The position numbers and the translations under genes were made by a program. From Promethearchaeota archaeon (GTDB taxonomy: Archaea > Asgardarchaeota > Lokiarchaeia > Sigyniarchaeales > SOKP01), in NCBI GenBank assembly GCA_019058445.1, contig JAHPZA010000010.1, forward strand, positions 96,001-160,000: DNA of 64,000 nt, in the 5' to 3' direction. Shown here piece by piece: positions 1 to 64,000 of the stretch. Under the pieces are notes generated by a model, which saw only the letters and a list, made by a program, of their open reading frames with translations, did no database searches and was not told where the DNA came from. How positions within the stretch are numbered: the first letter of the stretch is position 1; each line of letters begins with the position of its first letter.

Positions 1-468
1 AGAGAGGCATATATCTCAAGTTTAGCCGAGAAAAAGGAGATCGTATCTGCTCCTATTAAATCGAAAGCGGGGACTGTGGTAATAGATAATATCAAATCAG
101 CAAAGAAAGAAGTTTCCAATCTTGTAAAGAAAGCGAAGTCAGAAATTAAAAAGAAAAACATTCAAAAAAGTATTGAAACATATCGAGAAGCTGCAGTTAT
201 TGCGACAAATTGGGATTTAACCAAAGAATTTGAAGCTATTGAAGATAAAATTAGAATAATAACAATTAGCGATTTAAGGTCAAAAATGAAAGTTTTCGAA
301 GCGGATGCTAAATTAGCAGCAAAAGCCGGAGATTATGCTGAAGCAGCTGAAAAATACAGTTTTGCATCTGATGCCGCATCAGAAATATTCAAGTTAGGAA
401 TTACAGAAATGACCAAAGAAGTAAAACGTTTAACAAATAAATCCAAGGAATTTGAAAGACTAAGTTAA
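1..468 (+). CDS. 3' part of a protein of unknown function ending in tandem alpha-helical (MIT/TPR-like) repeats; 5'-truncated by the window edge
   Basis: Frame 1 is open from base 1 (REAYISSLAEKKEIV...), so the GTG at 76 is probably internal. Two similar helical units (AKSEIKKKNIQKSIETYREAA / AKLAAKAGDYAEAAEKYSFAS). T-rich tract after the TAA. Confidence 0.6.
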   Translation, partial: REAYISSLAEKKEIVSAPIKSKAGTVVIDNIKSAKKEVSNLVKKAKSEIKKKNIQKSIETYREAAVIATNWDLTKEFEAIEDKIRIITISDLRSKMKVFEADAKLAAKAGDYAEAAEKYSFASDAASEIFKLGITEMTKEVKRLTNKSKEFERLS

Positions 469-657
469 TTTTTTTTTAAATCTATTTTTTATTTTAATTT
501 TTTTCCTATTTTTGATTCTAATACTACTAATTTATTCTTGATTTCTATAAATCTTCGACTTCTAAGTAAAAAAACTTGAATCCAACTTTTATTGAAATTT
601 TAAATACGATAATTGATTATGTGAATGTAATAAATTTCTTTTTTTAAGGGAGAAAAA

Positions 658-891
658 TTGGAAATTCCAGCAGAAATTATAGATAATATTGAACGAATTG
701 TATTGAAAATCTTATATGATGAAAAAGCGATCAAATCTACCAATTTATTAATTGATCGGGTATTGGAGATAACTTTTGAAGAAAAAGTTACTATATCTGA
801 AAAAAATATAAAATTCATAATAAATAAAATGGACAAAGAAGATAAAATTCAATTTACGCAATCTAAAGGTGGATGGAGAATAAAAATTTAA
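658..891 (+). CDS. small winged-helix-like protein
   Basis: 77 aa, TTG start after GGGAGA. Helical N-part, then a C-terminal beta-hairpin (KIQFTQSKGGWRIKI) typical of wHTH. Confidence 0.55.
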   Translation: MEIPAEIIDNIERIVLKILYDEKAIKSTNLLIDRVLEITFEEKVTISEKNIKFIINKMDKEDKIQFTQSKGGWRIKI

Positions 892-914
892 TTCTCCTTC
901 AATAAAAATTCAGA

Positions 915-2243
915 TTAAGGTTCCCCGATTCCTCCCTCGGTAATTGTAAACACTGCTTCACTTTCAGGTAGATTTGGAGCATCAACAACCTTAGCAATTC
1001 TCTGTTCTCCTTTCCCTTTTCTAAGGAAAATCCTAATTGTAGTTCCATGAGCAACAACATGCCCCCCTGTATGAGTTGTAGGGTTACCATAAAAAACATC
1101 TGGTTTAGATGATACTTGATTCGTGACCACTACTGCGAGATCGCTATGAATATCGCATAATCTTAACAGATCATGGATATGCTGATTGATAAGCTGTTGC
1201 CGGCTAGCTAGTGTACCTCTACCAACGTATTCAGATCGAAAATGACCGATAAGTGAGTCAACTATAATCAATTTTATATTCTTTTCTTTAATAAGATTTG
1301 CGGAATCTTTAACTAGGAGTATCTGATGATCACTATTATAGGCACGGCCAAAGATGATATTTTTTAGAATTTTTTTATAATCTAAATCTAAAGCTTCTGC
1401 CATTTGAATTATTCTTTCTGGTCGAAAAGTTCCTTCTGTATCAATATATAATGCATTGCCTTCAAGACCTCCTTGTTCTTTTGGAAGTTGAACATTTACA
1501 CAGAGCTGATGCATGATCTGAGTTTTTCCTGTTCTAAACTCACCAAAAAACTCAGTCACACTACCAGTTTCTATTCCACCACCAAGTAGATCATCAAATT
1601 CTTTATTATTTGTTGTAACTCGTGCAATATTTTTCCGATGCTCCCATATTTCCTCTCCTGATTTAAATCCAATCCCTAATTTATCCATACTAGCTTTAAT
1701 CAGCTTAGCTGTAGATTTTTCCCCTAACCCACTATCTTCCTGAATTATCTTTGGAGGAGTATATGCGATTGCTTCCAAGGAGTTAAAGCCTGCTTTTATG
1801 AGTTTGTTCAGAGTGGCTTCTCCTACACCAGGTAATGCTTTCACAGCTTTTATACATTCATCTAAACTATTTATTGACGAGTCTTTAATACTAACTGCTT
1901 TATTATCTTCAACATCTGACTCATCCTCGTCAATAAACACATCTTCGAAGTCTTCTCCATCTTCTAATTCCTCTTCGTATTCTAATTCTTCAAATGCTTC
2001 AATTAATTCCTTTTCATCGTCATATTCCTCATGATCAGCATCTGAATTCGCACTTGGAGTTTCACTCTCAGTACCTTCATTCTCTTTAATTAATTTAATG
2101 ATATCTTTCTTTCGTGCCTTTGATGGAAGATCAATATTTTTTTCTGCAGCATAACTTTTTAAATCTTTCACAGTTAGTGCATCAAGATCTATCATATTAT
2201 CTTCATTTTCTCTATTATTTTTTGTTTCTACTGCTTTTGCCAT
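915..2243 (-). CDS. radA: DNA repair and recombination protein RadA (Rad51-like) with N-terminal extension
   Basis: HhH domain (LPGVGEAT), Walker A GEFRTGKT, YIDTEGTFRPER, Walker B LIIVDS, RKGKGEQRIAKVVDAP. Confidence 0.96.
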   Translation of the reverse strand: MAKAVETKNNRENEDNMIDLDALTVKDLKSYAAEKNIDLPSKARKKDIIKLIKENEGTESETPSANSDADHEEYDDEKELIEAFEELEYEEELEDGEDFEDVFIDEDESDVEDNKAVSIKDSSINSLDECIKAVKALPGVGEATLNKLIKAGFNSLEAIAYTPPKIIQEDSGLGEKSTAKLIKASMDKLGIGFKSGEEIWEHRKNIARVTTNNKEFDDLLGGGIETGSVTEFFGEFRTGKTQIMHQLCVNVQLPKEQGGLEGNALYIDTEGTFRPERIIQMAEALDLDYKKILKNIIFGRAYNSDHQILLVKDSANLIKEKNIKLIIVDSLIGHFRSEYVGRGTLASRQQLINQHIHDLLRLCDIHSDLAVVVTNQVSSKPDVFYGNPTTHTGGHVVAHGTTIRIFLRKGKGEQRIAKVVDAPNLPESEAVFTITEGGIGEP

Positions 2244-2444
2244 AATTTTTCACGTATTATATAAATTTTTAGAGTAGTTTTTATATTTGTTTCTAATTAT
2301 GTTCTATCTGTAATTACGCTTATTTTAAAGAAAATAGACCATTAATTTTCAAATTTGTATTGAAAATAAATAATCTTAAAAACACAAAAAAGAAAAAGCT
2401 GACTAAATCTGAGTTTCTATTAACCAGAAATATAAAAAGAATTT

Positions 2445-2807
2445 CTAAGTAATATTCTTTATTTGTTCCGCGGTCTTTCTAAGCTCTATAAATGCAGTGT
2501 CCATACGAGCATCAACGTCTAAGCACACAGCAACTATTAACTCCTCATTACAGGCCATTACTATGAAGTTTCCTTGATTACCCTGAAGTATACACAAATC
2601 AAGCACTCCCGATTTTAATTCGAGGAGGACTCGCTCTGCAACACTCAATATGGTAGCCGTCATCGCAGCTAGTTTAATATCGGAGATACCTTCTTCTAAA
2701 ATTGATTGAACGATAAGACCTTCGGCAGAAACTACCGCAGAAGATTTGATACCATCGATATTTTCGTGAAGCGTTTGCAAGAGAAAAAGTAACTGTTCAT
2801 CTGACAT
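2445..2807 (-). CDS. Roadblock/LC7 (MglB-like) domain protein
   Basis: 120 aa; SAVVSAEGLIVQS...LAAMTATILSVAERV...ELKSG pattern typical of the roadblock family. Confidence 0.88.
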   Translation of the reverse strand: MSDEQLLFLLQTLHENIDGIKSSAVVSAEGLIVQSILEEGISDIKLAAMTATILSVAERVLLELKSGVLDLCILQGNQGNFIVMACNEELIVAVCLDVDARMDTAFIELRKTAEQIKNIT

Positions 2808-2980
2808 AGGTAAGCATTAGTTGAAATTTAAATTAATTAATTAATAATATTATTCTAATTTTAATGTTTTTATTTGGAAATTTTGGTTTATGTAAATTAA
2901 AGTTTATATTAATAAAAATAAAAACATTATAAAAATATAGCTAAATCGAAAAAAAGATATTTTCTATTTGTGAGATTCAT

Positions 2981-4219
2981 ATGAGGTTTGGTATAAATTG
3001 TGAATATTATCCAAATATAACAAGTGAGATACTCGAAAATGGCCTAAAATTAGTTAGGAAAAATAAAATAAAGTGGGATGAACCATTTTTTAAGGACACA
3101 AAATCATATTTAAATTTAAAGGAGATTAAACAAGTTTCACACTCATTTTTAAATGAAAAATTAAAAAATATAATTGTTTTAGGAACAGGAGGCTCAATAC
3201 AAACACTATTAGCGTTAGAGCATTTATCCCAGAAAAAAATTTATCCAATATCAAGTTCACGGCCGTTAGAGTTAGAAAATTGTTTAAATAATACAAATAT
3301 AGAAGATTCTGTGGTTATTCCAATATCAAGAGGAGGAGAAACTTTAGATATAAATTCCACAATTGGAATATTTGTAAAAAAGGGTTATAAATTTCTGGGA
3401 TTATCTTCAAAAGGCACCATGAATGAGATTTTAAAGAAATTAGGCTGCCCTATTTTAAATGTTCCTGATCTTTCAGGACGGTTTGCAGGTTCTATTTCAA
3501 ATGTTGGAATTGTTCCTGCTTATTTCTCTGGAATTAATATAGAAGATTTTTTAATTGGATTGGAACAAGGATATAAGATTTTCATGAATTTTGATTTTAA
3601 TCCTGCATTAGAATTTGCGATCTTTTTATATGAGTTATATAAAAAAGAATATAAAGTAGTTTTTTCTATGCCCTATTCAAGAAATCTTGAGGGTAGCGTT
3701 GGATTATTTGTGCAAGAAATTTCAGAAAGTACTGGAAAGGAGGGAAAAGGATTAATGGGGGCTTATCAATCTGCACCTATATGTCAGCACTCTGTTTTGG
3801 AATACTTGTTGGGGGGTACTAAAGGATCTGTTATTCCAATTTTATGGGTTATCGAAAATGAAATTCCAGACATCAGCCTTGAATCTTCAATTGATTATGT
3901 TAACAAACATTCAGCCCAAACTATTATAAATTATCAAGCAGATGCCACTATTCAAGCTTTACTTGAACAGGGAGTTCCATCTGCTAAGATATCACTTAAC
4001 TCTCCAAGCGAGGCTAATATGGGACATTTAATTTCATTCATCCAGTCTACAATTTATTATTTATGTATATTGTTGGATGTTGATTGGGCTTCTAATCCAA
4101 AAGTCGTCATTGGAAAGAAGATTTGTAATGAGGCTTTAAAAAATAAAGCGTCCACAGAACAAAGAAGAAGAGAACGAGAAAATGTTGCGGAAAGTAGCTT
4201 TCAAAATTTTTTTGGTTAA
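2981..4219 (+). CDS. pgi: glucose-6-phosphate isomerase family (SIS-domain) protein, divergent
   Basis: LGTGGS, SRGGET, SGRF, QEISESTGKEG, QHS and P.V..GK motifs in PGI order. Confidence 0.75.
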   Translation: MRFGINCEYYPNITSEILENGLKLVRKNKIKWDEPFFKDTKSYLNLKEIKQVSHSFLNEKLKNIIVLGTGGSIQTLLALEHLSQKKIYPISSSRPLELENCLNNTNIEDSVVIPISRGGETLDINSTIGIFVKKGYKFLGLSSKGTMNEILKKLGCPILNVPDLSGRFAGSISNVGIVPAYFSGINIEDFLIGLEQGYKIFMNFDFNPALEFAIFLYELYKKEYKVVFSMPYSRNLEGSVGLFVQEISESTGKEGKGLMGAYQSAPICQHSVLEYLLGGTKGSVIPILWVIENEIPDISLESSIDYVNKHSAQTIINYQADATIQALLEQGVPSAKISLNSPSEANMGHLISFIQSTIYYLCILLDVDWASNPKVVIGKKICNEALKNKASTEQRRRERENVAESSFQNFFG

Positions 4220-4225
4220 TTTTAC

Positions 4226-5668
4226 CTAACTTTGATTAATAAATGCGTCATATAGCACATTAACTGCTTTCCTACAATCCTTCCTCTCTACAATTATAGT
4301 AATATTTAATTCAGAAGATCCTTGAGCTATTGCTCTCACGTTGATATTATTATTACCGAGTGTAGTGAAAACTTTTCCTGCGATACCTGGTGTATGTAGC
4401 ATGCCGGCACCAATCACTGCTATTAAGGAAATATCATGATCAATTTTAATGTTGAACCATTGTTTTCCAAATAAATCTGAATTTCTAAGTAAAAAGCTTA
4501 CTTTCATTGCATCTTCAATATCTATTCCAAAAGTGATATTATTTTCTGAAGAACTCTGAGATATAAACTTGATATTGATATTATCATTACCTAATAATGA
4601 AAATAGTTTAGATACTGTTCCAGGCAAGGATATCATTGTACCGCTTTCGATGGTTACCATTGAAAGTCTTTCTATTGAAGTTATTGCTTTAATTATTTTT
4701 TCATCTCTAATAACTTCTTTTGTAATAGTAGTAAATTCTTCCGATTCAGGATTTTCAAAAGTTCTAATCTCTGATGGAATGCTTCTTTTTTCATTTACAT
4801 CAAGACAAACAGGATGAAGTACTTTCGATCCGAAAAAGGCAAGTTCCTTAGCTTCGATATATGATATATTCTTCAATAATGCTGTTTTTTTTGAGATTCG
4901 AGGATCAGCATTTAAAAATCCTCTCACATCTTTCCAATATATAACTTTTACATTATATTTGGACTTTAAGCAATATGCTACGATAGCTGCGGTTAAATCC
5001 GTCCCACCTCTTCCAAGTGTAGTAATTTTTTTATCTTTTGTTGAGCCATAAAAACCTGTAATACATATCAAATCGATAGCATCTGATTCTAAAATAGGAA
5101 TTACATTTTTTATAAATAATTCTTCAGTCTCATCTAATAAAGGAAGCGCTCTCCCAAAATTATCATCAGTTATAATAAACTCATCAGAAGAGATAAATTG
5201 TGATTTTATCCCACACTCTTGAGAATTAATATATTGAGAAACAATAAAAGTACTTAATTTTTCTCCATACGATACAATAATATCTTGAATATCCATACTA
5301 GGTCGAAGCAATCTAACAATTCGCCCTAATTGACTCAATTCTTCAATATTATCATCTAAAAAATCTAATGAATCATTATATTCTGGTTTGTTTTCATTAA
5401 AGATTTCATCTATTGTATTTTTATGCATATTATAAATATTTTCAAGTAGATATTCACATTCAGTAGCTTCATCACATGACTTTTTATAGAAGTTTATGAG
5501 TTTATCCGTTATCCCCTTTAAAGCAGATGTAACAATTATCAATTTAGATTCTTTTATATACATTTGAATTATTTTCATTGTTTGATTGAAAGATTTAGCA
5601 TCTTGTAAGCATGAACCGCCAAATTTCATAACAATTAAATTTCCATTATAGTGAGACATCACAATCAC
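4226..5668 (-). CDS. lysC: aspartate kinase with two ACT domains
   Basis: VMKFGGS, SYGEKLS, TTLGRGGTD, ADPR, ELAFFGSKVLHP; ACT motifs SQSSSE and AQGSSE. Start may be the ATG at 5659. Confidence 0.93.
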   Translation of the reverse strand: MIVMSHYNGNLIVMKFGGSCLQDAKSFNQTMKIIQMYIKESKLIIVTSALKGITDKLINFYKKSCDEATECEYLLENIYNMHKNTIDEIFNENKPEYNDSLDFLDDNIEELSQLGRIVRLLRPSMDIQDIIVSYGEKLSTFIVSQYINSQECGIKSQFISSDEFIITDDNFGRALPLLDETEELFIKNVIPILESDAIDLICITGFYGSTKDKKITTLGRGGTDLTAAIVAYCLKSKYNVKVIYWKDVRGFLNADPRISKKTALLKNISYIEAKELAFFGSKVLHPVCLDVNEKRSIPSEIRTFENPESEEFTTITKEVIRDEKIIKAITSIERLSMVTIESGTMISLPGTVSKLFSLLGNDNINIKFISQSSSENNITFGIDIEDAMKVSFLLRNSDLFGKQWFNIKIDHDISLIAVIGAGMLHTPGIAGKVFTTLGNNNINVRAIAQGSSELNITIIVERKDCRKAVNVLYDAFINQS

Positions 5669-5933
5669 AATATGTATTTCTATAATCTTCTCTATTAAAA
5701 AGAATTGACAAAGACTATTAGATTTTATGTTTGAGTTACAATAAAAGAAAAAAGAATTTTAAAGGATTATAAAATTAAATTCATTCTAAAAATTATTATT
5801 CCTTCTTTTATGATTATTGTTCCTACATATTTGTAAGTTGGATAAAATAAAAAAACCTATAAGTTATTTTTAAGGTATATATCCTATTAATTAATCAGAT
5901 CTATATTTGCAAATTAAAAATAATTGATTAATT

Positions 5934-6698
5934 TTGAAACTGAGTATTCTTATTCCATGTTATAATGAGGAAAAAACACTAAAGCCATTATTAAAAACTA
6001 TTTTTAATATTATATTTCCAATAGAATACGAAATTATTATTATAGACGATGGTTCTGATATCAATCATAGAGCCCTTATTGAAGAAGAGATTAAAGCTAA
6101 AAAAGTTAAATTCATAAGATTGCACCAAAATCAAGGAAAAGGTGTAGCTATAAGAGTAGGTTTAAAATATGCCACTGGAGATATTTTTGTAATTCAAGAT
6201 GCTGATTTAGAATATTTCCCTTTGGATTTAATTAATCTAATAACTCCAATCTTAAAAGGAAAAACAGATGTTGTGTATGGAACGAGATTTGCTGAAAAAC
6301 CTAAAGAAATGGCTAAGGCTCATTATATCGCTAATAGGTTTTTAACAAAAGCTACAAATTTCCTTTATCATGTGAATCTTTCAGATATAGAAACAGGATA
6401 TAAGCTATTTACTAGAAAAATTTTAGAAAAAATTGAGCTTAATGCCCGAGAATTTGAATTTGAGCCAGAAATCACCGCTAAAATTATATTAAATGGATAT
6501 CTTATAAAAGAATTACCAATAATCTATCATACTCGCAGAAAAGGCTCTGCTAAAATAAATATTTTTGATGGAATAGAGAGCTTATTAATATTATTTAAAA
6601 TCAGATATTTTAACAAGTCAAAAATTTTTAATATATTTTATAGGATTTTTAAGTTTCATTTCAAAAAAATAGGATTTAAAATTACCAAATTTTTCTGA
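5934..6698 (+). CDS. GT2 glycosyltransferase, Dol-P/polyprenol-P sugar synthase-like
   Basis: IPCYNEE, IDDGS, NQGKG.A, QDADLEY, GTRF, DIETGYK, FEFEPE. Confidence 0.9.
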   Translation: MKLSILIPCYNEEKTLKPLLKTIFNIIFPIEYEIIIIDDGSDINHRALIEEEIKAKKVKFIRLHQNQGKGVAIRVGLKYATGDIFVIQDADLEYFPLDLINLITPILKGKTDVVYGTRFAEKPKEMAKAHYIANRFLTKATNFLYHVNLSDIETGYKLFTRKILEKIELNAREFEFEPEITAKIILNGYLIKELPIIYHTRRKGSAKINIFDGIESLLILFKIRYFNKSKIFNIFYRIFKFHFKKIGFKITKFF

Positions 6699-6826
6699 AC
6701 ATGTAATATAAGTTATATATAGATAAACCTAAAAAATCTTGGTTAATATTCCAAAATTTTAAATAATAATACCTTTAATATTATTTATTTAAAATTCTCA
6801 GCCATGATACTAATTTAATAACCCTA

Positions 6827-7897
6827 ATGTATATGATGAATGTAAAAGCAAAAAGAATAGTCATTGGAATATCAACAATAATTTTAATCATAATAATGAT
6901 CATTTTAATTGATATTCGCATAATATTAGAATACTTAATGAAAATTTCATTTTACGGCTTGATTTTATTTTTTTTAATATATACCATAGCTTTTATTTTT
7001 CGGACATATAGATTAAAAATGATTTTTCAAGGATTAAACCTTGATTCGTCATTCCTCACGTTATATTGTGCATTTGGTATTGGGTGGAGCATCAATGAAA
7101 TAACACCGAGTAAGCTAGGAGATCTAGTCAGAATAGAATTTATTAATGAAAAGGAAAAAAATATCGGATTGAGCAATAGTATATGTGGAATAGCAATCGA
7201 AAGATTTATTGATCTAATAATTTTAATGATTATTACTTGTTTTGCATTGCTTTATCTGTATATTAGTAATATTGGCGGAAACACAATTTTAAATTTACAC
7301 TTTTATGTAATCCTTGGCATCATTTTAGTTATTGGAGGACTAATTGCCTTAATATTTCTTGTTTTTAAAACAGATCTGATTTTGACTATTTTAGGAAAGA
7401 TTTCACTAAACTTAAGAAATAAAGCAGAGAGTTTTATTATGCAATTTTTAGGAGGCTTAAAAAAATTTCGAAGAAATAAGAAAAAAATGATCTATGTATT
7501 TATTTTAAGTATTTTAACTTGGTTTTTTGAAACACTGACATTAGTGATTCTTTTCTATTTCACGGGTTATGAAATAAATATCTTTATTATAATCTTTGCT
7601 CAAATTGTAATTTTTTTTACTAAGACTTTTCCCATTACTCCTGGAGGATGGATTATTTCAGAAAATGTTGGAGCGCTGTTAATTTTGTTATTTTATCCGT
7701 CAATTAAGTATAACAGTATTTTAGCCATATTTTTCCTTGATCATCTATTAAGATTGTTGTACGTTTTAGTTTATGGAATAATTTCTGCTATATCATTTAA
7801 TTTTAAAATCAAGGAAATGAAACTTAAATATATTAAGGATTTTGAAATTGATGAATATAATGAAGTTACATCAGAGACGGAGCCCTTAAAAAAGTAA
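6827..7897 (+). CDS. UPF0104 / lysylphosphatidylglycerol-synthase TM (flippase-like) membrane protein
   Basis: Multi-TM; NEITPSKLGDLVR, ERFID, PITPGGW..E motifs. Confidence 0.82.
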   Translation: MYMMNVKAKRIVIGISTIILIIIMIILIDIRIILEYLMKISFYGLILFFLIYTIAFIFRTYRLKMIFQGLNLDSSFLTLYCAFGIGWSINEITPSKLGDLVRIEFINEKEKNIGLSNSICGIAIERFIDLIILMIITCFALLYLYISNIGGNTILNLHFYVILGIILVIGGLIALIFLVFKTDLILTILGKISLNLRNKAESFIMQFLGGLKKFRRNKKKMIYVFILSILTWFFETLTLVILFYFTGYEINIFIIIFAQIVIFFTKTFPITPGGWIISENVGALLILLFYPSIKYNSILAIFFLDHLLRLLYVLVYGIISAISFNFKIKEMKLKYIKDFEIDEYNEVTSETEPLKK

Positions 7898-8942
7898 TTA
7901 AATAAATATATGATAGTATAACACTGATAAATGATAAAAATATCGTTAAAACATGATTATTTACGTGTATTTCTTTCTGTATAATTCCTAACTTCAAATT
8001 GAAAGTAAAGAATTCTTTTTCCTTTAAAATGCCATATAATATTAGAGATTGAAACCATCTTAGATATTGAAAACTAAAAAAGATAAGTGTACCAACAGCT
8101 ATAATTGATACTATTGAAGTTTCAAAATGATCGGTTTTTTTTAATCTAAATAGAACGAAAAAGAATATTATTAGGGTCATTGGAATAAATCTCACATAAA
8201 TGGGGCCATCAAAACCGTGTTGAAGATAATCATAAGACTCATAAGAGTACCAACTCAAGAAAATATAGGGAATAATAATTAAAAAAAATAATAACGGAAA
8301 TATACATAATATAAAAACTTTCATCTCTTTCCAGTCTTTTTCGATCAAGTACTTTAAGAAAAATATTGGTACAGTTAATAATGTATAATATTTTATACAC
8401 ATTGACAATCCTAAAAAGAGATAAAATAGATATTTTGTATAATTTTCTTTTTTCGGATAATAAATTAGGGCCAAGAAAAAAAAGAAAAAAAAGAGAGCAT
8501 CAGTAATATGATAACCACAATTTGTTAAACTGAAAGAATTATTTAAGATCCAAAATGGATTAATTAAAAACAAACCAAACACAAAATTTCTGTTTTGAAT
8601 ATTAAAACTTTTTAAGACAAAATAAAACGTAATACTAGATAATAAATCCCAAAGAAAAGCATAGAAAGCGAAAATTTCAATATATCCAAATGATAAAAAA
8701 ATTAGAATATACAAAAAAGCAGTAGTTAATACGGGATAAAATACCGGTCGTGCGAAATTTAAACCCACATCCCCCCATGATCTAGAGGGATCTAATATAT
8801 GAATATAATAACAATAAAATAATATAAACACCCTTACTCCAATACCTACGAAAATTAAAATTTCCGAACTATTTTCAAATATCCAATCAAAAAAAGATTT
8901 CTTTTTATTATTTTCAGAAAGATCTTCCGAATTTGTAGACAT
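7866..8942 (-). CDS. polytopic membrane protein, probable GT-C fold glycosyltransferase (GT87/PIG-M-like)
   Basis: About 10 TM segments; WGD and YP after TM1, INP, D, GLSMCIKYY, QYLRW. ATG at 8942 preferred over the TTG at 8984. Confidence 0.55.
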   Translation of the reverse strand: MSTNSEDLSENNKKKSFFDWIFENSSEILIFVGIGVRVFILFYCYYIHILDPSRSWGDVGLNFARPVFYPVLTTAFLYILIFLSFGYIEIFAFYAFLWDLLSSITFYFVLKSFNIQNRNFVFGLFLINPFWILNNSFSLTNCGYHITDALFFFFFFLALIYYPKKENYTKYLFYLFLGLSMCIKYYTLLTVPIFFLKYLIEKDWKEMKVFILCIFPLLFFLIIIPYIFLSWYSYESYDYLQHGFDGPIYVRFIPMTLIIFFFVLFRLKKTDHFETSIVSIIAVGTLIFFSFQYLRWFQSLILYGILKEKEFFTFNLKLGIIQKEIHVNNHVLTIFLSFISVILSYIYLITFLRAPSLM

Positions 8943-9067
8943 ATTTAGATGTGGTTTTATTTGAATAGAGGTAATTTCAAGCAATATTAACGAAATTTAA
9001 TTTAATTTAGTTTTCTTTAATTATATGAAAATTTATAAAAAATTAAAAATGTTAATTTTTTTAAAAA

Positions 9068-10330
9068 ATGAATAAAGTAGAACTTCTAGTTCCTGCTAAA
9101 AATTTTAAGGCAATAAAAGCTGCTTCGGAATATGCCGATTCAATATATTTTGGAATTGAAAAATTTAATATGAGGATGCGTTCCGAAAATTTTTCTTTAG
9201 AAGATTTAACTAAAGTCGTAAATTATTGCCAAAAGAAGGAATTGAAAACTTATTTGACAACAAACATATTGGTGTATGATCATGAAGTTAATGAAATCCG
9301 CACTATTATAGAAAAAGCTAAAACTTCCGGAATTGATGCTATAATTGTTCATGATTTAGCCGTTATCCAGATTGCAAAGGAATATAATATGCCTTTTCAT
9401 ATATCTACACAATGTAATGTATCCAATTCTTTATCTGCCAAATTTTATGAGGCCTTTGGAGCGAAAAGAATAATATTGGCAAGAGAATTATCTTTAGAAA
9501 AAATTAAGGAAATCAAAAGAAATTTGGCAACTGCAGAAATAGAAACTTTTATTCATGGAGCTATGTGTACTTCAGTAAGCGGAAGGTGTTATTTTTCACA
9601 AGATATCTGTGGAACTGAAGAAAAATCAGCCAATCGAGGAAGCTGTATACAACCATGCCGGAGAAGATGGTGGATGCGTGAAGAATCTGGGGCAGAATAT
9701 ATATATGACGGAGTCAGATTCTTAAATTCAAGAGATTTATGCACAATAGCATATATCCCAGAGTTAATAGAAGCCAATATTGATGCCTTTAAAATCGAGG
9801 GTCGTATGAGGCATCCTCATTATGTAGAAATTGTGAGTAAGACATATCGAGAAGCCATTGAAGCATATTACAATGGAACCTTTACAAAGAAAAAAGCAGG
9901 TAAATGGGTTACTGAGTTGAAAAAGGTTTACAATAGGGGTTTTACCACTGGTTTCTATTTTAAAAGAGCTACTGAAGATGACCATCAACATAAATCTCCA
10001 ACAAATTTATCTCATTACAGATATATTAGAGTAGGTCAGATTGAAAAGTATCATAAAGATGATAGTATTGCTATTGTTTCTCTAGACAATGGTTATTTAT
10101 CGAAAGATGATGATATTATTATCATGGGAGTAGATACCGATACTTATATTCATCAGAGAGCAAATTGGATAAGGCATAACAGAAATCTTCTTAATAAATC
10201 ACCACGAGGAACAAAATTTGATAAAATATTCATAGAATTGAAAATTGAGGGTTCTGCTATTGGCAACGGAAAGGATAAATTATATATTTTCACAGATAAA
10301 ACTTATAAGAAGAAGTCTTATTCATTGTAA
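9068..10330 (+). CDS. peptidase U32 family protein (Fe-S, probable RNA/metabolite hydroxylase)
   Basis: ELLVPA, HISTQ, LARELS, HGAMC.SVSGRC, NRGSCIQPCR, KIEGR. Confidence 0.92.
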   Translation: MNKVELLVPAKNFKAIKAASEYADSIYFGIEKFNMRMRSENFSLEDLTKVVNYCQKKELKTYLTTNILVYDHEVNEIRTIIEKAKTSGIDAIIVHDLAVIQIAKEYNMPFHISTQCNVSNSLSAKFYEAFGAKRIILARELSLEKIKEIKRNLATAEIETFIHGAMCTSVSGRCYFSQDICGTEEKSANRGSCIQPCRRRWWMREESGAEYIYDGVRFLNSRDLCTIAYIPELIEANIDAFKIEGRMRHPHYVEIVSKTYREAIEAYYNGTFTKKKAGKWVTELKKVYNRGFTTGFYFKRATEDDHQHKSPTNLSHYRYIRVGQIEKYHKDDSIAIVSLDNGYLSKDDDIIIMGVDTDTYIHQRANWIRHNRNLLNKSPRGTKFDKIFIELKIEGSAIGNGKDKLYIFTDKTYKKKSYSL

Positions 10331-10365
10331 AAATTAGATTAATTCAAAAAATAAAAAAAAGAAGA

Positions 10366-12201
10366 TTAGAGAGTATCTAGACCTAATTCTTTTAATTTTT
10401 CTGGAGATGGTTTGCCAGTTTCAAGATTAAATGTTCTATATTTGTAATATGCTTCTTTTAATTTCTGAAAATTAGGTGTTTTTCCAGCTGAACCTCCCTC
10501 ATTCAGAGGTTTGAGTAAGATCTGAGGTAATCTATCATCTGCGGGGCTAATTCCCATTTTTAGATTGAACATTCTTTTCATCATATAAATTCTTTCAGCT
10601 AAAAGTTTTAATTTTTCAACATCACATTCTATTCCTAATGCCCCTTGAATCAGTTCTGACGTCATCGAAGGAGGAGGATTACAAAATCCACATAATATTA
10701 ATGAATTATTCAATGCTCGATAATTTTGAGCAATAGCGCTTACAATAGCCATATCTTCGCCATCTGAATACCAATCAATCAATTCAATTCCAAGCTCTTC
10801 AAAAGGAAGTCCCAATAAAATTAAAAAGACATCGCAAGAGCAATGACAGGGACCTCGTGGAGTAGCTACTCCATAACCGATTGCCATTCCAAAGCATCGT
10901 CTTAAATCATGATACGGTACTTCCATTCCGTAAACTGTTGCAATTTCATCTTGAGGAATATTAAATTTTTTTCCTACAGCATCGGAGCCCTCCGCCATAA
11001 CATCGCCAATTCCTTCTCTTAGCGATATTTTTTTTATAAGTTCTAGTGCTGGTTTTACATCACCCCATACTGGCTCTAACCCGTCAATATCTTCGGTTTT
11101 TATTTTTCCGTTATTGAATAAGTAATAAATAAATGCAATTGTACTGCTCCCACTAATAGTATCTATTCCATAATCATTACATAACACATTCGCTCTAACA
11201 ATTGATTCAAGATTATCGTTTAAAATTAATGATCCAAAACCAACAATAGTTTCATATTCTGGCGCCTCTACTTCACCATCAGTTTTATATTCCCCCTCGA
11301 TTACCTCCGCTTTTTTAGCACAGCCTATTGAACAAGCAAAACAAGGGTAATTTCTTTTAAAGATTTTTTCTGAAGCTGTTGCCCCTGATATATTAAATGC
11401 CTCATCCCAGGTACCTAATGTCCAATATTTTATTGGTAGTTCTCCTTCCGAATTGTATTTATCTACGGCTCCAGCAGTACCAAGAATACCCATCATCTGC
11501 GATGCAAACGAAGCAGATACATTTTCTCTAATGTTTTCAGCAGCAGCTTTAAAACCGTCTGGGTCAGCGGGTTCATATGCTCTTTTTTTGGCTCGTACTG
11601 TAATAGCCTTCAACTTTTTAGATCCCATAACTGCGCCCATTCCCGTTCTTCCTGCTGCTTTTTCTTCTGAAGCAACAGTAGCAAATCTAACTAAATTCTC
11701 TCCAGCTTGACCTATGCACGCAACTCTAGTAAGGTCTGAACCAGATTGTTCTTTAAGAATTTTTGAAGTTTCATTTATACCTTTGCCCCAAAGTGATGAT
11801 GCATCTTTTATTTCAGCACCATTCTCAGTTATTTCTAGGTACACAGGATTATCAGAAGTTCCTCTAATGATTATTCCGTCATATCCTGCTTTTTTCAATT
11901 CTGGCCCGAAAAATCCGCCACAGATGGCCTCTCCCCAAATACCAGTTAACGGTGATTTTGCGCATACTGCAAATCTGCCACTGGTGAGTGCATTAGAACC
12001 ACATAATAGCCCTGGCATAAACATCAGTACATTTCCCGGAGATAATGGGTCCGTATCCTTATCAATAATTTCATATAAGTATCTGCAAGCATAACCAGTG
12101 CCACCAAGAAAATTTTTTGCTATATCTTCATTAATTGGCTCATCGCTTATTTCTTTAGTACTTAGGTCAACTTTTAACAGATTTCCAATAAATCCTTTCA
12201 T
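10366..12201 (-). CDS. aor: tungsten-containing aldehyde:ferredoxin oxidoreductase family
   Basis: FLGG.G, KSPLTG, AAGRTGMGAVMGSKKLKAI, CFACSIGC, PEYET, GIDTIS, DDRLP. Confidence 0.92.
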   Translation of the reverse strand: MKGFIGNLLKVDLSTKEISDEPINEDIAKNFLGGTGYACRYLYEIIDKDTDPLSPGNVLMFMPGLLCGSNALTSGRFAVCAKSPLTGIWGEAICGGFFGPELKKAGYDGIIIRGTSDNPVYLEITENGAEIKDASSLWGKGINETSKILKEQSGSDLTRVACIGQAGENLVRFATVASEEKAAGRTGMGAVMGSKKLKAITVRAKKRAYEPADPDGFKAAAENIRENVSASFASQMMGILGTAGAVDKYNSEGELPIKYWTLGTWDEAFNISGATASEKIFKRNYPCFACSIGCAKKAEVIEGEYKTDGEVEAPEYETIVGFGSLILNDNLESIVRANVLCNDYGIDTISGSSTIAFIYYLFNNGKIKTEDIDGLEPVWGDVKPALELIKKISLREGIGDVMAEGSDAVGKKFNIPQDEIATVYGMEVPYHDLRRCFGMAIGYGVATPRGPCHCSCDVFLILLGLPFEELGIELIDWYSDGEDMAIVSAIAQNYRALNNSLILCGFCNPPPSMTSELIQGALGIECDVEKLKLLAERIYMMKRMFNLKMGISPADDRLPQILLKPLNEGGSAGKTPNFQKLKEAYYKYRTFNLETGKPSPEKLKELGLDTL

Positions 12202-12360
12202 TTATTTTCGCTCCAAAATTTCCATTTTGTAAAATTAAAGTTTTTACATAATAATTATTTTTATTTCAATTTAAAATATCTTTTCTTCTGGAATTTATTA
12301 TATAATTTTATCAGAATATAGGAGAGAAAATATTCATATTATTATAGAAATTAAAGCCGA

Positions 12361-14100
12361 CTATTTGAAGATTTTCACACCAAGCTTTTCTAACTCCATC
12401 AAAGAATCCGTATACCAATTGAATTTGTTTTTTTCTAAATTTAAATACTTTAGTTTTCTAATTGATTTAAGTGTTTTAATGGGTTCCACATTTGTCAATT
12501 GGTTACTTCTTAAAAATAAGTATTTAAGTGATTTTAACATTCCAATCGATTCAGGAATTCTTTTTAATCTATTATTTCCTAAATATAAGTATTTTAAAGC
12601 CGATAATTTACCAATAGATTCCGGAATTTCTTTAAGCTCATTATAATATAAATACAAATACTTAAGAGATTTTAACGAACCTGTTGAATCAGGAATTTCT
12701 AATAGATGATTTTTACCTAAATCTAAAGTTTCTAATGTAGTAAGTAAACCAATTGTATGAGGAATTGTCTTTAATTGGTTAAATCCTAAAATCAAATTAT
12801 GTATTAATAGTAAATTTCCAATAGTATTAGGAAGAGAAATTAATTTATTATTAGATAAATCTAACTCTCTTAGCGAAGATAAGTTGCCTATTGATTTTGG
12901 CAACAATTTAATAATGTTTTTACTTAAATCTAAAATTTCAAGTGAAGTCAGAGAACCAATTGATTCGGGTAAATATTCTAATGCATTATCATATAAATCT
13001 AATTCTTTTAATGAAATCAATGAACTGATGGACTCTGGTAAAATTTGAAGCTTATTGAGAGCTACTTTTAAATTTTCTAGTTTTGTTAATTCTCCAATCG
13101 ATTCAGGAAGTTTAGTTAATTCATTTCGTTCTAAGCGTAGAATTCTTAGATTTGTAAGTCCTCCAATTGATTCTGGAAGTTCTTTCAATTTATTTTCCCG
13201 AATAGTAAGCCTCATGAGAGATTTCAATGAGCCTAATGAATTAGGGAGCTTAGTTATACTATTAGAGGATAAACTTAAATTTTCTAAAGAGATGAGTGAA
13301 CCCAATGTCTCAGGTAATGAAGTTAAATTATTTTCTTTTAGACCTAAATATTTAAGATTTTTAAGACCTCTAATAGAATCTGGTAACGACTCAATCTTGT
13401 TTCCTTTTAAAAAAAGAGAATTTAAAGAAGCCAAATCGCCTATTGAATCAACTAATGTCACTAAATTATTGTTTCTCACATTCAGTTTTTTGAGAGATGA
13501 AAATGAGCCAATTGAATCAGGTAATGCTTTAATATCGTTATTTCCTAAATATAATATTTCTAAAGAGGTAATAGAATTAAATTTCTCATTAAAAGTACTT
13601 AACTTATTTCCACTTAAATCAAGGGTTTTTATCTTTTTTAAATTATTCAAGGAATCCGGTAAATCCTTTAAGCTATTTTCACTTAAATCTAAAAACTCCA
13701 GATTGTTTAGAGATCCTATTGATTCAGGTAAAGTTTTTAGATTATTTGATTCTAAATGCAATTCTTTGAGGGATTTCAGGTGATAGATCGACTCAGGAAG
13801 TTTTTCCAATTTATTTTCACTCAAATCTAATATCTCAATAGTGGAAAGTGAACAAAACTCATCTGAAATTTTATTTAATTGATTCCCCCTTAAATAGATC
13901 TTTTTAAGATTTTTCAACGATGTTATAAGATTTGGAATAGTTGTTAGACCGCAGGAAAATAAACCTAATCCTGCTATATGTTCATTTTTTACCATATAAC
14001 CAAAAATATAATATTCTATTTCTTCAACTTCAGGTATCGGTCCGCCTATTTCGCTTTCAAGCTTTTCCAAAACTTTATGTTCTTGTACTGGAATTCCCAT
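12361..14100 (-). CDS. leucine-rich repeat protein (about 22 tandem 23-aa LRRs)
   Basis: Repeating LxxLxLxxNxLxxLPxSIGxL; no fused enzymatic domain visible. Confidence 0.95.
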   Translation of the reverse strand: MGIPVQEHKVLEKLESEIGGPIPEVEEIEYYIFGYMVKNEHIAGLGLFSCGLTTIPNLITSLKNLKKIYLRGNQLNKISDEFCSLSTIEILDLSENKLEKLPESIYHLKSLKELHLESNNLKTLPESIGSLNNLEFLDLSENSLKDLPDSLNNLKKIKTLDLSGNKLSTFNEKFNSITSLEILYLGNNDIKALPDSIGSFSSLKKLNVRNNNLVTLVDSIGDLASLNSLFLKGNKIESLPDSIRGLKNLKYLGLKENNLTSLPETLGSLISLENLSLSSNSITKLPNSLGSLKSLMRLTIRENKLKELPESIGGLTNLRILRLERNELTKLPESIGELTKLENLKVALNKLQILPESISSLISLKELDLYDNALEYLPESIGSLTSLEILDLSKNIIKLLPKSIGNLSSLRELDLSNNKLISLPNTIGNLLLIHNLILGFNQLKTIPHTIGLLTTLETLDLGKNHLLEIPDSTGSLKSLKYLYLYYNELKEIPESIGKLSALKYLYLGNNRLKRIPESIGMLKSLKYLFLRSNQLTNVEPIKTLKSIRKLKYLNLEKNKFNWYTDSLMELEKLGVKIFK

Positions 14101-14266
14101 TAGATTTGATTTCGAGGTATTATATTATTTCCCAAATAATTTCATAACTCTATTAAAAAATAATAAAATAGGGTACTATTTATTTTTAACACATAAAAAA
14201 CGCAGAAATAAGAATTAAAATCAAGAAAAATGAAATTAAAAAAAATAAGAGAAAGAAAACTACATA

Positions 14267-15466
14267 TTAAAAATCAATATCTTTTCCTTCATAAACATAT
14301 GTAAAAATTTTATTGTAATCCTCTGTATTTGGAGATCTTGGGCTCATTACGCTGCTAGAGCTTTGAAAGCAGAGGTTTACTAACATTTTCAAATTTTTAT
14401 CAAAATCATCTCTGGATATCCCTAAATCTTTGAGATTCATTGGTAAATTCACTTGTTTCATAAGTTCTTTAATTTTATCAACTATGATAAAAGCAGCTTT
14501 CCGATTATCATCAGCCCATTTGGCCCAACCTAGTTTTTTTGCACTTCTTCCTAGAATTTCAGTAGAGATATCGCTTTCATCAGGATTATTAAGACAATAT
14601 TGGGTGACATACGGAAGAAATAATCCTACAGCTCTTCCATGAGGTGTATGAAAAACAGCACCCCAACTATGACCCATTGAATGACCCAAATGGGCTTGTC
14701 CATTACCAAATCCCAATCCTGCGATAGTTGCAGCTTGATGTAAGTAATCTCGTGCTTCCATATTATTGCCATCTTTATATGCAATAGGTAAATATTTGAA
14801 TACAAGCTCAATAGCCTTAATACATAAAGCATCGCTAAACTCATTCCTCCAAACTGAAACTAGACCTTCTACAGAATGAGCAAGACTATCGAAGGCAGTA
14901 TCTCGAGTGAGCTCAGGCGGCATTCCTGCTGGAAAAATCGGGTCCACAATCGCATAGGTTGGGATTAAACCTTTATGGGCCTGTTCTAATTTTTTCCATA
15001 CCTCTTCTTCATACCTAGAAATTACTACTGCCCATGTTGTCTCTGCACCTGTACCTGATGTGGTTGGTATAGCAATCATCTTTGCTTTCTTACCTAAATT
15101 ATACAACTCCATATTAAACGGATGCAAATCATCCACACCAAATTCAGGATATTCATATAATGCCCAACCTGCTTTAGCAGTATCCATAACTGATCCTCCT
15201 CCTAATGCGATTATAATATCAGGCTTATATGAGATTAAGAGTTCTTTAGTTTTAAGCACTCCCTCCTCTGTAGGATCAGGTCTTACATCTGTATAGACTT
15301 CGTAATTCTTTCCATAACTGTCTAATTTATCGGTAAGGATTTTTAAATAACCAAGCTCTTCCAAGATTTTGTCAGTAACAATAAAACATTTCTGCCCAGC
15401 TATATTTTGCAAGAAATCAATAGCATCTTCTCCATAGATTATTCCTGGGCTAAAAAAATACCACAT
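14267..15466 (-). CDS. iron-containing alcohol dehydrogenase
   Basis: ALGGGSVMD, IPTTSGTGAE, DSLAHSVE, HSMGH, HG metal ligands. Confidence 0.93.
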   Translation of the reverse strand: MWYFFSPGIIYGEDAIDFLQNIAGQKCFIVTDKILEELGYLKILTDKLDSYGKNYEVYTDVRPDPTEEGVLKTKELLISYKPDIIIALGGGSVMDTAKAGWALYEYPEFGVDDLHPFNMELYNLGKKAKMIAIPTTSGTGAETTWAVVISRYEEEVWKKLEQAHKGLIPTYAIVDPIFPAGMPPELTRDTAFDSLAHSVEGLVSVWRNEFSDALCIKAIELVFKYLPIAYKDGNNMEARDYLHQAATIAGLGFGNGQAHLGHSMGHSWGAVFHTPHGRAVGLFLPYVTQYCLNNPDESDISTEILGRSAKKLGWAKWADDNRKAAFIIVDKIKELMKQVNLPMNLKDLGISRDDFDKNLKMLVNLCFQSSSSVMSPRSPNTEDYNKIFTYVYEGKDIDF

Positions 15467-15626
15467 ATATGGTTTCCACCTAATTTTTTTATTATGGATT
15501 TATTTTATATTAATTTTAAATTTAAGATTTAAAGCTTAAATTCTAAATTACAATGATTAATTATTAAAATTTTCGGTAACAATTTTCTTAGTAATCTTTA
15601 AATAAATTCAAAGCGAGAAATGAATT

Positions 15627-16052
15627 ATGGAAGAATCTGAAAAAGAAAATCTATATTTAACTTTTAAAGGAGCCATCGCGAGTATCATCCAAGATAAGCT
15701 AAAAAATCCTAAAAATATAAAACTGATAAACGAATTTAACGCAAAGTTCAACCTCGGATTACAGATTGAAGAAGATTATTATTTCTGGTTGAACATTATT
15801 GCTGAAAATGGAAATTACAAATTAGAACGAGGAAAATTAGAAGAATTTGATTTAGTTGTATTAGTAGAACCCATAGATTTATTATATTGGCTAAACCGAC
15901 AAAATTCAACTGTTCATATGGTAACCATAAAAAATAAGTTTGGATATAAGAAATTTCGGTTTGAAAAAGGTTCTGATGGAAAACGCAATCTTGGGATTTT
16001 ATTAAAACTTCCTAAAGTTCTAGTTCTCGATAAAGTAAAGAAACAGAAATAG
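15627..16052 (+). CDS. hypothetical protein, possibly SCP2-like lipid-binding fold
   Basis: 141 aa; beta-rich core (WLNIIAENGNYKLERGKLEEFDLVV) resembling SCP2; divergent from the ADH gene. Confidence 0.45.
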   Translation: MEESEKENLYLTFKGAIASIIQDKLKNPKNIKLINEFNAKFNLGLQIEEDYYFWLNIIAENGNYKLERGKLEEFDLVVLVEPIDLLYWLNRQNSTVHMVTIKNKFGYKKFRFEKGSDGKRNLGILLKLPKVLVLDKVKKQK

Positions 16053-16085
16053 TTTTTTTTCTTTTTTTTTTAGATTTTGCAGTTT

Positions 16086-17216
16086 TTATCTTCCCAAGTT
16101 TTTTAATCTTAGTTCAGAAATAATATCCGTTAATACTTCTAACATTTCCTCCAGATTCTTGAGAGTTATTTCACCCATATGCCCAATTCGAAATGTTTTA
16201 TTTTTTAGAGTTCCATAACCATTGCCAATTCGATACCCTTTTAAAAGCATTTGGTTAACCATTTTAGAATAATCGATATTAAAAGAATTTTTTATTGTAG
16301 AAACCGTATCAGACTCATACCCTTTTTCCGGGAACATTTCTAAATTTGCATCTCGAGCCCACATTCTGGTCCGCATTCCAAGCTGTTTATGTCTTTGAAA
16401 TCTTTTTTCTAATCCTTCACTATTTAAAATGTAATCCAATTGTGCCACTAAAGCCCTAATTTGCGGGATAGGAGGTGTATTTGGAGTTTGATGTACTTCA
16501 TTTTTCTTTTTTAAAGTAAGGAAATCAAGATATATTCCTCTATTTTTAACTTCACCTGATTTTTGAATTGCATCTTCCGAAATTGAACAAACGGCCAATC
16601 CAGGAGGCAGCGCAAAACATTTTTGAACAGATGCCAAACATACATCTATCCCTAATTTATCCACCTCTAATTTGACGCCAGCCATTGATGAAGTCGCATC
16701 AATACACACTAATGCACCTGAGTCTTTAATAATCGGAACGACCTCATCAATAGGATTATACACTCCGGTTGAGGTTTCATTCGATTGAAGGCAAACAACA
16801 GAGTATTTTTCCTTAGAAAGTGCCTTCTCTGCAAATTCGGGTGTTATTGCCTTACCCCATTCTACTTCTTCTTTTCTAACATCTTTTCCATTAGTTAAAG
16901 CAGTATCATACCATCTATTACCAAAAGCTCCCACAGATAAAACTAATGCTTTCTCATCTTGTTTAATAAGATTTCTCATGCACGCTTCCATAATCCCAGT
17001 GGCTGAGGATGTGAAGATTAAACAATCATTTTTAGTATACAATAGCTTCTTAAGACCCTCTATAGCAAGTTGATGCATTTCTGAATACGGTGTAGATCTA
17101 TGTGTGTCATTTGGCTTCGCTAACTCTTTCAGAATTCTTTCTGGCACATACACTGGTCCAGGAGTAAATAATTTGAGTTTTGAGCCTTCCTTCTTATTAA
17201 AATGTACATCAGACAT
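16086..17216 (-). CDS. class V PLP aminotransferase (serine/alanine-glyoxylate or phosphoserine aminotransferase-like)
   Basis: LFTPGP, NETSTG, DATSS, SVQKCFALPPG (PLP Lys), TP.TP, FRIGHMG. Confidence 0.9.
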   Translation of the reverse strand: MSDVHFNKKEGSKLKLFTPGPVYVPERILKELAKPNDTHRSTPYSEMHQLAIEGLKKLLYTKNDCLIFTSSATGIMEACMRNLIKQDEKALVLSVGAFGNRWYDTALTNGKDVRKEEVEWGKAITPEFAEKALSKEKYSVVCLQSNETSTGVYNPIDEVVPIIKDSGALVCIDATSSMAGVKLEVDKLGIDVCLASVQKCFALPPGLAVCSISEDAIQKSGEVKNRGIYLDFLTLKKKNEVHQTPNTPPIPQIRALVAQLDYILNSEGLEKRFQRHKQLGMRTRMWARDANLEMFPEKGYESDTVSTIKNSFNIDYSKMVNQMLLKGYRIGNGYGTLKNKTFRIGHMGEITLKNLEEMLEVLTDIISELRLKNLGR

Positions 17217-17363
17217 AATATCTCAGAACTGTTAAATTGTTAACATTTTAAAAGCACCAAAGAATAAATAGTTTTTTGAAACGGTTTAACTTGATACGTT
17301 AAAATATATGAATTTAATCATTGGATAAGGATCTCAATTCATTACTTTATTATAAAATTGGGT

Positions 17364-17741
17364 TTATTTAAAGTAGATATCTTCAACACCTTCAAATAAT
17401 TTAGAGATTGTTTGCAATACTAAAGGTGAAGTTTCATGATGGAGTGCCCATTTTAGAGGGTTTACACCCATTTTTGGAAAATGTAGTGCTATAATTTTAG
17501 CAGCTGTGACCCGGACAAACTCATTATCATCTGAAATTAAACAATTTTCCAGCAAATTAAAAACCTTATCGTTAATTATAGGTATTTTATTAATAATTTC
17601 CAAACATCTTATTCGAATATTCGCATCAGTGCTTTCTTCCACTAAAGAGATTAAATACGCTAAAGCCTCATTTTTATTTATAATATCACTAATTAACTTA
17701 GAATATATCTCGTCAGGATTTAATGAAGGAAAAGTGCCCAT
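17364..17741 (-). CDS. small HEAT-repeat protein
   Basis: LENCLISDDNEFVRVTAAKII and related helical pairs. Confidence 0.7.
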   Translation of the reverse strand: MGTFPSLNPDEIYSKLISDIINKNEALAYLISLVEESTDANIRIRCLEIINKIPIINDKVFNLLENCLISDDNEFVRVTAAKIIALHFPKMGVNPLKWALHHETSPLVLQTISKLFEGVEDIYFK

Positions 17742-17768
17742 TAATCTCTCATTTTTTATAATATTTTT

Positions 17769-18401
17769 TTAATATCGATAATGAATAACATTATTTTCAA
17801 ATCTAAAATAGGATTTTAATTCATCGAATTTTTTAGATGATTTTTCTAATTGAAATAATGTTATTTCAATATTTTTGGTGTCTTCATCAATTTGAAGAAG
17901 AATAAATGAGGGAATGCCACTAGCAATAAAAGACCATGCTCCTGTAACACTACCAGGATTTAATAGTAAAATTCCTTTTTGAGTAAGAAATATTTCTTCT
18001 TTATGAGTATGTCCAGAAATCAAAATGTTATAACTTTTTTCATTTATCGCTAAATATTCTAATTGTGAATGATCACCTCTTGGCTCAATTTGATGACCAT
18101 GTGTCATTCCTATAGTTAATTTATCACTGTCAGCAAGTTTTATATCTAAGCTTTGATAAAGCGGTGCACTTCTGTTTCCACCATAATAATCCATATTTCC
18201 TATAACTGTAAAAACATCATTATTTGTTTTTAAACTTAAAAAATCGATAAAGTCAAATGCAGTTATCAAATCCCCTGTAAAAAAAGTGTAGTCAAAGGGT
18301 TTAGGATCAGTTAATTCATTTAGTTTATTTAAAATTTCATCTGGTACGCTTTTGGCTCTTCTTGGAATATGCGCATCTCCAATTATTAAACATCTTACCA
18401 T
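17769..18401 (-). CDS. YfcE/Vps29-like metallophosphoesterase
   Basis: GDAHIP.R, TGD, GNMD, HGHQI.P.GD, ILISGHTHK, NPGS.TGA, IPSF. Confidence 0.88.
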   Translation of the reverse strand: MVRCLIIGDAHIPRRAKSVPDEILNKLNELTDPKPFDYTFFTGDLITAFDFIDFLSLKTNNDVFTVIGNMDYYGGNRSAPLYQSLDIKLADSDKLTIGMTHGHQIEPRGDHSQLEYLAINEKSYNILISGHTHKEEIFLTQKGILLLNPGSVTGAWSFIASGIPSFILLQIDEDTKNIEITLFQLEKSSKKFDELKSYFRFENNVIHYRY

Positions 18402-18418
18402 AATAAACTTAAGAGAAT

Positions 18419-19522
18419 TTATTTAGATTTCATTTTTTTATATTCCTTTTGCACAAATAAAGCCAGTTCTTTAGCTTCCTTATCTTTTTCAAAATGCTCT
18501 CGTATGGGTTCAAGAAATTGATTTAAATAGGTGATAACTGCAGGTTTTAAATCTGGAGGGTTTAATTTACCTTCAGCGTAATCTTTTTCGAGATCATCAA
18601 ATGATTTATATTCTACATTCCCTCCATATTTTTCAGGTCTTTCAACTTTAAATACATCCACTTTTTCAAATATGATATACTTACAGTATTCTAAAACAGG
18701 GTTTTCTGAAGTTTGTGTGGGAGGACAATAAGCTTTATTTATTTTACGTTTAATGTCTTTCAAAGAATCTAACATAAATATAGCATTATCGGGATCTGAC
18801 TTTGACATTTTAAGTTCTATAGTTCTATCGATTCCATTTAATTCGCTTGCAGGTGGTTTGGTCAACGCCATTAGCATATGATGGCTTATAGAAATTGGTT
18901 TAGGTCGGTTAAATATTTTTGCGACCTCCCTTGCTAACATATTAACTTTTCTTTGGTCTAATCCCAACTGACAAATATCTACATTCATATAAAAAATATC
19001 AGCACACTGCATTAATGGATAAAGAATTTGTGAAGCATATAATTTATCAGCTTCGCTTCGTCCCATAATTTGAGTACAACGTTGAATTCGACTTAATGTA
19101 CTATTAATGGAGATTTTTAAAACCATTTCCCAATATTTTGGATCTTTTACTAAATCAGAAGCATATTTAAATTCTACATTACTCAAGTCCATTCCACATA
19201 CTTTCCAAAGCTCTTTAAAGAAATCCCCAACTTTTTTTATTACATCTAAATTGCCTCCAAATTTTTGGTTTGCAGCGGCATGCCAATCAGCAATAAGGAA
19301 AATAAATTTAATCCCACATTGTGTAATTTTATTTACATTTATTGCTCTTAACAACCCTTGAGCAATGTGAATATTACCAGATGGTTCAAAACCATCATAA
19401 GCAATTATTTCCTTTCCATGATCTAATTTCCATTGTAACATTTCTGGTAATTCTTTCAAGTCAATAATCTCTTCTCCGACTTCTTGTAGTAAAGAGATTT
19501 TTTCATCTAAAGATAAGTTCAT
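18419..19522 (-). CDS. tyrS: tyrosine--tRNA ligase (archaeal/eukaryotic type)
   Basis: YDGFEPSG.IHIAQ, ADWHA, YPLMQCAD, GLDQRK, KMSKS. Confidence 0.95.
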   Translation of the reverse strand: MNLSLDEKISLLQEVGEEIIDLKELPEMLQWKLDHGKEIIAYDGFEPSGNIHIAQGLLRAINVNKITQCGIKFIFLIADWHAAANQKFGGNLDVIKKVGDFFKELWKVCGMDLSNVEFKYASDLVKDPKYWEMVLKISINSTLSRIQRCTQIMGRSEADKLYASQILYPLMQCADIFYMNVDICQLGLDQRKVNMLAREVAKIFNRPKPISISHHMLMALTKPPASELNGIDRTIELKMSKSDPDNAIFMLDSLKDIKRKINKAYCPPTQTSENPVLEYCKYIIFEKVDVFKVERPEKYGGNVEYKSFDDLEKDYAEGKLNPPDLKPAVITYLNQFLEPIREHFEKDKEAKELALFVQKEYKKMKSK

Positions 19523-19673
19523 CTGATCACTCTCTCAATTAATTATAGATTTGTAAATAATCTAATTGATAAAATCTTTTTGGATCTTAAATTGCCTTGA
19601 GAAATAAATTACATTAGGATTTGATTGTCAAATTCTAAAAAAATAAGAAAGAAAATGGTTAAACTAAATTAGA

Positions 19674-22379
19674 TTAGTCACTATTATTATCCATAATAGC
19701 CGCTTGAGCTGCAGCTAATCTTGCAATTGGGATTCTGAATGGAGAGCATGACACATAATCTAATCCTATAGAATGGGCAAATCCAATTGATTTTGGTTCC
19801 CCCCCATGTTCTCCGCAAATGCCACACTTCAGATTAGGTCGAGTTTTTCTTCCCAACTCTATCCCCATTTTCATTAATTCTCCAACACCTTTCTGGTCGA
19901 TTGTTTCAAAAGGATTTTCAGTCAAAATCTCCTTATTTAAATAGATAGGTAAAAATTTACTTTCAGCATCATCTCTGGAAAAACCAAATGTCATCTGAGT
20001 TAAGTCATTTGTTCCAAACGAAAAAAATTCCGCTTCCGTCGCGATTTCATCAGCTGTTAGTGCAGCTCGAGGTATTTCTATCATAGTACCAAATTTATAA
20101 TTGAGCTCTACACCATATCTCTCAATTATTTCTTTTGCAATTTTAACTAAATCATTTTTGACAAATTTTAGTTCGGAAATCATCCCTACTAAAGGAATCA
20201 TAACCTCAGGAATAACATCAATACCTTCCTCTTTAAGCTGACACGCAGCTTCGAATATCGCTTTTACTTGCATTTCAATAATTTCGGGCCACACAATTCC
20301 CAAACGACATCCTCGTAAGCCCATCATGGGATTTTCTTCAGATAAGGATCTTATTAAACTAATTACTTTATTTTTCGTAGTTATTTCCTTATCTAAAGGA
20401 TTTATATTTAGAAGTGAATTTGATAACGCATTTGTCATTTTTAATTCTTGATTCTCTAACAAAACGGTAGATAATTCAGGTAAAAACTCATGTAGAGGAG
20501 GGTCTAATAATCGTATTGTGACTGGTTTTCCTTCCATTATTTTAAATATCTCGTAGAAATCACTTTGTTGCATTGGTAAAATTTTATTTAAATAATCTTG
20601 GCGATCCTCTTTCGTTCTTGACATTATCATGGATTGCACAACAGGTAATCTTTCCTGTGCCATAAACATATGTTCGGTTCTGCAGAGTCCAATACCTTCT
20701 GCTCCAAATTCTAGTGCCTTTTGAGCATCTACTGGTGTGTCTGCATTAGCTCGAACTCCTAATTTTCTTACCTCATCGGCCATTTTTAATAATTCTAAAA
20801 ATTCTCCTTTAATTTCTGGTTCAACAAGAGGGACTTTTCCTTCGATAACTCTACCTGTTGATCCATCAATTGTTATATAACTACCCTCTTTTATAACCGT
20901 ATCCGCAACTTTAAGTTCTCTATTTTCCTCATCAATCTCGATATCTTGTGCCCCTACAACTGCAGGCTTTCCCATACCTCTTGCAACAACCGCAGCATGG
21001 GAAGTTTTTCCTCCAAATTGAGTTAATACTCCACTTGCCGCGTAAAGTCCATGAATATCATCAGGCTTTGTTTGAGGCCGAACTAAAATTATTTCTTTTT
21101 GACCCTCATTTGCTAATTCTTCAGCAGTGTCAGCATCAAATATTGCAATGCCTGATACGGCACCCGGAGAAGCACTGATACCCTTCGCTAACACACGGAT
21201 TATTCCTTTCTCATCAATACTCTTAAACATTAATTTAGTGATTTTTTTGGGATCATTCCTCATTAATGCCTCTTCTTTAGAAATCAATCCTTCGTGATAC
21301 ATCTCAACTGCAATTTTAACGCCTGCAGAGGGAGTTCGTTTACCATTTCTAGTTTGGAGTATATATAATATCCCATTTTCAATCGTAAATTCAATGTCTT
21401 GCATATCTCTATAGTGATTTTCTAAATTTTCCATTGTATTCAATAATTCTTCATAAATTTCGGGGAATTCATTTTTCATCTCTTTAATCTTTTTAGGAGT
21501 TCTTATGCCAGCAACGACATCTTCTCCTTGAGCGTTTGTTAAATATTCTCCAAATCTTCTTCGTTCTCCTGTGGAAGGATCTCTTGAAAATGCTACGCCA
21601 GTCGCAGAATTCCACCCTTTATTTCCAAATACCATTGCTTGTATATTTACTGCAGTACCAAAATTAGGGATATTGTTGATTTTTCGATATGTAATGGCCC
21701 TTTTATTATTCCATGATTTGAAAACTGCTTCTATTGCTAAAAATAGTTGTTTAAACGGATCTTGAGGGAATGATTCTCCAATTTCCTTTTCATATAACGA
21801 TTTATAGTCAGCAATTATTTTCTGTAGATCACTAACTTGCAAATCCGTATCTTGGGCATTTCTACTTAGCAATCTTTTATATTTACTTAGAATTCTCTCA
21901 AAATGTTCATCGCCAATACCCATTACAACGTCTCCAAACATCTGTATGAATCTACGATAGGAATCATAGGCAAATCGAGGATTATCGGTTTGTGTTGCTA
22001 AACCTATGACACTCTCATCATTTAATCCTAAATTAAGAACCGTGTCCATCATTCCCGGCATAGACATTGGAGCTCCAGACCTCACACTTACCAACAATGG
22101 ATTCTTTTCATCTCCAAATTTTTTACCTGTAATAGCTTCTAAGTTCTTTAGTTTCTCCAATACGTTAGGTTTAAGCTCTTCCATAATTTCTTGAGACCTC
22201 TCGAAATATGCTAAACATACCTCAGTAGTGATTGTAAAACCTTGCGGAATGTTTAATCCTAAATTTGTCATCTCTGCGAGATTAGCTCCCTTTCCACCAA
22301 GTATGTTCTTAAGATCTCTATTACCCTCTTTAAATTCAAATACTTGTTTATTTTTGCTGCCGATTGTCATACTATCCAA
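19674..22379 (-). CDS. ppdK: pyruvate, phosphate dikinase
   Basis: GGKGANLAEM, SVRSGA..SMPGMMDT, GGKTSHAAVVARG (phospho-His), GLCRTEHMF, FSFGTNDLTQ, GICGEHGG. Confidence 0.97.
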   Translation of the reverse strand: MDSMTIGSKNKQVFEFKEGNRDLKNILGGKGANLAEMTNLGLNIPQGFTITTEVCLAYFERSQEIMEELKPNVLEKLKNLEAITGKKFGDEKNPLLVSVRSGAPMSMPGMMDTVLNLGLNDESVIGLATQTDNPRFAYDSYRRFIQMFGDVVMGIGDEHFERILSKYKRLLSRNAQDTDLQVSDLQKIIADYKSLYEKEIGESFPQDPFKQLFLAIEAVFKSWNNKRAITYRKINNIPNFGTAVNIQAMVFGNKGWNSATGVAFSRDPSTGERRRFGEYLTNAQGEDVVAGIRTPKKIKEMKNEFPEIYEELLNTMENLENHYRDMQDIEFTIENGILYILQTRNGKRTPSAGVKIAVEMYHEGLISKEEALMRNDPKKITKLMFKSIDEKGIIRVLAKGISASPGAVSGIAIFDADTAEELANEGQKEIILVRPQTKPDDIHGLYAASGVLTQFGGKTSHAAVVARGMGKPAVVGAQDIEIDEENRELKVADTVIKEGSYITIDGSTGRVIEGKVPLVEPEIKGEFLELLKMADEVRKLGVRANADTPVDAQKALEFGAEGIGLCRTEHMFMAQERLPVVQSMIMSRTKEDRQDYLNKILPMQQSDFYEIFKIMEGKPVTIRLLDPPLHEFLPELSTVLLENQELKMTNALSNSLLNINPLDKEITTKNKVISLIRSLSEENPMMGLRGCRLGIVWPEIIEMQVKAIFEAACQLKEEGIDVIPEVMIPLVGMISELKFVKNDLVKIAKEIIERYGVELNYKFGTMIEIPRAALTADEIATEAEFFSFGTNDLTQMTFGFSRDDAESKFLPIYLNKEILTENPFETIDQKGVGELMKMGIELGRKTRPNLKCGICGEHGGEPKSIGFAHSIGLDYVSCSPFRIPIARLAAAQAAIMDNNSD

Positions 22380-22656
22380 ACAACTCTTATTTCTTCAAAT
22401 TCTTATTAAAATAAAAACAAGACCATTAATTTTTATATTTTACGCAAATAGGATATATATTGCTTTGTTCTTGTACTTTTTGATTGAAACGAATTTTTTT
22501 TTTAAAAATTTTGAAATGACGTTTATGCGGAAGATGGTCCTTTTAATTTAGCCCCAATTAGTTATATAATCTAAAATTATTTAAAATTTCTCTATTAAAA
22601 TTAATATATTTCAAAAATAAAAAAAAAGTAATAATTTAATTGACGGGTTTATTCAA

Positions 22657-23115
22657 TTAATAAAATTCCGTCTCCACTTTGGTAGTACTATTTACCAGCT
22701 CCTGTGCTGCCTTCGTAGCTCTCATTACTTTGGCCATATTCCCCACTAGTTTGAATTTCCCTGCCATTAAGCCTTGGATTGGGTCAAGCTCTTTTTTCAA
22801 AACCTTTACCCAGTTATCATAAGTTCCAGAGAAAACGAATTCAGCACCTACCTTTTCTCCTTCTTTTATTGGTCTTGGAGGTGAATTTGGGGGTAAAACA
22901 TCATATTCCTCTCCCGGAGCTAATGTTTTAGTGCCAGTACAATCTCCTTTAAGTAGTCCTACAAACATTTTTATCTCGTGATCCAAATTACCACTAGGCT
23001 CAATGACAAATACAAAATCTCCTTCCCACCAGGAAGCCGCCTCTCTATAATTTTGATTGTTATTTATTGCTTTGCAAAATTCATTTGCCCATTCATCGGT
23101 TGCAAATTTTGGCAT
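22657..23115 (-). CDS. SCP2 sterol/lipid-binding domain protein
   Basis: F.TDEW..., WEGDF, YDNW..V...LDPIQGLMAGKFKLVGNMAKVMR. Confidence 0.85.
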   Translation of the reverse strand: MPKFATDEWANEFCKAINNNQNYREAASWWEGDFVFVIEPSGNLDHEIKMFVGLLKGDCTGTKTLAPGEEYDVLPPNSPPRPIKEGEKVGAEFVFSGTYDNWVKVLKKELDPIQGLMAGKFKLVGNMAKVMRATKAAQELVNSTTKVETEFY

Positions 23116-23344
23116 ATTTTTCGCCTCTAAATTTTGTTTTTAGAAATTAATTTTTTTGTATTTTTTATTTATTAAATTAAGAAAGAATAGTAAGCAAAGA
23201 ATTTTAAAAGTTTTCTAAGATCTCATTGAAATTGAATATTAATTATTACACAATTAAAGAGAGATAGTTTACTTACTAAATAGGAATATAAAAAATTGAA
23301 AGAAATATTTATAAAAAAGAGTAAAAAAGAAAATTTTCTTTTCT

Positions 23345-24496
23345 TTACACGCCAATTCCAATTGTATTTCCAATTCCCGCAATAATGATTTTTGTGTTTT
23401 TTTCAGTTCGTTTTCTAATTGCCATTTTAATTTTCTCGACAATCAATGGAACAGATTGAGTAATAGGACGCTTCATAGTTGTAATTGCGTCTTCTAAAGA
23501 TTGTTTACATATTAGGGCATCAATAGGAATATTTTTTCCTGTAGAGGATTCTTCAATAAAAGATTTCTCGACACCAATACCACCGATAGCTGCTCCGACA
23601 CCAATTGCTATCGAACCGGTCTTATCACCTGAAAGTTTCAAACCAGCATCTATCATAATTATGCGTGAAATTGAATCAGGATTTTCCTCAATTAATTTTT
23701 TTATAGCTTTTCCAGGTTTTCCAACAGTTCCTCCGGGACCTTTCGCTCTGACAACATAAACAATTCTATCTTCAAAATTTACTTCTTGAACAATAGTATC
23801 TTTAGATATCTCTACAGCTTCAACTTCGCCATTATTAGATACATCTCTTACAAACTTACCAGCCACCATTGGACCAAGAGCATCACCTATTGGACTTCCC
23901 TCAGCAAATGCTTTAGTTGCGTAATAAAAAGATTTTGCCATTGCCATTATTAATGCCATCTGCATAGAAATTTGTAATAGTAGGATCATCGATTTACTTT
24001 TTTTACCTAGAATTAAATAATGTTTAATTAAACGATAAATGAAATCTACAGCCATAGATGCCTCCAATAAGTTTTCTAAGGACTGCCTTTTTGAGTCAAT
24101 AGCATGAGGCGCTAACATCGCTACTTCTTCACTAAATCTAAAATCTCTAACATCAATGATATGGTCTATCTTAGGAATTATGCCATAAGGATCAAGTGTC
24201 ACAGGTAAGATTGCTATAAATGTCATGAAATCTTCAAGTTTAATAGCAAGATCCTTATCGGTTTCTGTCTTCTCGGCAAATTTTTTAAATTCAGTAAGAA
24301 GTATTTCCTTGCACTCATCATCCCATTTTTTTAATTTCTCCAGTCCAGTTTGAATCTCTTTCGCAGCTTTCCAAGCTTGAATTCGTTGTCCATAAAACAT
24401 ACTAACAAAGATTAGCAAGAAAAATAATAAGTTAAGGATTAATGATAGCGGATCACTTGTTCTCTCCGCACCTAGTTGCAAAATAATGTTTAACAT
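23345..24496 (-). CDS. DUF1512 family membrane-anchored protein
   Basis: N-terminal TM; PVTLDPYGI, PIGDALGP, AKGPGGTVGKPG, IDAGLK, C-terminal GIGNTIGIG. Confidence 0.8.
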   Translation of the reverse strand: MLNIILQLGAERTSDPLSLILNLLFFLLIFVSMFYGQRIQAWKAAKEIQTGLEKLKKWDDECKEILLTEFKKFAEKTETDKDLAIKLEDFMTFIAILPVTLDPYGIIPKIDHIIDVRDFRFSEEVAMLAPHAIDSKRQSLENLLEASMAVDFIYRLIKHYLILGKKSKSMILLLQISMQMALIMAMAKSFYYATKAFAEGSPIGDALGPMVAGKFVRDVSNNGEVEAVEISKDTIVQEVNFEDRIVYVVRAKGPGGTVGKPGKAIKKLIEENPDSISRIIMIDAGLKLSGDKTGSIAIGVGAAIGGIGVEKSFIEESSTGKNIPIDALICKQSLEDAITTMKRPITQSVPLIVEKIKMAIRKRTEKNTKIIIAGIGNTIGIGV

Positions 24497-24630
24497 TTTT
24501 TTTTTCCAAAAATTAAGTATTTTAATTGATTTTTTATCTAAATTTGATAATAATAAAATTTATTTATTCTTTTCTATTATAAAGAATAGTACATTTAATT
24601 ATTAGAAAAAAAAAACTTTTCTGCTTTTCT

Positions 24631-25065
24631 ATGATTGATGAAGAAGACGATGATGAGGAGATTTTAAAGAAGGGAATTACATTAAAAAGCGCATTGAAAA
24701 ATCTTGTTGTGATTTTTTTCATTTTATTAGGCGCTATGTTTATATATTTTGGATATGGTCCTGATCAATGGTCAAACTTATTTATTGGATTTTTCCTTAT
24801 TTGTATTGGTACTACCATTATGCAAGTTCAAAAACATACGCCAGACCCGATAAGACAGACTTTAACCATCTTAGTGTGTGGATTATGTGGGCTAACTAAA
24901 GTCAGAAATTATGAACAAGGAGATTTTGTGTTTCAGATGATTGATACGTGTAATAAATGTAATAAACCAATGGAAATTAAACAGATTTATTCGGTAAAAT
25001 TGAAAAAGCCGACAGAATCAAAAAAAAAAGAAAATTTGAAACTAAAGCAAAATAGTAAAACTTAA
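24631..25065 (+). CDS. two-TM membrane protein with C-terminal zinc ribbon
   Basis: Two hydrophobic segments, then CGLC...R.YEQGDFVF...CNKC. Confidence 0.7.
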   Translation: MIDEEDDDEEILKKGITLKSALKNLVVIFFILLGAMFIYFGYGPDQWSNLFIGFFLICIGTTIMQVQKHTPDPIRQTLTILVCGLCGLTKVRNYEQGDFVFQMIDTCNKCNKPMEIKQIYSVKLKKPTESKKKENLKLKQNSKT

Positions 25066-25164
25066 ATGTTTCAAAATTGGCTTAAAAACGAATTTTCGTA
25101 AAATTTTTTAGTAATGCTTATTTTACCATATTAAAATCGTTATAATGCTTGAGTAGAAACAAAT

Positions 25165-25245
25165 ATGAATGTAGATTTCAATATTACTAGCTTCACAAAC
25201 AAGCATCAACACGATTTCAATTTCTTTATTCTGCCAAGAGAGTAG
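25165..25245 (+). CDS. putative Phe-rich leader peptide (MNVDFNITSFTNKHQHDFNFFILPRE) upstream of pheS
   Basis: ATG at 25165 to TAG at 25243-25245; 5 Phe in 26 codons (4 TTC, 1 TTT), with a F-N-F-F cluster near the end. Confidence 0.5.
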   Translation: MNVDFNITSFTNKHQHDFNFFILPRE

Positions 25246-25287
25246 TATATCAATTAGTATTCTCTTGGCTGCTGATATTTTTATTTT
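25233..25287 (+). terminator. hairpin plus U-rich tract, candidate attenuator/terminator
   Basis: GCCAAGAGAGTA (25233-25244) pairs with TATTCTCTTGGC (25258-25269): 12 bp with one G-U. Followed by TTTTTATTTT (25278-25287). Confidence 0.55.
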
Positions 25288-25445
25288 GCAATATTCAATT
25301 ATTTAAAATTTCACTAATAAAAATAAAGATCTTCTATTTAATTTAAGATAGGGCAATTTCAAGCAATATAATTGCCAAAAAATTTAAATACATTAAATAT
25401 TTAGAAAAACTATAACGAAGAGAATAATAAATAGGATTTTATATC

Positions 25446-26981
25446 ATGGTTATTAAGCTTAAAAAGAAAGTTATTGAAATTTTTAATGTTCTTAAAGAAA
25501 AGAATGCTGATTATGAAGCTTCAGAGCTCACAAAAGAATTGAGTATTGATTATATAGTTCTAATGTCAGCTATAAATGATTTAATAGATGTAAATTTGGG
25601 TAAGTTTGAAGAAGATGAAATATTTCAATTATCTTTAAATGAGGAAGGCATTTCATACTTAAAAAATGGGCTTCCAGAGCGTCAATTACTGAATATTTTC
25701 CTTAAACGTAATATTAAAGAAATTGAAATAGAAGAATTATTAAAAACTTCTAACCTTGAGAGTAATATTTTTTATATTGGACTTTCTAATATGAAGAAAA
25801 ATAGATGGATTGCTCAAAGTAAAGCAACAGGGGAAACCAAAATATTCCTTGTAGCAGAAAAGTTTCCTGAAACGGAACTTGAGAAGTTTCTAAAACGATT
25901 TGAAAAAAAAGAAAGAATTAACTATTCAAATTTAACTAAGAAAGAGATAAACCAATACAATATATTGAATAAAAGAAAGTTAATTACAAAAACAAAAGGA
26001 ACACAGAGAATTATTTCCTTAACTGAGAAAGGAAAAGCAATAAAACCATCTGAAATTGAAGAATTAAAGCAGGTAAGTAAAATCACTTCAGAAATGCTAA
26101 GTTCAGGAACTTGGAAAGATTATCAATTAAAACCATTTGATGTAACTAAACCTGGACCATTACTAAAAGCCGGAAAATTACATCCTATGGTTAAATTAAT
26201 CAATGAAATTAGAGAAATATTTATTTCTTTAGGCTTTACTGAAATCAGAGGTCCAATTGTCGAAAGTGCCTTTTTTAATTTCGATGCATTATTTCAACCC
26301 CAAGACCACCCTGCCAGAGAAATGCATGACACATTCTATTTAAATAATCCCAAAACAGCAAAATTACCAGAAAAGGATAGAGTGAAAGCTGTTAAAGAAA
26401 CCCATGAAAATGGAGGAGATTCTGGCTCTTTAGGATGGGGATATTCATGGGATGAAAAAATCGCCAAGAAAACTCTCTTACGAACTCATACAACCGCTAC
26501 TACTATAAGAAGACTAGCTCAATATTATAGAAATAATGACGTGCCACCAATTAAAGTATTTTCAATAGATCGAGTATTTAGGAATGAAAAACTTGATAAA
26601 TCTCATTTAGCAGAATTTACTCAAATAGAAGGAATAGTTATTGGAGAGAGAGTTACACTATGTGATTTAATCGGTGTAATTAAAGAGTTCTATAATAAAA
26701 TCGGATTTGAAAAAGTAATTACTAGACCAGGATTTTTCCCGTATACAGAACCAAGTATGGAAATAGCCGTTTATTACGACAAATTAGGAGAATGGCTAGA
26801 AATGGGAGGGTCGGGTATTTTTAGACCAGAAGTAACCTATCCTTGGGGAATAAAAAATCCTACTCGAGTACTGGCGTGGGGTTTAGGGCTTGAACGATTA
26901 GCGATGTTAAAATATGAGCGTAAAGATATTCGTGATTTGTATATTAATCCAATTAAATGGTTAAGGCAAGAATCATACTAA
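25446..26981 (+). CDS. pheS: phenylalanine--tRNA ligase alpha subunit (archaeal/eukaryotic type)
   Basis: GLPER, FNFDALFQPQDHPAREMHDTF, LRTHTT, VFRNE, FPYTEPS, WGLGLERL. Confidence 0.97.
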   Translation: MVIKLKKKVIEIFNVLKEKNADYEASELTKELSIDYIVLMSAINDLIDVNLGKFEEDEIFQLSLNEEGISYLKNGLPERQLLNIFLKRNIKEIEIEELLKTSNLESNIFYIGLSNMKKNRWIAQSKATGETKIFLVAEKFPETELEKFLKRFEKKERINYSNLTKKEINQYNILNKRKLITKTKGTQRIISLTEKGKAIKPSEIEELKQVSKITSEMLSSGTWKDYQLKPFDVTKPGPLLKAGKLHPMVKLINEIREIFISLGFTEIRGPIVESAFFNFDALFQPQDHPAREMHDTFYLNNPKTAKLPEKDRVKAVKETHENGGDSGSLGWGYSWDEKIAKKTLLRTHTTATTIRRLAQYYRNNDVPPIKVFSIDRVFRNEKLDKSHLAEFTQIEGIVIGERVTLCDLIGVIKEFYNKIGFEKVITRPGFFPYTEPSMEIAVYYDKLGEWLEMGGSGIFRPEVTYPWGIKNPTRVLAWGLGLERLAMLKYERKDIRDLYINPIKWLRQESY

Positions 26982-26993
26982 AAGGTGTAAAAA

Positions 26994-28673
26994 ATGCCAA
27001 CATTAGAATTAAAAATTGAAAGATTAGAAAGATTAATTGGACGTAAGTTAGATATAAATGAATTAGAATATGATTTACAGTGGATTAGTTTAGATTTAGA
27101 GGATGTGAATGAAGAGGAACAAAAGATTAAAGTGGAATATAATCCAAATAGACCAGATTTTTCTAGCCCTGAAGGAATTGCAAGAGCACTTAAAGGATAT
27201 TATGAAGTCGAATTAGGATTACCATCATATACCATTATTCCCGGAGATGTTGAGATGAATGTGGATCCCAGTGTTAATAAAGTTAGACCATATATAGTTT
27301 GTGGGGTAATTCGGGATATTGATCTTGATGAGGATGAAGTTGCTACTTTAATGAATATCCAAGAACAACTACATTGGGCTGTTGGGAGGGATAGAAAAAA
27401 AGTAGCTATTGGTGTACATGATTTAGATAAGATAAGCCCACCATATAGATATCTTGCAGTAAAGCCAGACTCAATCAGTTTTGTTCCACTGCATGGTGAC
27501 GGTTACCCTATGAATTTAGAAGAAATACTTCTTTTACATGAAAAAGGAATTGAATATGCCCATATCCTAGAAGGTAAAGAAGTATACCCTCTTCTATTAG
27601 ATAGCAATGATGAGGTTATCTCTTTTCCGCCGATTATTAATGGAATTCTTACAACTGTTACTGATGATACAAAAAATCTATTTTTAGATTTAACAGGTAC
27701 AGATTACAAAGCAATTAATCTAGCATTAAATATTTTATCTACTATGCTGGCAGATACAGGGGCTAAAATTGAAAGTGTAAAGGTGAATTATCAAGGAGAT
27801 ATGGGGCAAATCATTACACCTAATCTAGATCCTATAAAATGGGAAGTAAATACTGATTATATTAATGATTATGTTGGATTAAATTTATCAGATTCAGAAA
27901 TGATAAAATGTTTTAGAAAAGTTAGAATGGATGCAAAAAAATCAAAAAAAAAAGGATATTTAGATATTTGGATCCCTGCTTTTCGAGGCGATATAATACA
28001 CCCTGTAGATTTTACGGAAGAATGTGCTATTGGATATGGATATTTCAATTTACCTTTAACAATTAGAGAAGGATGTATTGGACAATATCATCCAATCGAA
28101 TCTTTTGCAAACAAAATAAGAACTATTATGATTGGGGCAGGATATCTCGAGGTCTTAAATTTTATGCTGACAAATACAGTAAAAAATTATGACTATATGA
28201 GAAAAAAATTTAAAAAGTCTGAGATTTTACAAATCGCAAATCCAGTATCAAAAGAATTTGACACTGCAAGAACAGCTTTATTACCTAAATTAATGGAAAC
28301 TCTACTTTTTAATAGATCAGAAGAAAAACCGATAAGAATTTTCGAAGTTGGTGATGTTATTCAATTAAGACCTAAAGAAGAAACCGGAGCAATAAGAGAA
28401 TTACATCTGTCAGCTGTATCATATTATGAAAACTCCGATTTTACTGAAATTAGATCAACTTTAGATTTTATTATGAGTTCACTTGGTTATTTAGAGAAAT
28501 TTGAAATTAAACCTGGAAAAAACACAACTTATATAGATGGCCGTTATGGAGAGATTTATATGAACGGTAAAAAAATTGGCGAAATTGGTGAGATTCATCC
28601 TGAAGTTCTATTAAATTTCAAATTAGAATTTCCTGTAGCCGCTCTAGAATTAAATTTAGGTTCTTTGATTTAA
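26994..28673 (+). CDS. pheT: phenylalanine--tRNA ligase beta subunit (archaeal type)
   Basis: NRPD, GRDRKKVAIGVHD, SFPPIIN, R.DIIH.VD..EE.AIGYG, IFEVG, GEIHP; 12 bp after pheS. Confidence 0.96.
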   Translation: MPTLELKIERLERLIGRKLDINELEYDLQWISLDLEDVNEEEQKIKVEYNPNRPDFSSPEGIARALKGYYEVELGLPSYTIIPGDVEMNVDPSVNKVRPYIVCGVIRDIDLDEDEVATLMNIQEQLHWAVGRDRKKVAIGVHDLDKISPPYRYLAVKPDSISFVPLHGDGYPMNLEEILLLHEKGIEYAHILEGKEVYPLLLDSNDEVISFPPIINGILTTVTDDTKNLFLDLTGTDYKAINLALNILSTMLADTGAKIESVKVNYQGDMGQIITPNLDPIKWEVNTDYINDYVGLNLSDSEMIKCFRKVRMDAKKSKKKGYLDIWIPAFRGDIIHPVDFTEECAIGYGYFNLPLTIREGCIGQYHPIESFANKIRTIMIGAGYLEVLNFMLTNTVKNYDYMRKKFKKSEILQIANPVSKEFDTARTALLPKLMETLLFNRSEEKPIRIFEVGDVIQLRPKEETGAIRELHLSAVSYYENSDFTEIRSTLDFIMSSLGYLEKFEIKPGKNTTYIDGRYGEIYMNGKKIGEIGEIHPEVLLNFKLEFPVAALELNLGSLI

Positions 28674-28782
28674 AATAATATATTCTTAAATTTGTTTTAA
28701 TCTGCTCTCTTTTATCCTCTTTTAATCAATCTCATTAAATAACAAATCTTATTTAGTAATAAATTATTTTATAGAGAATAAT

Positions 28783-30024
28783 ATGTTTCTAAGAAAAATC
28801 TACAACCAGACATATTTAATTATCCCCATAATTTGTATTAACTTTTATGCCTTAATTTGTCTATTTTTTGTTTCAAACAAGTTTTATTACGATTTTGAAG
28901 TTTTTTATAATGCTGGCAGGCAAGTTTTCTTAGATCCAGCTCATCTTTATGATGTTATTGGTTTTTATTATATGCCCAATTTTGCGATTTTATTTGCTGT
29001 TTCTTTCTCTTTAATGCCATTTATTGTATCATATTACCTCTGGTTTTTTGTTAATTACATTTCAGCAATTTTTTTCATTATAGAATTTAATAAAGTTTTA
29101 AATTTGATGGATATTAAAAAAAAATCACATAGATTTCTGTTTCTGATAATAATTTCAAATGGAATGCTTGTGTATCATAATTTCTTTTTTAATCAATCAA
29201 AATATCTTGTGGGTTTAATACTTCTTGTTATAGTAAGAAGAGAACTTGTCTATAAAGAAACAAATGGGGAATTTACAAAGGATATTAAGTATTTTATGAT
29301 AAACTATGGCTTGTTTATTTTTATACTCGGTTTAGCCCCCTATTTTATTTTTCTCTTAATAATTTATTTTATTTATGATATCAGAAACAAAGAAGAACTT
29401 AAAAATAAAAATTTAATAGTAGTTTCAATCATTGTATTTATGTTTATATTTCAAAATTTTTTATTTATAATATATCCTTCATTAATTTTCGAATTCATTA
29501 ATGGGTTTTTCTTCCCAGTTGAACGAGAAACTTTAATGATTTTTTATTTACAAGAATTTATATCTGTTTCCAGTACAATAATTTTTTTGTTTACCATTAT
29601 AATAATCATTATCTTATCAGTAATCACTTTACTGTTGGTTTTAAATAAAAGTTTAGAGATCCATGAGAAGTTTAGTTATTTTTCTTTGGGGTACTTATTT
29701 TTTGGTATGTTTAGCACTTATGGCCATGGAGTGATTTTATTAGCCTTTATTCTTTTACTATTTACTCCACACATGGACCAAAAAGCAAAAGCTACTGAAT
29801 TTATTAAGAGCAATAAAATTTTTTTGATTGGATTAATTTCAATTGCTGGACTCTTTTTCGTGCCGTTCAGTTATACGGCCTATAGGCATTTTCCGCTGTT
29901 AAAAGTATATCCATTTTCTCTATTTTTCTTATTAAGATGGATATTTTTTCTTAGCATAATGACGATTTCTTTAATTGTTTTGAAATTGTCAGATAGGAGC
30001 AAAGAGTCTTTATTAAATGAATAG
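28783..30024 (+). CDS. GT87/DUF2029-like multi-TM glycosyltransferase
   Basis: DFEVFYNAG...LY...FYYMP.FA luminal loop after TM1, then many TMs. Confidence 0.7.
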   Translation: MFLRKIYNQTYLIIPIICINFYALICLFFVSNKFYYDFEVFYNAGRQVFLDPAHLYDVIGFYYMPNFAILFAVSFSLMPFIVSYYLWFFVNYISAIFFIIEFNKVLNLMDIKKKSHRFLFLIIISNGMLVYHNFFFNQSKYLVGLILLVIVRRELVYKETNGEFTKDIKYFMINYGLFIFILGLAPYFIFLLIIYFIYDIRNKEELKNKNLIVVSIIVFMFIFQNFLFIIYPSLIFEFINGFFFPVERETLMIFYLQEFISVSSTIIFLFTIIIIIILSVITLLLVLNKSLEIHEKFSYFSLGYLFFGMFSTYGHGVILLAFILLLFTPHMDQKAKATEFIKSNKIFLIGLISIAGLFFVPFSYTAYRHFPLLKVYPFSLFFLLRWIFFLSIMTISLIVLKLSDRSKESLLNE

Positions 30025-30099
30025 TAGTTTTATTAAAGGAATTATTTAAAACCTATTACGATTTTCTAAAAAAAATTTTTATAATTTATTTAAATCATA

Positions 30100-30855
30100 T
30101 TAAAGCTTACGAATTATAACTGTACCTAATACATCAGGTATTTCTAGTATTTTTTCCGGTTTATCTCTCATAAATTCATTTACAGCTCTGAAGACTCCTG
30201 CTTTTGATTCTTGTGGATTATGATAATCATGAATAAAAATATAACCTCCTTTAGAAACTCGTGGATAAAAAAATTCCAATCCTTTAAGAGTTGATAAGTA
30301 TAAATCAGCATCTAGATAAATAAATGAAAAAATTTCTGATTCTAAACCTCTTGAAGTTTCAGGGAATATTCCTTTTCTTATTTTAATGTTATGTAAATTT
30401 CCTATATTTTTTTTGACAATATCCAATCGAGTGTCTTTAAATCTAGTTATATCTTTTTTATTTTCTAAATAATCAATAGGAAAACCTTCAAAAGTATCAA
30501 ATAGATACAGAATTCTTTCAGGAGCTAATTTATGTATGATTTTACTTGACTCACCTCTAAACACGCCTAATTCTGCGAAATGTCCTTTAATATTCTCATT
30601 TTTAATTGTTTGTATAGCTAAAGCAATAGTTGCATATCTAATTGGATCCCATGAGGAGGAGATTAATTGATTATGTAAGAAAAAATTGTACGGAGGATTG
30701 TTAATCAAGATTTTTTTTGCTATTTCTGCTTTAAAGCCATAATAGAGAAAATTAAGATATCGATTTTGTTTTATTAATTTACTTAGAAAACTTGTTTTTG
30801 AATTTTTAAATAAATAATTAATTCGTGAATTTATTACTTCAAAGATGTCTCTCAT
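30100..30855 (-). CDS. TylF/MycF/NovP family O-methyltransferase
   Basis: GHFAELGVFRG, LFDTFEGFP, KGIFPET, LDADLY, GGYIFIHDY. Confidence 0.9.
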   Translation of the reverse strand: MRDIFEVINSRINYLFKNSKTSFLSKLIKQNRYLNFLYYGFKAEIAKKILINNPPYNFFLHNQLISSSWDPIRYATIALAIQTIKNENIKGHFAELGVFRGESSKIIHKLAPERILYLFDTFEGFPIDYLENKKDITRFKDTRLDIVKKNIGNLHNIKIRKGIFPETSRGLESEIFSFIYLDADLYLSTLKGLEFFYPRVSKGGYIFIHDYHNPQESKAGVFRAVNEFMRDKPEKILEIPDVLGTVIIRKL

Positions 30856-30858
30856 TTT

Positions 30859-32208
30859 TTATATTATATCAATGTTGTTTGTAATTTCTTTTCTTTGGTT
30901 TTCTCTTTTATGCAATAGTATAATGCATATGACAATTATTAAATATAAAAAGATATATCTCAAAAACAATAGAGCTATTGGAATATAAATTATGATTGGA
31001 AATACTCTTATTATATAATGGATGGGAGGCATAAAATAAATAATCATAATAGAACAAAGAGGAATTAATATTAAATAGTTCTCTTTGATAAAAATGACTA
31101 TCTTTTTACTTTCTACTATTTCATAATCGAGAAATAATAATGCTATTAATGGAAGTAACCCAACAAAATAGCGATCTTGAGTAAATGTAAAAAAGAATAA
31201 TGATAATAATGCCCAGTAGGCAAATTTTTGCTCAATTGTTAAATTCCCTCGAGAATGGATTATTATTGTAATAATACTCATTAAGACCATCGAGAGTAGT
31301 AAGATATTAATATATAAAGCGGAGAGATCGAAATAAATGGACAGTACTAAAATCAAAATAGTTAAACCATCTACAGAATCCCTTGGACGATTTTCTTCAT
31401 GATAAGAATAAGTTAATCTTGATCGAGGTATTGAAAGTATACGCTCACCACGGTATGATCCACCAAGAAGATTAAGGATTGCTGTGGGATTTATTATGAA
31501 AATTATTATTATCATGAAATTTAAAATGAAAAATGAAGCAGTTATTAAAAGATATCTTTTAGCCTGAGCTTTGTTAAAAATTTCGTTAAACTTTACATTA
31601 TGAAAAAGATATAGAAGTACTAAGAAAAAATATTGAGGTGTCATCCCTATAGAAAATACTAAAATCAGCATTTGAGTAAAAATGAATGAAGTTTTATTTG
31701 TATCTTTATTTAATTTTCTATATTTTATTTCTCTTTTTAAGAACCACAATAAACCGAAAGCTGTAAATATTCTTCCAGTTAAATTATCGAACATTTGAAC
31801 GAAAGTTATTCCATTACTCAAAGTGAGTAAAATTAAAAACCTATGAAATCTATTAGATATATCCTTTAGAATGAGAATTTGATTAAATATAATAAGGCAG
31901 AGTTCTGTAAAAATAATTATTAAAAAGAAATAAAACCAATGAGCTTGCTCAAAAGTCAATAATCCCATTGGGGCTAGTACAGTAGCAAAAAAAGGAGTAT
32001 AGGTGTAGGGTTGAACTTCAAGAAAATAAATTTGGTCAGGTTGAGTGAAAATTAATTGCGACACATAATAGAATGTAGGAAAATCCGCAGCGGGTATAAG
32101 AGTAAATCCATCTTTATATAATGCTATAAAAGCCCAGAAAAGGATGCAACAAAGTGGAATTAAAAGAAATAAATTATCAATTATTTTTTTTAAAATAGTA
32201 AGAGTCAT
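30859..32208 (-). CDS. GT87/DUF2029-like multi-TM glycosyltransferase
   Basis: DFPTFY...IY...YTYTPFFA loop; shares HRFL.L...SNG with the 28783 paralogue. Confidence 0.7.
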   Translation of the reverse strand: MTLTILKKIIDNLFLLIPLCCILFWAFIALYKDGFTLIPAADFPTFYYVSQLIFTQPDQIYFLEVQPYTYTPFFATVLAPMGLLTFEQAHWFYFFLIIIFTELCLIIFNQILILKDISNRFHRFLILLTLSNGITFVQMFDNLTGRIFTAFGLLWFLKREIKYRKLNKDTNKTSFIFTQMLILVFSIGMTPQYFFLVLLYLFHNVKFNEIFNKAQAKRYLLITASFFILNFMIIIIFIINPTAILNLLGGSYRGERILSIPRSRLTYSYHEENRPRDSVDGLTILILVLSIYFDLSALYINILLLSMVLMSIITIIIHSRGNLTIEQKFAYWALLSLFFFTFTQDRYFVGLLPLIALLFLDYEIVESKKIVIFIKENYLILIPLCSIMIIYFMPPIHYIIRVFPIIIYIPIALLFLRYIFLYLIIVICIILLHKRENQRKEITNNIDII

Positions 32209-32378
32209 AGTTTTAAAGGCTTTATAATTTCCTTAGCGGTATGCTTTTTATCTATGATTTGTAGTAAAAGAAGCTATATAAAGAATTTTAATTATATCAT
32301 GTAAATTCTAAAGTAAAAGTGATTTGAATAAAATCATGAAATTAGATCTTATTTTGCAAGGGTTTGTGTTTTTGGGTT

Positions 32379-33095
32379 TCATGATTTTATTATTTTTTTA
32401 CCTCTTAATTTTATTCTAAAAAGAGCAATATTCACATATAGAATTTTTTTTAAATTTAGTTTTGAGACTCCTCCAGCTCTTTCATAATAGGTTATTGGTA
32501 CTTCTATAAAGTTTGCTTTACATAACTTACAAGCATATAATATTTCTTCTACTATTTCTGGATTAATTGAAATAAACTCATCTAAATTAAATTTTTCTAT
32601 TATTTCTTTTTTAAATACTCGAAATCCACTGGTACAATCTTTAATATTTAAACCAAAAAGAGTTCTTATCAATTTATTTGCTAAGGTTGAAATCTTTTTT
32701 CGTAAATTATTTCTCCCTTTTTCTTGTCCTTTTTCTATGAATCTAGAACCAATAAGTACATCATATTTGGGAAAAAATTGTAAAAACACAGGTAAATATT
32801 TTGGATGATGTGAAAAATCAGCATCCATCTCGATGATGATATCATTATCTGTTTGAATAAAATATTTTAATGCCTCTACCCCTGCCAATCCCCGTCCTCT
32901 CTTACCAGTTCGTTTGATTAACGTTATATTATTATAAATTTTTTGCTTGTCATAAATTATTTTTAAAGTGCCATCTGTGCTATTATCATCTACAATTAAA
33001 ATTTCCTTTTTAAAATTGAATTTATTTAAAATATCTATCAATTTACCAATGTTCTCTTTTTCATTATAAGTCGGTAAAAAGATTAAGATTTTCAT
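32379..33095 (-). CDS. polyprenol/dolichol-phosphate mannose synthase-like GT2
   Basis: PTYNEKEN, VDDNSTDGT, MDADFSH.P, GSRF, DCTSGFR, EVPI...R..G.SK. Confidence 0.9.
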   Translation of the reverse strand: MKILIFLPTYNEKENIGKLIDILNKFNFKKEILIVDDNSTDGTLKIIYDKQKIYNNITLIKRTGKRGRGLAGVEALKYFIQTDNDIIIEMDADFSHHPKYLPVFLQFFPKYDVLIGSRFIEKGQEKGRNNLRKKISTLANKLIRTLFGLNIKDCTSGFRVFKKEIIEKFNLDEFISINPEIVEEILYACKLCKANFIEVPITYYERAGGVSKLNLKKILYVNIALFRIKLRGKKIIKS

Positions 33096-33321
33096 ACTTT
33101 ATTTGATCAATACTCTCTTTTTTTTTTAAAATTATCCAACTTCATCATCTTTGAATTAAATAATCATAATATCCTTTACTTTTAATATTTGATTTTGAAT
33201 ATATTCTAATTTAAAGGATTTAAATTATTTTTAGGAAATTTCTAAATCAAAAAGTTATAAATATTAAAAATATAGTAATTATTTAATTTAGCATATATAG
33301 AAATATTAATTTGAATACATA

Positions 33322-33747
33322 ATGGTAGAACTGAGAGCAAATTTAATCTCCAGATCTTTTATAACGCAAATGATTAAGTTTGCAATTGTTGGAGCCCTAG
33401 GAACCTTAGTAAATATCTCAATCCTTTATATTTTAACTGAAATCTTTAACATTTACTATATTATCTCAGAAATATTTGCATTTTTTATTTCAGGATTAAA
33501 TAATTACATATTTAATAAGATTTGGACATTCAGTGAAAACTTAGAAGCAGAGGCCATAAAAAAATATTTTAAATTCATAATAATAAGTCTCATTTCCTTA
33601 TTAGTAAATCTGGGTGTTCTTTTTATTTTAGTTGAGGTATATTTAATTTGGTATATTTATGCAGAGATAGGGGCAATCTTTTGTGCCTTTTTGATAAATT
33701 TTTTTGGAAATAAAGTATGGACATTTAATAACAAAACTGAAAAATGA
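33322..33747 (+). CDS. GtrA family flippase-like protein
   Basis: KFAIVGALGTLVN, NYIFNKIWTF, NFFGNKVWTF; 4 TM. Confidence 0.9.
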   Translation: MVELRANLISRSFITQMIKFAIVGALGTLVNISILYILTEIFNIYYIISEIFAFFISGLNNYIFNKIWTFSENLEAEAIKKYFKFIIISLISLLVNLGVLFILVEVYLIWYIYAEIGAIFCAFLINFFGNKVWTFNNKTEK

Positions 33748-33796
33748 GTTACACTATATTCTTTTTTTAAAAATAAACAAGTAAGGCAGTATAAAA

Positions 33797-34873
33797 ATGA
33801 ATGAAATTGATAAATTCAGAAAACAGATTGATAATATCGATGAGAAAATTTTAGATCTATTAAATATGAGAGGAGAAATAGTTAAAAAAATAGGGCTTTA
33901 TAAGAAGAACAATAATATTGAAATATATCAACCCGCAAGGGAAAATGAAGTTATTGACAAGTTAAAAAGTTTAACTAAAGTTTTAAAACCGAATAATATC
34001 GAATCTATTTGGAAGGAGATTATGGGCGCCTGTAAAGTTTTAGAAGGTTCTATTTTTAAAGTTGGATATTTAGGACCCCAAGGGAGCTTTACATATCAAG
34101 CTGCCTTGGATTTCTTTCCAAAAGCAGGTACTGATTTTATTCCATGTAAAAGTATAGTGGAAATATTTGAAAATATAGAAAAAGATACTTTAGAGTTCGG
34201 TGTCGTTCCAATTGAAAACAGTCTTCAAGGGACTGTACGGGAAACTTTAGATTTATTAATTGAAAAAAATCTCATAATATATGGAGAAATAGAAATTAGA
34301 ATTGTACTTAATCTGATTTCTCTTACAAATTCGAATCTCTCAAAAATTAAAACCATCTATTCTCATCCACAGGCTTTCGCACAGGCAAGAATGTGGTTAA
34401 AAACAAATGTTCCTACCGCAAAATTAATTAATATTGATTCAACTTCAGAAGCCGTTAAAAAAGTAAAGGATTCAAATGATGTAACCTTTGGTGCCATAGG
34501 AACGGAATTTGCTTGCAAGCTACATGATTTAAGCATACTTAGCTCGAATATAGAAGATAATCCATCTAATTTTACAAGATTTTTAATAATCTCAAAAAGA
34601 AAAAATGAAATAAGGGGAGAAAGAATAAAAACTTCCATAGTTTACGTAGTAAAACATGTACCTGGTGCATTATATAGCGTATTGAAACCATTTTCTGATG
34701 CAAATATAAATTTAACAAAAATAGAATCTCGACCTAGGAGAAGGGGAAAATGGGAGTATATTTTTCTGATGGACTTTGAAGGAGATAAGGATACTCCTGA
34801 AATTCAAGAAGTTATTGAACATATGACTCATAATGTGATCTGGTTTAAAATTTTAGGCACTTATCCATACTAA
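33797..34873 (+). CDS. pheA: bifunctional chorismate mutase / prephenate dehydratase (P-protein)
   Basis: R.QIDNID..IL.LLN.R, YLGPQGSF, VPIENS, SHPQA, NFTRF, PGAL, LTKIESRP. Confidence 0.95.
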   Translation: MNEIDKFRKQIDNIDEKILDLLNMRGEIVKKIGLYKKNNNIEIYQPARENEVIDKLKSLTKVLKPNNIESIWKEIMGACKVLEGSIFKVGYLGPQGSFTYQAALDFFPKAGTDFIPCKSIVEIFENIEKDTLEFGVVPIENSLQGTVRETLDLLIEKNLIIYGEIEIRIVLNLISLTNSNLSKIKTIYSHPQAFAQARMWLKTNVPTAKLINIDSTSEAVKKVKDSNDVTFGAIGTEFACKLHDLSILSSNIEDNPSNFTRFLIISKRKNEIRGERIKTSIVYVVKHVPGALYSVLKPFSDANINLTKIESRPRRRGKWEYIFLMDFEGDKDTPEIQEVIEHMTHNVIWFKILGTYPY

Positions 34874-34970
34874 AGAATCCTTACTTAGTTTTTTATAAAA
34901 TTAGAAAGTTTTTTACATTAAAAAAAATATATCTAATTTACTCTCTATTACTTAAGAATAGATTTGAGAT

Positions 34971-35687
34971 TTGATAATGACTCTTAGAATTGATGGACGT
35001 AAGGATGATGAGATAAGAAAAACTACAATACAGAGGAATTATCTTAAATATCCAGAAGGTTCTGTTTTAATCACACAAGGCAATACTAAAGTTATTGTAA
35101 CTGCCTCGGTGTTAGATTATGTTCCGAGATTTCTAGAAGATACGGGGACGGGATGGATAACAGCAGAGTATAGCATGTTACCTAGAGCTACACAGGTAAG
35201 AAACAGTCGAGATAAGACAAGAGGAAGAACTATTGAGATCCAACGTTTAATAGGAAGGAGTATTAGGGCTGCTTTTAATTATGAGAAAATTGGTGAGCGC
35301 ACTATTAGAATAGATTGTGATGTAATCCAAGCAGACGGAGGAACAAGATGCGCTTCAATAACGGGAGCATTTGTAGCTGTGTTTGATGCTTTAAAATTCC
35401 TTTATGATGAGCGATTGATTTATGAGTTTCCTAATTATAAAACAACAGCAGCAGTGTCTTTAGGAATAAAAAATTCTGAATTATTGTTGGATTTAGACTA
35501 TAGTGAAGATTCCAAAGTTGATGTAGATTTTAATCTTATTATGAATGAAGATATGGAATACATTGAAATTCAAGGGACCGCTGAGGGAGCAACATTCAAT
35601 AGAAAAAGTTTATTAGAATTACTAAAGTTAGGAGAAAAAGGAATTAAAGATTTAATTGAGATACAAAAACAAGTTTTAAATTTATAA
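34971..35687 (+). CDS. rph: ribonuclease PH, bacterial type
   Basis: [50 protein letters not shown]. Confidence 0.9.
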
Positions 35688-35714
35688 TTTTTTCATAAAC
35701 AATTTAGCTTTATT

Positions 35715-36866
35715 CTAATGGGCCTCTATACCTAATTGTTCAGGATGTTCCTGGAAATATTTTACTCCTTCTTTTATAATGTCTAATATCGATCTCGTAG
35801 GATACCATCCTGTATCTTTTACAATTTTATCATTTAAACCGATTAATAAGGGAACTTCACTCGGTCGAAGCCTATTTTTGTCTACAAAAACATCTGCAGA
35901 AACATTGAAAAGACTTTTTGCTAATGTTACATAGTCTGCAACTGTGATTCCTTTTCCAGTACAAACATTATAAGGTTCTGCGAACTTTTTTTTCTCACAC
36001 ACTAAAATATAAGCATTTATAGTATCTTTTACGTGGGTGAAATCTCTGATAGAATTAGGATTTCCAATGATAATATTATTTCTATTTTTTTCTAAAATTT
36101 CTACGATTTGTCTATGAATTACGCTGGTTACAAATTGTATCCCTCTGCGGGGACCTTCATGATTGAATCCGCGTGTAATGATTGAAGGGACTCCATAAGA
36201 GTTATTATATAGCCAAGCTATTTGTTCAGTAGCTACTTTAGTGATTCCATAGACACTTCGGGGGCGAAATGGATTTTTTTTGACATCTTCAGTAACAGGA
36301 ACTTCTTCAGGATCCACTAGTCCATATTGCTCACTGCTGCATGCGACTTGGATACTTTCCAATTCGTCTCCAAACCTTCTTGCAGCTTCAAATATTTTAA
36401 TGGTTCCTTTAATATTGTTAGTTATTACTCTGGCAGGTTCTCTAAAAGAAGTGGGAACAAAGGATTCTGCTGCCAAATGAAAAACTGCATTTGGTCGTAA
36501 TTTATCAAAAATTCTGTAAATTCTTTCAGCACTTGTGATATCTGCTTCGTGTAAAGAGATATGTCCCCGTAAATGCTCAATATTTTCATGCATTGGAACC
36601 GCATGTCTTCGTATTGTTCCATGAACTTCACATCCTAAATCTAATAATTGTTCAGCTAAATGACTCCCTGCAAAGCCACTAATCCCAGTTATTAAAACTC
36701 TTTTATCTTCCCAGAATTTTTCATTTGGTAAAGCAGAAGTACGACTTTTGAAATTAGTAAGATAATCATCGATTTTTTCAGGTTTAATTATGAAACCAAG
36801 TTTTTCAAGTTCATTAACGCGGGGATTTTCTTCAATTACATTTTCAATAGGTATAAGATGACTCAT
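35715..36866 (-). CDS. gmd: GDP-mannose 4,6-dehydratase-like SDR
   Basis: LITGISGFAGSHL, HLAAESFV..SF, SSEQYG, PRSVYG.TK, FNHEGPRRG..FVT, RLRPSEV. An Rmd-type reductase is not excluded. Confidence 0.75.
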   Translation of the reverse strand: MSHLIPIENVIEENPRVNELEKLGFIIKPEKIDDYLTNFKSRTSALPNEKFWEDKRVLITGISGFAGSHLAEQLLDLGCEVHGTIRRHAVPMHENIEHLRGHISLHEADITSAERIYRIFDKLRPNAVFHLAAESFVPTSFREPARVITNNIKGTIKIFEAARRFGDELESIQVACSSEQYGLVDPEEVPVTEDVKKNPFRPRSVYGITKVATEQIAWLYNNSYGVPSIITRGFNHEGPRRGIQFVTSVIHRQIVEILEKNRNNIIIGNPNSIRDFTHVKDTINAYILVCEKKKFAEPYNVCTGKGITVADYVTLAKSLFNVSADVFVDKNRLRPSEVPLLIGLNDKIVKDTGWYPTRSILDIIKEGVKYFQEHPEQLGIEAH

Positions 36867-36970
36867 AGTTGTACAGATTATTAATGTATTATTTATTTTT
36901 AATTTAATTATTAAATTTTAGTGACATTCTTAATAATTGCTTGCGAATTTCAATATAATATGAAAACGCA

Positions 36971-37303
36971 TTAATTTTGTAAAATTTTTATGATTTTTTC
37001 ATTTCGTTCATCAAGATAAAATCTGACTTTTTTTAATTTTAAATAGTTATTATCAGAAAAATCGTGTTTAATAATAGTTAATGATATTATAGAAAAATCT
37101 AAAGTAGCACTTTTATGTTCTCTTTTTCCATTTAAAATATGATTTAAATCTGATTCAAATAAAGTGGAGTATTCTTTATATAGTCTTTTTATATCATATT
37201 TATCTAATTTTTTAATCATGATATCCACGTCTCGATAACTCGAAAAATATTCAATAAGTATGTTGCTTTCTTTTAAAAGTTTCAGAAGTTTTGTAGAGAT
37301 CAT
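36971..37303 (-). CDS. hypothetical protein
   Basis: 110 aa ORF with a GAGGA element upstream, co-oriented between trx and gmd; no motif recognised. Confidence 0.55.
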   Translation of the reverse strand: MISTKLLKLLKESNILIEYFSSYRDVDIMIKKLDKYDIKRLYKEYSTLFESDLNHILNGKREHKSATLDFSIISLTIIKHDFSDNNYLKLKKVRFYLDERNEKIIKILQN

Positions 37304-37361
37304 CTGTTATCCTCAAGTTTTATTTGTTCTTTCTTTTACATAATATGCTTCGAACAATTAT

Positions 37362-37676
37362 TTATTTTATAATTTTCTCTATCATACTAATTAAATCTTT
37401 TTTTGATTGAGCTCCAATACGAGAGTCTATTAATTTACCGTCTTTAAATATGCTAAAAGTGGGTACGCCTGTTAACTCATATCTTTGTGGTGTTTTTCGA
37501 TTTCTATCAATGTTTAACTTTGCTATCAAAACTTTCCCATCAAATTCCTCCTCTAATTCATTGAGCACATAGTCCATCATTTTACATGGAACACACCATG
37601 ATGCCCAAAATTCAATTAATACGGGTAATGGTGAATTAATTATTTTTTCATTAAAGTCTTTATCAGTGACATTCAT
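37362..37676 (-). CDS. trxA: thioredoxin
   Basis: EFWASWCVPCK, GVPT, 104 aa. Confidence 0.93.
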   Translation of the reverse strand: MNVTDKDFNEKIINSPLPVLIEFWASWCVPCKMMDYVLNELEEEFDGKVLIAKLNIDRNRKTPQRYELTGVPTFSIFKDGKLIDSRIGAQSKKDLISMIEKIIK

Positions 37677-37694
37677 TTTTTTAATAAGATTCTT

Positions 37695-39212
37695 TTAATT
37701 ATCAAATTTTGGTTTAAAACCTTTAATTGGTTTAGTTCCCGGATCATATCTTTCTAACACTTTCATTTCACGTTTTTTTCCTTGCCAAGTTGTTATTGGC
37801 ATAATTGTATGCTTTTTCATTTCTATTCGATTTTTTATTTCTGGCTCTTTTAGTACTGCAAAAATTCTTTCAATCTCTTCTTCTAATGTAATCTGGGGCG
37901 TAAATCCAAAAACATGCGGTAATTTTTTAGATACTACTTCAAAAGGATGGGTATCAGCTTCAACGCGTGGATTTTCTAATCTCTGAATTTTAACATCTAA
38001 ATCAAACTTTTCTTTCCCTACGTGAGCAACTGATTCAGCTAATTCAGAAAGTTTATGTAAACCTGATACTTGGTTTACCACATCATATTGACCAGGTTCT
38101 GGCGGTGAAATAATTAATCTAATCATACATTGCATTGCGTCATTTAGTGCAATAAATCCTCTTATTTGTTCTCCCTTTCCATAAATAGTTAAAGGAATAT
38201 TTACAACTGCTTGAGCAACAAATCTATTAATCACAGTCCCAAACCACTCATCTATATCATAGCGAGTTCTTAACCTATTATCCATTGCCAATTCTTCTGT
38301 ATATACACCAAAAATCACACCTTGCATTACATCATAGGATCTTAGCCACCAATATTTGCATGCTTCCAAAATATTAAATGTATCTTGAACTTTACTTACA
38401 TGATAGAAACTAGCGGGATCTCGCGGGGTTGTTTCACCTCCTAGGCTCCATTTCCTATCATCCCACTCGATAATTGCATCTGCAGGAAATAATCCCTCAT
38501 AAAGCGGTCTGCCTGTTAAAGGAGTTCCGTATTCCCCCATTGTCCCTAACTTTATTAAACTTGTTTCCGGGACAACTTCTTTCATCAACCATAATAATTT
38601 TAATGTGCCTAATACATTATTCTCTTGAACTTTAACTGCATGTTCTAGATCAGCCATACTGTATGGAGCACTTGGAATTTCAGCGTAGTGTACGATAGAT
38701 TCTGGTTTAACTTCTTCTAAAAATTCTCTTAATTTTGCTGTTGCATTAAGATTTAATTTTCTAAAATTAATATTTATCCCAAGAACATCCCTGGCAACTT
38801 CTAACCTTTCTGTCATTCTTTTAATTGGTACAATAGTATGTGCACCCTTTTCCATAACACAATCTCTACGGGTAAAATTATCTAGTCCACTTACTTGAAA
38901 ACCTAATTTCGCCAATTTTAGAGCTAAACTCCATCCTAAATATCCATCAATCCCTAGAATCATTACCTTCATTTCTTTCAATATATACCCATATTCTGTT
39001 GGAGTCCATTCAGGACATTGCTCAAATGTAATATTAGGTTCAAAATAGCCTAATTCAGGTCGTCTTCTGCATTCAATTACAATTTCTTCTTCTTCACCTA
39101 AATCTAAACCCTTATCTCTCGCTTGACCACACGCTCTAAAATCCACGTTCCCCATCAATTTCGCTGCTGGACAATTCCAACAGGTTTTATTAGCATTATA
39201 CATTTTTACCAA
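37695..39212 (-). CDS. UDP-sulfoquinovose synthase (SQD1/SqdB/Agl3 family) with extra N-terminal Cys-rich domain
   Basis: GIDGYLGW, SAPYSM, NNVLGT, KLGTMGEYGTP, SFYHVSK, QGVIFG, FGTVINRF, PLTIYGKGEQ.RG, ENPRVE. Confidence 0.88.
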   Translation of the reverse strand: MVKMYNANKTCWNCPAAKLMGNVDFRACGQARDKGLDLGEEEEIVIECRRRPELGYFEPNITFEQCPEWTPTEYGYILKEMKVMILGIDGYLGWSLALKLAKLGFQVSGLDNFTRRDCVMEKGAHTIVPIKRMTERLEVARDVLGININFRKLNLNATAKLREFLEEVKPESIVHYAEIPSAPYSMADLEHAVKVQENNVLGTLKLLWLMKEVVPETSLIKLGTMGEYGTPLTGRPLYEGLFPADAIIEWDDRKWSLGGETTPRDPASFYHVSKVQDTFNILEACKYWWLRSYDVMQGVIFGVYTEELAMDNRLRTRYDIDEWFGTVINRFVAQAVVNIPLTIYGKGEQIRGFIALNDAMQCMIRLIISPPEPGQYDVVNQVSGLHKLSELAESVAHVGKEKFDLDVKIQRLENPRVEADTHPFEVVSKKLPHVFGFTPQITLEEEIERIFAVLKEPEIKNRIEMKKHTIMPITTWQGKKREMKVLERYDPGTKPIKGFKPKFDN

Positions 39213-39221
39213 TTTAAACTC

Positions 39222-40472
39222 TCACCCTAAAAATCCTACTATATCCTCTACAGATGGACTTTTTACATTAATTTCCTTATTTATTAAGATAAATGAATTC
39301 TCATTATGTTTTCCTGATAAAGTATTTTCTTCTTCAAAAATCTTTTCTTTTCCTATTCCACTTTTCAAATTAAAACCTTTTTTCTCCACCAAAACCATAT
39401 CTGGAGCCCTATTTCTTTCCTTTCCAGAATAGATATCATCTCTTTTATACACTTTTTTAATTACTCTTTGTTTTTCATATTTTAGGTTATAAAAAAGAGA
39501 CTCTAATTCATCTAAAATTATTTTTTCATCTTCCTTTTTCACAGTACCGTTTGGATAAGACCCTTTTTTGTTTATATAAATCCTCCCCGGATCTAAAACA
39601 AATGCTTTTGATCCCTTTGAAATACGATTATATTTTTTTAGGTTTTCTGCTAAAATAAGAAATCCTTGATCCTCCAAGTACGTATTTAAATTAATATTAT
39701 ATTTGTTTCTTTCCATTCCATGATCAGATAATATTATGAATGTATCATCTTCATTTAATTTATTATATATCTCTCCAATAATATTATCAATTTCTTGAAA
39801 ATATTCTAAAAATCTGTGATAAAGTGGATTCTTATAATCTTCATACACATGCCAGAAAAAATGCCCTATCCTGTCACTTCCCGTAATTACAGGCATGAAA
39901 TTATCCCATTTAAGTTCTTTCCATAATAAATCGAAAGTTTTTTTTCTAATATATAAAACTCTAAATAATTCATCAAAAAAAATATCATTGGATTGTTGAT
40001 GGGCGATTTTTGAATCAACATCAATTTCATATCCAATCCCTTGTAATTTTTGGAAATATTTATCAGGATATACTGCTTTTTGTAAATCCAATGCCACAAA
40101 TCCTGCGATATGAATCCCATTTAATTTTTTAGCAGGATATGTTGATGGAACATTAATTATAATGTGTTTTTTTTCTGGTTTTTGGTGCCAAAAAGGTTTA
40201 CTTTTCAAAGCATTAAAATTTGGAAAACTAAGGGAATAAGTATTGTTTATTATATCTGTAAATCCAAATATTCCATGTTCACCAGGATTCTTTCCTGTTA
40301 TTATTGAACTCCAGGAAACTGATGAGATATGAGGAATGGAGGATCTTAATCTTTTAAAAATATATTCGCTTTTTAATTGTTTAAAATTTGGCATTATATC
40401 ATTATTGGATAATTTCTCCATCAATTCGAAGGGAATGCCATCAATTCCGAAAATAACGTTCCTATTCTTCAC
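39222..40472 (-). CDS. alkaline-phosphatase superfamily, nucleotide pyrophosphatase/phosphodiesterase-like protein
   Basis: GIDG, SWSSIITGKNPGEHGIFGF, NVP.TYP, DRIGH, LSDHG, APD, GKH; GTG start. Confidence 0.85.
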   Translation of the reverse strand: MKNRNVIFGIDGIPFELMEKLSNNDIMPNFKQLKSEYIFKRLRSSIPHISSVSWSSIITGKNPGEHGIFGFTDIINNTYSLSFPNFNALKSKPFWHQKPEKKHIIINVPSTYPAKKLNGIHIAGFVALDLQKAVYPDKYFQKLQGIGYEIDVDSKIAHQQSNDIFFDELFRVLYIRKKTFDLLWKELKWDNFMPVITGSDRIGHFFWHVYEDYKNPLYHRFLEYFQEIDNIIGEIYNKLNEDDTFIILSDHGMERNKYNINLNTYLEDQGFLILAENLKKYNRISKGSKAFVLDPGRIYINKKGSYPNGTVKKEDEKIILDELESLFYNLKYEKQRVIKKVYKRDDIYSGKERNRAPDMVLVEKKGFNLKSGIGKEKIFEEENTLSGKHNENSFILINKEINVKSPSVEDIVGFLG

Positions 40473-40608
40473 TTTAATTTTAAAAATTTAAGAGTATTTA
40501 TAAATTTTTAAAATAAGCTATTATTTTAACTATAAACTCTGAAAAAATAGAAAAAGTTATCTTTCTATAAAATTAATAAAAACTTGTTAAATCAAATATA
40601 TCTTAAAG

Positions 40609-41405
40609 ATGAATTCTACAATTCAAATAAAATATATTTTAAAAAGTTTTCTTAGTAAAATATTTAACAGAATTCCTAAGATTCTTAATGAATATGGTTT
40701 GATTTATATTCTTAGGAAGCCATTTTGGTATTCAAAATTTCTTTTTTATGTAAACTACTCTAAATTTAAAATTAGTAAATTAAAAGATCGTTATACTCTT
40801 GAAAGTTTAATTGAATTTGTAAAGTTCAACAATCAAGGGCTAATCAGACCTCTTCAAATAAATTATGAAATCTTAACATTATTGAAGCTATTAAAAAAAA
40901 AAGACCAAAATTTATTCTTGAAATAGGAACTATCTCAGGAGGAACTCATTTTTTGTTTACTCGTATTGCCAGAAAGGATGCTACAATAATTAGTATTGAT
41001 TTACCAAAAGGTATACATGGATATGGCTATAACATATTAAGAATTCCTCTTTATAAATCATTTGCGCGGTCAGACCAAAAGATTTTATTATTTCGTTCAG
41101 ATTCCCATAAAAAAAGTACAATTGACCAAATAAAATCTATTCTCAAAAGTAATAAATTAGAATTTTTATTTATTGATGGAGATCATAGGTATGAAGGAGT
41201 AAAAAAAGATTTTGAAATGTATAGAACACTGGTTAAGAATGATGGTATAGTGGCCTTTCATGATATTATTCCTCAAGCACCTGAAACTCAAGTAGAAGTA
41301 TCAAAATATTGGAATGAAATTAAAAATAATTACATATTTAAAGAAATAATTAAAGATAAGAATCAAAAATGGGCCGGAATTGGAGTTATCTATTATAAAG
41401 AATAA
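40609..41405 (+). pseudogene. class I SAM-dependent methyltransferase (Methyltransf_24-like), frameshifted in an A10 tract
   Basis: A -1 shift at A10 (40893-40902) joins the two ORFs into ...LLKKKRPKFILEIGTISGGT...SIDL...FIDGDH.YEGVKKDF...GIVAFHDI. Confidence 0.8.
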
Positions 41406-41414
41406 TGAAAAGGG

Positions 41415-41436
41415 GAAAAGAATAATGATTCTTTTC
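41415..41436. terminator. short hairpin between convergent genes
   Basis: GAAAAGAAT-aatg-ATTCTTTTC perfect 9-bp stem; AT-rich, so weak. Confidence 0.3.
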
Positions 41437-41476
41437 TTTATATCTTAAATTTCTATTCAATTTTTAGAGGTGTAAT

Positions 41477-42601
41477 TTACTTTAATAATCCTTTTTCTTT
41501 AAGTTCAGTATAAGCTTTATCAGATTTATCTTTTGCTTTTCCTTGCTGTAATTTTACCCATTCAATTAATTCATGAATACCTTCCTTAAATGTTATGTCT
41601 GCTTTATATCCTAATTCTGATGAAATTTTAGAAATGTCCGCAAAGCAATGTCGAATATCTCCTGGGCGAAACTTGTTTGAAACTATTGGCTTAATTTCTG
41701 GATTAATATATCTAGCAAGTGTTTCAGCAATTTGCTTTATACTTACTGCTTCACCAGTTCCAACATTAAAAATTTGGTTTTTTGCTCTTCTTTTCGTTAA
41801 AGAAAGATAAAAAGCTTTGCAAACATCTCGTACATGCACAAAATCTCTCATTTGATTTCCGTCTTCATAAATTATCGGTCTATTCCCATTCAAAAGTCTA
41901 CTGGAGAAAATCGCACAAACACCTGTATATGGATTAGAAAGAGCTTGTCGACTTCCATATACATTAAATAATCTTAAAGCTGTGGTATTTATACCATAAG
42001 TTTCTCCAATTAACATACACATTTTCTCTTGTTCTTTTTTATTTAACGCATAAATCGAGGTACATACTTGAGGTTTCGATTCATTTGTCGGTATGGGTTT
42101 GGCTTTTTTTCCACATATCGGGCAAAATAATTCCCATTCTCCTCTTTCAAGTTGAGTTACACTCCGTAACTCTGGATTTACTTGTTCACAGTTTTCACAT
42201 ATATAACTTCCCTCCCCATAAGTAGACATTGATGATGCTAAAACAAACTTTTTTATAGTATTTGGTTTATTTACTAATATATCAAGAAGTCGAGCAGTAC
42301 CCAGAATATTAACATCTACATATTTATCAATTTGATACATGGATTGACCAACTCCAACCATGGAAGCTAGATGAATAATGGCATCTATATCCTTAAGCGA
42401 TTCAGATAAAATATCTTTATTTCGAATATCATTTTTTAGAAAAGTAATATTTTTTGCTAGATAATTTGGAGGTCTATCATTCATTCCATGAACTTGCGGT
42501 TCTAGAACGTCATATACAACAATTTCATAGTTTTTAGCCAATAGAAAATCAACTAAATGACTTCCGATAAAACCAGCACCACCAGTAATTAAAACTCTCA
42601 T
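41477..42601 (-). CDS. NAD-dependent nucleotide-sugar epimerase/dehydratase with CxxC...CxxC insert
   Basis: TGGAGFIGSH, ASSMSTYGEG, YALNK, NVYG, YEDG.QMRDFVHV. Confidence 0.92.
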   Translation of the reverse strand: MRVLITGGAGFIGSHLVDFLLAKNYEIVVYDVLEPQVHGMNDRPPNYLAKNITFLKNDIRNKDILSESLKDIDAIIHLASMVGVGQSMYQIDKYVDVNILGTARLLDILVNKPNTIKKFVLASSMSTYGEGSYICENCEQVNPELRSVTQLERGEWELFCPICGKKAKPIPTNESKPQVCTSIYALNKKEQEKMCMLIGETYGINTTALRLFNVYGSRQALSNPYTGVCAIFSSRLLNGNRPIIYEDGNQMRDFVHVRDVCKAFYLSLTKRRAKNQIFNVGTGEAVSIKQIAETLARYINPEIKPIVSNKFRPGDIRHCFADISKISSELGYKADITFKEGIHELIEWVKLQQGKAKDKSDKAYTELKEKGLLK

Positions 42602-42813
42602 AATATTCTACTGAAATTTTTTATTAAATTTGATTTTATATGTTTTGTAATTTTTAATCTAAATTAAAGAATTTTATAACTTTTTCATAAGATCTACTAA
42701 ATCATCATATAATTTAGATTAATGATAAATTATTAGAGTTCCTTCAGAATAAAACTTAAATAAATCAAGAGATACAATAAAATAATTAAATTTTAGATAA
42801 CTTCTAAAAATAA

Positions 42814-43818
42814 ATGAATAATTTAGAGATTCCCTTAGTTTCTGTAATTGTGCTTAATTATAACGGTCAAAAGCACCTAAAAGAATGTTTTGACTCTCTT
42901 TATGAGTTAAATTATAATAATGTAGAATTAATCTTAGTGGATAATAATTCAAAAGATAATAGTGTAGAATTTGTTAAAAATAATTATAATAGGGTTAAAA
43001 TTATTCAACTTAAGTACAATTATGGATTTGCTAAAGCTAATAATATAGCAGCAACTCAAGCTAAAGGAAAATATATTGTTTTACTAAATAATGATACATA
43101 TGTGGATATCAATTGGCTAACCGAACTAGTTAAAGTAGCGGAAAGTTCGTATAAAATTGGAATAGTGGGTAGCAAAATCTATTATTATGATAATAAGAAA
43201 CTGATCAGCTATGCTGGAAGTAGTTGCGATAAATATGGGAAAAGTAATCATATAGGAGAAAACAAAACAGATCATCGAATATTTAATACTGATCGGAAAA
43301 CATTTTATGCCTGTGGAGCTTGCTTATTAATTAAAAGAGAACTATATCAAAAAATTGGTCTATTTGATTCACTATACTTCATTTACAACGAAGATTTAGA
43401 TCTTTGTTGGAGGACATGGATTTTTGGATATTTAGTAATGTATGCTTCAAAATCCTTTATTTATCATAAAATTGGACAAGTAATGGGTAAAGAAACACTT
43501 AGACAAAAATTTCTCGGTGAAAGGAATATTTTAAGAACAGTATTAAAAAACTATGAATTGAAAACCTTATTTAAAATTTTCCCTGTATATATAGGAAGAA
43601 GGATCGGTATAATATTAAGATTTTTAGTCCATTTAGACATATTAGCAATTATAATAATCTACATCTATATAAAAGCCTTTTCTTGGAATATAATTCATAT
43701 TAAATCGCTTATTAGAAAACGTAAAAGAATTCAATCATATAGAACTAAAGATGATAGATTTTTAATACAATTTATGAAAGAAACCATAAAATTGGAAACT
43801 TCATTAAGGAATTTATGA
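42814..43818 (+). CDS. GT2 glycosyltransferase
   Basis: LNYNG, VDNNSKD, NYGFAKANN, LLNND, EDLDLCWR. Confidence 0.92.
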   Translation: MNNLEIPLVSVIVLNYNGQKHLKECFDSLYELNYNNVELILVDNNSKDNSVEFVKNNYNRVKIIQLKYNYGFAKANNIAATQAKGKYIVLLNNDTYVDINWLTELVKVAESSYKIGIVGSKIYYYDNKKLISYAGSSCDKYGKSNHIGENKTDHRIFNTDRKTFYACGACLLIKRELYQKIGLFDSLYFIYNEDLDLCWRTWIFGYLVMYASKSFIYHKIGQVMGKETLRQKFLGERNILRTVLKNYELKTLFKIFPVYIGRRIGIILRFLVHLDILAIIIIYIYIKAFSWNIIHIKSLIRKRKRIQSYRTKDDRFLIQFMKETIKLETSLRNL

Positions 43819-43916
43819 TTAGATAAAATTTTTATTAACGTTCATGAATATATATTAGAAACATAACTAATTTGAATATTATTACCTAATAATCGTTTAA
43901 AAAGTCTAAAACAAAT

Positions 43917-44987
43917 ATGGAAATCAAAACTTTCATGGGTCGAAAATTGGGCTATATTAATGGGATTTTAAGAAGACAGATTGAAATTGATAAATATTTA
44001 AAAAATCGCGAAGATATTAAACTATCATATGAATTTTATGATGCACCAAAAAATCCAATCGATTTTCTTTCTAAAAGATATATTTTATATCATTGTAAGG
44101 CATATCATAAATCAAGGACTTTAAAAGATAATATAATATTCCATGTATCTTTTCAAAATCTTGCAGATTTAGTACTGTTTTTAAAAAAAGAAAGAACTTT
44201 TGTCACCTGCTATGATATATTTAATTTTTTAGAAAAAAATACCATAAGAAATACCATACTTGCTCAAAAATACGCACTTATGGGACTTAAAAGTTGTAAG
44301 TACATCATCTCAATATCAGAATTCACAAAAAATGAATTATTTAAGAGATTTAATATTCCCAAAGAAAAAATTAGTGTTATTAAATGTGCTATAAACCATG
44401 AAATTTTCTATCCAATCCGACAAAATGAACTCTCAAATTTAATACCTTTCTATCCTAATTATAAGAAAATACTGCATGTAGGAACGGAAGTAAATAGAAA
44501 AGATATAATTACTTTGTTTAAGGCCTTTTATTTAATTAAAAAAAAGTTCAATAATATTAAGTTAATAAGAGTAGGACCTAGGTCACACTCTAAAGTAATA
44601 AAATCATTAGGATTAGAAAAAGATATAATATATTTTAATAATCTTAACAATCAAAAATTAAGAGAAATATATAATTTATGTGATTTATTTATTTTCCCCT
44701 CCGTATATGAAGGATTTGGTTTTCCAGGATTAGAAGCGGCAGCTTGTGGTACTCCTGTGATTTGCTCCAATATACCTATTTTTAGAGAGTTATATGATAA
44801 CTTCCCGATATATTTCCCAGCCCAAGATTATAAAACTCTTTGTAAGATCATACTTAATACTATTAATAATGAAACTATGAAAAAAGAAATGAGTATTAAA
44901 GGAGTAAATATAGCTAATAAATACCATTGGAAAAATTCTGCTGATAAATATATTAATTTTGTGAAAAATATTATAGAAAATATTTAA
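43917..44987 (+). CDS. GT4 glycosyltransferase
   Basis: ISEFTK, RK, FPSVYEGFGFPGLEAAACGTPV. Confidence 0.92.
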   Translation: MEIKTFMGRKLGYINGILRRQIEIDKYLKNREDIKLSYEFYDAPKNPIDFLSKRYILYHCKAYHKSRTLKDNIIFHVSFQNLADLVLFLKKERTFVTCYDIFNFLEKNTIRNTILAQKYALMGLKSCKYIISISEFTKNELFKRFNIPKEKISVIKCAINHEIFYPIRQNELSNLIPFYPNYKKILHVGTEVNRKDIITLFKAFYLIKKKFNNIKLIRVGPRSHSKVIKSLGLEKDIIYFNNLNNQKLREIYNLCDLFIFPSVYEGFGFPGLEAAACGTPVICSNIPIFRELYDNFPIYFPAQDYKTLCKIILNTINNETMKKEMSIKGVNIANKYHWKNSADKYINFVKNIIENI

Positions 44988-45132
44988 AAATAAACTGTTT
45001 GTGAGTCAATATTTTTTTATATATCAGATAATCAACTTTGTGAGAGTTCCATTTAAAAATATATGATATATACGTTTTACAAAATGAAATTTATATATTT
45101 TTAAAAATTTTAAGAATTAAAGTCTAATTCTC

Positions 45133-46401
45133 TTGAAAGTGTTGAAAATTAAAAGAAGAAATAGAAGCTTTCTCTTAATCTTTGATAAGCTTCGTAACAT
45201 TTCGCTTATTAAAGATACCGGAATGATTCCTTATTATTTTCATCGCAAATATCATTATAGTTCAAAAATATTAACATATAGGAATGATAAAGCATACCCA
45301 TTTTTACAAGAATACTGTAAAGGGCTGGAGTTAGAATTCTTAAAGAGAAGAAGGTTTTTAAATAAAATATTGGGAATCGAAATTCCCGCTTTAATCTATC
45401 TTATCAAAAATTTTAAAAAAATCCATATTTTAGAAGTTATTTGGCTATCAAATAGCTCAATTCTTTATGGAATTCTATATAAAATGTTAAATAGAAATGG
45501 ATTTCTTTACCTAAAATTAGATGCTACTGAGAAAATAAAATACCATAATAAACTTCATCCTCATGGTTATTATGATTACCAATATTATAAAGAACAAAGT
45601 ATCGTTAAAAACCTCATAAATTCCTTTAGAATAATTCTAGGAAAATTTTTTGGCAATTTGTTTTTTAAAAAGTTAGATTTAGCAAGTATAGAAAGTGTAA
45701 AATTATACAAAGATATAAAGGATTATCCAAGAATTAAACACAAGCTAATTTATCTGCCAAATGGAATAGATGATTATTTCCTAAAAGATCTAAATATTAA
45801 AAGGGTAGATTTTAGTAAAAAGGAAAATATCATTTTAACCGTTGGTAGAATAGGATGGGTGGCAAAAGACCATCACATATTTTTAGAGGCTATAGCTAGT
45901 ATAGAAGATTTAAAAAATTGGAAGATTTATTTGGTAGGAGGTATATATGATAAATTCAAAGATTATATATCTCATTATTTTGTAAAATACCCCCATCTCA
46001 AGGATAAGGTTATATTTATTGGTGAAATTCTTGATCGAAAAAAATTATTAGAATTTTATCAGAAGAGTAAAATTTTCTGTTTAACATCAAATGTTGAAAG
46101 TTTTGGAATTGTATTAGTTGAAGCAGGTTATTTTGGTAATTATATTGTCAGTACCAATTTACCATCAGCTCGAGATATAACTTCAAATAGTCAGTTTGGA
46201 ACTCTATTTAAAATTCGAGATACTGCTAGATTAACAGAAATTCTTGAAAATTTAATTGATAATGAAGAACTTATGGAGAAGAATTATCTTAAAATTCAAA
46301 ATCATATCGATAAAAAATTTTTATGGAGCAAGATTATCTCAAAATTATATAGAGAGTTAAATAAAAGAAGCAATTTGAGATTTTCAAATAAACATGGTTA
46401 A
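45133..46401 (+). CDS. GT4 glycosyltransferase
   Basis: PNGID, VGRIG..K, TSNVESFGIVLVEA. Confidence 0.9.
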   Translation: MKVLKIKRRNRSFLLIFDKLRNISLIKDTGMIPYYFHRKYHYSSKILTYRNDKAYPFLQEYCKGLELEFLKRRRFLNKILGIEIPALIYLIKNFKKIHILEVIWLSNSSILYGILYKMLNRNGFLYLKLDATEKIKYHNKLHPHGYYDYQYYKEQSIVKNLINSFRIILGKFFGNLFFKKLDLASIESVKLYKDIKDYPRIKHKLIYLPNGIDDYFLKDLNIKRVDFSKKENIILTVGRIGWVAKDHHIFLEAIASIEDLKNWKIYLVGGIYDKFKDYISHYFVKYPHLKDKVIFIGEILDRKKLLEFYQKSKIFCLTSNVESFGIVLVEAGYFGNYIVSTNLPSARDITSNSQFGTLFKIRDTARLTEILENLIDNEELMEKNYLKIQNHIDKKFLWSKIISKLYRELNKRSNLRFSNKHG

Positions 46402-46542
46402 TTAATTGATGAGTTATAAGCTATGATTTACTTGGTTACTTAAAAAATATTTTAAATAAATGTTTTTAAAAGTAAATTTACATAAACTTTAAAAATAGTT
46501 TTTATTCTTTATAAAAAAAAAGAATAACTAATAACATAGAAT

Positions 46543-47985
46543 ATGCAGAAAAAAGTTATACTAATTACGATTGATTGTCTGCGAAGTGATCGCTTAGAAA
46601 TTTATGGATGTAAAAGAAATATTGCTCCTAACCTTAATAAATTGAGTAAAAATTCAATAATTTTTAATACTGCTATAAGTAATGGTCCTAATACTCCCTC
46701 TTCATTTTATGCGATGTTTACATCAGAGGTCCCAACATTAAAAGGACGTTATGCTCCCCTTTCCGATAGGTTAGAAACTTTTATAGAAATTATTAAAAAA
46801 AATAAAATAAAAACGTGTGGTATTCATTCAAATCCACATTTAGGAAAATACTTTAATTATCACAGAGGTTTTGATAAATTTGTTGATTTAATGATTCGAA
46901 AAGAAGAAAGTTTTAAAAGGAGATTTTTTAAAAAGTTGAATTTTTTGCTGAATAAACTGAAAATCACAATTTTTATAGATAAATTTTTATCTTCCGAAGT
47001 TTTAAATTTTAAATTCAAAACTAAGGTTAATACTCTTCTTAAAACTAAAGAATTTTTTTCGCCATATGCTGATGCGAAAGCAATTGTATCAGAAGCTATC
47101 AATTGGTTAAACAAAAATTATCGTTCAAATTTCTTCTTATGGTTGCACTTTATGGATGTACATGGTCCATTAATACCTACTAAAACAAACTTTAAAAAAG
47201 TAGCTAAATCATATAATTATAAATTAAATAAGCCGTTTCTATCTTATATTAAGACAAATTTAGATGAAAGAAACTTAAGTAAAAAGGATTTACCAATTGT
47301 TTCAATACTTTACGATGCAGAAATATTATATTGTGATTACTATATTGGATTTCTATTCAATTATTTAAAAAATAAAAAAATATACAATGATACAAATATC
47401 ATTATAACTTCAGATCATGGCGAAGCTTTATGGGAGCATAATTTTACAGGACACTATCCTTATCTATATGATGAGCTCTTAAGAGTACCTCTTATAATCA
47501 AATTGCCATTATCTAATTCTCTAAATAAATTAATTAATACCCAAGTAGAACTAATAGATTTAGCTCCAACTATCTTGGATATTTATGGAATTCCTAAATT
47601 AAAGCGTTTTATGGGAACCAGCTTAATTCCGTTAATTAATGGGAAAGATAATTTCAATCATCCAGAATTCGCCATATCTGCAACTTATAAAAACAAAAAT
47701 AGATCGTTTCATGGATTAATTAAAAATCTTGATGATTGGAAACTTTTAATTAGTATTAGAAGTAAGTTCTGGAAACTGATATTTTCAGAGCAAAGAAATA
47801 AATTTGAATTATTTAATCTTAAAAAAGATCCGAAAGAGCGGAAAAACATCTATGATAATAAAAATGAATTAATCCTAACAATTAAAAGCAAATTAATAAA
47901 AAAAATTAAACCGTTTTTAAAAAGAAGGATTACCGAAAAAGAAAAAATTAAAGAATCAATTGAAAACATTGAAATAAAATTTTAA
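46543..47985 (+). CDS. sulfatase-like hydrolase/transferase
   Basis: ITIDCLRSD, APNL, WLHFMDVHGP, YDAEI, TSDHGE, VPLII, DLAPTIL, DPKE; lacks the C/SxPxR motif. Confidence 0.85.
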   Translation: MQKKVILITIDCLRSDRLEIYGCKRNIAPNLNKLSKNSIIFNTAISNGPNTPSSFYAMFTSEVPTLKGRYAPLSDRLETFIEIIKKNKIKTCGIHSNPHLGKYFNYHRGFDKFVDLMIRKEESFKRRFFKKLNFLLNKLKITIFIDKFLSSEVLNFKFKTKVNTLLKTKEFFSPYADAKAIVSEAINWLNKNYRSNFFLWLHFMDVHGPLIPTKTNFKKVAKSYNYKLNKPFLSYIKTNLDERNLSKKDLPIVSILYDAEILYCDYYIGFLFNYLKNKKIYNDTNIIITSDHGEALWEHNFTGHYPYLYDELLRVPLIIKLPLSNSLNKLINTQVELIDLAPTILDIYGIPKLKRFMGTSLIPLINGKDNFNHPEFAISATYKNKNRSFHGLIKNLDDWKLLISIRSKFWKLIFSEQRNKFELFNLKKDPKERKNIYDNKNELILTIKSKLIKKIKPFLKRRITEKEKIKESIENIEIKF

Positions 47986-47994
47986 ATCTAAACA

Positions 47995-48969
47995 ATGAAA
48001 ATTCCTAAAGTATCATTAATAATTTTGAATTGGAATAATTGGAAAGACACTATAGAATGCTTAGAGTCTTTGTATCAGATTAACATTGATAAACACGATA
48101 TAATTATTTTAGATTGTGGTTCTAAAGACGGTTCAATCAAGAAAATTAAAGAATATTGCAGTGGTGAACTTGAAGTTTTCTCTCCCTATCTTAAATATAA
48201 ATCTGATAATAAACCAATATCACTTTTTGTTTACGATGAACAAAAATCAGATCATTTGAGTGTTGTTGATAAGTATCTTTCTTGTAATAAAAAAAAATTA
48301 TTCCTTATTTCCTTAAAAAAAAATTATGGTTTTACTGGGGGCAATAATATAGGAATGTCTTTTGCAGAGACTTATTTTAAGCCAGATTATCTGTTTCTAT
48401 TAAACAATGATACAGTTATGATTGACAATATTATTGATGAAATGCTGCATTTATGTGAAAAAAATAATAAAATTGGACTATGTGGTCCAGAAATAAGACT
48501 CTATGGAAATCCAAAAGAAATTCAATTTAAATTAAGATATCAAGGAATCAATAGTCCAACTGAAGTTCCATGGATTTCTGGTTGTGCTTTTCTAATAAAA
48601 TCTGAATTAATCAAAAAAATAGGTTTTTTAGATCCGATTTTTTTTATTTATTATGAAGAGACTGATTATATTCTAAGAGCAAAAAAAGCGAATTATAAAA
48701 TATATTATATCCCTACAAAATCTAAATTATATCATAAATTTGCAGCAACAAACAAAAAAATCAAAGGATTTACACAATATCACATGACTAAAAGCTATAT
48801 TATTTTTATAAAAAAACATTCGAGCAGCAAAGATTTTCATTTTAAATTATCTCAATTTATTAGAAAAGAGATAAAAAAGAATTTAGGAAGAATAAATTTG
48901 TATTTTGTCATAAAAGGAATACTTATTGGATATTTTTTAAGTCTTTTTAGAAGTAGTATCTTAAATTAG
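47995..48969 (+). CDS. GT2 glycosyltransferase
   Basis: LNWN, NYGFTGGNN, LLNNDT, SGCA, YYEETD. Confidence 0.9.
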   Translation: MKIPKVSLIILNWNNWKDTIECLESLYQINIDKHDIIILDCGSKDGSIKKIKEYCSGELEVFSPYLKYKSDNKPISLFVYDEQKSDHLSVVDKYLSCNKKKLFLISLKKNYGFTGGNNIGMSFAETYFKPDYLFLLNNDTVMIDNIIDEMLHLCEKNNKIGLCGPEIRLYGNPKEIQFKLRYQGINSPTEVPWISGCAFLIKSELIKKIGFLDPIFFIYYEETDYILRAKKANYKIYYIPTKSKLYHKFAATNKKIKGFTQYHMTKSYIIFIKKHSSSKDFHFKLSQFIRKEIKKNLGRINLYFVIKGILIGYFLSLFRSSILN

Positions 48970-48992
48970 AGGGGTACAAATACATTCCTAAA

Positions 48993-50216
48993 TTATAATT
49001 TTTTTTTAAAGAATAGCGCAATGAACATTAAAACATTCAATAAAATCTCTATTACTGTATAAAAAATCATTTTAATCGGGAATGTTAAACCAAACCTTCC
49101 AAAATCTTTTTTATTTATAAACATTCTAAAGAAAATATATTTTCTTACTCTTTTTAAATAAATACTAAAGAAAATAAAAACACCGATAAAAAATAAACCA
49201 AGATGAAAAAACAAGATTATCGGTAGTAAGAATAAAAAAATTGATATTAAAAACAAAAGATAGACTTTTAGTATTGATTTAATACTTTTAGTTTGAAAAT
49301 AATAATTTAACCTATATCCTATATATCTTCTTCTTCGATTATATAATTCTTTATAATTTGTGGGATATTCAGTATATATAGCACTTCGAAAATCCTTTAA
49401 ACGATAAATTCGAAATCCATTGGAAATAATATCTTTTGCTCTAGTAATTTCTTCAATAACTTCTCCCTGTTTTTCTCTAAAAGTGCCAATTTTTTTTATA
49501 ACTTTATAAGTTAAACATGTATTGGGTCCAGACACTTGAACTTCATAATATCTCGTAAATTTACCATTGAAATATCCAATACTGTTTATAAGTAGATATT
49601 TAACCAAATCTTTATCTTCTATGCTTTTTAATGGTCTATTTTCCCCGCAAACAACACTTTCATTTTCATTAATTATTGGATATAACATTCTTAGCAAAAT
49701 TTCGTCAGTTAGATAACAATCGGCATCAATTAAATAGACTATTCCCTCAGATACATAAGCAAGACATTGATTAATTGCTCTTATTTTATTTTTTCCTTGT
49801 ATTTTATATTGCCCTTTCTCTTGACGTAAAAAAATAAAGTTGTCATATTTTTCTTTAAAAGAATTTGCAATTTCAACTGTTTCTTCACTCCCTCCAGCAC
49901 TAATTATGACTTTAATATCAGGGTATTTTAGATTTGCAATTGAAATTAAACAATCTTTAAATACAATTCCTTCATTCCAAGCGGGAATTATAATATTAAC
50001 TAAAGGTAACGATTTAAAATCATCAATTGATATTTGCTCAGGTTCATGGAATTTCTTTAAAATTTTAAGATATTTTCTATCTCTTAAAAAATGAAAGAAA
50101 GTATGATACAAAATAATAATTAATAATATAATAATCATAAGATATTTTGAATTTGAAAAATCTAGAAGATTTTGGATTATATTAATAATAACTGTAATTA
50201 CTTCCATTGAAAACAA
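48993..50216 (-). CDS. membrane-bound GT2 glycosyltransferase
   Basis: N-terminal TM, IIPAWNE, K..AIN, IDADC, EYP...RRRY (QxxRW-like), C-terminal TMs. Confidence 0.8.
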   Translation of the reverse strand: MFSMEVITVIINIIQNLLDFSNSKYLMIIILLIIILYHTFFHFLRDRKYLKILKKFHEPEQISIDDFKSLPLVNIIIPAWNEGIVFKDCLISIANLKYPDIKVIISAGGSEETVEIANSFKEKYDNFIFLRQEKGQYKIQGKNKIRAINQCLAYVSEGIVYLIDADCYLTDEILLRMLYPIINENESVVCGENRPLKSIEDKDLVKYLLINSIGYFNGKFTRYYEVQVSGPNTCLTYKVIKKIGTFREKQGEVIEEITRAKDIISNGFRIYRLKDFRSAIYTEYPTNYKELYNRRRRYIGYRLNYYFQTKSIKSILKVYLLFLISIFLFLLPIILFFHLGLFFIGVFIFFSIYLKRVRKYIFFRMFINKKDFGRFGLTFPIKMIFYTVIEILLNVLMFIALFFKKKL

Positions 50217-50301
50217 TATTACAATAACTTATAATTTTAATAAGATAAATACATGTAGATAAAAAAATATTTCTTGCTGAGTAAAGTAGTAAAATTTCTT
50301 T

Positions 50302-51213
50302 TTAGAATATATTTTTATTTTGTAAGCTTTTTATACTCTCTTTAATAACATCTATTTCTTTCGTTTTGTCTTTTTCTTTTTCAAGTTGATTTTTTGAATT
50401 ATCTTCATCTCTTTTATTTTTGAGTATGACCCAGGGAACCTTAACCAAATGTTTTACTCTTAAAAATGGAATATGACTAAATTTCATAAATTCTCCCATA
50501 AGATTGCCATGGTCTGAAGTGATAACAACTTTCCCGTTTAAGTATTCTACAAGATTATATACTTCCTTCATTACTAACTTCAGTGTTCTAATGTATGCAA
50601 TCCATACTCGTTTCAGAGATATTTCCCCTGCTTTAATTACGTCCCATAGCTCGGTTCCCTCAAGATTAAGTTTCGCGTATTTCGGATTATTTCGTATTCC
50701 ATTCATAATCTCAATAAACTCCATATCACCAATATAGGGACGATGTGGCGGATTGAAATGAATTATCATTCTTTTATGAGGATATTTCTTTATTGTGTTT
50801 AAAGTGGCTTTCGTAATTTCTTCAGGGAGAACTGTTTTTAATTTATCGTCCCAACCAAAGTCCCATACTTTTACCACCTTAAAAAATGGATTTATACCGA
50901 AAGTTTTTATTAGATTAAAATCTGAAAAGCGCGGATTGCTAGAGATATAAATTATATCATCAAATTTCCCATTAAAATTCCATTCAATCCATTCTTGTGT
51001 TGTAGAACCACCTGATATAACGAAAGGTACATCCTTTATTACAAAACGAGAAAACATATCATATCTACATGCATCAATGATTATAAGATAGTCCCAATCC
51101 TCATCCATGATATTTATCGCGAATTTTTTTGAATATGGTCTATTAATGGTGTCAATAAGATTTATCAGAATCTTTCGTAATTTTATTCTAGGGATATTTA
51201 TCCTTGAACTCAT
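50302..51213 (-). CDS. alkaline-phosphatase/sulfatase superfamily protein (archaeal glycosylation-locus type)
   Basis: DWDYLIIIDACRYD, GSTT.EW, PHRPY, TSDHGN, VPW. Confidence 0.78.
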   Translation of the reverse strand: MSSRINIPRIKLRKILINLIDTINRPYSKKFAINIMDEDWDYLIIIDACRYDMFSRFVIKDVPFVISGGSTTQEWIEWNFNGKFDDIIYISSNPRFSDFNLIKTFGINPFFKVVKVWDFGWDDKLKTVLPEEITKATLNTIKKYPHKRMIIHFNPPHRPYIGDMEFIEIMNGIRNNPKYAKLNLEGTELWDVIKAGEISLKRVWIAYIRTLKLVMKEVYNLVEYLNGKVVITSDHGNLMGEFMKFSHIPFLRVKHLVKVPWVILKNKRDEDNSKNQLEKEKDKTKEIDVIKESIKSLQNKNIF

Positions 51214-51267
51214 TTCCTTGTTTAGTTCTTTTCAAAAATTTCTCTAATTTTTAATAAAATACAAATT

Positions 51268-52518
51268 TTAAATTTGTGTAATACATGCTTTTAATCTTCT
51301 AACAATATTATCCCATGAAAACTTTATGATTTCTTCATCAACGATAATATTAGATAAATTTTCATTAACTATATCGAGAAAAAGTTTTTCAACAATCTGT
51401 TGACTTTTTTTAGCATTATTTATTGGAACTACAATACCAAAATTATTTTCCCTAAGGAATTTTGCAGTATATGAATCTTCACGCCCATAATATAGAATCT
51501 TCTTTCTACAACTCAAATAGTCCCAAACTTTAAAACCTATTGTAGGATAATCTAAATCTTCACCTATATGGACTGCTAAATAGCATTGCTTAATTTCTTC
51601 TATTAGTTGTTTTCGTGATAAAAATGGTCCTAAATGTACCAAATCCTGAAGATTCAATCTCTCAATCTGCTTTTTTAAAGAGACATAGTTATATTTACCA
51701 AAAATTTTTAAGGTGAATTTGAATTCTTTAAATATCCCTTTTTTTTTTAGAAGAGCTATGATTTGTAGAAGCGGATTAATATTTCTCTGCCCATATAATT
51801 TTCCAATAAAAGTAAAAATTATTCCATTATTAAAATTATAGTTAAAATCATTAATTTCCCTTAAATTTAAACCATTTTCTATTACACAGATCTTTTTTTG
51901 TTTAAGTTCAGGGAAATATTTTATCAAGAAGTCTTTTAAAGGAGTGCTTATCGCTATTATCATAGTGGCATATTTTAATATTCTCGTTTCGTATTTTAAT
52001 GATATTAGTTTATCTAGATTTTTTCTTTTTCTAATTCCATATATATTATAATTCCAGGGATCTCTATATTCAATAATATAAGGTAAATTGAATTTTCTAT
52101 GCAAAAGATATGCTATTATATGAGAATAGTGAGGGGGGCCAGTAGAATAAATAAATTTTATATCATTATTCTCTTTAAGAATTTTTCTCCCTGCTAAATA
52201 GCCAAAAGGAATCCAATGAATGTAAAAATAAAGGTAAAGAATTCGCATAGATATTTTAAAGAATAATGTTCTCAATCCATATTTTCTTTTTAATTCAATA
52301 ACACGAGTCTTATGAATTTTTAAATTTTGTGGAATTTTCTCAGTTAACTCGTAATCTTTTGGTTCTTTTATTACTTCCCTCCTTGTTAAAATTATAGGAT
52401 TCATCCCTTCTTTAATTAATCTTTTAGATATTTCTAAAGCACGAATGCTATTTTGGTTATTAATTGGTGGAAAGGAATTAACAATAAAAAGAAAGTTCAT
52501 TGAAGGTTGATTATTCAT
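51268..52518 (-). CDS. GT4-like glycosyltransferase
   Basis: FPP, STGPP, EYRDPW, NG, GKLY..R, K.WDY; GT-B layout. Confidence 0.82.
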   Translation of the reverse strand: MNNQPSMNFLFIVNSFPPINNQNSIRALEISKRLIKEGMNPIILTRREVIKEPKDYELTEKIPQNLKIHKTRVIELKRKYGLRTLFFKISMRILYLYFYIHWIPFGYLAGRKILKENNDIKFIYSTGPPHYSHIIAYLLHRKFNLPYIIEYRDPWNYNIYGIRKRKNLDKLISLKYETRILKYATMIIAISTPLKDFLIKYFPELKQKKICVIENGLNLREINDFNYNFNNGIIFTFIGKLYGQRNINPLLQIIALLKKKGIFKEFKFTLKIFGKYNYVSLKKQIERLNLQDLVHLGPFLSRKQLIEEIKQCYLAVHIGEDLDYPTIGFKVWDYLSCRKKILYYGREDSYTAKFLRENNFGIVVPINNAKKSQQIVEKLFLDIVNENLSNIIVDEEIIKFSWDNIVRRLKACITQI

Positions 52519-52691
52519 TCTTATTATGTATAATAATTAATTCACTAACTATTATTTCATTTTAAGATTATTATTTTTTTTCGTGATTTTTTCTTAATTA
52601 TATATAATATCTCTAAATTATAGAGCTATTTAATAAAATGAGAATTATAGCAAAATTTAAAAAAAATATTAAGAAAATTTAGGAGATAATA

Positions 52692-54353
52692 CTAATTTTT
52701 TTTTAAGGATATATCGTAATAAGGAAAGGTGTGTTTAATAAAATAGAAAATGGGATTATAAAATATTATAATAATTATCATTGAAGTTATAATTAATAGA
52801 GAGAAGAAATAGAGCATTTTTTTATATAATATATTTTCATTATAGTTAATGTTCAGCTTTTCATTATTTAAAATTAAATTTCCTATTAAAAAACAACATA
52901 ATGGAACAATATGAGAAACCATTCTATCAAAAGATTGAATTAAATGTAAGTTAAGATTGAGTGGTGTAATAAGATAAATGAGAATATAAACTAGAAAATG
53001 GAAAAAACACATAAATAGTAGAAATAATGTATTTTGATTTTTTTTAATAATATTCAAATTAAATATGAGTATAGAAAAAAAGACGAACCAAAATATGATT
53101 CCCCATTTATATGGATTTAAAATTAATATAAATCCTCTTATAAAAATATTGATAAGATCAGAAAAAACCGATTGAATATCAAATATATTTGGATAATGAG
53201 TAATATACTCAGCAGGAAACCCTCTGAAGCTAATGTAAAAAAACCATGGAATATAAATAATAAAACTAATCATAGTATATAATATTGTTAGCTTAAAAAT
53301 ATCTTTAGAATATGTGGTTTTTTTTAGTAATAAAAAAAAATGATAAATAATTAAAATACTAATATTTATAACCAATAAAGCAAGACCTTCTATTTTACAC
53401 CATGCCATAAAACCCATAAAAACTGAGGAATAAACTAAAAACTCCTTTTTTTTTGAATGAAAATAATAGAATAAAAATATCGAACTTATACTATAAAAAA
53501 ATGTAAGTGGCATATCACCTTTTACGTGTATTGCTAGTATAAAGACTTGTCCAATAACTGCATATAACGTTATAATTATGATTGATATTGTTTTATTTAA
53601 ACCCATACCTCTAAGAGAGAAATATAAAAATGAAATTAATGTGAAAAAGTATGTTAATATTAGAATTCTGGAAAATTGAAAATGTTGAAAATAAATGGTA
53701 TAAAAGAAACAAAGATTTAGAGGTACTAACAACGGATATGTAGGATGATGTGTAGAATCAATATTTTCAAAGTTTCCTTCATAGAAAATTAGCTTAGCTT
53801 TTGCATCCCATATAAAAATAGCATCGTAATTTTCAATAGGATAAAAAAACCAAAATATAAAAAGATATACTGAGATCACAGCTAGTAGGAAGATACAAAA
53901 ATACTCAATCTTATTAAATTTTTGTACTTTGATTGTTTTCATAATTTTTTTAATATCATCATTTAAAGGAATATAATTCTTATAATAAATAAATAAAAAA
54001 ATTATAATGACTAAAAGAGGGATAAAAGAAAACCTCGAATGAAATCCTAATAAAATAAAGATAAACATAGATAAACCATTGAATCCTGTACCTAGGCCAT
54101 AACTTAAAGAAACTTTAACAAATGGGTTAAAATCTTTATTTTTAGGTAATAGATTTAAGATTGTATAACCAATAAGAAAAATAATAATTAGTCCTAAAAC
54201 TGTTCCAAAAATTAACCATATATATTGAAGGCTAGATAACAATTTTATATTGTTGAAACTTGGCATATAAATAAAAAATGTTCCAACAAAACAACATGTT
54301 ATTGAACTAAATAGTAAGAAAAAGGTAAGATTGGAAATAAGATTTCTTTTCAT
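52692..54353 (-). CDS. multi-TM protein, probable GT-C (ArnT/PMT-like) glycosyltransferase
   Basis: YDAIFIWDAKAK, HPTYPLLVP, D.P, KIEG, DR; many TM segments. Confidence 0.65.
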   Translation of the reverse strand: MKRNLISNLTFFLLFSSITCCFVGTFFIYMPSFNNIKLLSSLQYIWLIFGTVLGLIIIFLIGYTILNLLPKNKDFNPFVKVSLSYGLGTGFNGLSMFIFILLGFHSRFSFIPLLVIIIFLFIYYKNYIPLNDDIKKIMKTIKVQKFNKIEYFCIFLLAVISVYLFIFWFFYPIENYDAIFIWDAKAKLIFYEGNFENIDSTHHPTYPLLVPLNLCFFYTIYFQHFQFSRILILTYFFTLISFLYFSLRGMGLNKTISIIIITLYAVIGQVFILAIHVKGDMPLTFFYSISSIFLFYYFHSKKKEFLVYSSVFMGFMAWCKIEGLALLVINISILIIYHFFLLLKKTTYSKDIFKLTILYTMISFIIYIPWFFYISFRGFPAEYITHYPNIFDIQSVFSDLINIFIRGFILILNPYKWGIIFWFVFFSILIFNLNIIKKNQNTLFLLFMCFFHFLVYILIYLITPLNLNLHLIQSFDRMVSHIVPLCCFLIGNLILNNEKLNINYNENILYKKMLYFFSLLIITSMIIIIIFYNPIFYFIKHTFPYYDISLKKN

Positions 54354-54473
54354 TCTATTTAAGTTTCTAAAGTTTTTATTGTTCTGAATAATTTTTTATG
54401 TATAATAAATTTTGTAATTTATTGAATTTCACAAGTTAAATTATTGACTTATTAAATCATTGAAATATATCTA

Positions 54474-56501
54474 ATGAATCTTAAAAAAATTTCATACTTA
54501 TTCAGCTTATTTAAACTCGTAAATGATTATAAACCCTATTTCCTAAATAGAGTTCTATTTAAAAAGTATTTTCATAAAAAATGGATAATTTTACATAATT
54601 CGATGAAAATGGAACAGAAATTAAAGAAATCCTTCAAAAAATCTCAAAATTTTGATAAATTGAGGGAAATTTTTTTTAATAGAAAATTCTTTGCCTTTTC
54701 AAATGATTTAGAAAAAAAAAATATAATTGAATATCTTAAAAAATATAATAATCATTCAATTACAGAATATTTAAACCATGCTAATAATATCATTAGTGGT
54801 AAATTTTCTATATATGAAAAGAAGTATAAATTTGTTAATGGAATAAATTGGCATTACAGTTTCTTTAATGATTATATTTGGAAATTAGAAAAGTCGAATA
54901 AAATAAATATTCGACCTAAAAATAAAAATATAGATGTTAAATATGTATGGGAATTCAATCGGCATCAATTTTTAACCTATTTAGGCTTTGCATATTACCT
55001 TACAGATGATGAAAAATATGCAATTGAATTTAAGAATCTTATTTTACATTGGATTAAAACTAACCCCCCTTTATATGGAATAAATTGGTATTCCGGCTTA
55101 GAAATTTCGATTAGATTAATTTCTTGGATATTTACATTGTATTTTTTTAAAAATTCGACAGAAATAAATAATGACTCTTTTTTTAGAAAGATTTTCATTT
55201 CTATGTTTCAACATGCTTATTATTTAAGATATTTCTATACACGTAGATCATTTAATCATACGGTAGGAGATTTAACAGGAGTATATTTATTTTCAAAGGT
55301 ATTCGCTAAAATCGATCCTATGAAAAAATGGGAGAAAAAAATTTTCAATAAATTAAAGACTAATATAAGACTTCAAGTAAGGGGTGATGGAATAAATATA
55401 GAGCAATCAGTTAATTACCATAAATTCGTACTTGAATTTTTCATATTATTTCTAATACTAAATAACAAAAGGTTGAAAGGAGAGGAAATTTCATTAATCG
55501 AAAAAATGGTAGAATATCTCATTTATATCATCAAGCCTAAAAAGAATTTTCCTTTAATCGGAGATAATGATGATGGAAAAGTACTTATGTTAACAAATTG
55601 GAATAGTAATTCATATTTAGATTTAATTAATTTAGGTTCAATAATATTCAGAAGACAAGATTTTAAATTTATCTCAGAAAAAATTTCTCCAATAAGTTTA
55701 TTATTAATGGGGGAAAGATGTTTTAAGATTTTTAATTCTCTTCAATCTAGAGAACCACAGGAAAGATATAAATATTTTAAGAACTCTGGTTATTTTGTTG
55801 CTAGAAATAATTGGAACAAGGAGTCAAATTATTTTTTCATGGATATGGGGAAATTTGGACCCCAAAATGCCGCACATTCTCACAGTTGCATAGGCAATTT
55901 AATTTATACTCATAAAGGCAAAGATTTCCTGATCGATTCTGGAACATATACTTATAATAAATCGTGGTTTGAAAGGAATTTCCTTAGAAGTAGTAAGGCA
56001 CATAATATATTGGTGATAAACAAAAAAAATCAAGCAACTATTAGCGGATGGTTTTCTTGGAAGAAAAAACCAAAAATTAAAAGAAATTTAATAATTAAGC
56101 ATGACCAGATTAAATTAGTTTGCGTTCATAATGGTTATAATAATTTATTAGTTAAAAGAACATTAGATTGCGATACAATTTTAAATAGTCTTATAATCAC
56201 CGATTATGTAATTCCTTCTCAAGATATAATCCCGGATGATTCATATGAAATTGATATTTACTTTCATTTTGATAAAGATATTAAATTAAAGGTTAATGAG
56301 AAGAACATTATAGTCAATGGAGAATTAATTTTTACCCTTATATCTGATGAAGAATTTAAAATTAATATTGAAAAGACATATTATTCTCCTAAATATGGTT
56401 TTAAAATTGGAATTTCAGTGCTTAACATTCATCTTGAATATTCTTTTGTTAAGAAAAAAGCACTTGAATTTAAAACTGTAATATCACCAATAAATAAATG
56501 A
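54474..56501 (+). CDS. heparinase II/III family protein
   Basis: DVKYVWEFNRHQ, NPP..GINW, NH, DG...EQS..YH, GDNDDG, HSH, DSGTYTY, RSSKAHN. Confidence 0.88.
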   Translation: MNLKKISYLFSLFKLVNDYKPYFLNRVLFKKYFHKKWIILHNSMKMEQKLKKSFKKSQNFDKLREIFFNRKFFAFSNDLEKKNIIEYLKKYNNHSITEYLNHANNIISGKFSIYEKKYKFVNGINWHYSFFNDYIWKLEKSNKINIRPKNKNIDVKYVWEFNRHQFLTYLGFAYYLTDDEKYAIEFKNLILHWIKTNPPLYGINWYSGLEISIRLISWIFTLYFFKNSTEINNDSFFRKIFISMFQHAYYLRYFYTRRSFNHTVGDLTGVYLFSKVFAKIDPMKKWEKKIFNKLKTNIRLQVRGDGINIEQSVNYHKFVLEFFILFLILNNKRLKGEEISLIEKMVEYLIYIIKPKKNFPLIGDNDDGKVLMLTNWNSNSYLDLINLGSIIFRRQDFKFISEKISPISLLLMGERCFKIFNSLQSREPQERYKYFKNSGYFVARNNWNKESNYFFMDMGKFGPQNAAHSHSCIGNLIYTHKGKDFLIDSGTYTYNKSWFERNFLRSSKAHNILVINKKNQATISGWFSWKKKPKIKRNLIIKHDQIKLVCVHNGYNNLLVKRTLDCDTILNSLIITDYVIPSQDIIPDDSYEIDIYFHFDKDIKLKVNEKNIIVNGELIFTLISDEEFKINIEKTYYSPKYGFKIGISVLNIHLEYSFVKKKALEFKTVISPINK

Positions 56502-56615
56502 TGTTTCTAAAAATCTTGGTAAATCTTGGTCAAAATATTTTTTTCAAAATAAATTCTTATAAATAACATAAAGTTTTTCAAAATATTTTAAAAACTAAAT
56601 TCTTTGAGGATCTTT

Positions 56616-58808
56616 ATGAAAAAGTTATTTATTAATAATAAAGGGCATGTAGTGATTAAAAATGTTAGAGAACCTTTAATTGAAACTAAGGGATCATTAG
56701 TTAGAACTAGTTATGCTTTAATTAGTCCGGGTACAGAATTAATGGTTCTCAAATCGAAAAAAATAGAAAATATGCCTTTAATTAAAAGGTTCATAAAATC
56801 AGAAGTTCTAAGAACAAAAATATTCTCGACATTTAAAAAAAAAGGTATAAAAGGAGTCATTAGTGTATTTAAATCTTATTCTAAAAGGGGGGAATATAAA
56901 AATTTTAAAAGCCCCTCCATTAATTTGAAACCAATTGGTTATAGCTGTTCGGGAATTGTCAAAGATAGTAATATTGATGAATATAGAATAAATGATAGAA
57001 TTGCTTGTGCAGGGATTAATCACGCAGAAGTTATTTTTGCTCCTAAAAATTTAAGTTGCAAAATTCCAAAAAATGTAAGTCTTGAACAAGCTGCATTTAC
57101 TACATTAGGAGCAATTGCGTTACATGGTATTCATAGAGCAGATATTAAATCTGGTGAAAAAATAGGGATAATAGGTGCAGGTTTAATTGGATTGATCACA
57201 ATCCAAATAGCGAAAGCGTGTGGAGCCACTGTATTTGCCTCGGATCTAATAAATAAGAGATTAAATCTTGCAAAAAGGTTAGGCGCAGATATAATAGTAA
57301 ATCCATTATATCATAATTCTAAAATTAAAGTAAATGCTTTGACAGCTGGAAAAGGATTAGATTCAATAATAATATGCGCTTCATCAACTACTTCGAAACC
57401 TTTAGATGATGCTATCGATTTAATCCGAGATAATGGAAAAATTGTTATGTTAGGAGGTTTTCCCATTAAAGTTGATCGAAGTAAACTTTATTATAAGGAA
57501 GCAGACTTATTAATTTCTCGATCATATGGACCAGGTCGTTATGATCCTCATTATGAATATGAAGGATTTGATTATCCTGAAGAACTATTTCCATGGACAG
57601 TTCAGAGGAATATGGAATTTTTTTTAAAATTACTATCTGAAAAAAAGATAAAGGTTAATCCTCTGATTTCGGATATCATTCCTGCTGAAAATGCTAATAA
57701 AGCATATAAACAATTGGAAATTGATTCTATTAAGAATATTGCAATTTTATTAAAATTTACTGATGAAAAAGAAAGTATAGCTATTAAACCGAAAGTTGAA
57801 GTAAGGGGTAAAGAGAGAAATAAATTAGTCTTGGGAATAATAGGGTGTGGTGCATTTCCTCAAGCTAGACATCTTCCATATATCATCTCTAATCCTTATT
57901 GTAAAATTAAGGGTATCTGCACACGACATCAAAAATCAGCTGAGATTTGTAAAAATAAATATCGACCTGAATTTATCACTACTAACTATAAAAAAATTTT
58001 AAAGGATCCTGAAATTGAAACTGTCTTTATATACACCAGACATGATACACATTATAAATTCACAGTTAAGGCATTAAAAGCGGGTAAAAATGTATTTGTC
58101 GAAAAGCCTATGGGTTTATCAAGGGAACAGTGTATTAAAATAAGAAATACAGTGAAGGAAACGAAAAAACAATATATCATTGGCTTTAATCGTAGATATA
58201 GCCCTTTAATAAAGCTTACAAAAGAGCTGCTCAAAGAAAGAGATAATCCAATCATAATAAATTATAGGATAGCAAGTAATTATATACCTGGAGATCACTG
58301 GATCTTTGATCCTGATATAGGCGGTGGACCTATTATTGGAGAATTTTGTCATTTTCTGGATTTAATTTTATATTTGATGAGATCAGAACCAATTGAATTA
58401 ATTGCAAGGGGGGGGTCTTTAAGTCATAAGGGCTTAAGTACATATGATACTTGTTCAGTGATTATCAAATTTGAAAATTCTTCTATAGCAAACCTAATAT
58501 TTACCGATTTAAATGGTCCAGATATGCCAAAAGAGAGAATTGAAGTCTTTTCAGGAGAATCTGCTATAGTAATAGAAGATTTTAAAGAAATGAAAACCTC
58601 AGGTTTTGACTTTGGCAATAAAATTCTTTACGAGCAAGATAAAGGTCATAAAAATGAAATTAATAATATTATTAGTGTGTTTTTAGGAGTTAAATCAGCA
58701 TTAATAAATGAGGATGACGCATTTAGAGCAATGGATCTATGTTTTAAAACAATCGAATCAATAGATACAAGAACATCAATTAAAATAAGTGAAGATTTAT
58801 ATTTATGA
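56616..58808 (+). CDS. bi-domain oxidoreductase (MDR/Zn-ADH-like + Gfo/Idh/MocA)
   Basis: ISPGTE, GYSCSG, GAGLIG, SRSYGPGRYD..YE, then GCGAF, VFVEKP, GFNRRYSP, GE.CHF.D, DKGH. ATG at 56616 follows GAGGA. Confidence 0.9.
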   Translation: MKKLFINNKGHVVIKNVREPLIETKGSLVRTSYALISPGTELMVLKSKKIENMPLIKRFIKSEVLRTKIFSTFKKKGIKGVISVFKSYSKRGEYKNFKSPSINLKPIGYSCSGIVKDSNIDEYRINDRIACAGINHAEVIFAPKNLSCKIPKNVSLEQAAFTTLGAIALHGIHRADIKSGEKIGIIGAGLIGLITIQIAKACGATVFASDLINKRLNLAKRLGADIIVNPLYHNSKIKVNALTAGKGLDSIIICASSTTSKPLDDAIDLIRDNGKIVMLGGFPIKVDRSKLYYKEADLLISRSYGPGRYDPHYEYEGFDYPEELFPWTVQRNMEFFLKLLSEKKIKVNPLISDIIPAENANKAYKQLEIDSIKNIAILLKFTDEKESIAIKPKVEVRGKERNKLVLGIIGCGAFPQARHLPYIISNPYCKIKGICTRHQKSAEICKNKYRPEFITTNYKKILKDPEIETVFIYTRHDTHYKFTVKALKAGKNVFVEKPMGLSREQCIKIRNTVKETKKQYIIGFNRRYSPLIKLTKELLKERDNPIIINYRIASNYIPGDHWIFDPDIGGGPIIGEFCHFLDLILYLMRSEPIELIARGGSLSHKGLSTYDTCSVIIKFENSSIANLIFTDLNGPDMPKERIEVFSGESAIVIEDFKEMKTSGFDFGNKILYEQDKGHKNEINNIISVFLGVKSALINEDDAFRAMDLCFKTIESIDTRTSIKISEDLYL

Positions 58809-59018
58809 ACTTTAAGTTAAAAATTTTAAGTTTTATTTACTTTAAAATTGAAATTATAAAAGATATGGGACAGAAATATAAATATAATTTAAAAAAGATT
58901 CTATTCTTATTTAAGATTCAAAATATATAATTCATAAATTATTTAATTCAAGATAAACAATTAAAAAACTCAATATATTATTATAGAAATAAATTAGGAA
59001 ATAATTGGATTAAAATAA

Positions 59019-59978
59019 ATGCAAGATGTTCACATTGGCCCATTTCCTCCACCAATTGGAGGAATTTCAGTGTATTTATATCGATTATCAAAAATAGATA
59101 GAAAATCTTTGTTTATCGATGAAAAAGATATAACGGGTTCTAAAAAATTTAGACTTTGGTTAATTAAACAGTTATTTAGTTTTAAAAAAAAGAATTTTAT
59201 TTATCATTCTCATTTTTTGAAAAATAGATTAATTTTTTATTTTCTTTCTGTTCTATCTATACATGAATTTTCATTAGTTATTCATGGAAGATCTTTAATT
59301 ATTCAATACAATAATTCAAATTTTTTAATAAAATTTCTAATTAAAAGAATGCTAAAGAAAGCAAAATTTATACAAGTCATTAATCCTCAATATAAAGATT
59401 TTATATATAAGTTAGGGGTAAAAAATAAACATATAATTGTCAAAAACGCATTTCTTCCGCCTATTTTAGAAGAAGAACAAAAGATAATAGCCAGTTATGA
59501 AAAAAAATTATTAGAGCTTTTAGAAGTTAAAAAACCAATAATAATAGCTAGCGCTTTTGCCATCCAATTTTATAATAATGTTGATTTATATGGGCTTGAT
59601 TTATGTGTAGAATTAACCAAATTATTAAAGAAAGATTTCCCTAATATTGGTTTGTTATTCATTATTGCAAATGAAAAAACAAATGCTATTTATCTTAAAA
59701 AGATGAAGGAAAGAATTAAGGACTTAAATCTAAATACTAGTTTTTTTATTATAACAGGACAGAGAGAGATATGGCCACTTTTTAGACGTGCTGATTTAAT
59801 GATAAGACCCACATGCGTGGATGGATATGGAGTAAGTATCGCTGAAGCAATCTATTTAAATCGTCCTGCAATTGCCAGTGATGTTTGTAAAAGACCAGAA
59901 GGTACAATACTATTTAAAAATCGTAATTTAGAAGATCTATACGAGAAATGTAAACAAGTTTTAAATAAAAATTACTAA
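59019..59978 (+). CDS. GT4-like glycosyltransferase
   Basis: GPFPPPIGG, YGLD, RPTCVDGYGVSIAEA, ASDV..RP. Confidence 0.85.
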   Translation: MQDVHIGPFPPPIGGISVYLYRLSKIDRKSLFIDEKDITGSKKFRLWLIKQLFSFKKKNFIYHSHFLKNRLIFYFLSVLSIHEFSLVIHGRSLIIQYNNSNFLIKFLIKRMLKKAKFIQVINPQYKDFIYKLGVKNKHIIVKNAFLPPILEEEQKIIASYEKKLLELLEVKKPIIIASAFAIQFYNNVDLYGLDLCVELTKLLKKDFPNIGLLFIIANEKTNAIYLKKMKERIKDLNLNTSFFIITGQREIWPLFRRADLMIRPTCVDGYGVSIAEAIYLNRPAIASDVCKRPEGTILFKNRNLEDLYEKCKQVLNKNY

Positions 59979-60034
59979 ATTTGTAAGTTTTGGTTTTTCT
60001 TATTTACAAATTTATCATTTGCAAAATTAAAATG

Positions 60035-60297
60035 TTAAATAAAGTAAAAATTAGACAAAATCGTCTCAAAGAAATCCCTTCAAAAAAAACGTTATTCCTA
60101 AAATAAACAAGCCCCCATTGATCATGATCAGGAAGCTATAAATAATCTTTCCTATACTTAAAATTTTCGAGAAAGGATATTCTTGAATGTGGTAATCGGG
60201 GACGATCGAAGTACAACTTTATAACACAACTTTGCCAATGAGAGCCAGTTCTAAGGAAAGAAATAAATGAATGATGATTATTTATGCTTTACTTCAT
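60035..60297 (-). pseudogene. degraded PAPS-dependent sulfotransferase remnant
   Basis: Minus strand reads MK*SINNHHSFISFLRTGSHWQSCVIKLYFDRPRLPHSRISF...KDYL*LPDHD...NNVFF; after a frameshift it reads RDFFETILSNFYF. These match the 5'-PSB (SFPRxGxxW) and 3'-PB (RDPxDxxxS) motifs. Confidence 0.55.
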
Positions 60298-60455
60298 ATT
60301 TTTATAATATTCCTTAATCTTATTAAAAAATTTAACATGTCTCTTAATCTTAATTTTATAAATTATACATTTTGAGCTGTTAATAATTAGAATCTTTTTT
60401 ACTTTCTCCTTAAATTGAGACTTTTTAATAAGATGTCGTATATAAGCCCTTTTCG

Positions 60456-61553
60456 TTACGGGAAGTATCTACACATGGAATCATTTAAAAATACCTTTTC
60501 GATGATCTCATTGTACGGACCAAATGTACACCGAGGACATGTTTTTGGATCAATATTATTTATCATATTTTTGTGAAAATCACTTCCCCATATCCCTAGT
60601 ATTTCTCTTGGATTTGGGTAATGACTGCATAGTATTAGATCTTTCCGGCCACGCATATCAAAACATAAGTACATATTTCCATCAGCACCGAATGTTGCTA
60701 TTAAAGGGATGGCTCTGCATTTTTTAAATGCTACCTTTCGTTCCATATTTGGCTGAAATTTGTGCCTTATTCCATAAAAGTGAAAATTTTCATCCTCTAA
60801 CTCAAGAGCTTTTTCTATTTGCTCATTCACTACATCTACTACACTACGGAATGCTTCATTAGTCAAGCCATGTAAAGGTTTAATATTGTCAAATCCGACT
60901 GGTCGAGAATGAAAATCTCTTACGCCTAGTTCTTTTGCTAGTTTAGCTGCCTGGTAGATTTCATGAGCATTGTCTGGATGGATTAAGTATTTATATGCGA
61001 CATCACATTTACTATTTATTTTATCAATATGTCTACATAACTTTGCGATATTATCGCAAACTTTCCTAAACATTTCCTTTTTTTTAATACCCTTCAGTTT
61101 TATGTATGTTTCTGCTGTGCCAGCATCCATTGAAAATCCAACCCATCGACAATTTTCAGCCATAACAGCAATATGTTCATCTGTCATAAGAGATCCATTT
61201 GTTATAACGCCATTCTGTATACCATTTTTCTGCCACTGGTATTGAATAAAAGTATTAAAACCTTTATGTGTTAAGGGCTCACCTCCACCAGCAACACATG
61301 CGCTATATGCCCCCCATTCTTTAATAAAATCAGATACTTCGAGCCAATGTTTGATTGGTAAATTTGGAAGTTTGTTATTGATTATATTGTAAGCATTGCA
61401 AAATGGGCAAGCAAAATTGCAATGTCTACTTAAATCAATATCAACTGTAACTGGGGGTAAATAATCTCCTGTGATGCATGCTTCGAGCCACTCTCTCCAT
61501 ATAAGAACCTTTGCGCTATTAAATGGATTCCAAGGACTATTCCATTCTCTCAT
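60456..61553 (-). CDS. radical SAM protein with C-terminal SPASM/twitch-like domain
   Basis: CNFACPFC, GGGEP, ITNG, then C...DGNMYLC...CPRC; AAGGAG upstream. Confidence 0.92.
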   Translation of the reverse strand: MREWNSPWNPFNSAKVLIWREWLEACITGDYLPPVTVDIDLSRHCNFACPFCNAYNIINNKLPNLPIKHWLEVSDFIKEWGAYSACVAGGGEPLTHKGFNTFIQYQWQKNGIQNGVITNGSLMTDEHIAVMAENCRWVGFSMDAGTAETYIKLKGIKKKEMFRKVCDNIAKLCRHIDKINSKCDVAYKYLIHPDNAHEIYQAAKLAKELGVRDFHSRPVGFDNIKPLHGLTNEAFRSVVDVVNEQIEKALELEDENFHFYGIRHKFQPNMERKVAFKKCRAIPLIATFGADGNMYLCFDMRGRKDLILCSHYPNPREILGIWGSDFHKNMINNIDPKTCPRCTFGPYNEIIEKVFLNDSMCRYFP

Positions 61554-61713
61554 AATAATATTCTCCTTGTTTGTGTAATCCTTTATATCCTCCCAAACTA
61601 TTTATTTATCGCTAATTAGTTTTTTAGAGTTAAAATATTCTGATATATATTTGAGTTTCTATAATAATTACTAGGAAATTCCTTTTTCATAAAAGATTTA
61701 TTAGATTTCAATA

Positions 61714-62412
61714 TTAAATTATCTCCTTTATATATTCTTCGGCTGTTTTGAGTTTGAAAACTTCTAGCGTCTCGGTAACATCTTCACAGTAGTGTTGTTC
61801 TACTGCTCCTGGTTTAGTAGTAATCCCAATTTTTAGCATATTTGCCATATCCTCAACTAAAATAGCATTAATACTTCCTAAATTAAAAATTTTATTGCTG
61901 TAATTTTGTTCTATACAAAAAAGAATAAAATTTGCTACCTCTGTGTTGGTGATTAATTGCATTGTTGATTCAGCACTCACATACAGTGGTTTGCCATTCA
62001 TAATATCTTTAAGGACTCCTTTTTTCATGTGCTTTCCAATGATGGCAGAACACCTTAAAATTATAAAATATTTCGAATGGTGACATACAATTTGTTCAGC
62101 CAGCTTTTTGTGAAAACCATATGTGTTTTTCTTATATACATCATAAGACGATATATAAATATATTTCTTAAATTTAAAATCAAATATACTATTGTAAACA
62201 GATAATACAGATTTTTCAAAATCCTGAAGAGGATTTTCATTTGCCCACCACCTTTTACTATTTCCATTGGCATTTATAAATACATCAAAAAATTTGTTGA
62301 TCATATTATTATAATTTTGACGATTTATTGCCTGGATTTCATGGTGCTGGCTTAGCTGTGATAATAATTCTGATCCTAAAAAACCATTTGATCCTAATAT
62401 GCCTATTATCAC
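61714..62412 (-). CDS. short NAD-dependent epimerase/dehydratase/reductase
   Basis: GSNGFLG, YISS, YGFHK; GTG start with AAAGGAG upstream. Confidence 0.85.
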   Translation of the reverse strand: MIIGILGSNGFLGSELLSQLSQHHEIQAINRQNYNNMINKFFDVFINANGNSKRWWANENPLQDFEKSVLSVYNSIFDFKFKKYIYISSYDVYKKNTYGFHKKLAEQIVCHHSKYFIILRCSAIIGKHMKKGVLKDIMNGKPLYVSAESTMQLITNTEVANFILFCIEQNYSNKIFNLGSINAILVEDMANMLKIGITTKPGAVEQHYCEDVTETLEVFKLKTAEEYIKEII

Positions 62413-62690
62413 AGGATTAACTCCTTTAGGTTAGCACATTTTATATTAATATAATTGACTTAAAATCAAATAATTAAAGATTATTAGAAAATAAAAAACT
62501 TGTTATTACTAACAATAAAATATATTTAAAATAATCAAAAATTATACTTTTTCCAAGTAATTCTATTAAACTTAAATTTAATTTGAGATATTCTGCGGAA
62601 ATTTTAAAAATCTGCTGTTTTTAGTTTAATAGCTAATGTTTTAAACTAAAATCATAATTATTTTAAATTTAAACATCAAAAAGGGGGTTA

Positions 62691-63653
62691 TTATAGCTTA
62701 ATCCAATCGTTAATATATAAATCATACCATGTTGGTGGCCCCTGGGGGCCATACCAATTTTTCGGAGCTATTACAATTTTTTTAGGAAAATTATTTAGAT
62801 AAGCTCCCCACCAGCTGAAAGTTGAATTTGAAATTATTTGATGTTTGCAACATGAAATTAAATATAACTCAAGATAATCCTTCTCTCGGGGAAATATAGG
62901 ATTTAAATTAGGAAATTTGTTTTTTATATAGGTTTTAGCCCAATTCGGGCCTAAATTACCAGAAAAAACAACAAATTTCAGATTCTTTTTTCCAAATTTT
63001 TCTTGAAAGTAAGCAACAGATTTTTCATAATAATCAGAAATCGACAAATTAGGAAATACAAGTAGAATGGGATGTATACGAATATGAAGTGCAATTGTGA
63101 TTTTTTCTGTATTAAAAATTTTTGGATATTTGTTTTTCAAATATTCTTTTTCGGAGGGATCAATATAAAATAAGCAAGGAAGTATTTTCTTACGATATTC
63201 ACCAAAATATTTAACACTTTGAAAATATCCATTAAATATTATACCATTTTTGTCTTTTAAATCTGAAATCTGATCAGGACTAGGGATCTCATGATAGGAT
63301 AAGTCTCTTTCTTTAAAGTCAATTAATCTTAAAGGTAAGCGATTTAAAACTACAATCTTACGAAATACTGTATCCCAATAAACTGGTACAGGTTTTAACA
63401 GACTTGGTGATTTTCTAATTTTTTTAAATAAAGGAGTTAATGAATACTTCGATGAATATGCTAATGCATTAGCAATTTGAAAAAGTTGATTGCCTAATCC
63501 ACCGATAATATTGGCAGATACTATTTTCATTGTATTATCTTTAGTTTCAAAATTCAAAATAGCTAAAAGCTTTCTTAAAATTGTAATTTTTCGAACCAAG
63601 ACTTCATAAAAATGTTTAAAACTTTTTTTTTTTTTCAAGAAAGTTGCTATCAT
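62691..63653 (-). CDS. GT11 alpha-1,2-fucosyltransferase-like protein
   Basis: GGLGNQLFQ, GYFQS.KYF, HIR, YY, IISNSTFSWWGAYL, IAPKNW. Alternative start at ATG 63530. Confidence 0.85.
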   Translation of the reverse strand: MIATFLKKKKSFKHFYEVLVRKITILRKLLAILNFETKDNTMKIVSANIIGGLGNQLFQIANALAYSSKYSLTPLFKKIRKSPSLLKPVPVYWDTVFRKIVVLNRLPLRLIDFKERDLSYHEIPSPDQISDLKDKNGIIFNGYFQSVKYFGEYRKKILPCLFYIDPSEKEYLKNKYPKIFNTEKITIALHIRIHPILLVFPNLSISDYYEKSVAYFQEKFGKKNLKFVVFSGNLGPNWAKTYIKNKFPNLNPIFPREKDYLELYLISCCKHQIISNSTFSWWGAYLNNFPKKIVIAPKNWYGPQGPPTWYDLYINDWIKL

Positions 63654-64000
63654 TATAAATCTTTCTTAATATTGCTTAAAACTCTTATCAAATTTATATT
63701 ATTGAAATTGTATAAATAATTAAAAGATTTAAATCCGAGTTTGTTTTGGTATTATATGTATAACGGTTTAAATATTTGTTCAATTATTGGTTTGACCTAA
63801 ATTGGACATATCTCCATAGATTCTTAAGATCTTTGTTCTTATGATGAAATAATTTTTGAAAAGTGCAATATTAATTAAAATTAATAGAATTATTTAAAGT
63901 AATTAATTCAATTTTAATTACACTAATGAGAAAAATATTTCTTAAAAGGAATAATTTATTATTTACAACTTTAAGCAAGATTAATGACGAAAATGAACAC

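Follow-up and report, generated by a model that had tools for sequence, protein, structure and literature searches.

The window, i.e., the whole stretch of 64,000 nt that was analyzed, comes from the genome of an Asgard archaeon (Promethearchaeota; 10 contigs, 4.6 Mb) and contains the genes for the two subunits of phenylalanyl-tRNA synthetase (PheRS). The initial annotation of this DNA described a small upstream open reading frame (uORF) approximately 200 nt before pheS, and this uORF, its five Phe codons, and the use of TTC in four of them were all found as described; Pfam matches confirm that the genes downstream are pheS and pheT. The public sequencing runs listed as containing this DNA are sediment DNA metagenomes, one of them probably its source, and no RNA run is among them. 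The Phe pair F20/F21 is likewise present, and only its coordinates, given as 25221-25226, had to be moved by one base to 25222-25227. The features of the region before pheS are a long-range stem (H0), a hairpin over the uORF stop codon (H1), a T-tract, a conserved motif (box D), and two promoter-like elements (P1 and P2), all of which are listed in Table 1.

Table 1 Positions of the features before and within the pheST operon, and of a Trp-rich uORF elsewhere in the same genome
Feature	Position	Strand	Remarks
P1-like element CGTAAAATTTTTTAG	25097-25111	+	possible BRE/TATA for the leader transcript; alternatively a T6 insulator/terminator that acts on transcription from upstream
H0, 5' strand	25134-25158 (25134-25140, 25145-25151, 25153-25154, 25156-25158)	+	just 5' of the uORF start codon
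Leader uORF	25165-25245	+	26 codons, MNVDFNITSFTNKHQHDFNFFILPRE and stop; Phe codons at 25177 (TTC), 25192 (TTC), 25216 (TTC), 25222 (TTC), and 25225 (TTT)
H0, 3' strand	25192-25217 (25192-25196, 25200-25206, 25211-25217)	+	within the uORF, ends at the last Phe cluster
H1 hairpin	25233-25269	+	12 bp; 5' arm = last four sense codons and uORF stop codon
Conserved 3' flank UGCUGA	25270-25275	+	family consensus CUGCGGA; GGCUCGG recognizable in GC-rich family f4
T5 and T4 tract	25278-25287 (T5 25278-25282, T4 25284-25287)	+	candidate archaeal termination signal; T5 enrichment 3' of H1
Box D, consensus TCTAATTCAAGATAGAGC	25334-25354	+	conserved; upstream of P2
P2, BRE-like CCAAAAAA and TATA box TTTAAATA	25375-25390	+	56-63 nt before the pheS ATG
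pheS (PheRS alpha subunit)	25446-26981	+	PF01409, E 1e-89
pheT (PheRS beta subunit)	26994-28673	+	PF17759, PF03484, PF18262
Trp-rich uORF MATVNNWAWRWQWPWRWR and stop	C6:1236705-1236761 (same genome, outside the window)	-	~165 nt before trpB2

Leader uORF and RNA structures

The excess of TTC in the uORF is unusual: TTC makes up 21% of the Phe codons genome-wide, and its use in four of five has a P of ~0.009. Across the family, the bias toward TTC is position-specific, with 38% TTC overall. The number of Phe codons is a different matter. Phe-rich small ORFs are common in a genome of 31% GC, where a density of four or more Phe in seven codons is reached by 60 of 2475 intergenic ORFs and the uORF has a maximum of three in seven, so that the Phe count in this single genome is near chance and not significant. 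The significance of the locus rests on the hairpin and on conservation across genomes, and not on the Phe count.

The initial annotation also placed the stop codon at the top of a 12-bp hairpin, followed by a U-rich tract, and both structures were recovered. In H1, positions 25233-25244 pair with 25258-25269 (one G-U pair, -20.4 kcal/mol, z -4.97), none of 200 shuffled sequences folded as stably, and the stop codon UAG (25243-25245) forms the top of the 5' arm. A T5 run within 25 nt 3' of H1 is found in 19 of 38 genomes, compared to 6% of control windows from the same intergenic regions. Throughout this genome, T5 runs concentrate in the first 30 nt behind stop codons. The 45 nt that precede such runs are no more stable in folding than shuffled sequence, and not one of 787 T5 terminators genome-wide has a hairpin that reaches -15 kcal/mol. 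The normal terminators of this genome thus look like plain U-tracts free of hairpins, which makes H1 an exceptional, special device.

A third structural claim, that the F-F codon region can form a competing 6-bp helix with the 5' arm of H1, did not hold up well. This helix is weak; locally, no alternative pairs better than a 7-bp hairpin (UUAUUCU with GGAAUAA) of -4.6 kcal/mol (z -1.3). Pairing of these strands is possible in 84% of cells of the family alignment, which 258 of 500 shuffles equaled, and no covariation was found for an alternative (antiterminator) pairing in this alignment relative to the 500 shuffles. Such a pairing would be unnecessary if the ribosome directly occludes the 5' arm of H1. 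An extension of the H1 stem, in which a 5' UCY pairs with a 3' GGA over a 3-nt bulge, was also considered and rejected by eye, since the covariation was inconsistent.

H0, a stem absent from the initial annotation, is formed by the leader 5' of the start codon and codons in the middle of the uORF, and its loop holds the start codon and the variable N-terminal codons. The segment 25133-25220 folds at -15.2 kcal/mol (z -2.56) and the entire segment 25133-25275 at z -4.1. Among 34 genomes, the mean energy of the native H0 duplex was -14.1 kcal/mol, compared to -10.35 kcal/mol for cross-genome pairs and -8.8 kcal/mol for shuffled strands, and none of 5000 permutations equaled the native value. The stem is seen in the minimum-energy folds of nearly all relatives. 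H0 therefore pairs in a genome-specific manner and is conserved and covarying. By analogy to the 1:2 structure of bacterial leaders, it may time or limit ribosome loading, or may pause the polymerase.

Conservation of the leader among relatives

The comparison that the initial annotation called for, a search for a conserved Phe-rich uORF and a covarying hairpin before pheS in relatives, was carried out and found both. A recurrent stretch, TTCTTTAWTCYGCCAAGRGA, a variable loop, and TTCYCTTGGCTGCGGA, occurs before pheS in 17 genomes of the same family and was used to build a covariance model (R1). This model has one match in the genome under study (68 bits; next best 30 bits) and matches 101 of the 131 genomes of the family, essentially with one copy each. 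In 19 genomes of the order's three other families, the model had no match. R1 also missed the diverged version in family f4 (0 of 4), which was recognized by eye. At every retrieved locus that contains pheS, the uORF stop codon lies 135-228 nt before the pheS ATG on the same strand.

Homologous in-frame uORFs of 20-37 codons, starting with ATG or sometimes TTG, were found at 16 of 17 and at 27 of 29 loci of relatives. A canonical start codon is lacking in three of the relatives studied (L016, L022, and L045). Over the 26 codons before an invariant CCA codon, the uORF frame is free of stops in 33 of 35 distinct sequences, and the other two frames, which average 2.1 stops, are open in only 3 and 1. 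The stop occurs at a fixed codon in 34 of 39 sequences, as TAA (27), TAG (4), or TGA (3). The C-terminal half has the consensus QDSFFFxFFILPRE, directly followed by the stop, and the N-terminal half varies freely. Five fixed positions carry Phe in 26, 29, 35, 32, and 38 of the 39 sequences, and TTT and TTC interchange at two of them. Judged from these alignments, the uORF is kept open, is translated-looking, and is under selection on translation.

H1 is retained in all sequences and covaries. In the family alignment, 94.6% of the cells pair and five pairs show double changes, which none of 500 shuffles matched; in 51 distinct sequences, whose alignment was fitted to the covariance model, the proportion is 92.8%, and one pair occurs as GC (27), GU (11), or AU (10). 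The loop varies in sequence and ranges from approximately 13 to 30 nt in length. Almost no change is seen in the lower stem (GCCAAG/CUUGGC) and in the 3' flank (CUGCGGA).

In the GC-rich family f4, the uORF reads MTPRTTFFVSIVPFIFNGPGN and stop; the ORFs begin with ATG, have 21-22 codons, and end in PFIFNGPGN. The stop codon of these ORFs is part of a hairpin (CCCCGGGAA/UUCCCGGGG) in the corresponding position, ~200 nt before pheS. Family f2 has no element, and its upstream gene abuts pheS. A comparable element before pheS was also not found in 20 genomes from 16 other Asgard families. In two f4 genomes (L027 and L030), a leader motif, GCCATTCATC, is repeated ~130 nt further upstream, ~400 nt before pheS; this second copy may be a duplicated leader fragment.

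Putative promoters, neighboring genes, and a Trp-rich leader

The gene upstream of the leader (24631-25065, forward strand) encodes 144 aa; its product begins with an acidic region, carries two membrane helices by prediction, and ends in a Zn-ribbon (CxxC...CxxC). Neither Pfam nor NCBIfam contains a match. The protein is 59% identical to its counterpart in another genus, and its gene is syntenic with the cytidylyltransferase-pheS region. In other genera, a cytidylyltransferase gene stands between the Zn-ribbon gene and the leader, and in the genus under study this cytidylyltransferase-like gene is absent; in both cases, the leader remains with pheS. Read from this synteny, the ancestral order is the 144-aa Zn-ribbon membrane protein, the cytidylyltransferase-like gene, the leader, and pheS.

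The P1-like element also stayed with the leader when the upstream gene changed. It is nearly invariant in the family alignment and is located ~25-30 nt before the 5' strand of H0. In the genome under study, TTTTTTAG shows no promoter-like positional peak genome-wide, so that P1 has an unusual TATA box and its role as a promoter is deduced from spacing only.

P2 has a more typical appearance. Its TATA box is enriched 50-80 nt before start codons throughout the genome, the predicted start site lies near 25413-25416, and the element is conserved as CGAAAGATTTAAATA in all relatives, including the genomes that lost the spacer. Given this conservation, and because it stands as far from the ATG as is usual in this genome, P2 is very probably pheS's own, housekeeping promoter, which is predicted to act downstream of the leader element. 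Its retention even in genomes without the spacer suggests that pheS does not depend on read-through. The initial annotation had counted a pheS start site downstream of 25290, for example from an element near 25383, as evidence against an attenuator, and P2 gives this objection weight. Box D is missing in three genomes of the same genus, where P2 is kept. As an RNA structure box D was rejected, since RNAalifold yielded no consensus. In five genomes (L013, L016, L019, L021, and L039), its motif YCTAATTNAAGATAGRGC occurs twice as a direct repeat ~33 nt apart, a duplication that points to a DNA site; box D is probably bound by a transcription factor.

When all small ORFs between genes were scanned, a second cognate case emerged, an 18-codon uORF that has five Trp codons although the genome is AT-rich. 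The gene that follows encodes a TrpB-like PLP enzyme of 466 aa (trpB2; NF009057, 638 bits). A stem encloses the whole uORF, a 7-bp hairpin lies over its stop codon, and a T-rich tract follows. Leaders with W-x-W-x-W were found 139-186 nt before the trpB2 orthologue at 14 of 29 relatives' loci, and a TATA-like AACTTTTTAAA is conserved ~55 nt before the Trp uORF in relatives. This leader is a candidate Trp-sensing leader. The occurrence of Phe codons with pheST and of Trp codons with trpB2, each the cognate pairing, is a strong argument that amino acids are sensed through translation.

No cognate-rich uORF turned up in a crude look before eleven more aminoacyl-tRNA synthetase genes of the genome, from both class I and class II. 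The window itself contains a synthetase gene on the reverse strand (18512-19414), which encodes a class Ib enzyme of 367 aa (PF00579, Tyr or Trp); a crude look found no cognate-rich uORF before it. Val-rich uORFs of the same genome were rejected as leaders and attributed to chance, as they precede the genes for PEP synthase and a GlcD-like protein.

Proposed mechanism, rival explanations, and known systems

The reading that we favor, with reasonable rather than high confidence, is that the pheST operon carries a translated leader which acts in cis and reports how much charged tRNA-Phe is available. A role of the uORF as a predicted Phe-tRNA-sensing leader peptide is well supported by its conservation. 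A short transcript would start ~30 nt before the uORF, a position suggested by the covarying H0, which begins at 25134, and by the P1-like element 25-30 nt further upstream. A ribosome would load on the uORF, open H0, and reach the Phe codon cluster, which has the family consensus FFFxFF and consists of F18, F20, and F21 in the window. When charged tRNA-Phe is plentiful, the ribosome would complete the uORF and leave, H1 would fold, and the polymerase would stop at the T-tract, ending the leader transcript by analogy with pheM. When tRNA-Phe is scarce, the ribosome would stall on the last Phe codons. Since the last of these lies only 8 nt before H1, a ribosome waiting on it would cover the lower part of the 5' arm and thereby keep H1 from folding. 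More polymerases would then continue through the P2 region into pheST, in addition to basal expression from P2.

We infer that P1 acts as a promoter, that the ribosome stalls, that the transcript ends at the T-tract, which way the response runs, and how the work is shared with P2. Geometry does not decide which way the response runs, as H1 would stay free if the ribosome stalled at the first Phe triplet. The initial annotation had proposed a Phe-tRNA attenuator that couples translation to U-tract termination; its sensor is supported by the conserved uORF and hairpin, and its translation-coupled termination stays conditional, because P2 would make read-through dispensable, half of the genomes have no T-run after H1, the alternative hairpin shows no covariation, and termination in archaea is known to depend on U-tracts and aCPSF1 and not on hairpins (PMC8716108, PMC7515710). 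A bolder reading, which we offer tentatively, is that Asgard archaea use true ribosome-mediated attenuation, in which the pioneering ribosome on cognate codons would decide whether the hairpin forms behind a polymerase at a U-tract, with one design that would serve two operons or more (pheST through Phe codons, trpB2 through Trp codons).

Could the uORF have arisen by chance, with the hairpin serving either as the upstream gene's terminator or as its inverted-repeat operator in the DNA? The frequency of Phe-rich small ORFs in an AT-rich genome and the T-run behind the hairpin would fit such a view, which is nevertheless hardly credible. It is already contradicted by the comparative data, in which frame, start, stop, and Phe positions are conserved. 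H1 begins 168 nt after the stop codon of the Zn-ribbon gene, and a function as the mere terminator of that gene was rejected because the element stays with pheS after the loss of the cytidylyltransferase gene and because the ordinary T-tract terminators of this genome lack hairpins. The variable length of the loop favors pairing in RNA, and a loop of 13-30 nt is unfit for a dimeric DNA operator. A protein- or tRNA-binding operator formed by H1 and its flank, through autoregulation by PheRS or a T-box-like contact and with the uORF in a secondary role, has somewhat more to recommend it and is still improbable. Synthetase autoregulation is exemplified by E. coli thrS, and the near invariance of the GCCAAG/CUUGGC stem and the CUGCGGA flank goes beyond the needs of pairing. 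However, this invariance is also explained by the coding of Pro-Arg in the same nucleotides, family f4 retains the hairpin with a different sequence, and the variable H1 loop cannot mimic an anticodon. The open frame and the stop codon data show selection on translation, and no Rfam family matches the element.

The most serious rival, which we regard as unlikely, is a stand-alone small gene. Here, an RNA of ~140 nt with a small ORF would end at the T-tract and act as a trans-acting sRNA or encode a hydrophobic micro-protein, and pheS would be transcribed from P2 only; alternatively, its transcription would interfere with P2 and supply no read-through mRNA. P2 is conserved and sufficient in position, T-tracts are enriched 3' of H1, and H0 together with H1 would give a stable small RNA. 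In bacteria, attenuator products such as the rnTrpL RNA and the peTrpL peptide are known to act in trans (PMC7968998, PMC7298713). Against this, the element is single-copy per genome and strictly linked to pheS at a narrow distance, and the conserved part of the peptide consists essentially of the Phe cluster and residues dictated by the hairpin, with an N-terminus free to vary. The cognate pairings at pheST and trpB2 are what a cis sensor predicts.

Leader-peptide attenuation is a textbook bacterial mechanism that requires coupled transcription and translation. In E. coli, pheM, a 14-codon Phe-rich leader ORF, precedes pheS-pheT and is accompanied by a stable hairpin and a U-run. The archaeal leader shares with it the short Phe-rich ORF before pheS-pheT, the stable hairpin and U-run that follow, and the presumed signal, charged tRNA-Phe read by a translating ribosome. 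Unlike pheM, it occurs in an archaeon and has no homology to pheM in sequence or structure. Its uORF is longer, at 26-37 codons, and ends inside the 5' arm of the hairpin. The Asgard leader further differs in its long-range H0 around the start codon, its lack of a supported antiterminator, the conserved promoter between leader and pheS, and the archaeal termination machinery (U-tract and aCPSF1/FttA).

The leader of E. coli tnaC is another useful comparison, as its factor-dependent attenuation is governed by a ribosome at the leader stop codon. In both cases, a ribosome at the end of the leader ORF would decide whether a termination factor acts downstream; the analogy is plausible if aCPSF1/FttA, and not the hairpin, ends the archaeal transcript. 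However, the signal of tnaC is free tryptophan in the exit tunnel rather than codon hunger, and its factor, Rho, is unrelated to aCPSF1. The enterobacterial pheL-pheA leader (Rfam Phe_leader; PMC3082878) likewise uses runs of Phe codons to control a Phe-related gene, and the Asgard element differs from it in the downstream gene and in the fold. A cmscan search of positions 24000-27000 (E <=10) matched the element to no Rfam family, Phe_leader included, and gave only two chance snoRNA-like hits elsewhere. A tRNA scan of the window found none. As with Sinorhizobium trpL (rnTrpL sRNA and peTrpL peptide; PMC7968998, PMC7298713), a terminated leader of the Asgard type could persist as a functional small structured RNA, with the difference that the Sinorhizobium system is bacterial. 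Full-text literature searches yielded no published case of archaeal leader-peptide attenuation, only bacterial leader peptides. In its appearance, the Asgard pheST leader resembles amino-acid sensors that rely on the ribosome and have so far been known from bacteria alone.

As a well-defined, sequence-conserved candidate with a second cognate example (Trp/trpB2) in the same genome, this leader makes it possible to test whether archaeal ribosomes steer the polymerase and whether RNA hairpins influence archaeal termination. It also bears on how the levels of aminoacyl-tRNA synthetases are set in Asgard archaea, and it illustrates that the annotation of archaeal MAGs overlooks small regulatory ORFs.

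Two genomes of family f10 (L129 and L130) have in common a short uORF with HNFF(N/I)AS, located 25-120 nt before pheS, which may represent an independent Phe leader in another Asgard family.
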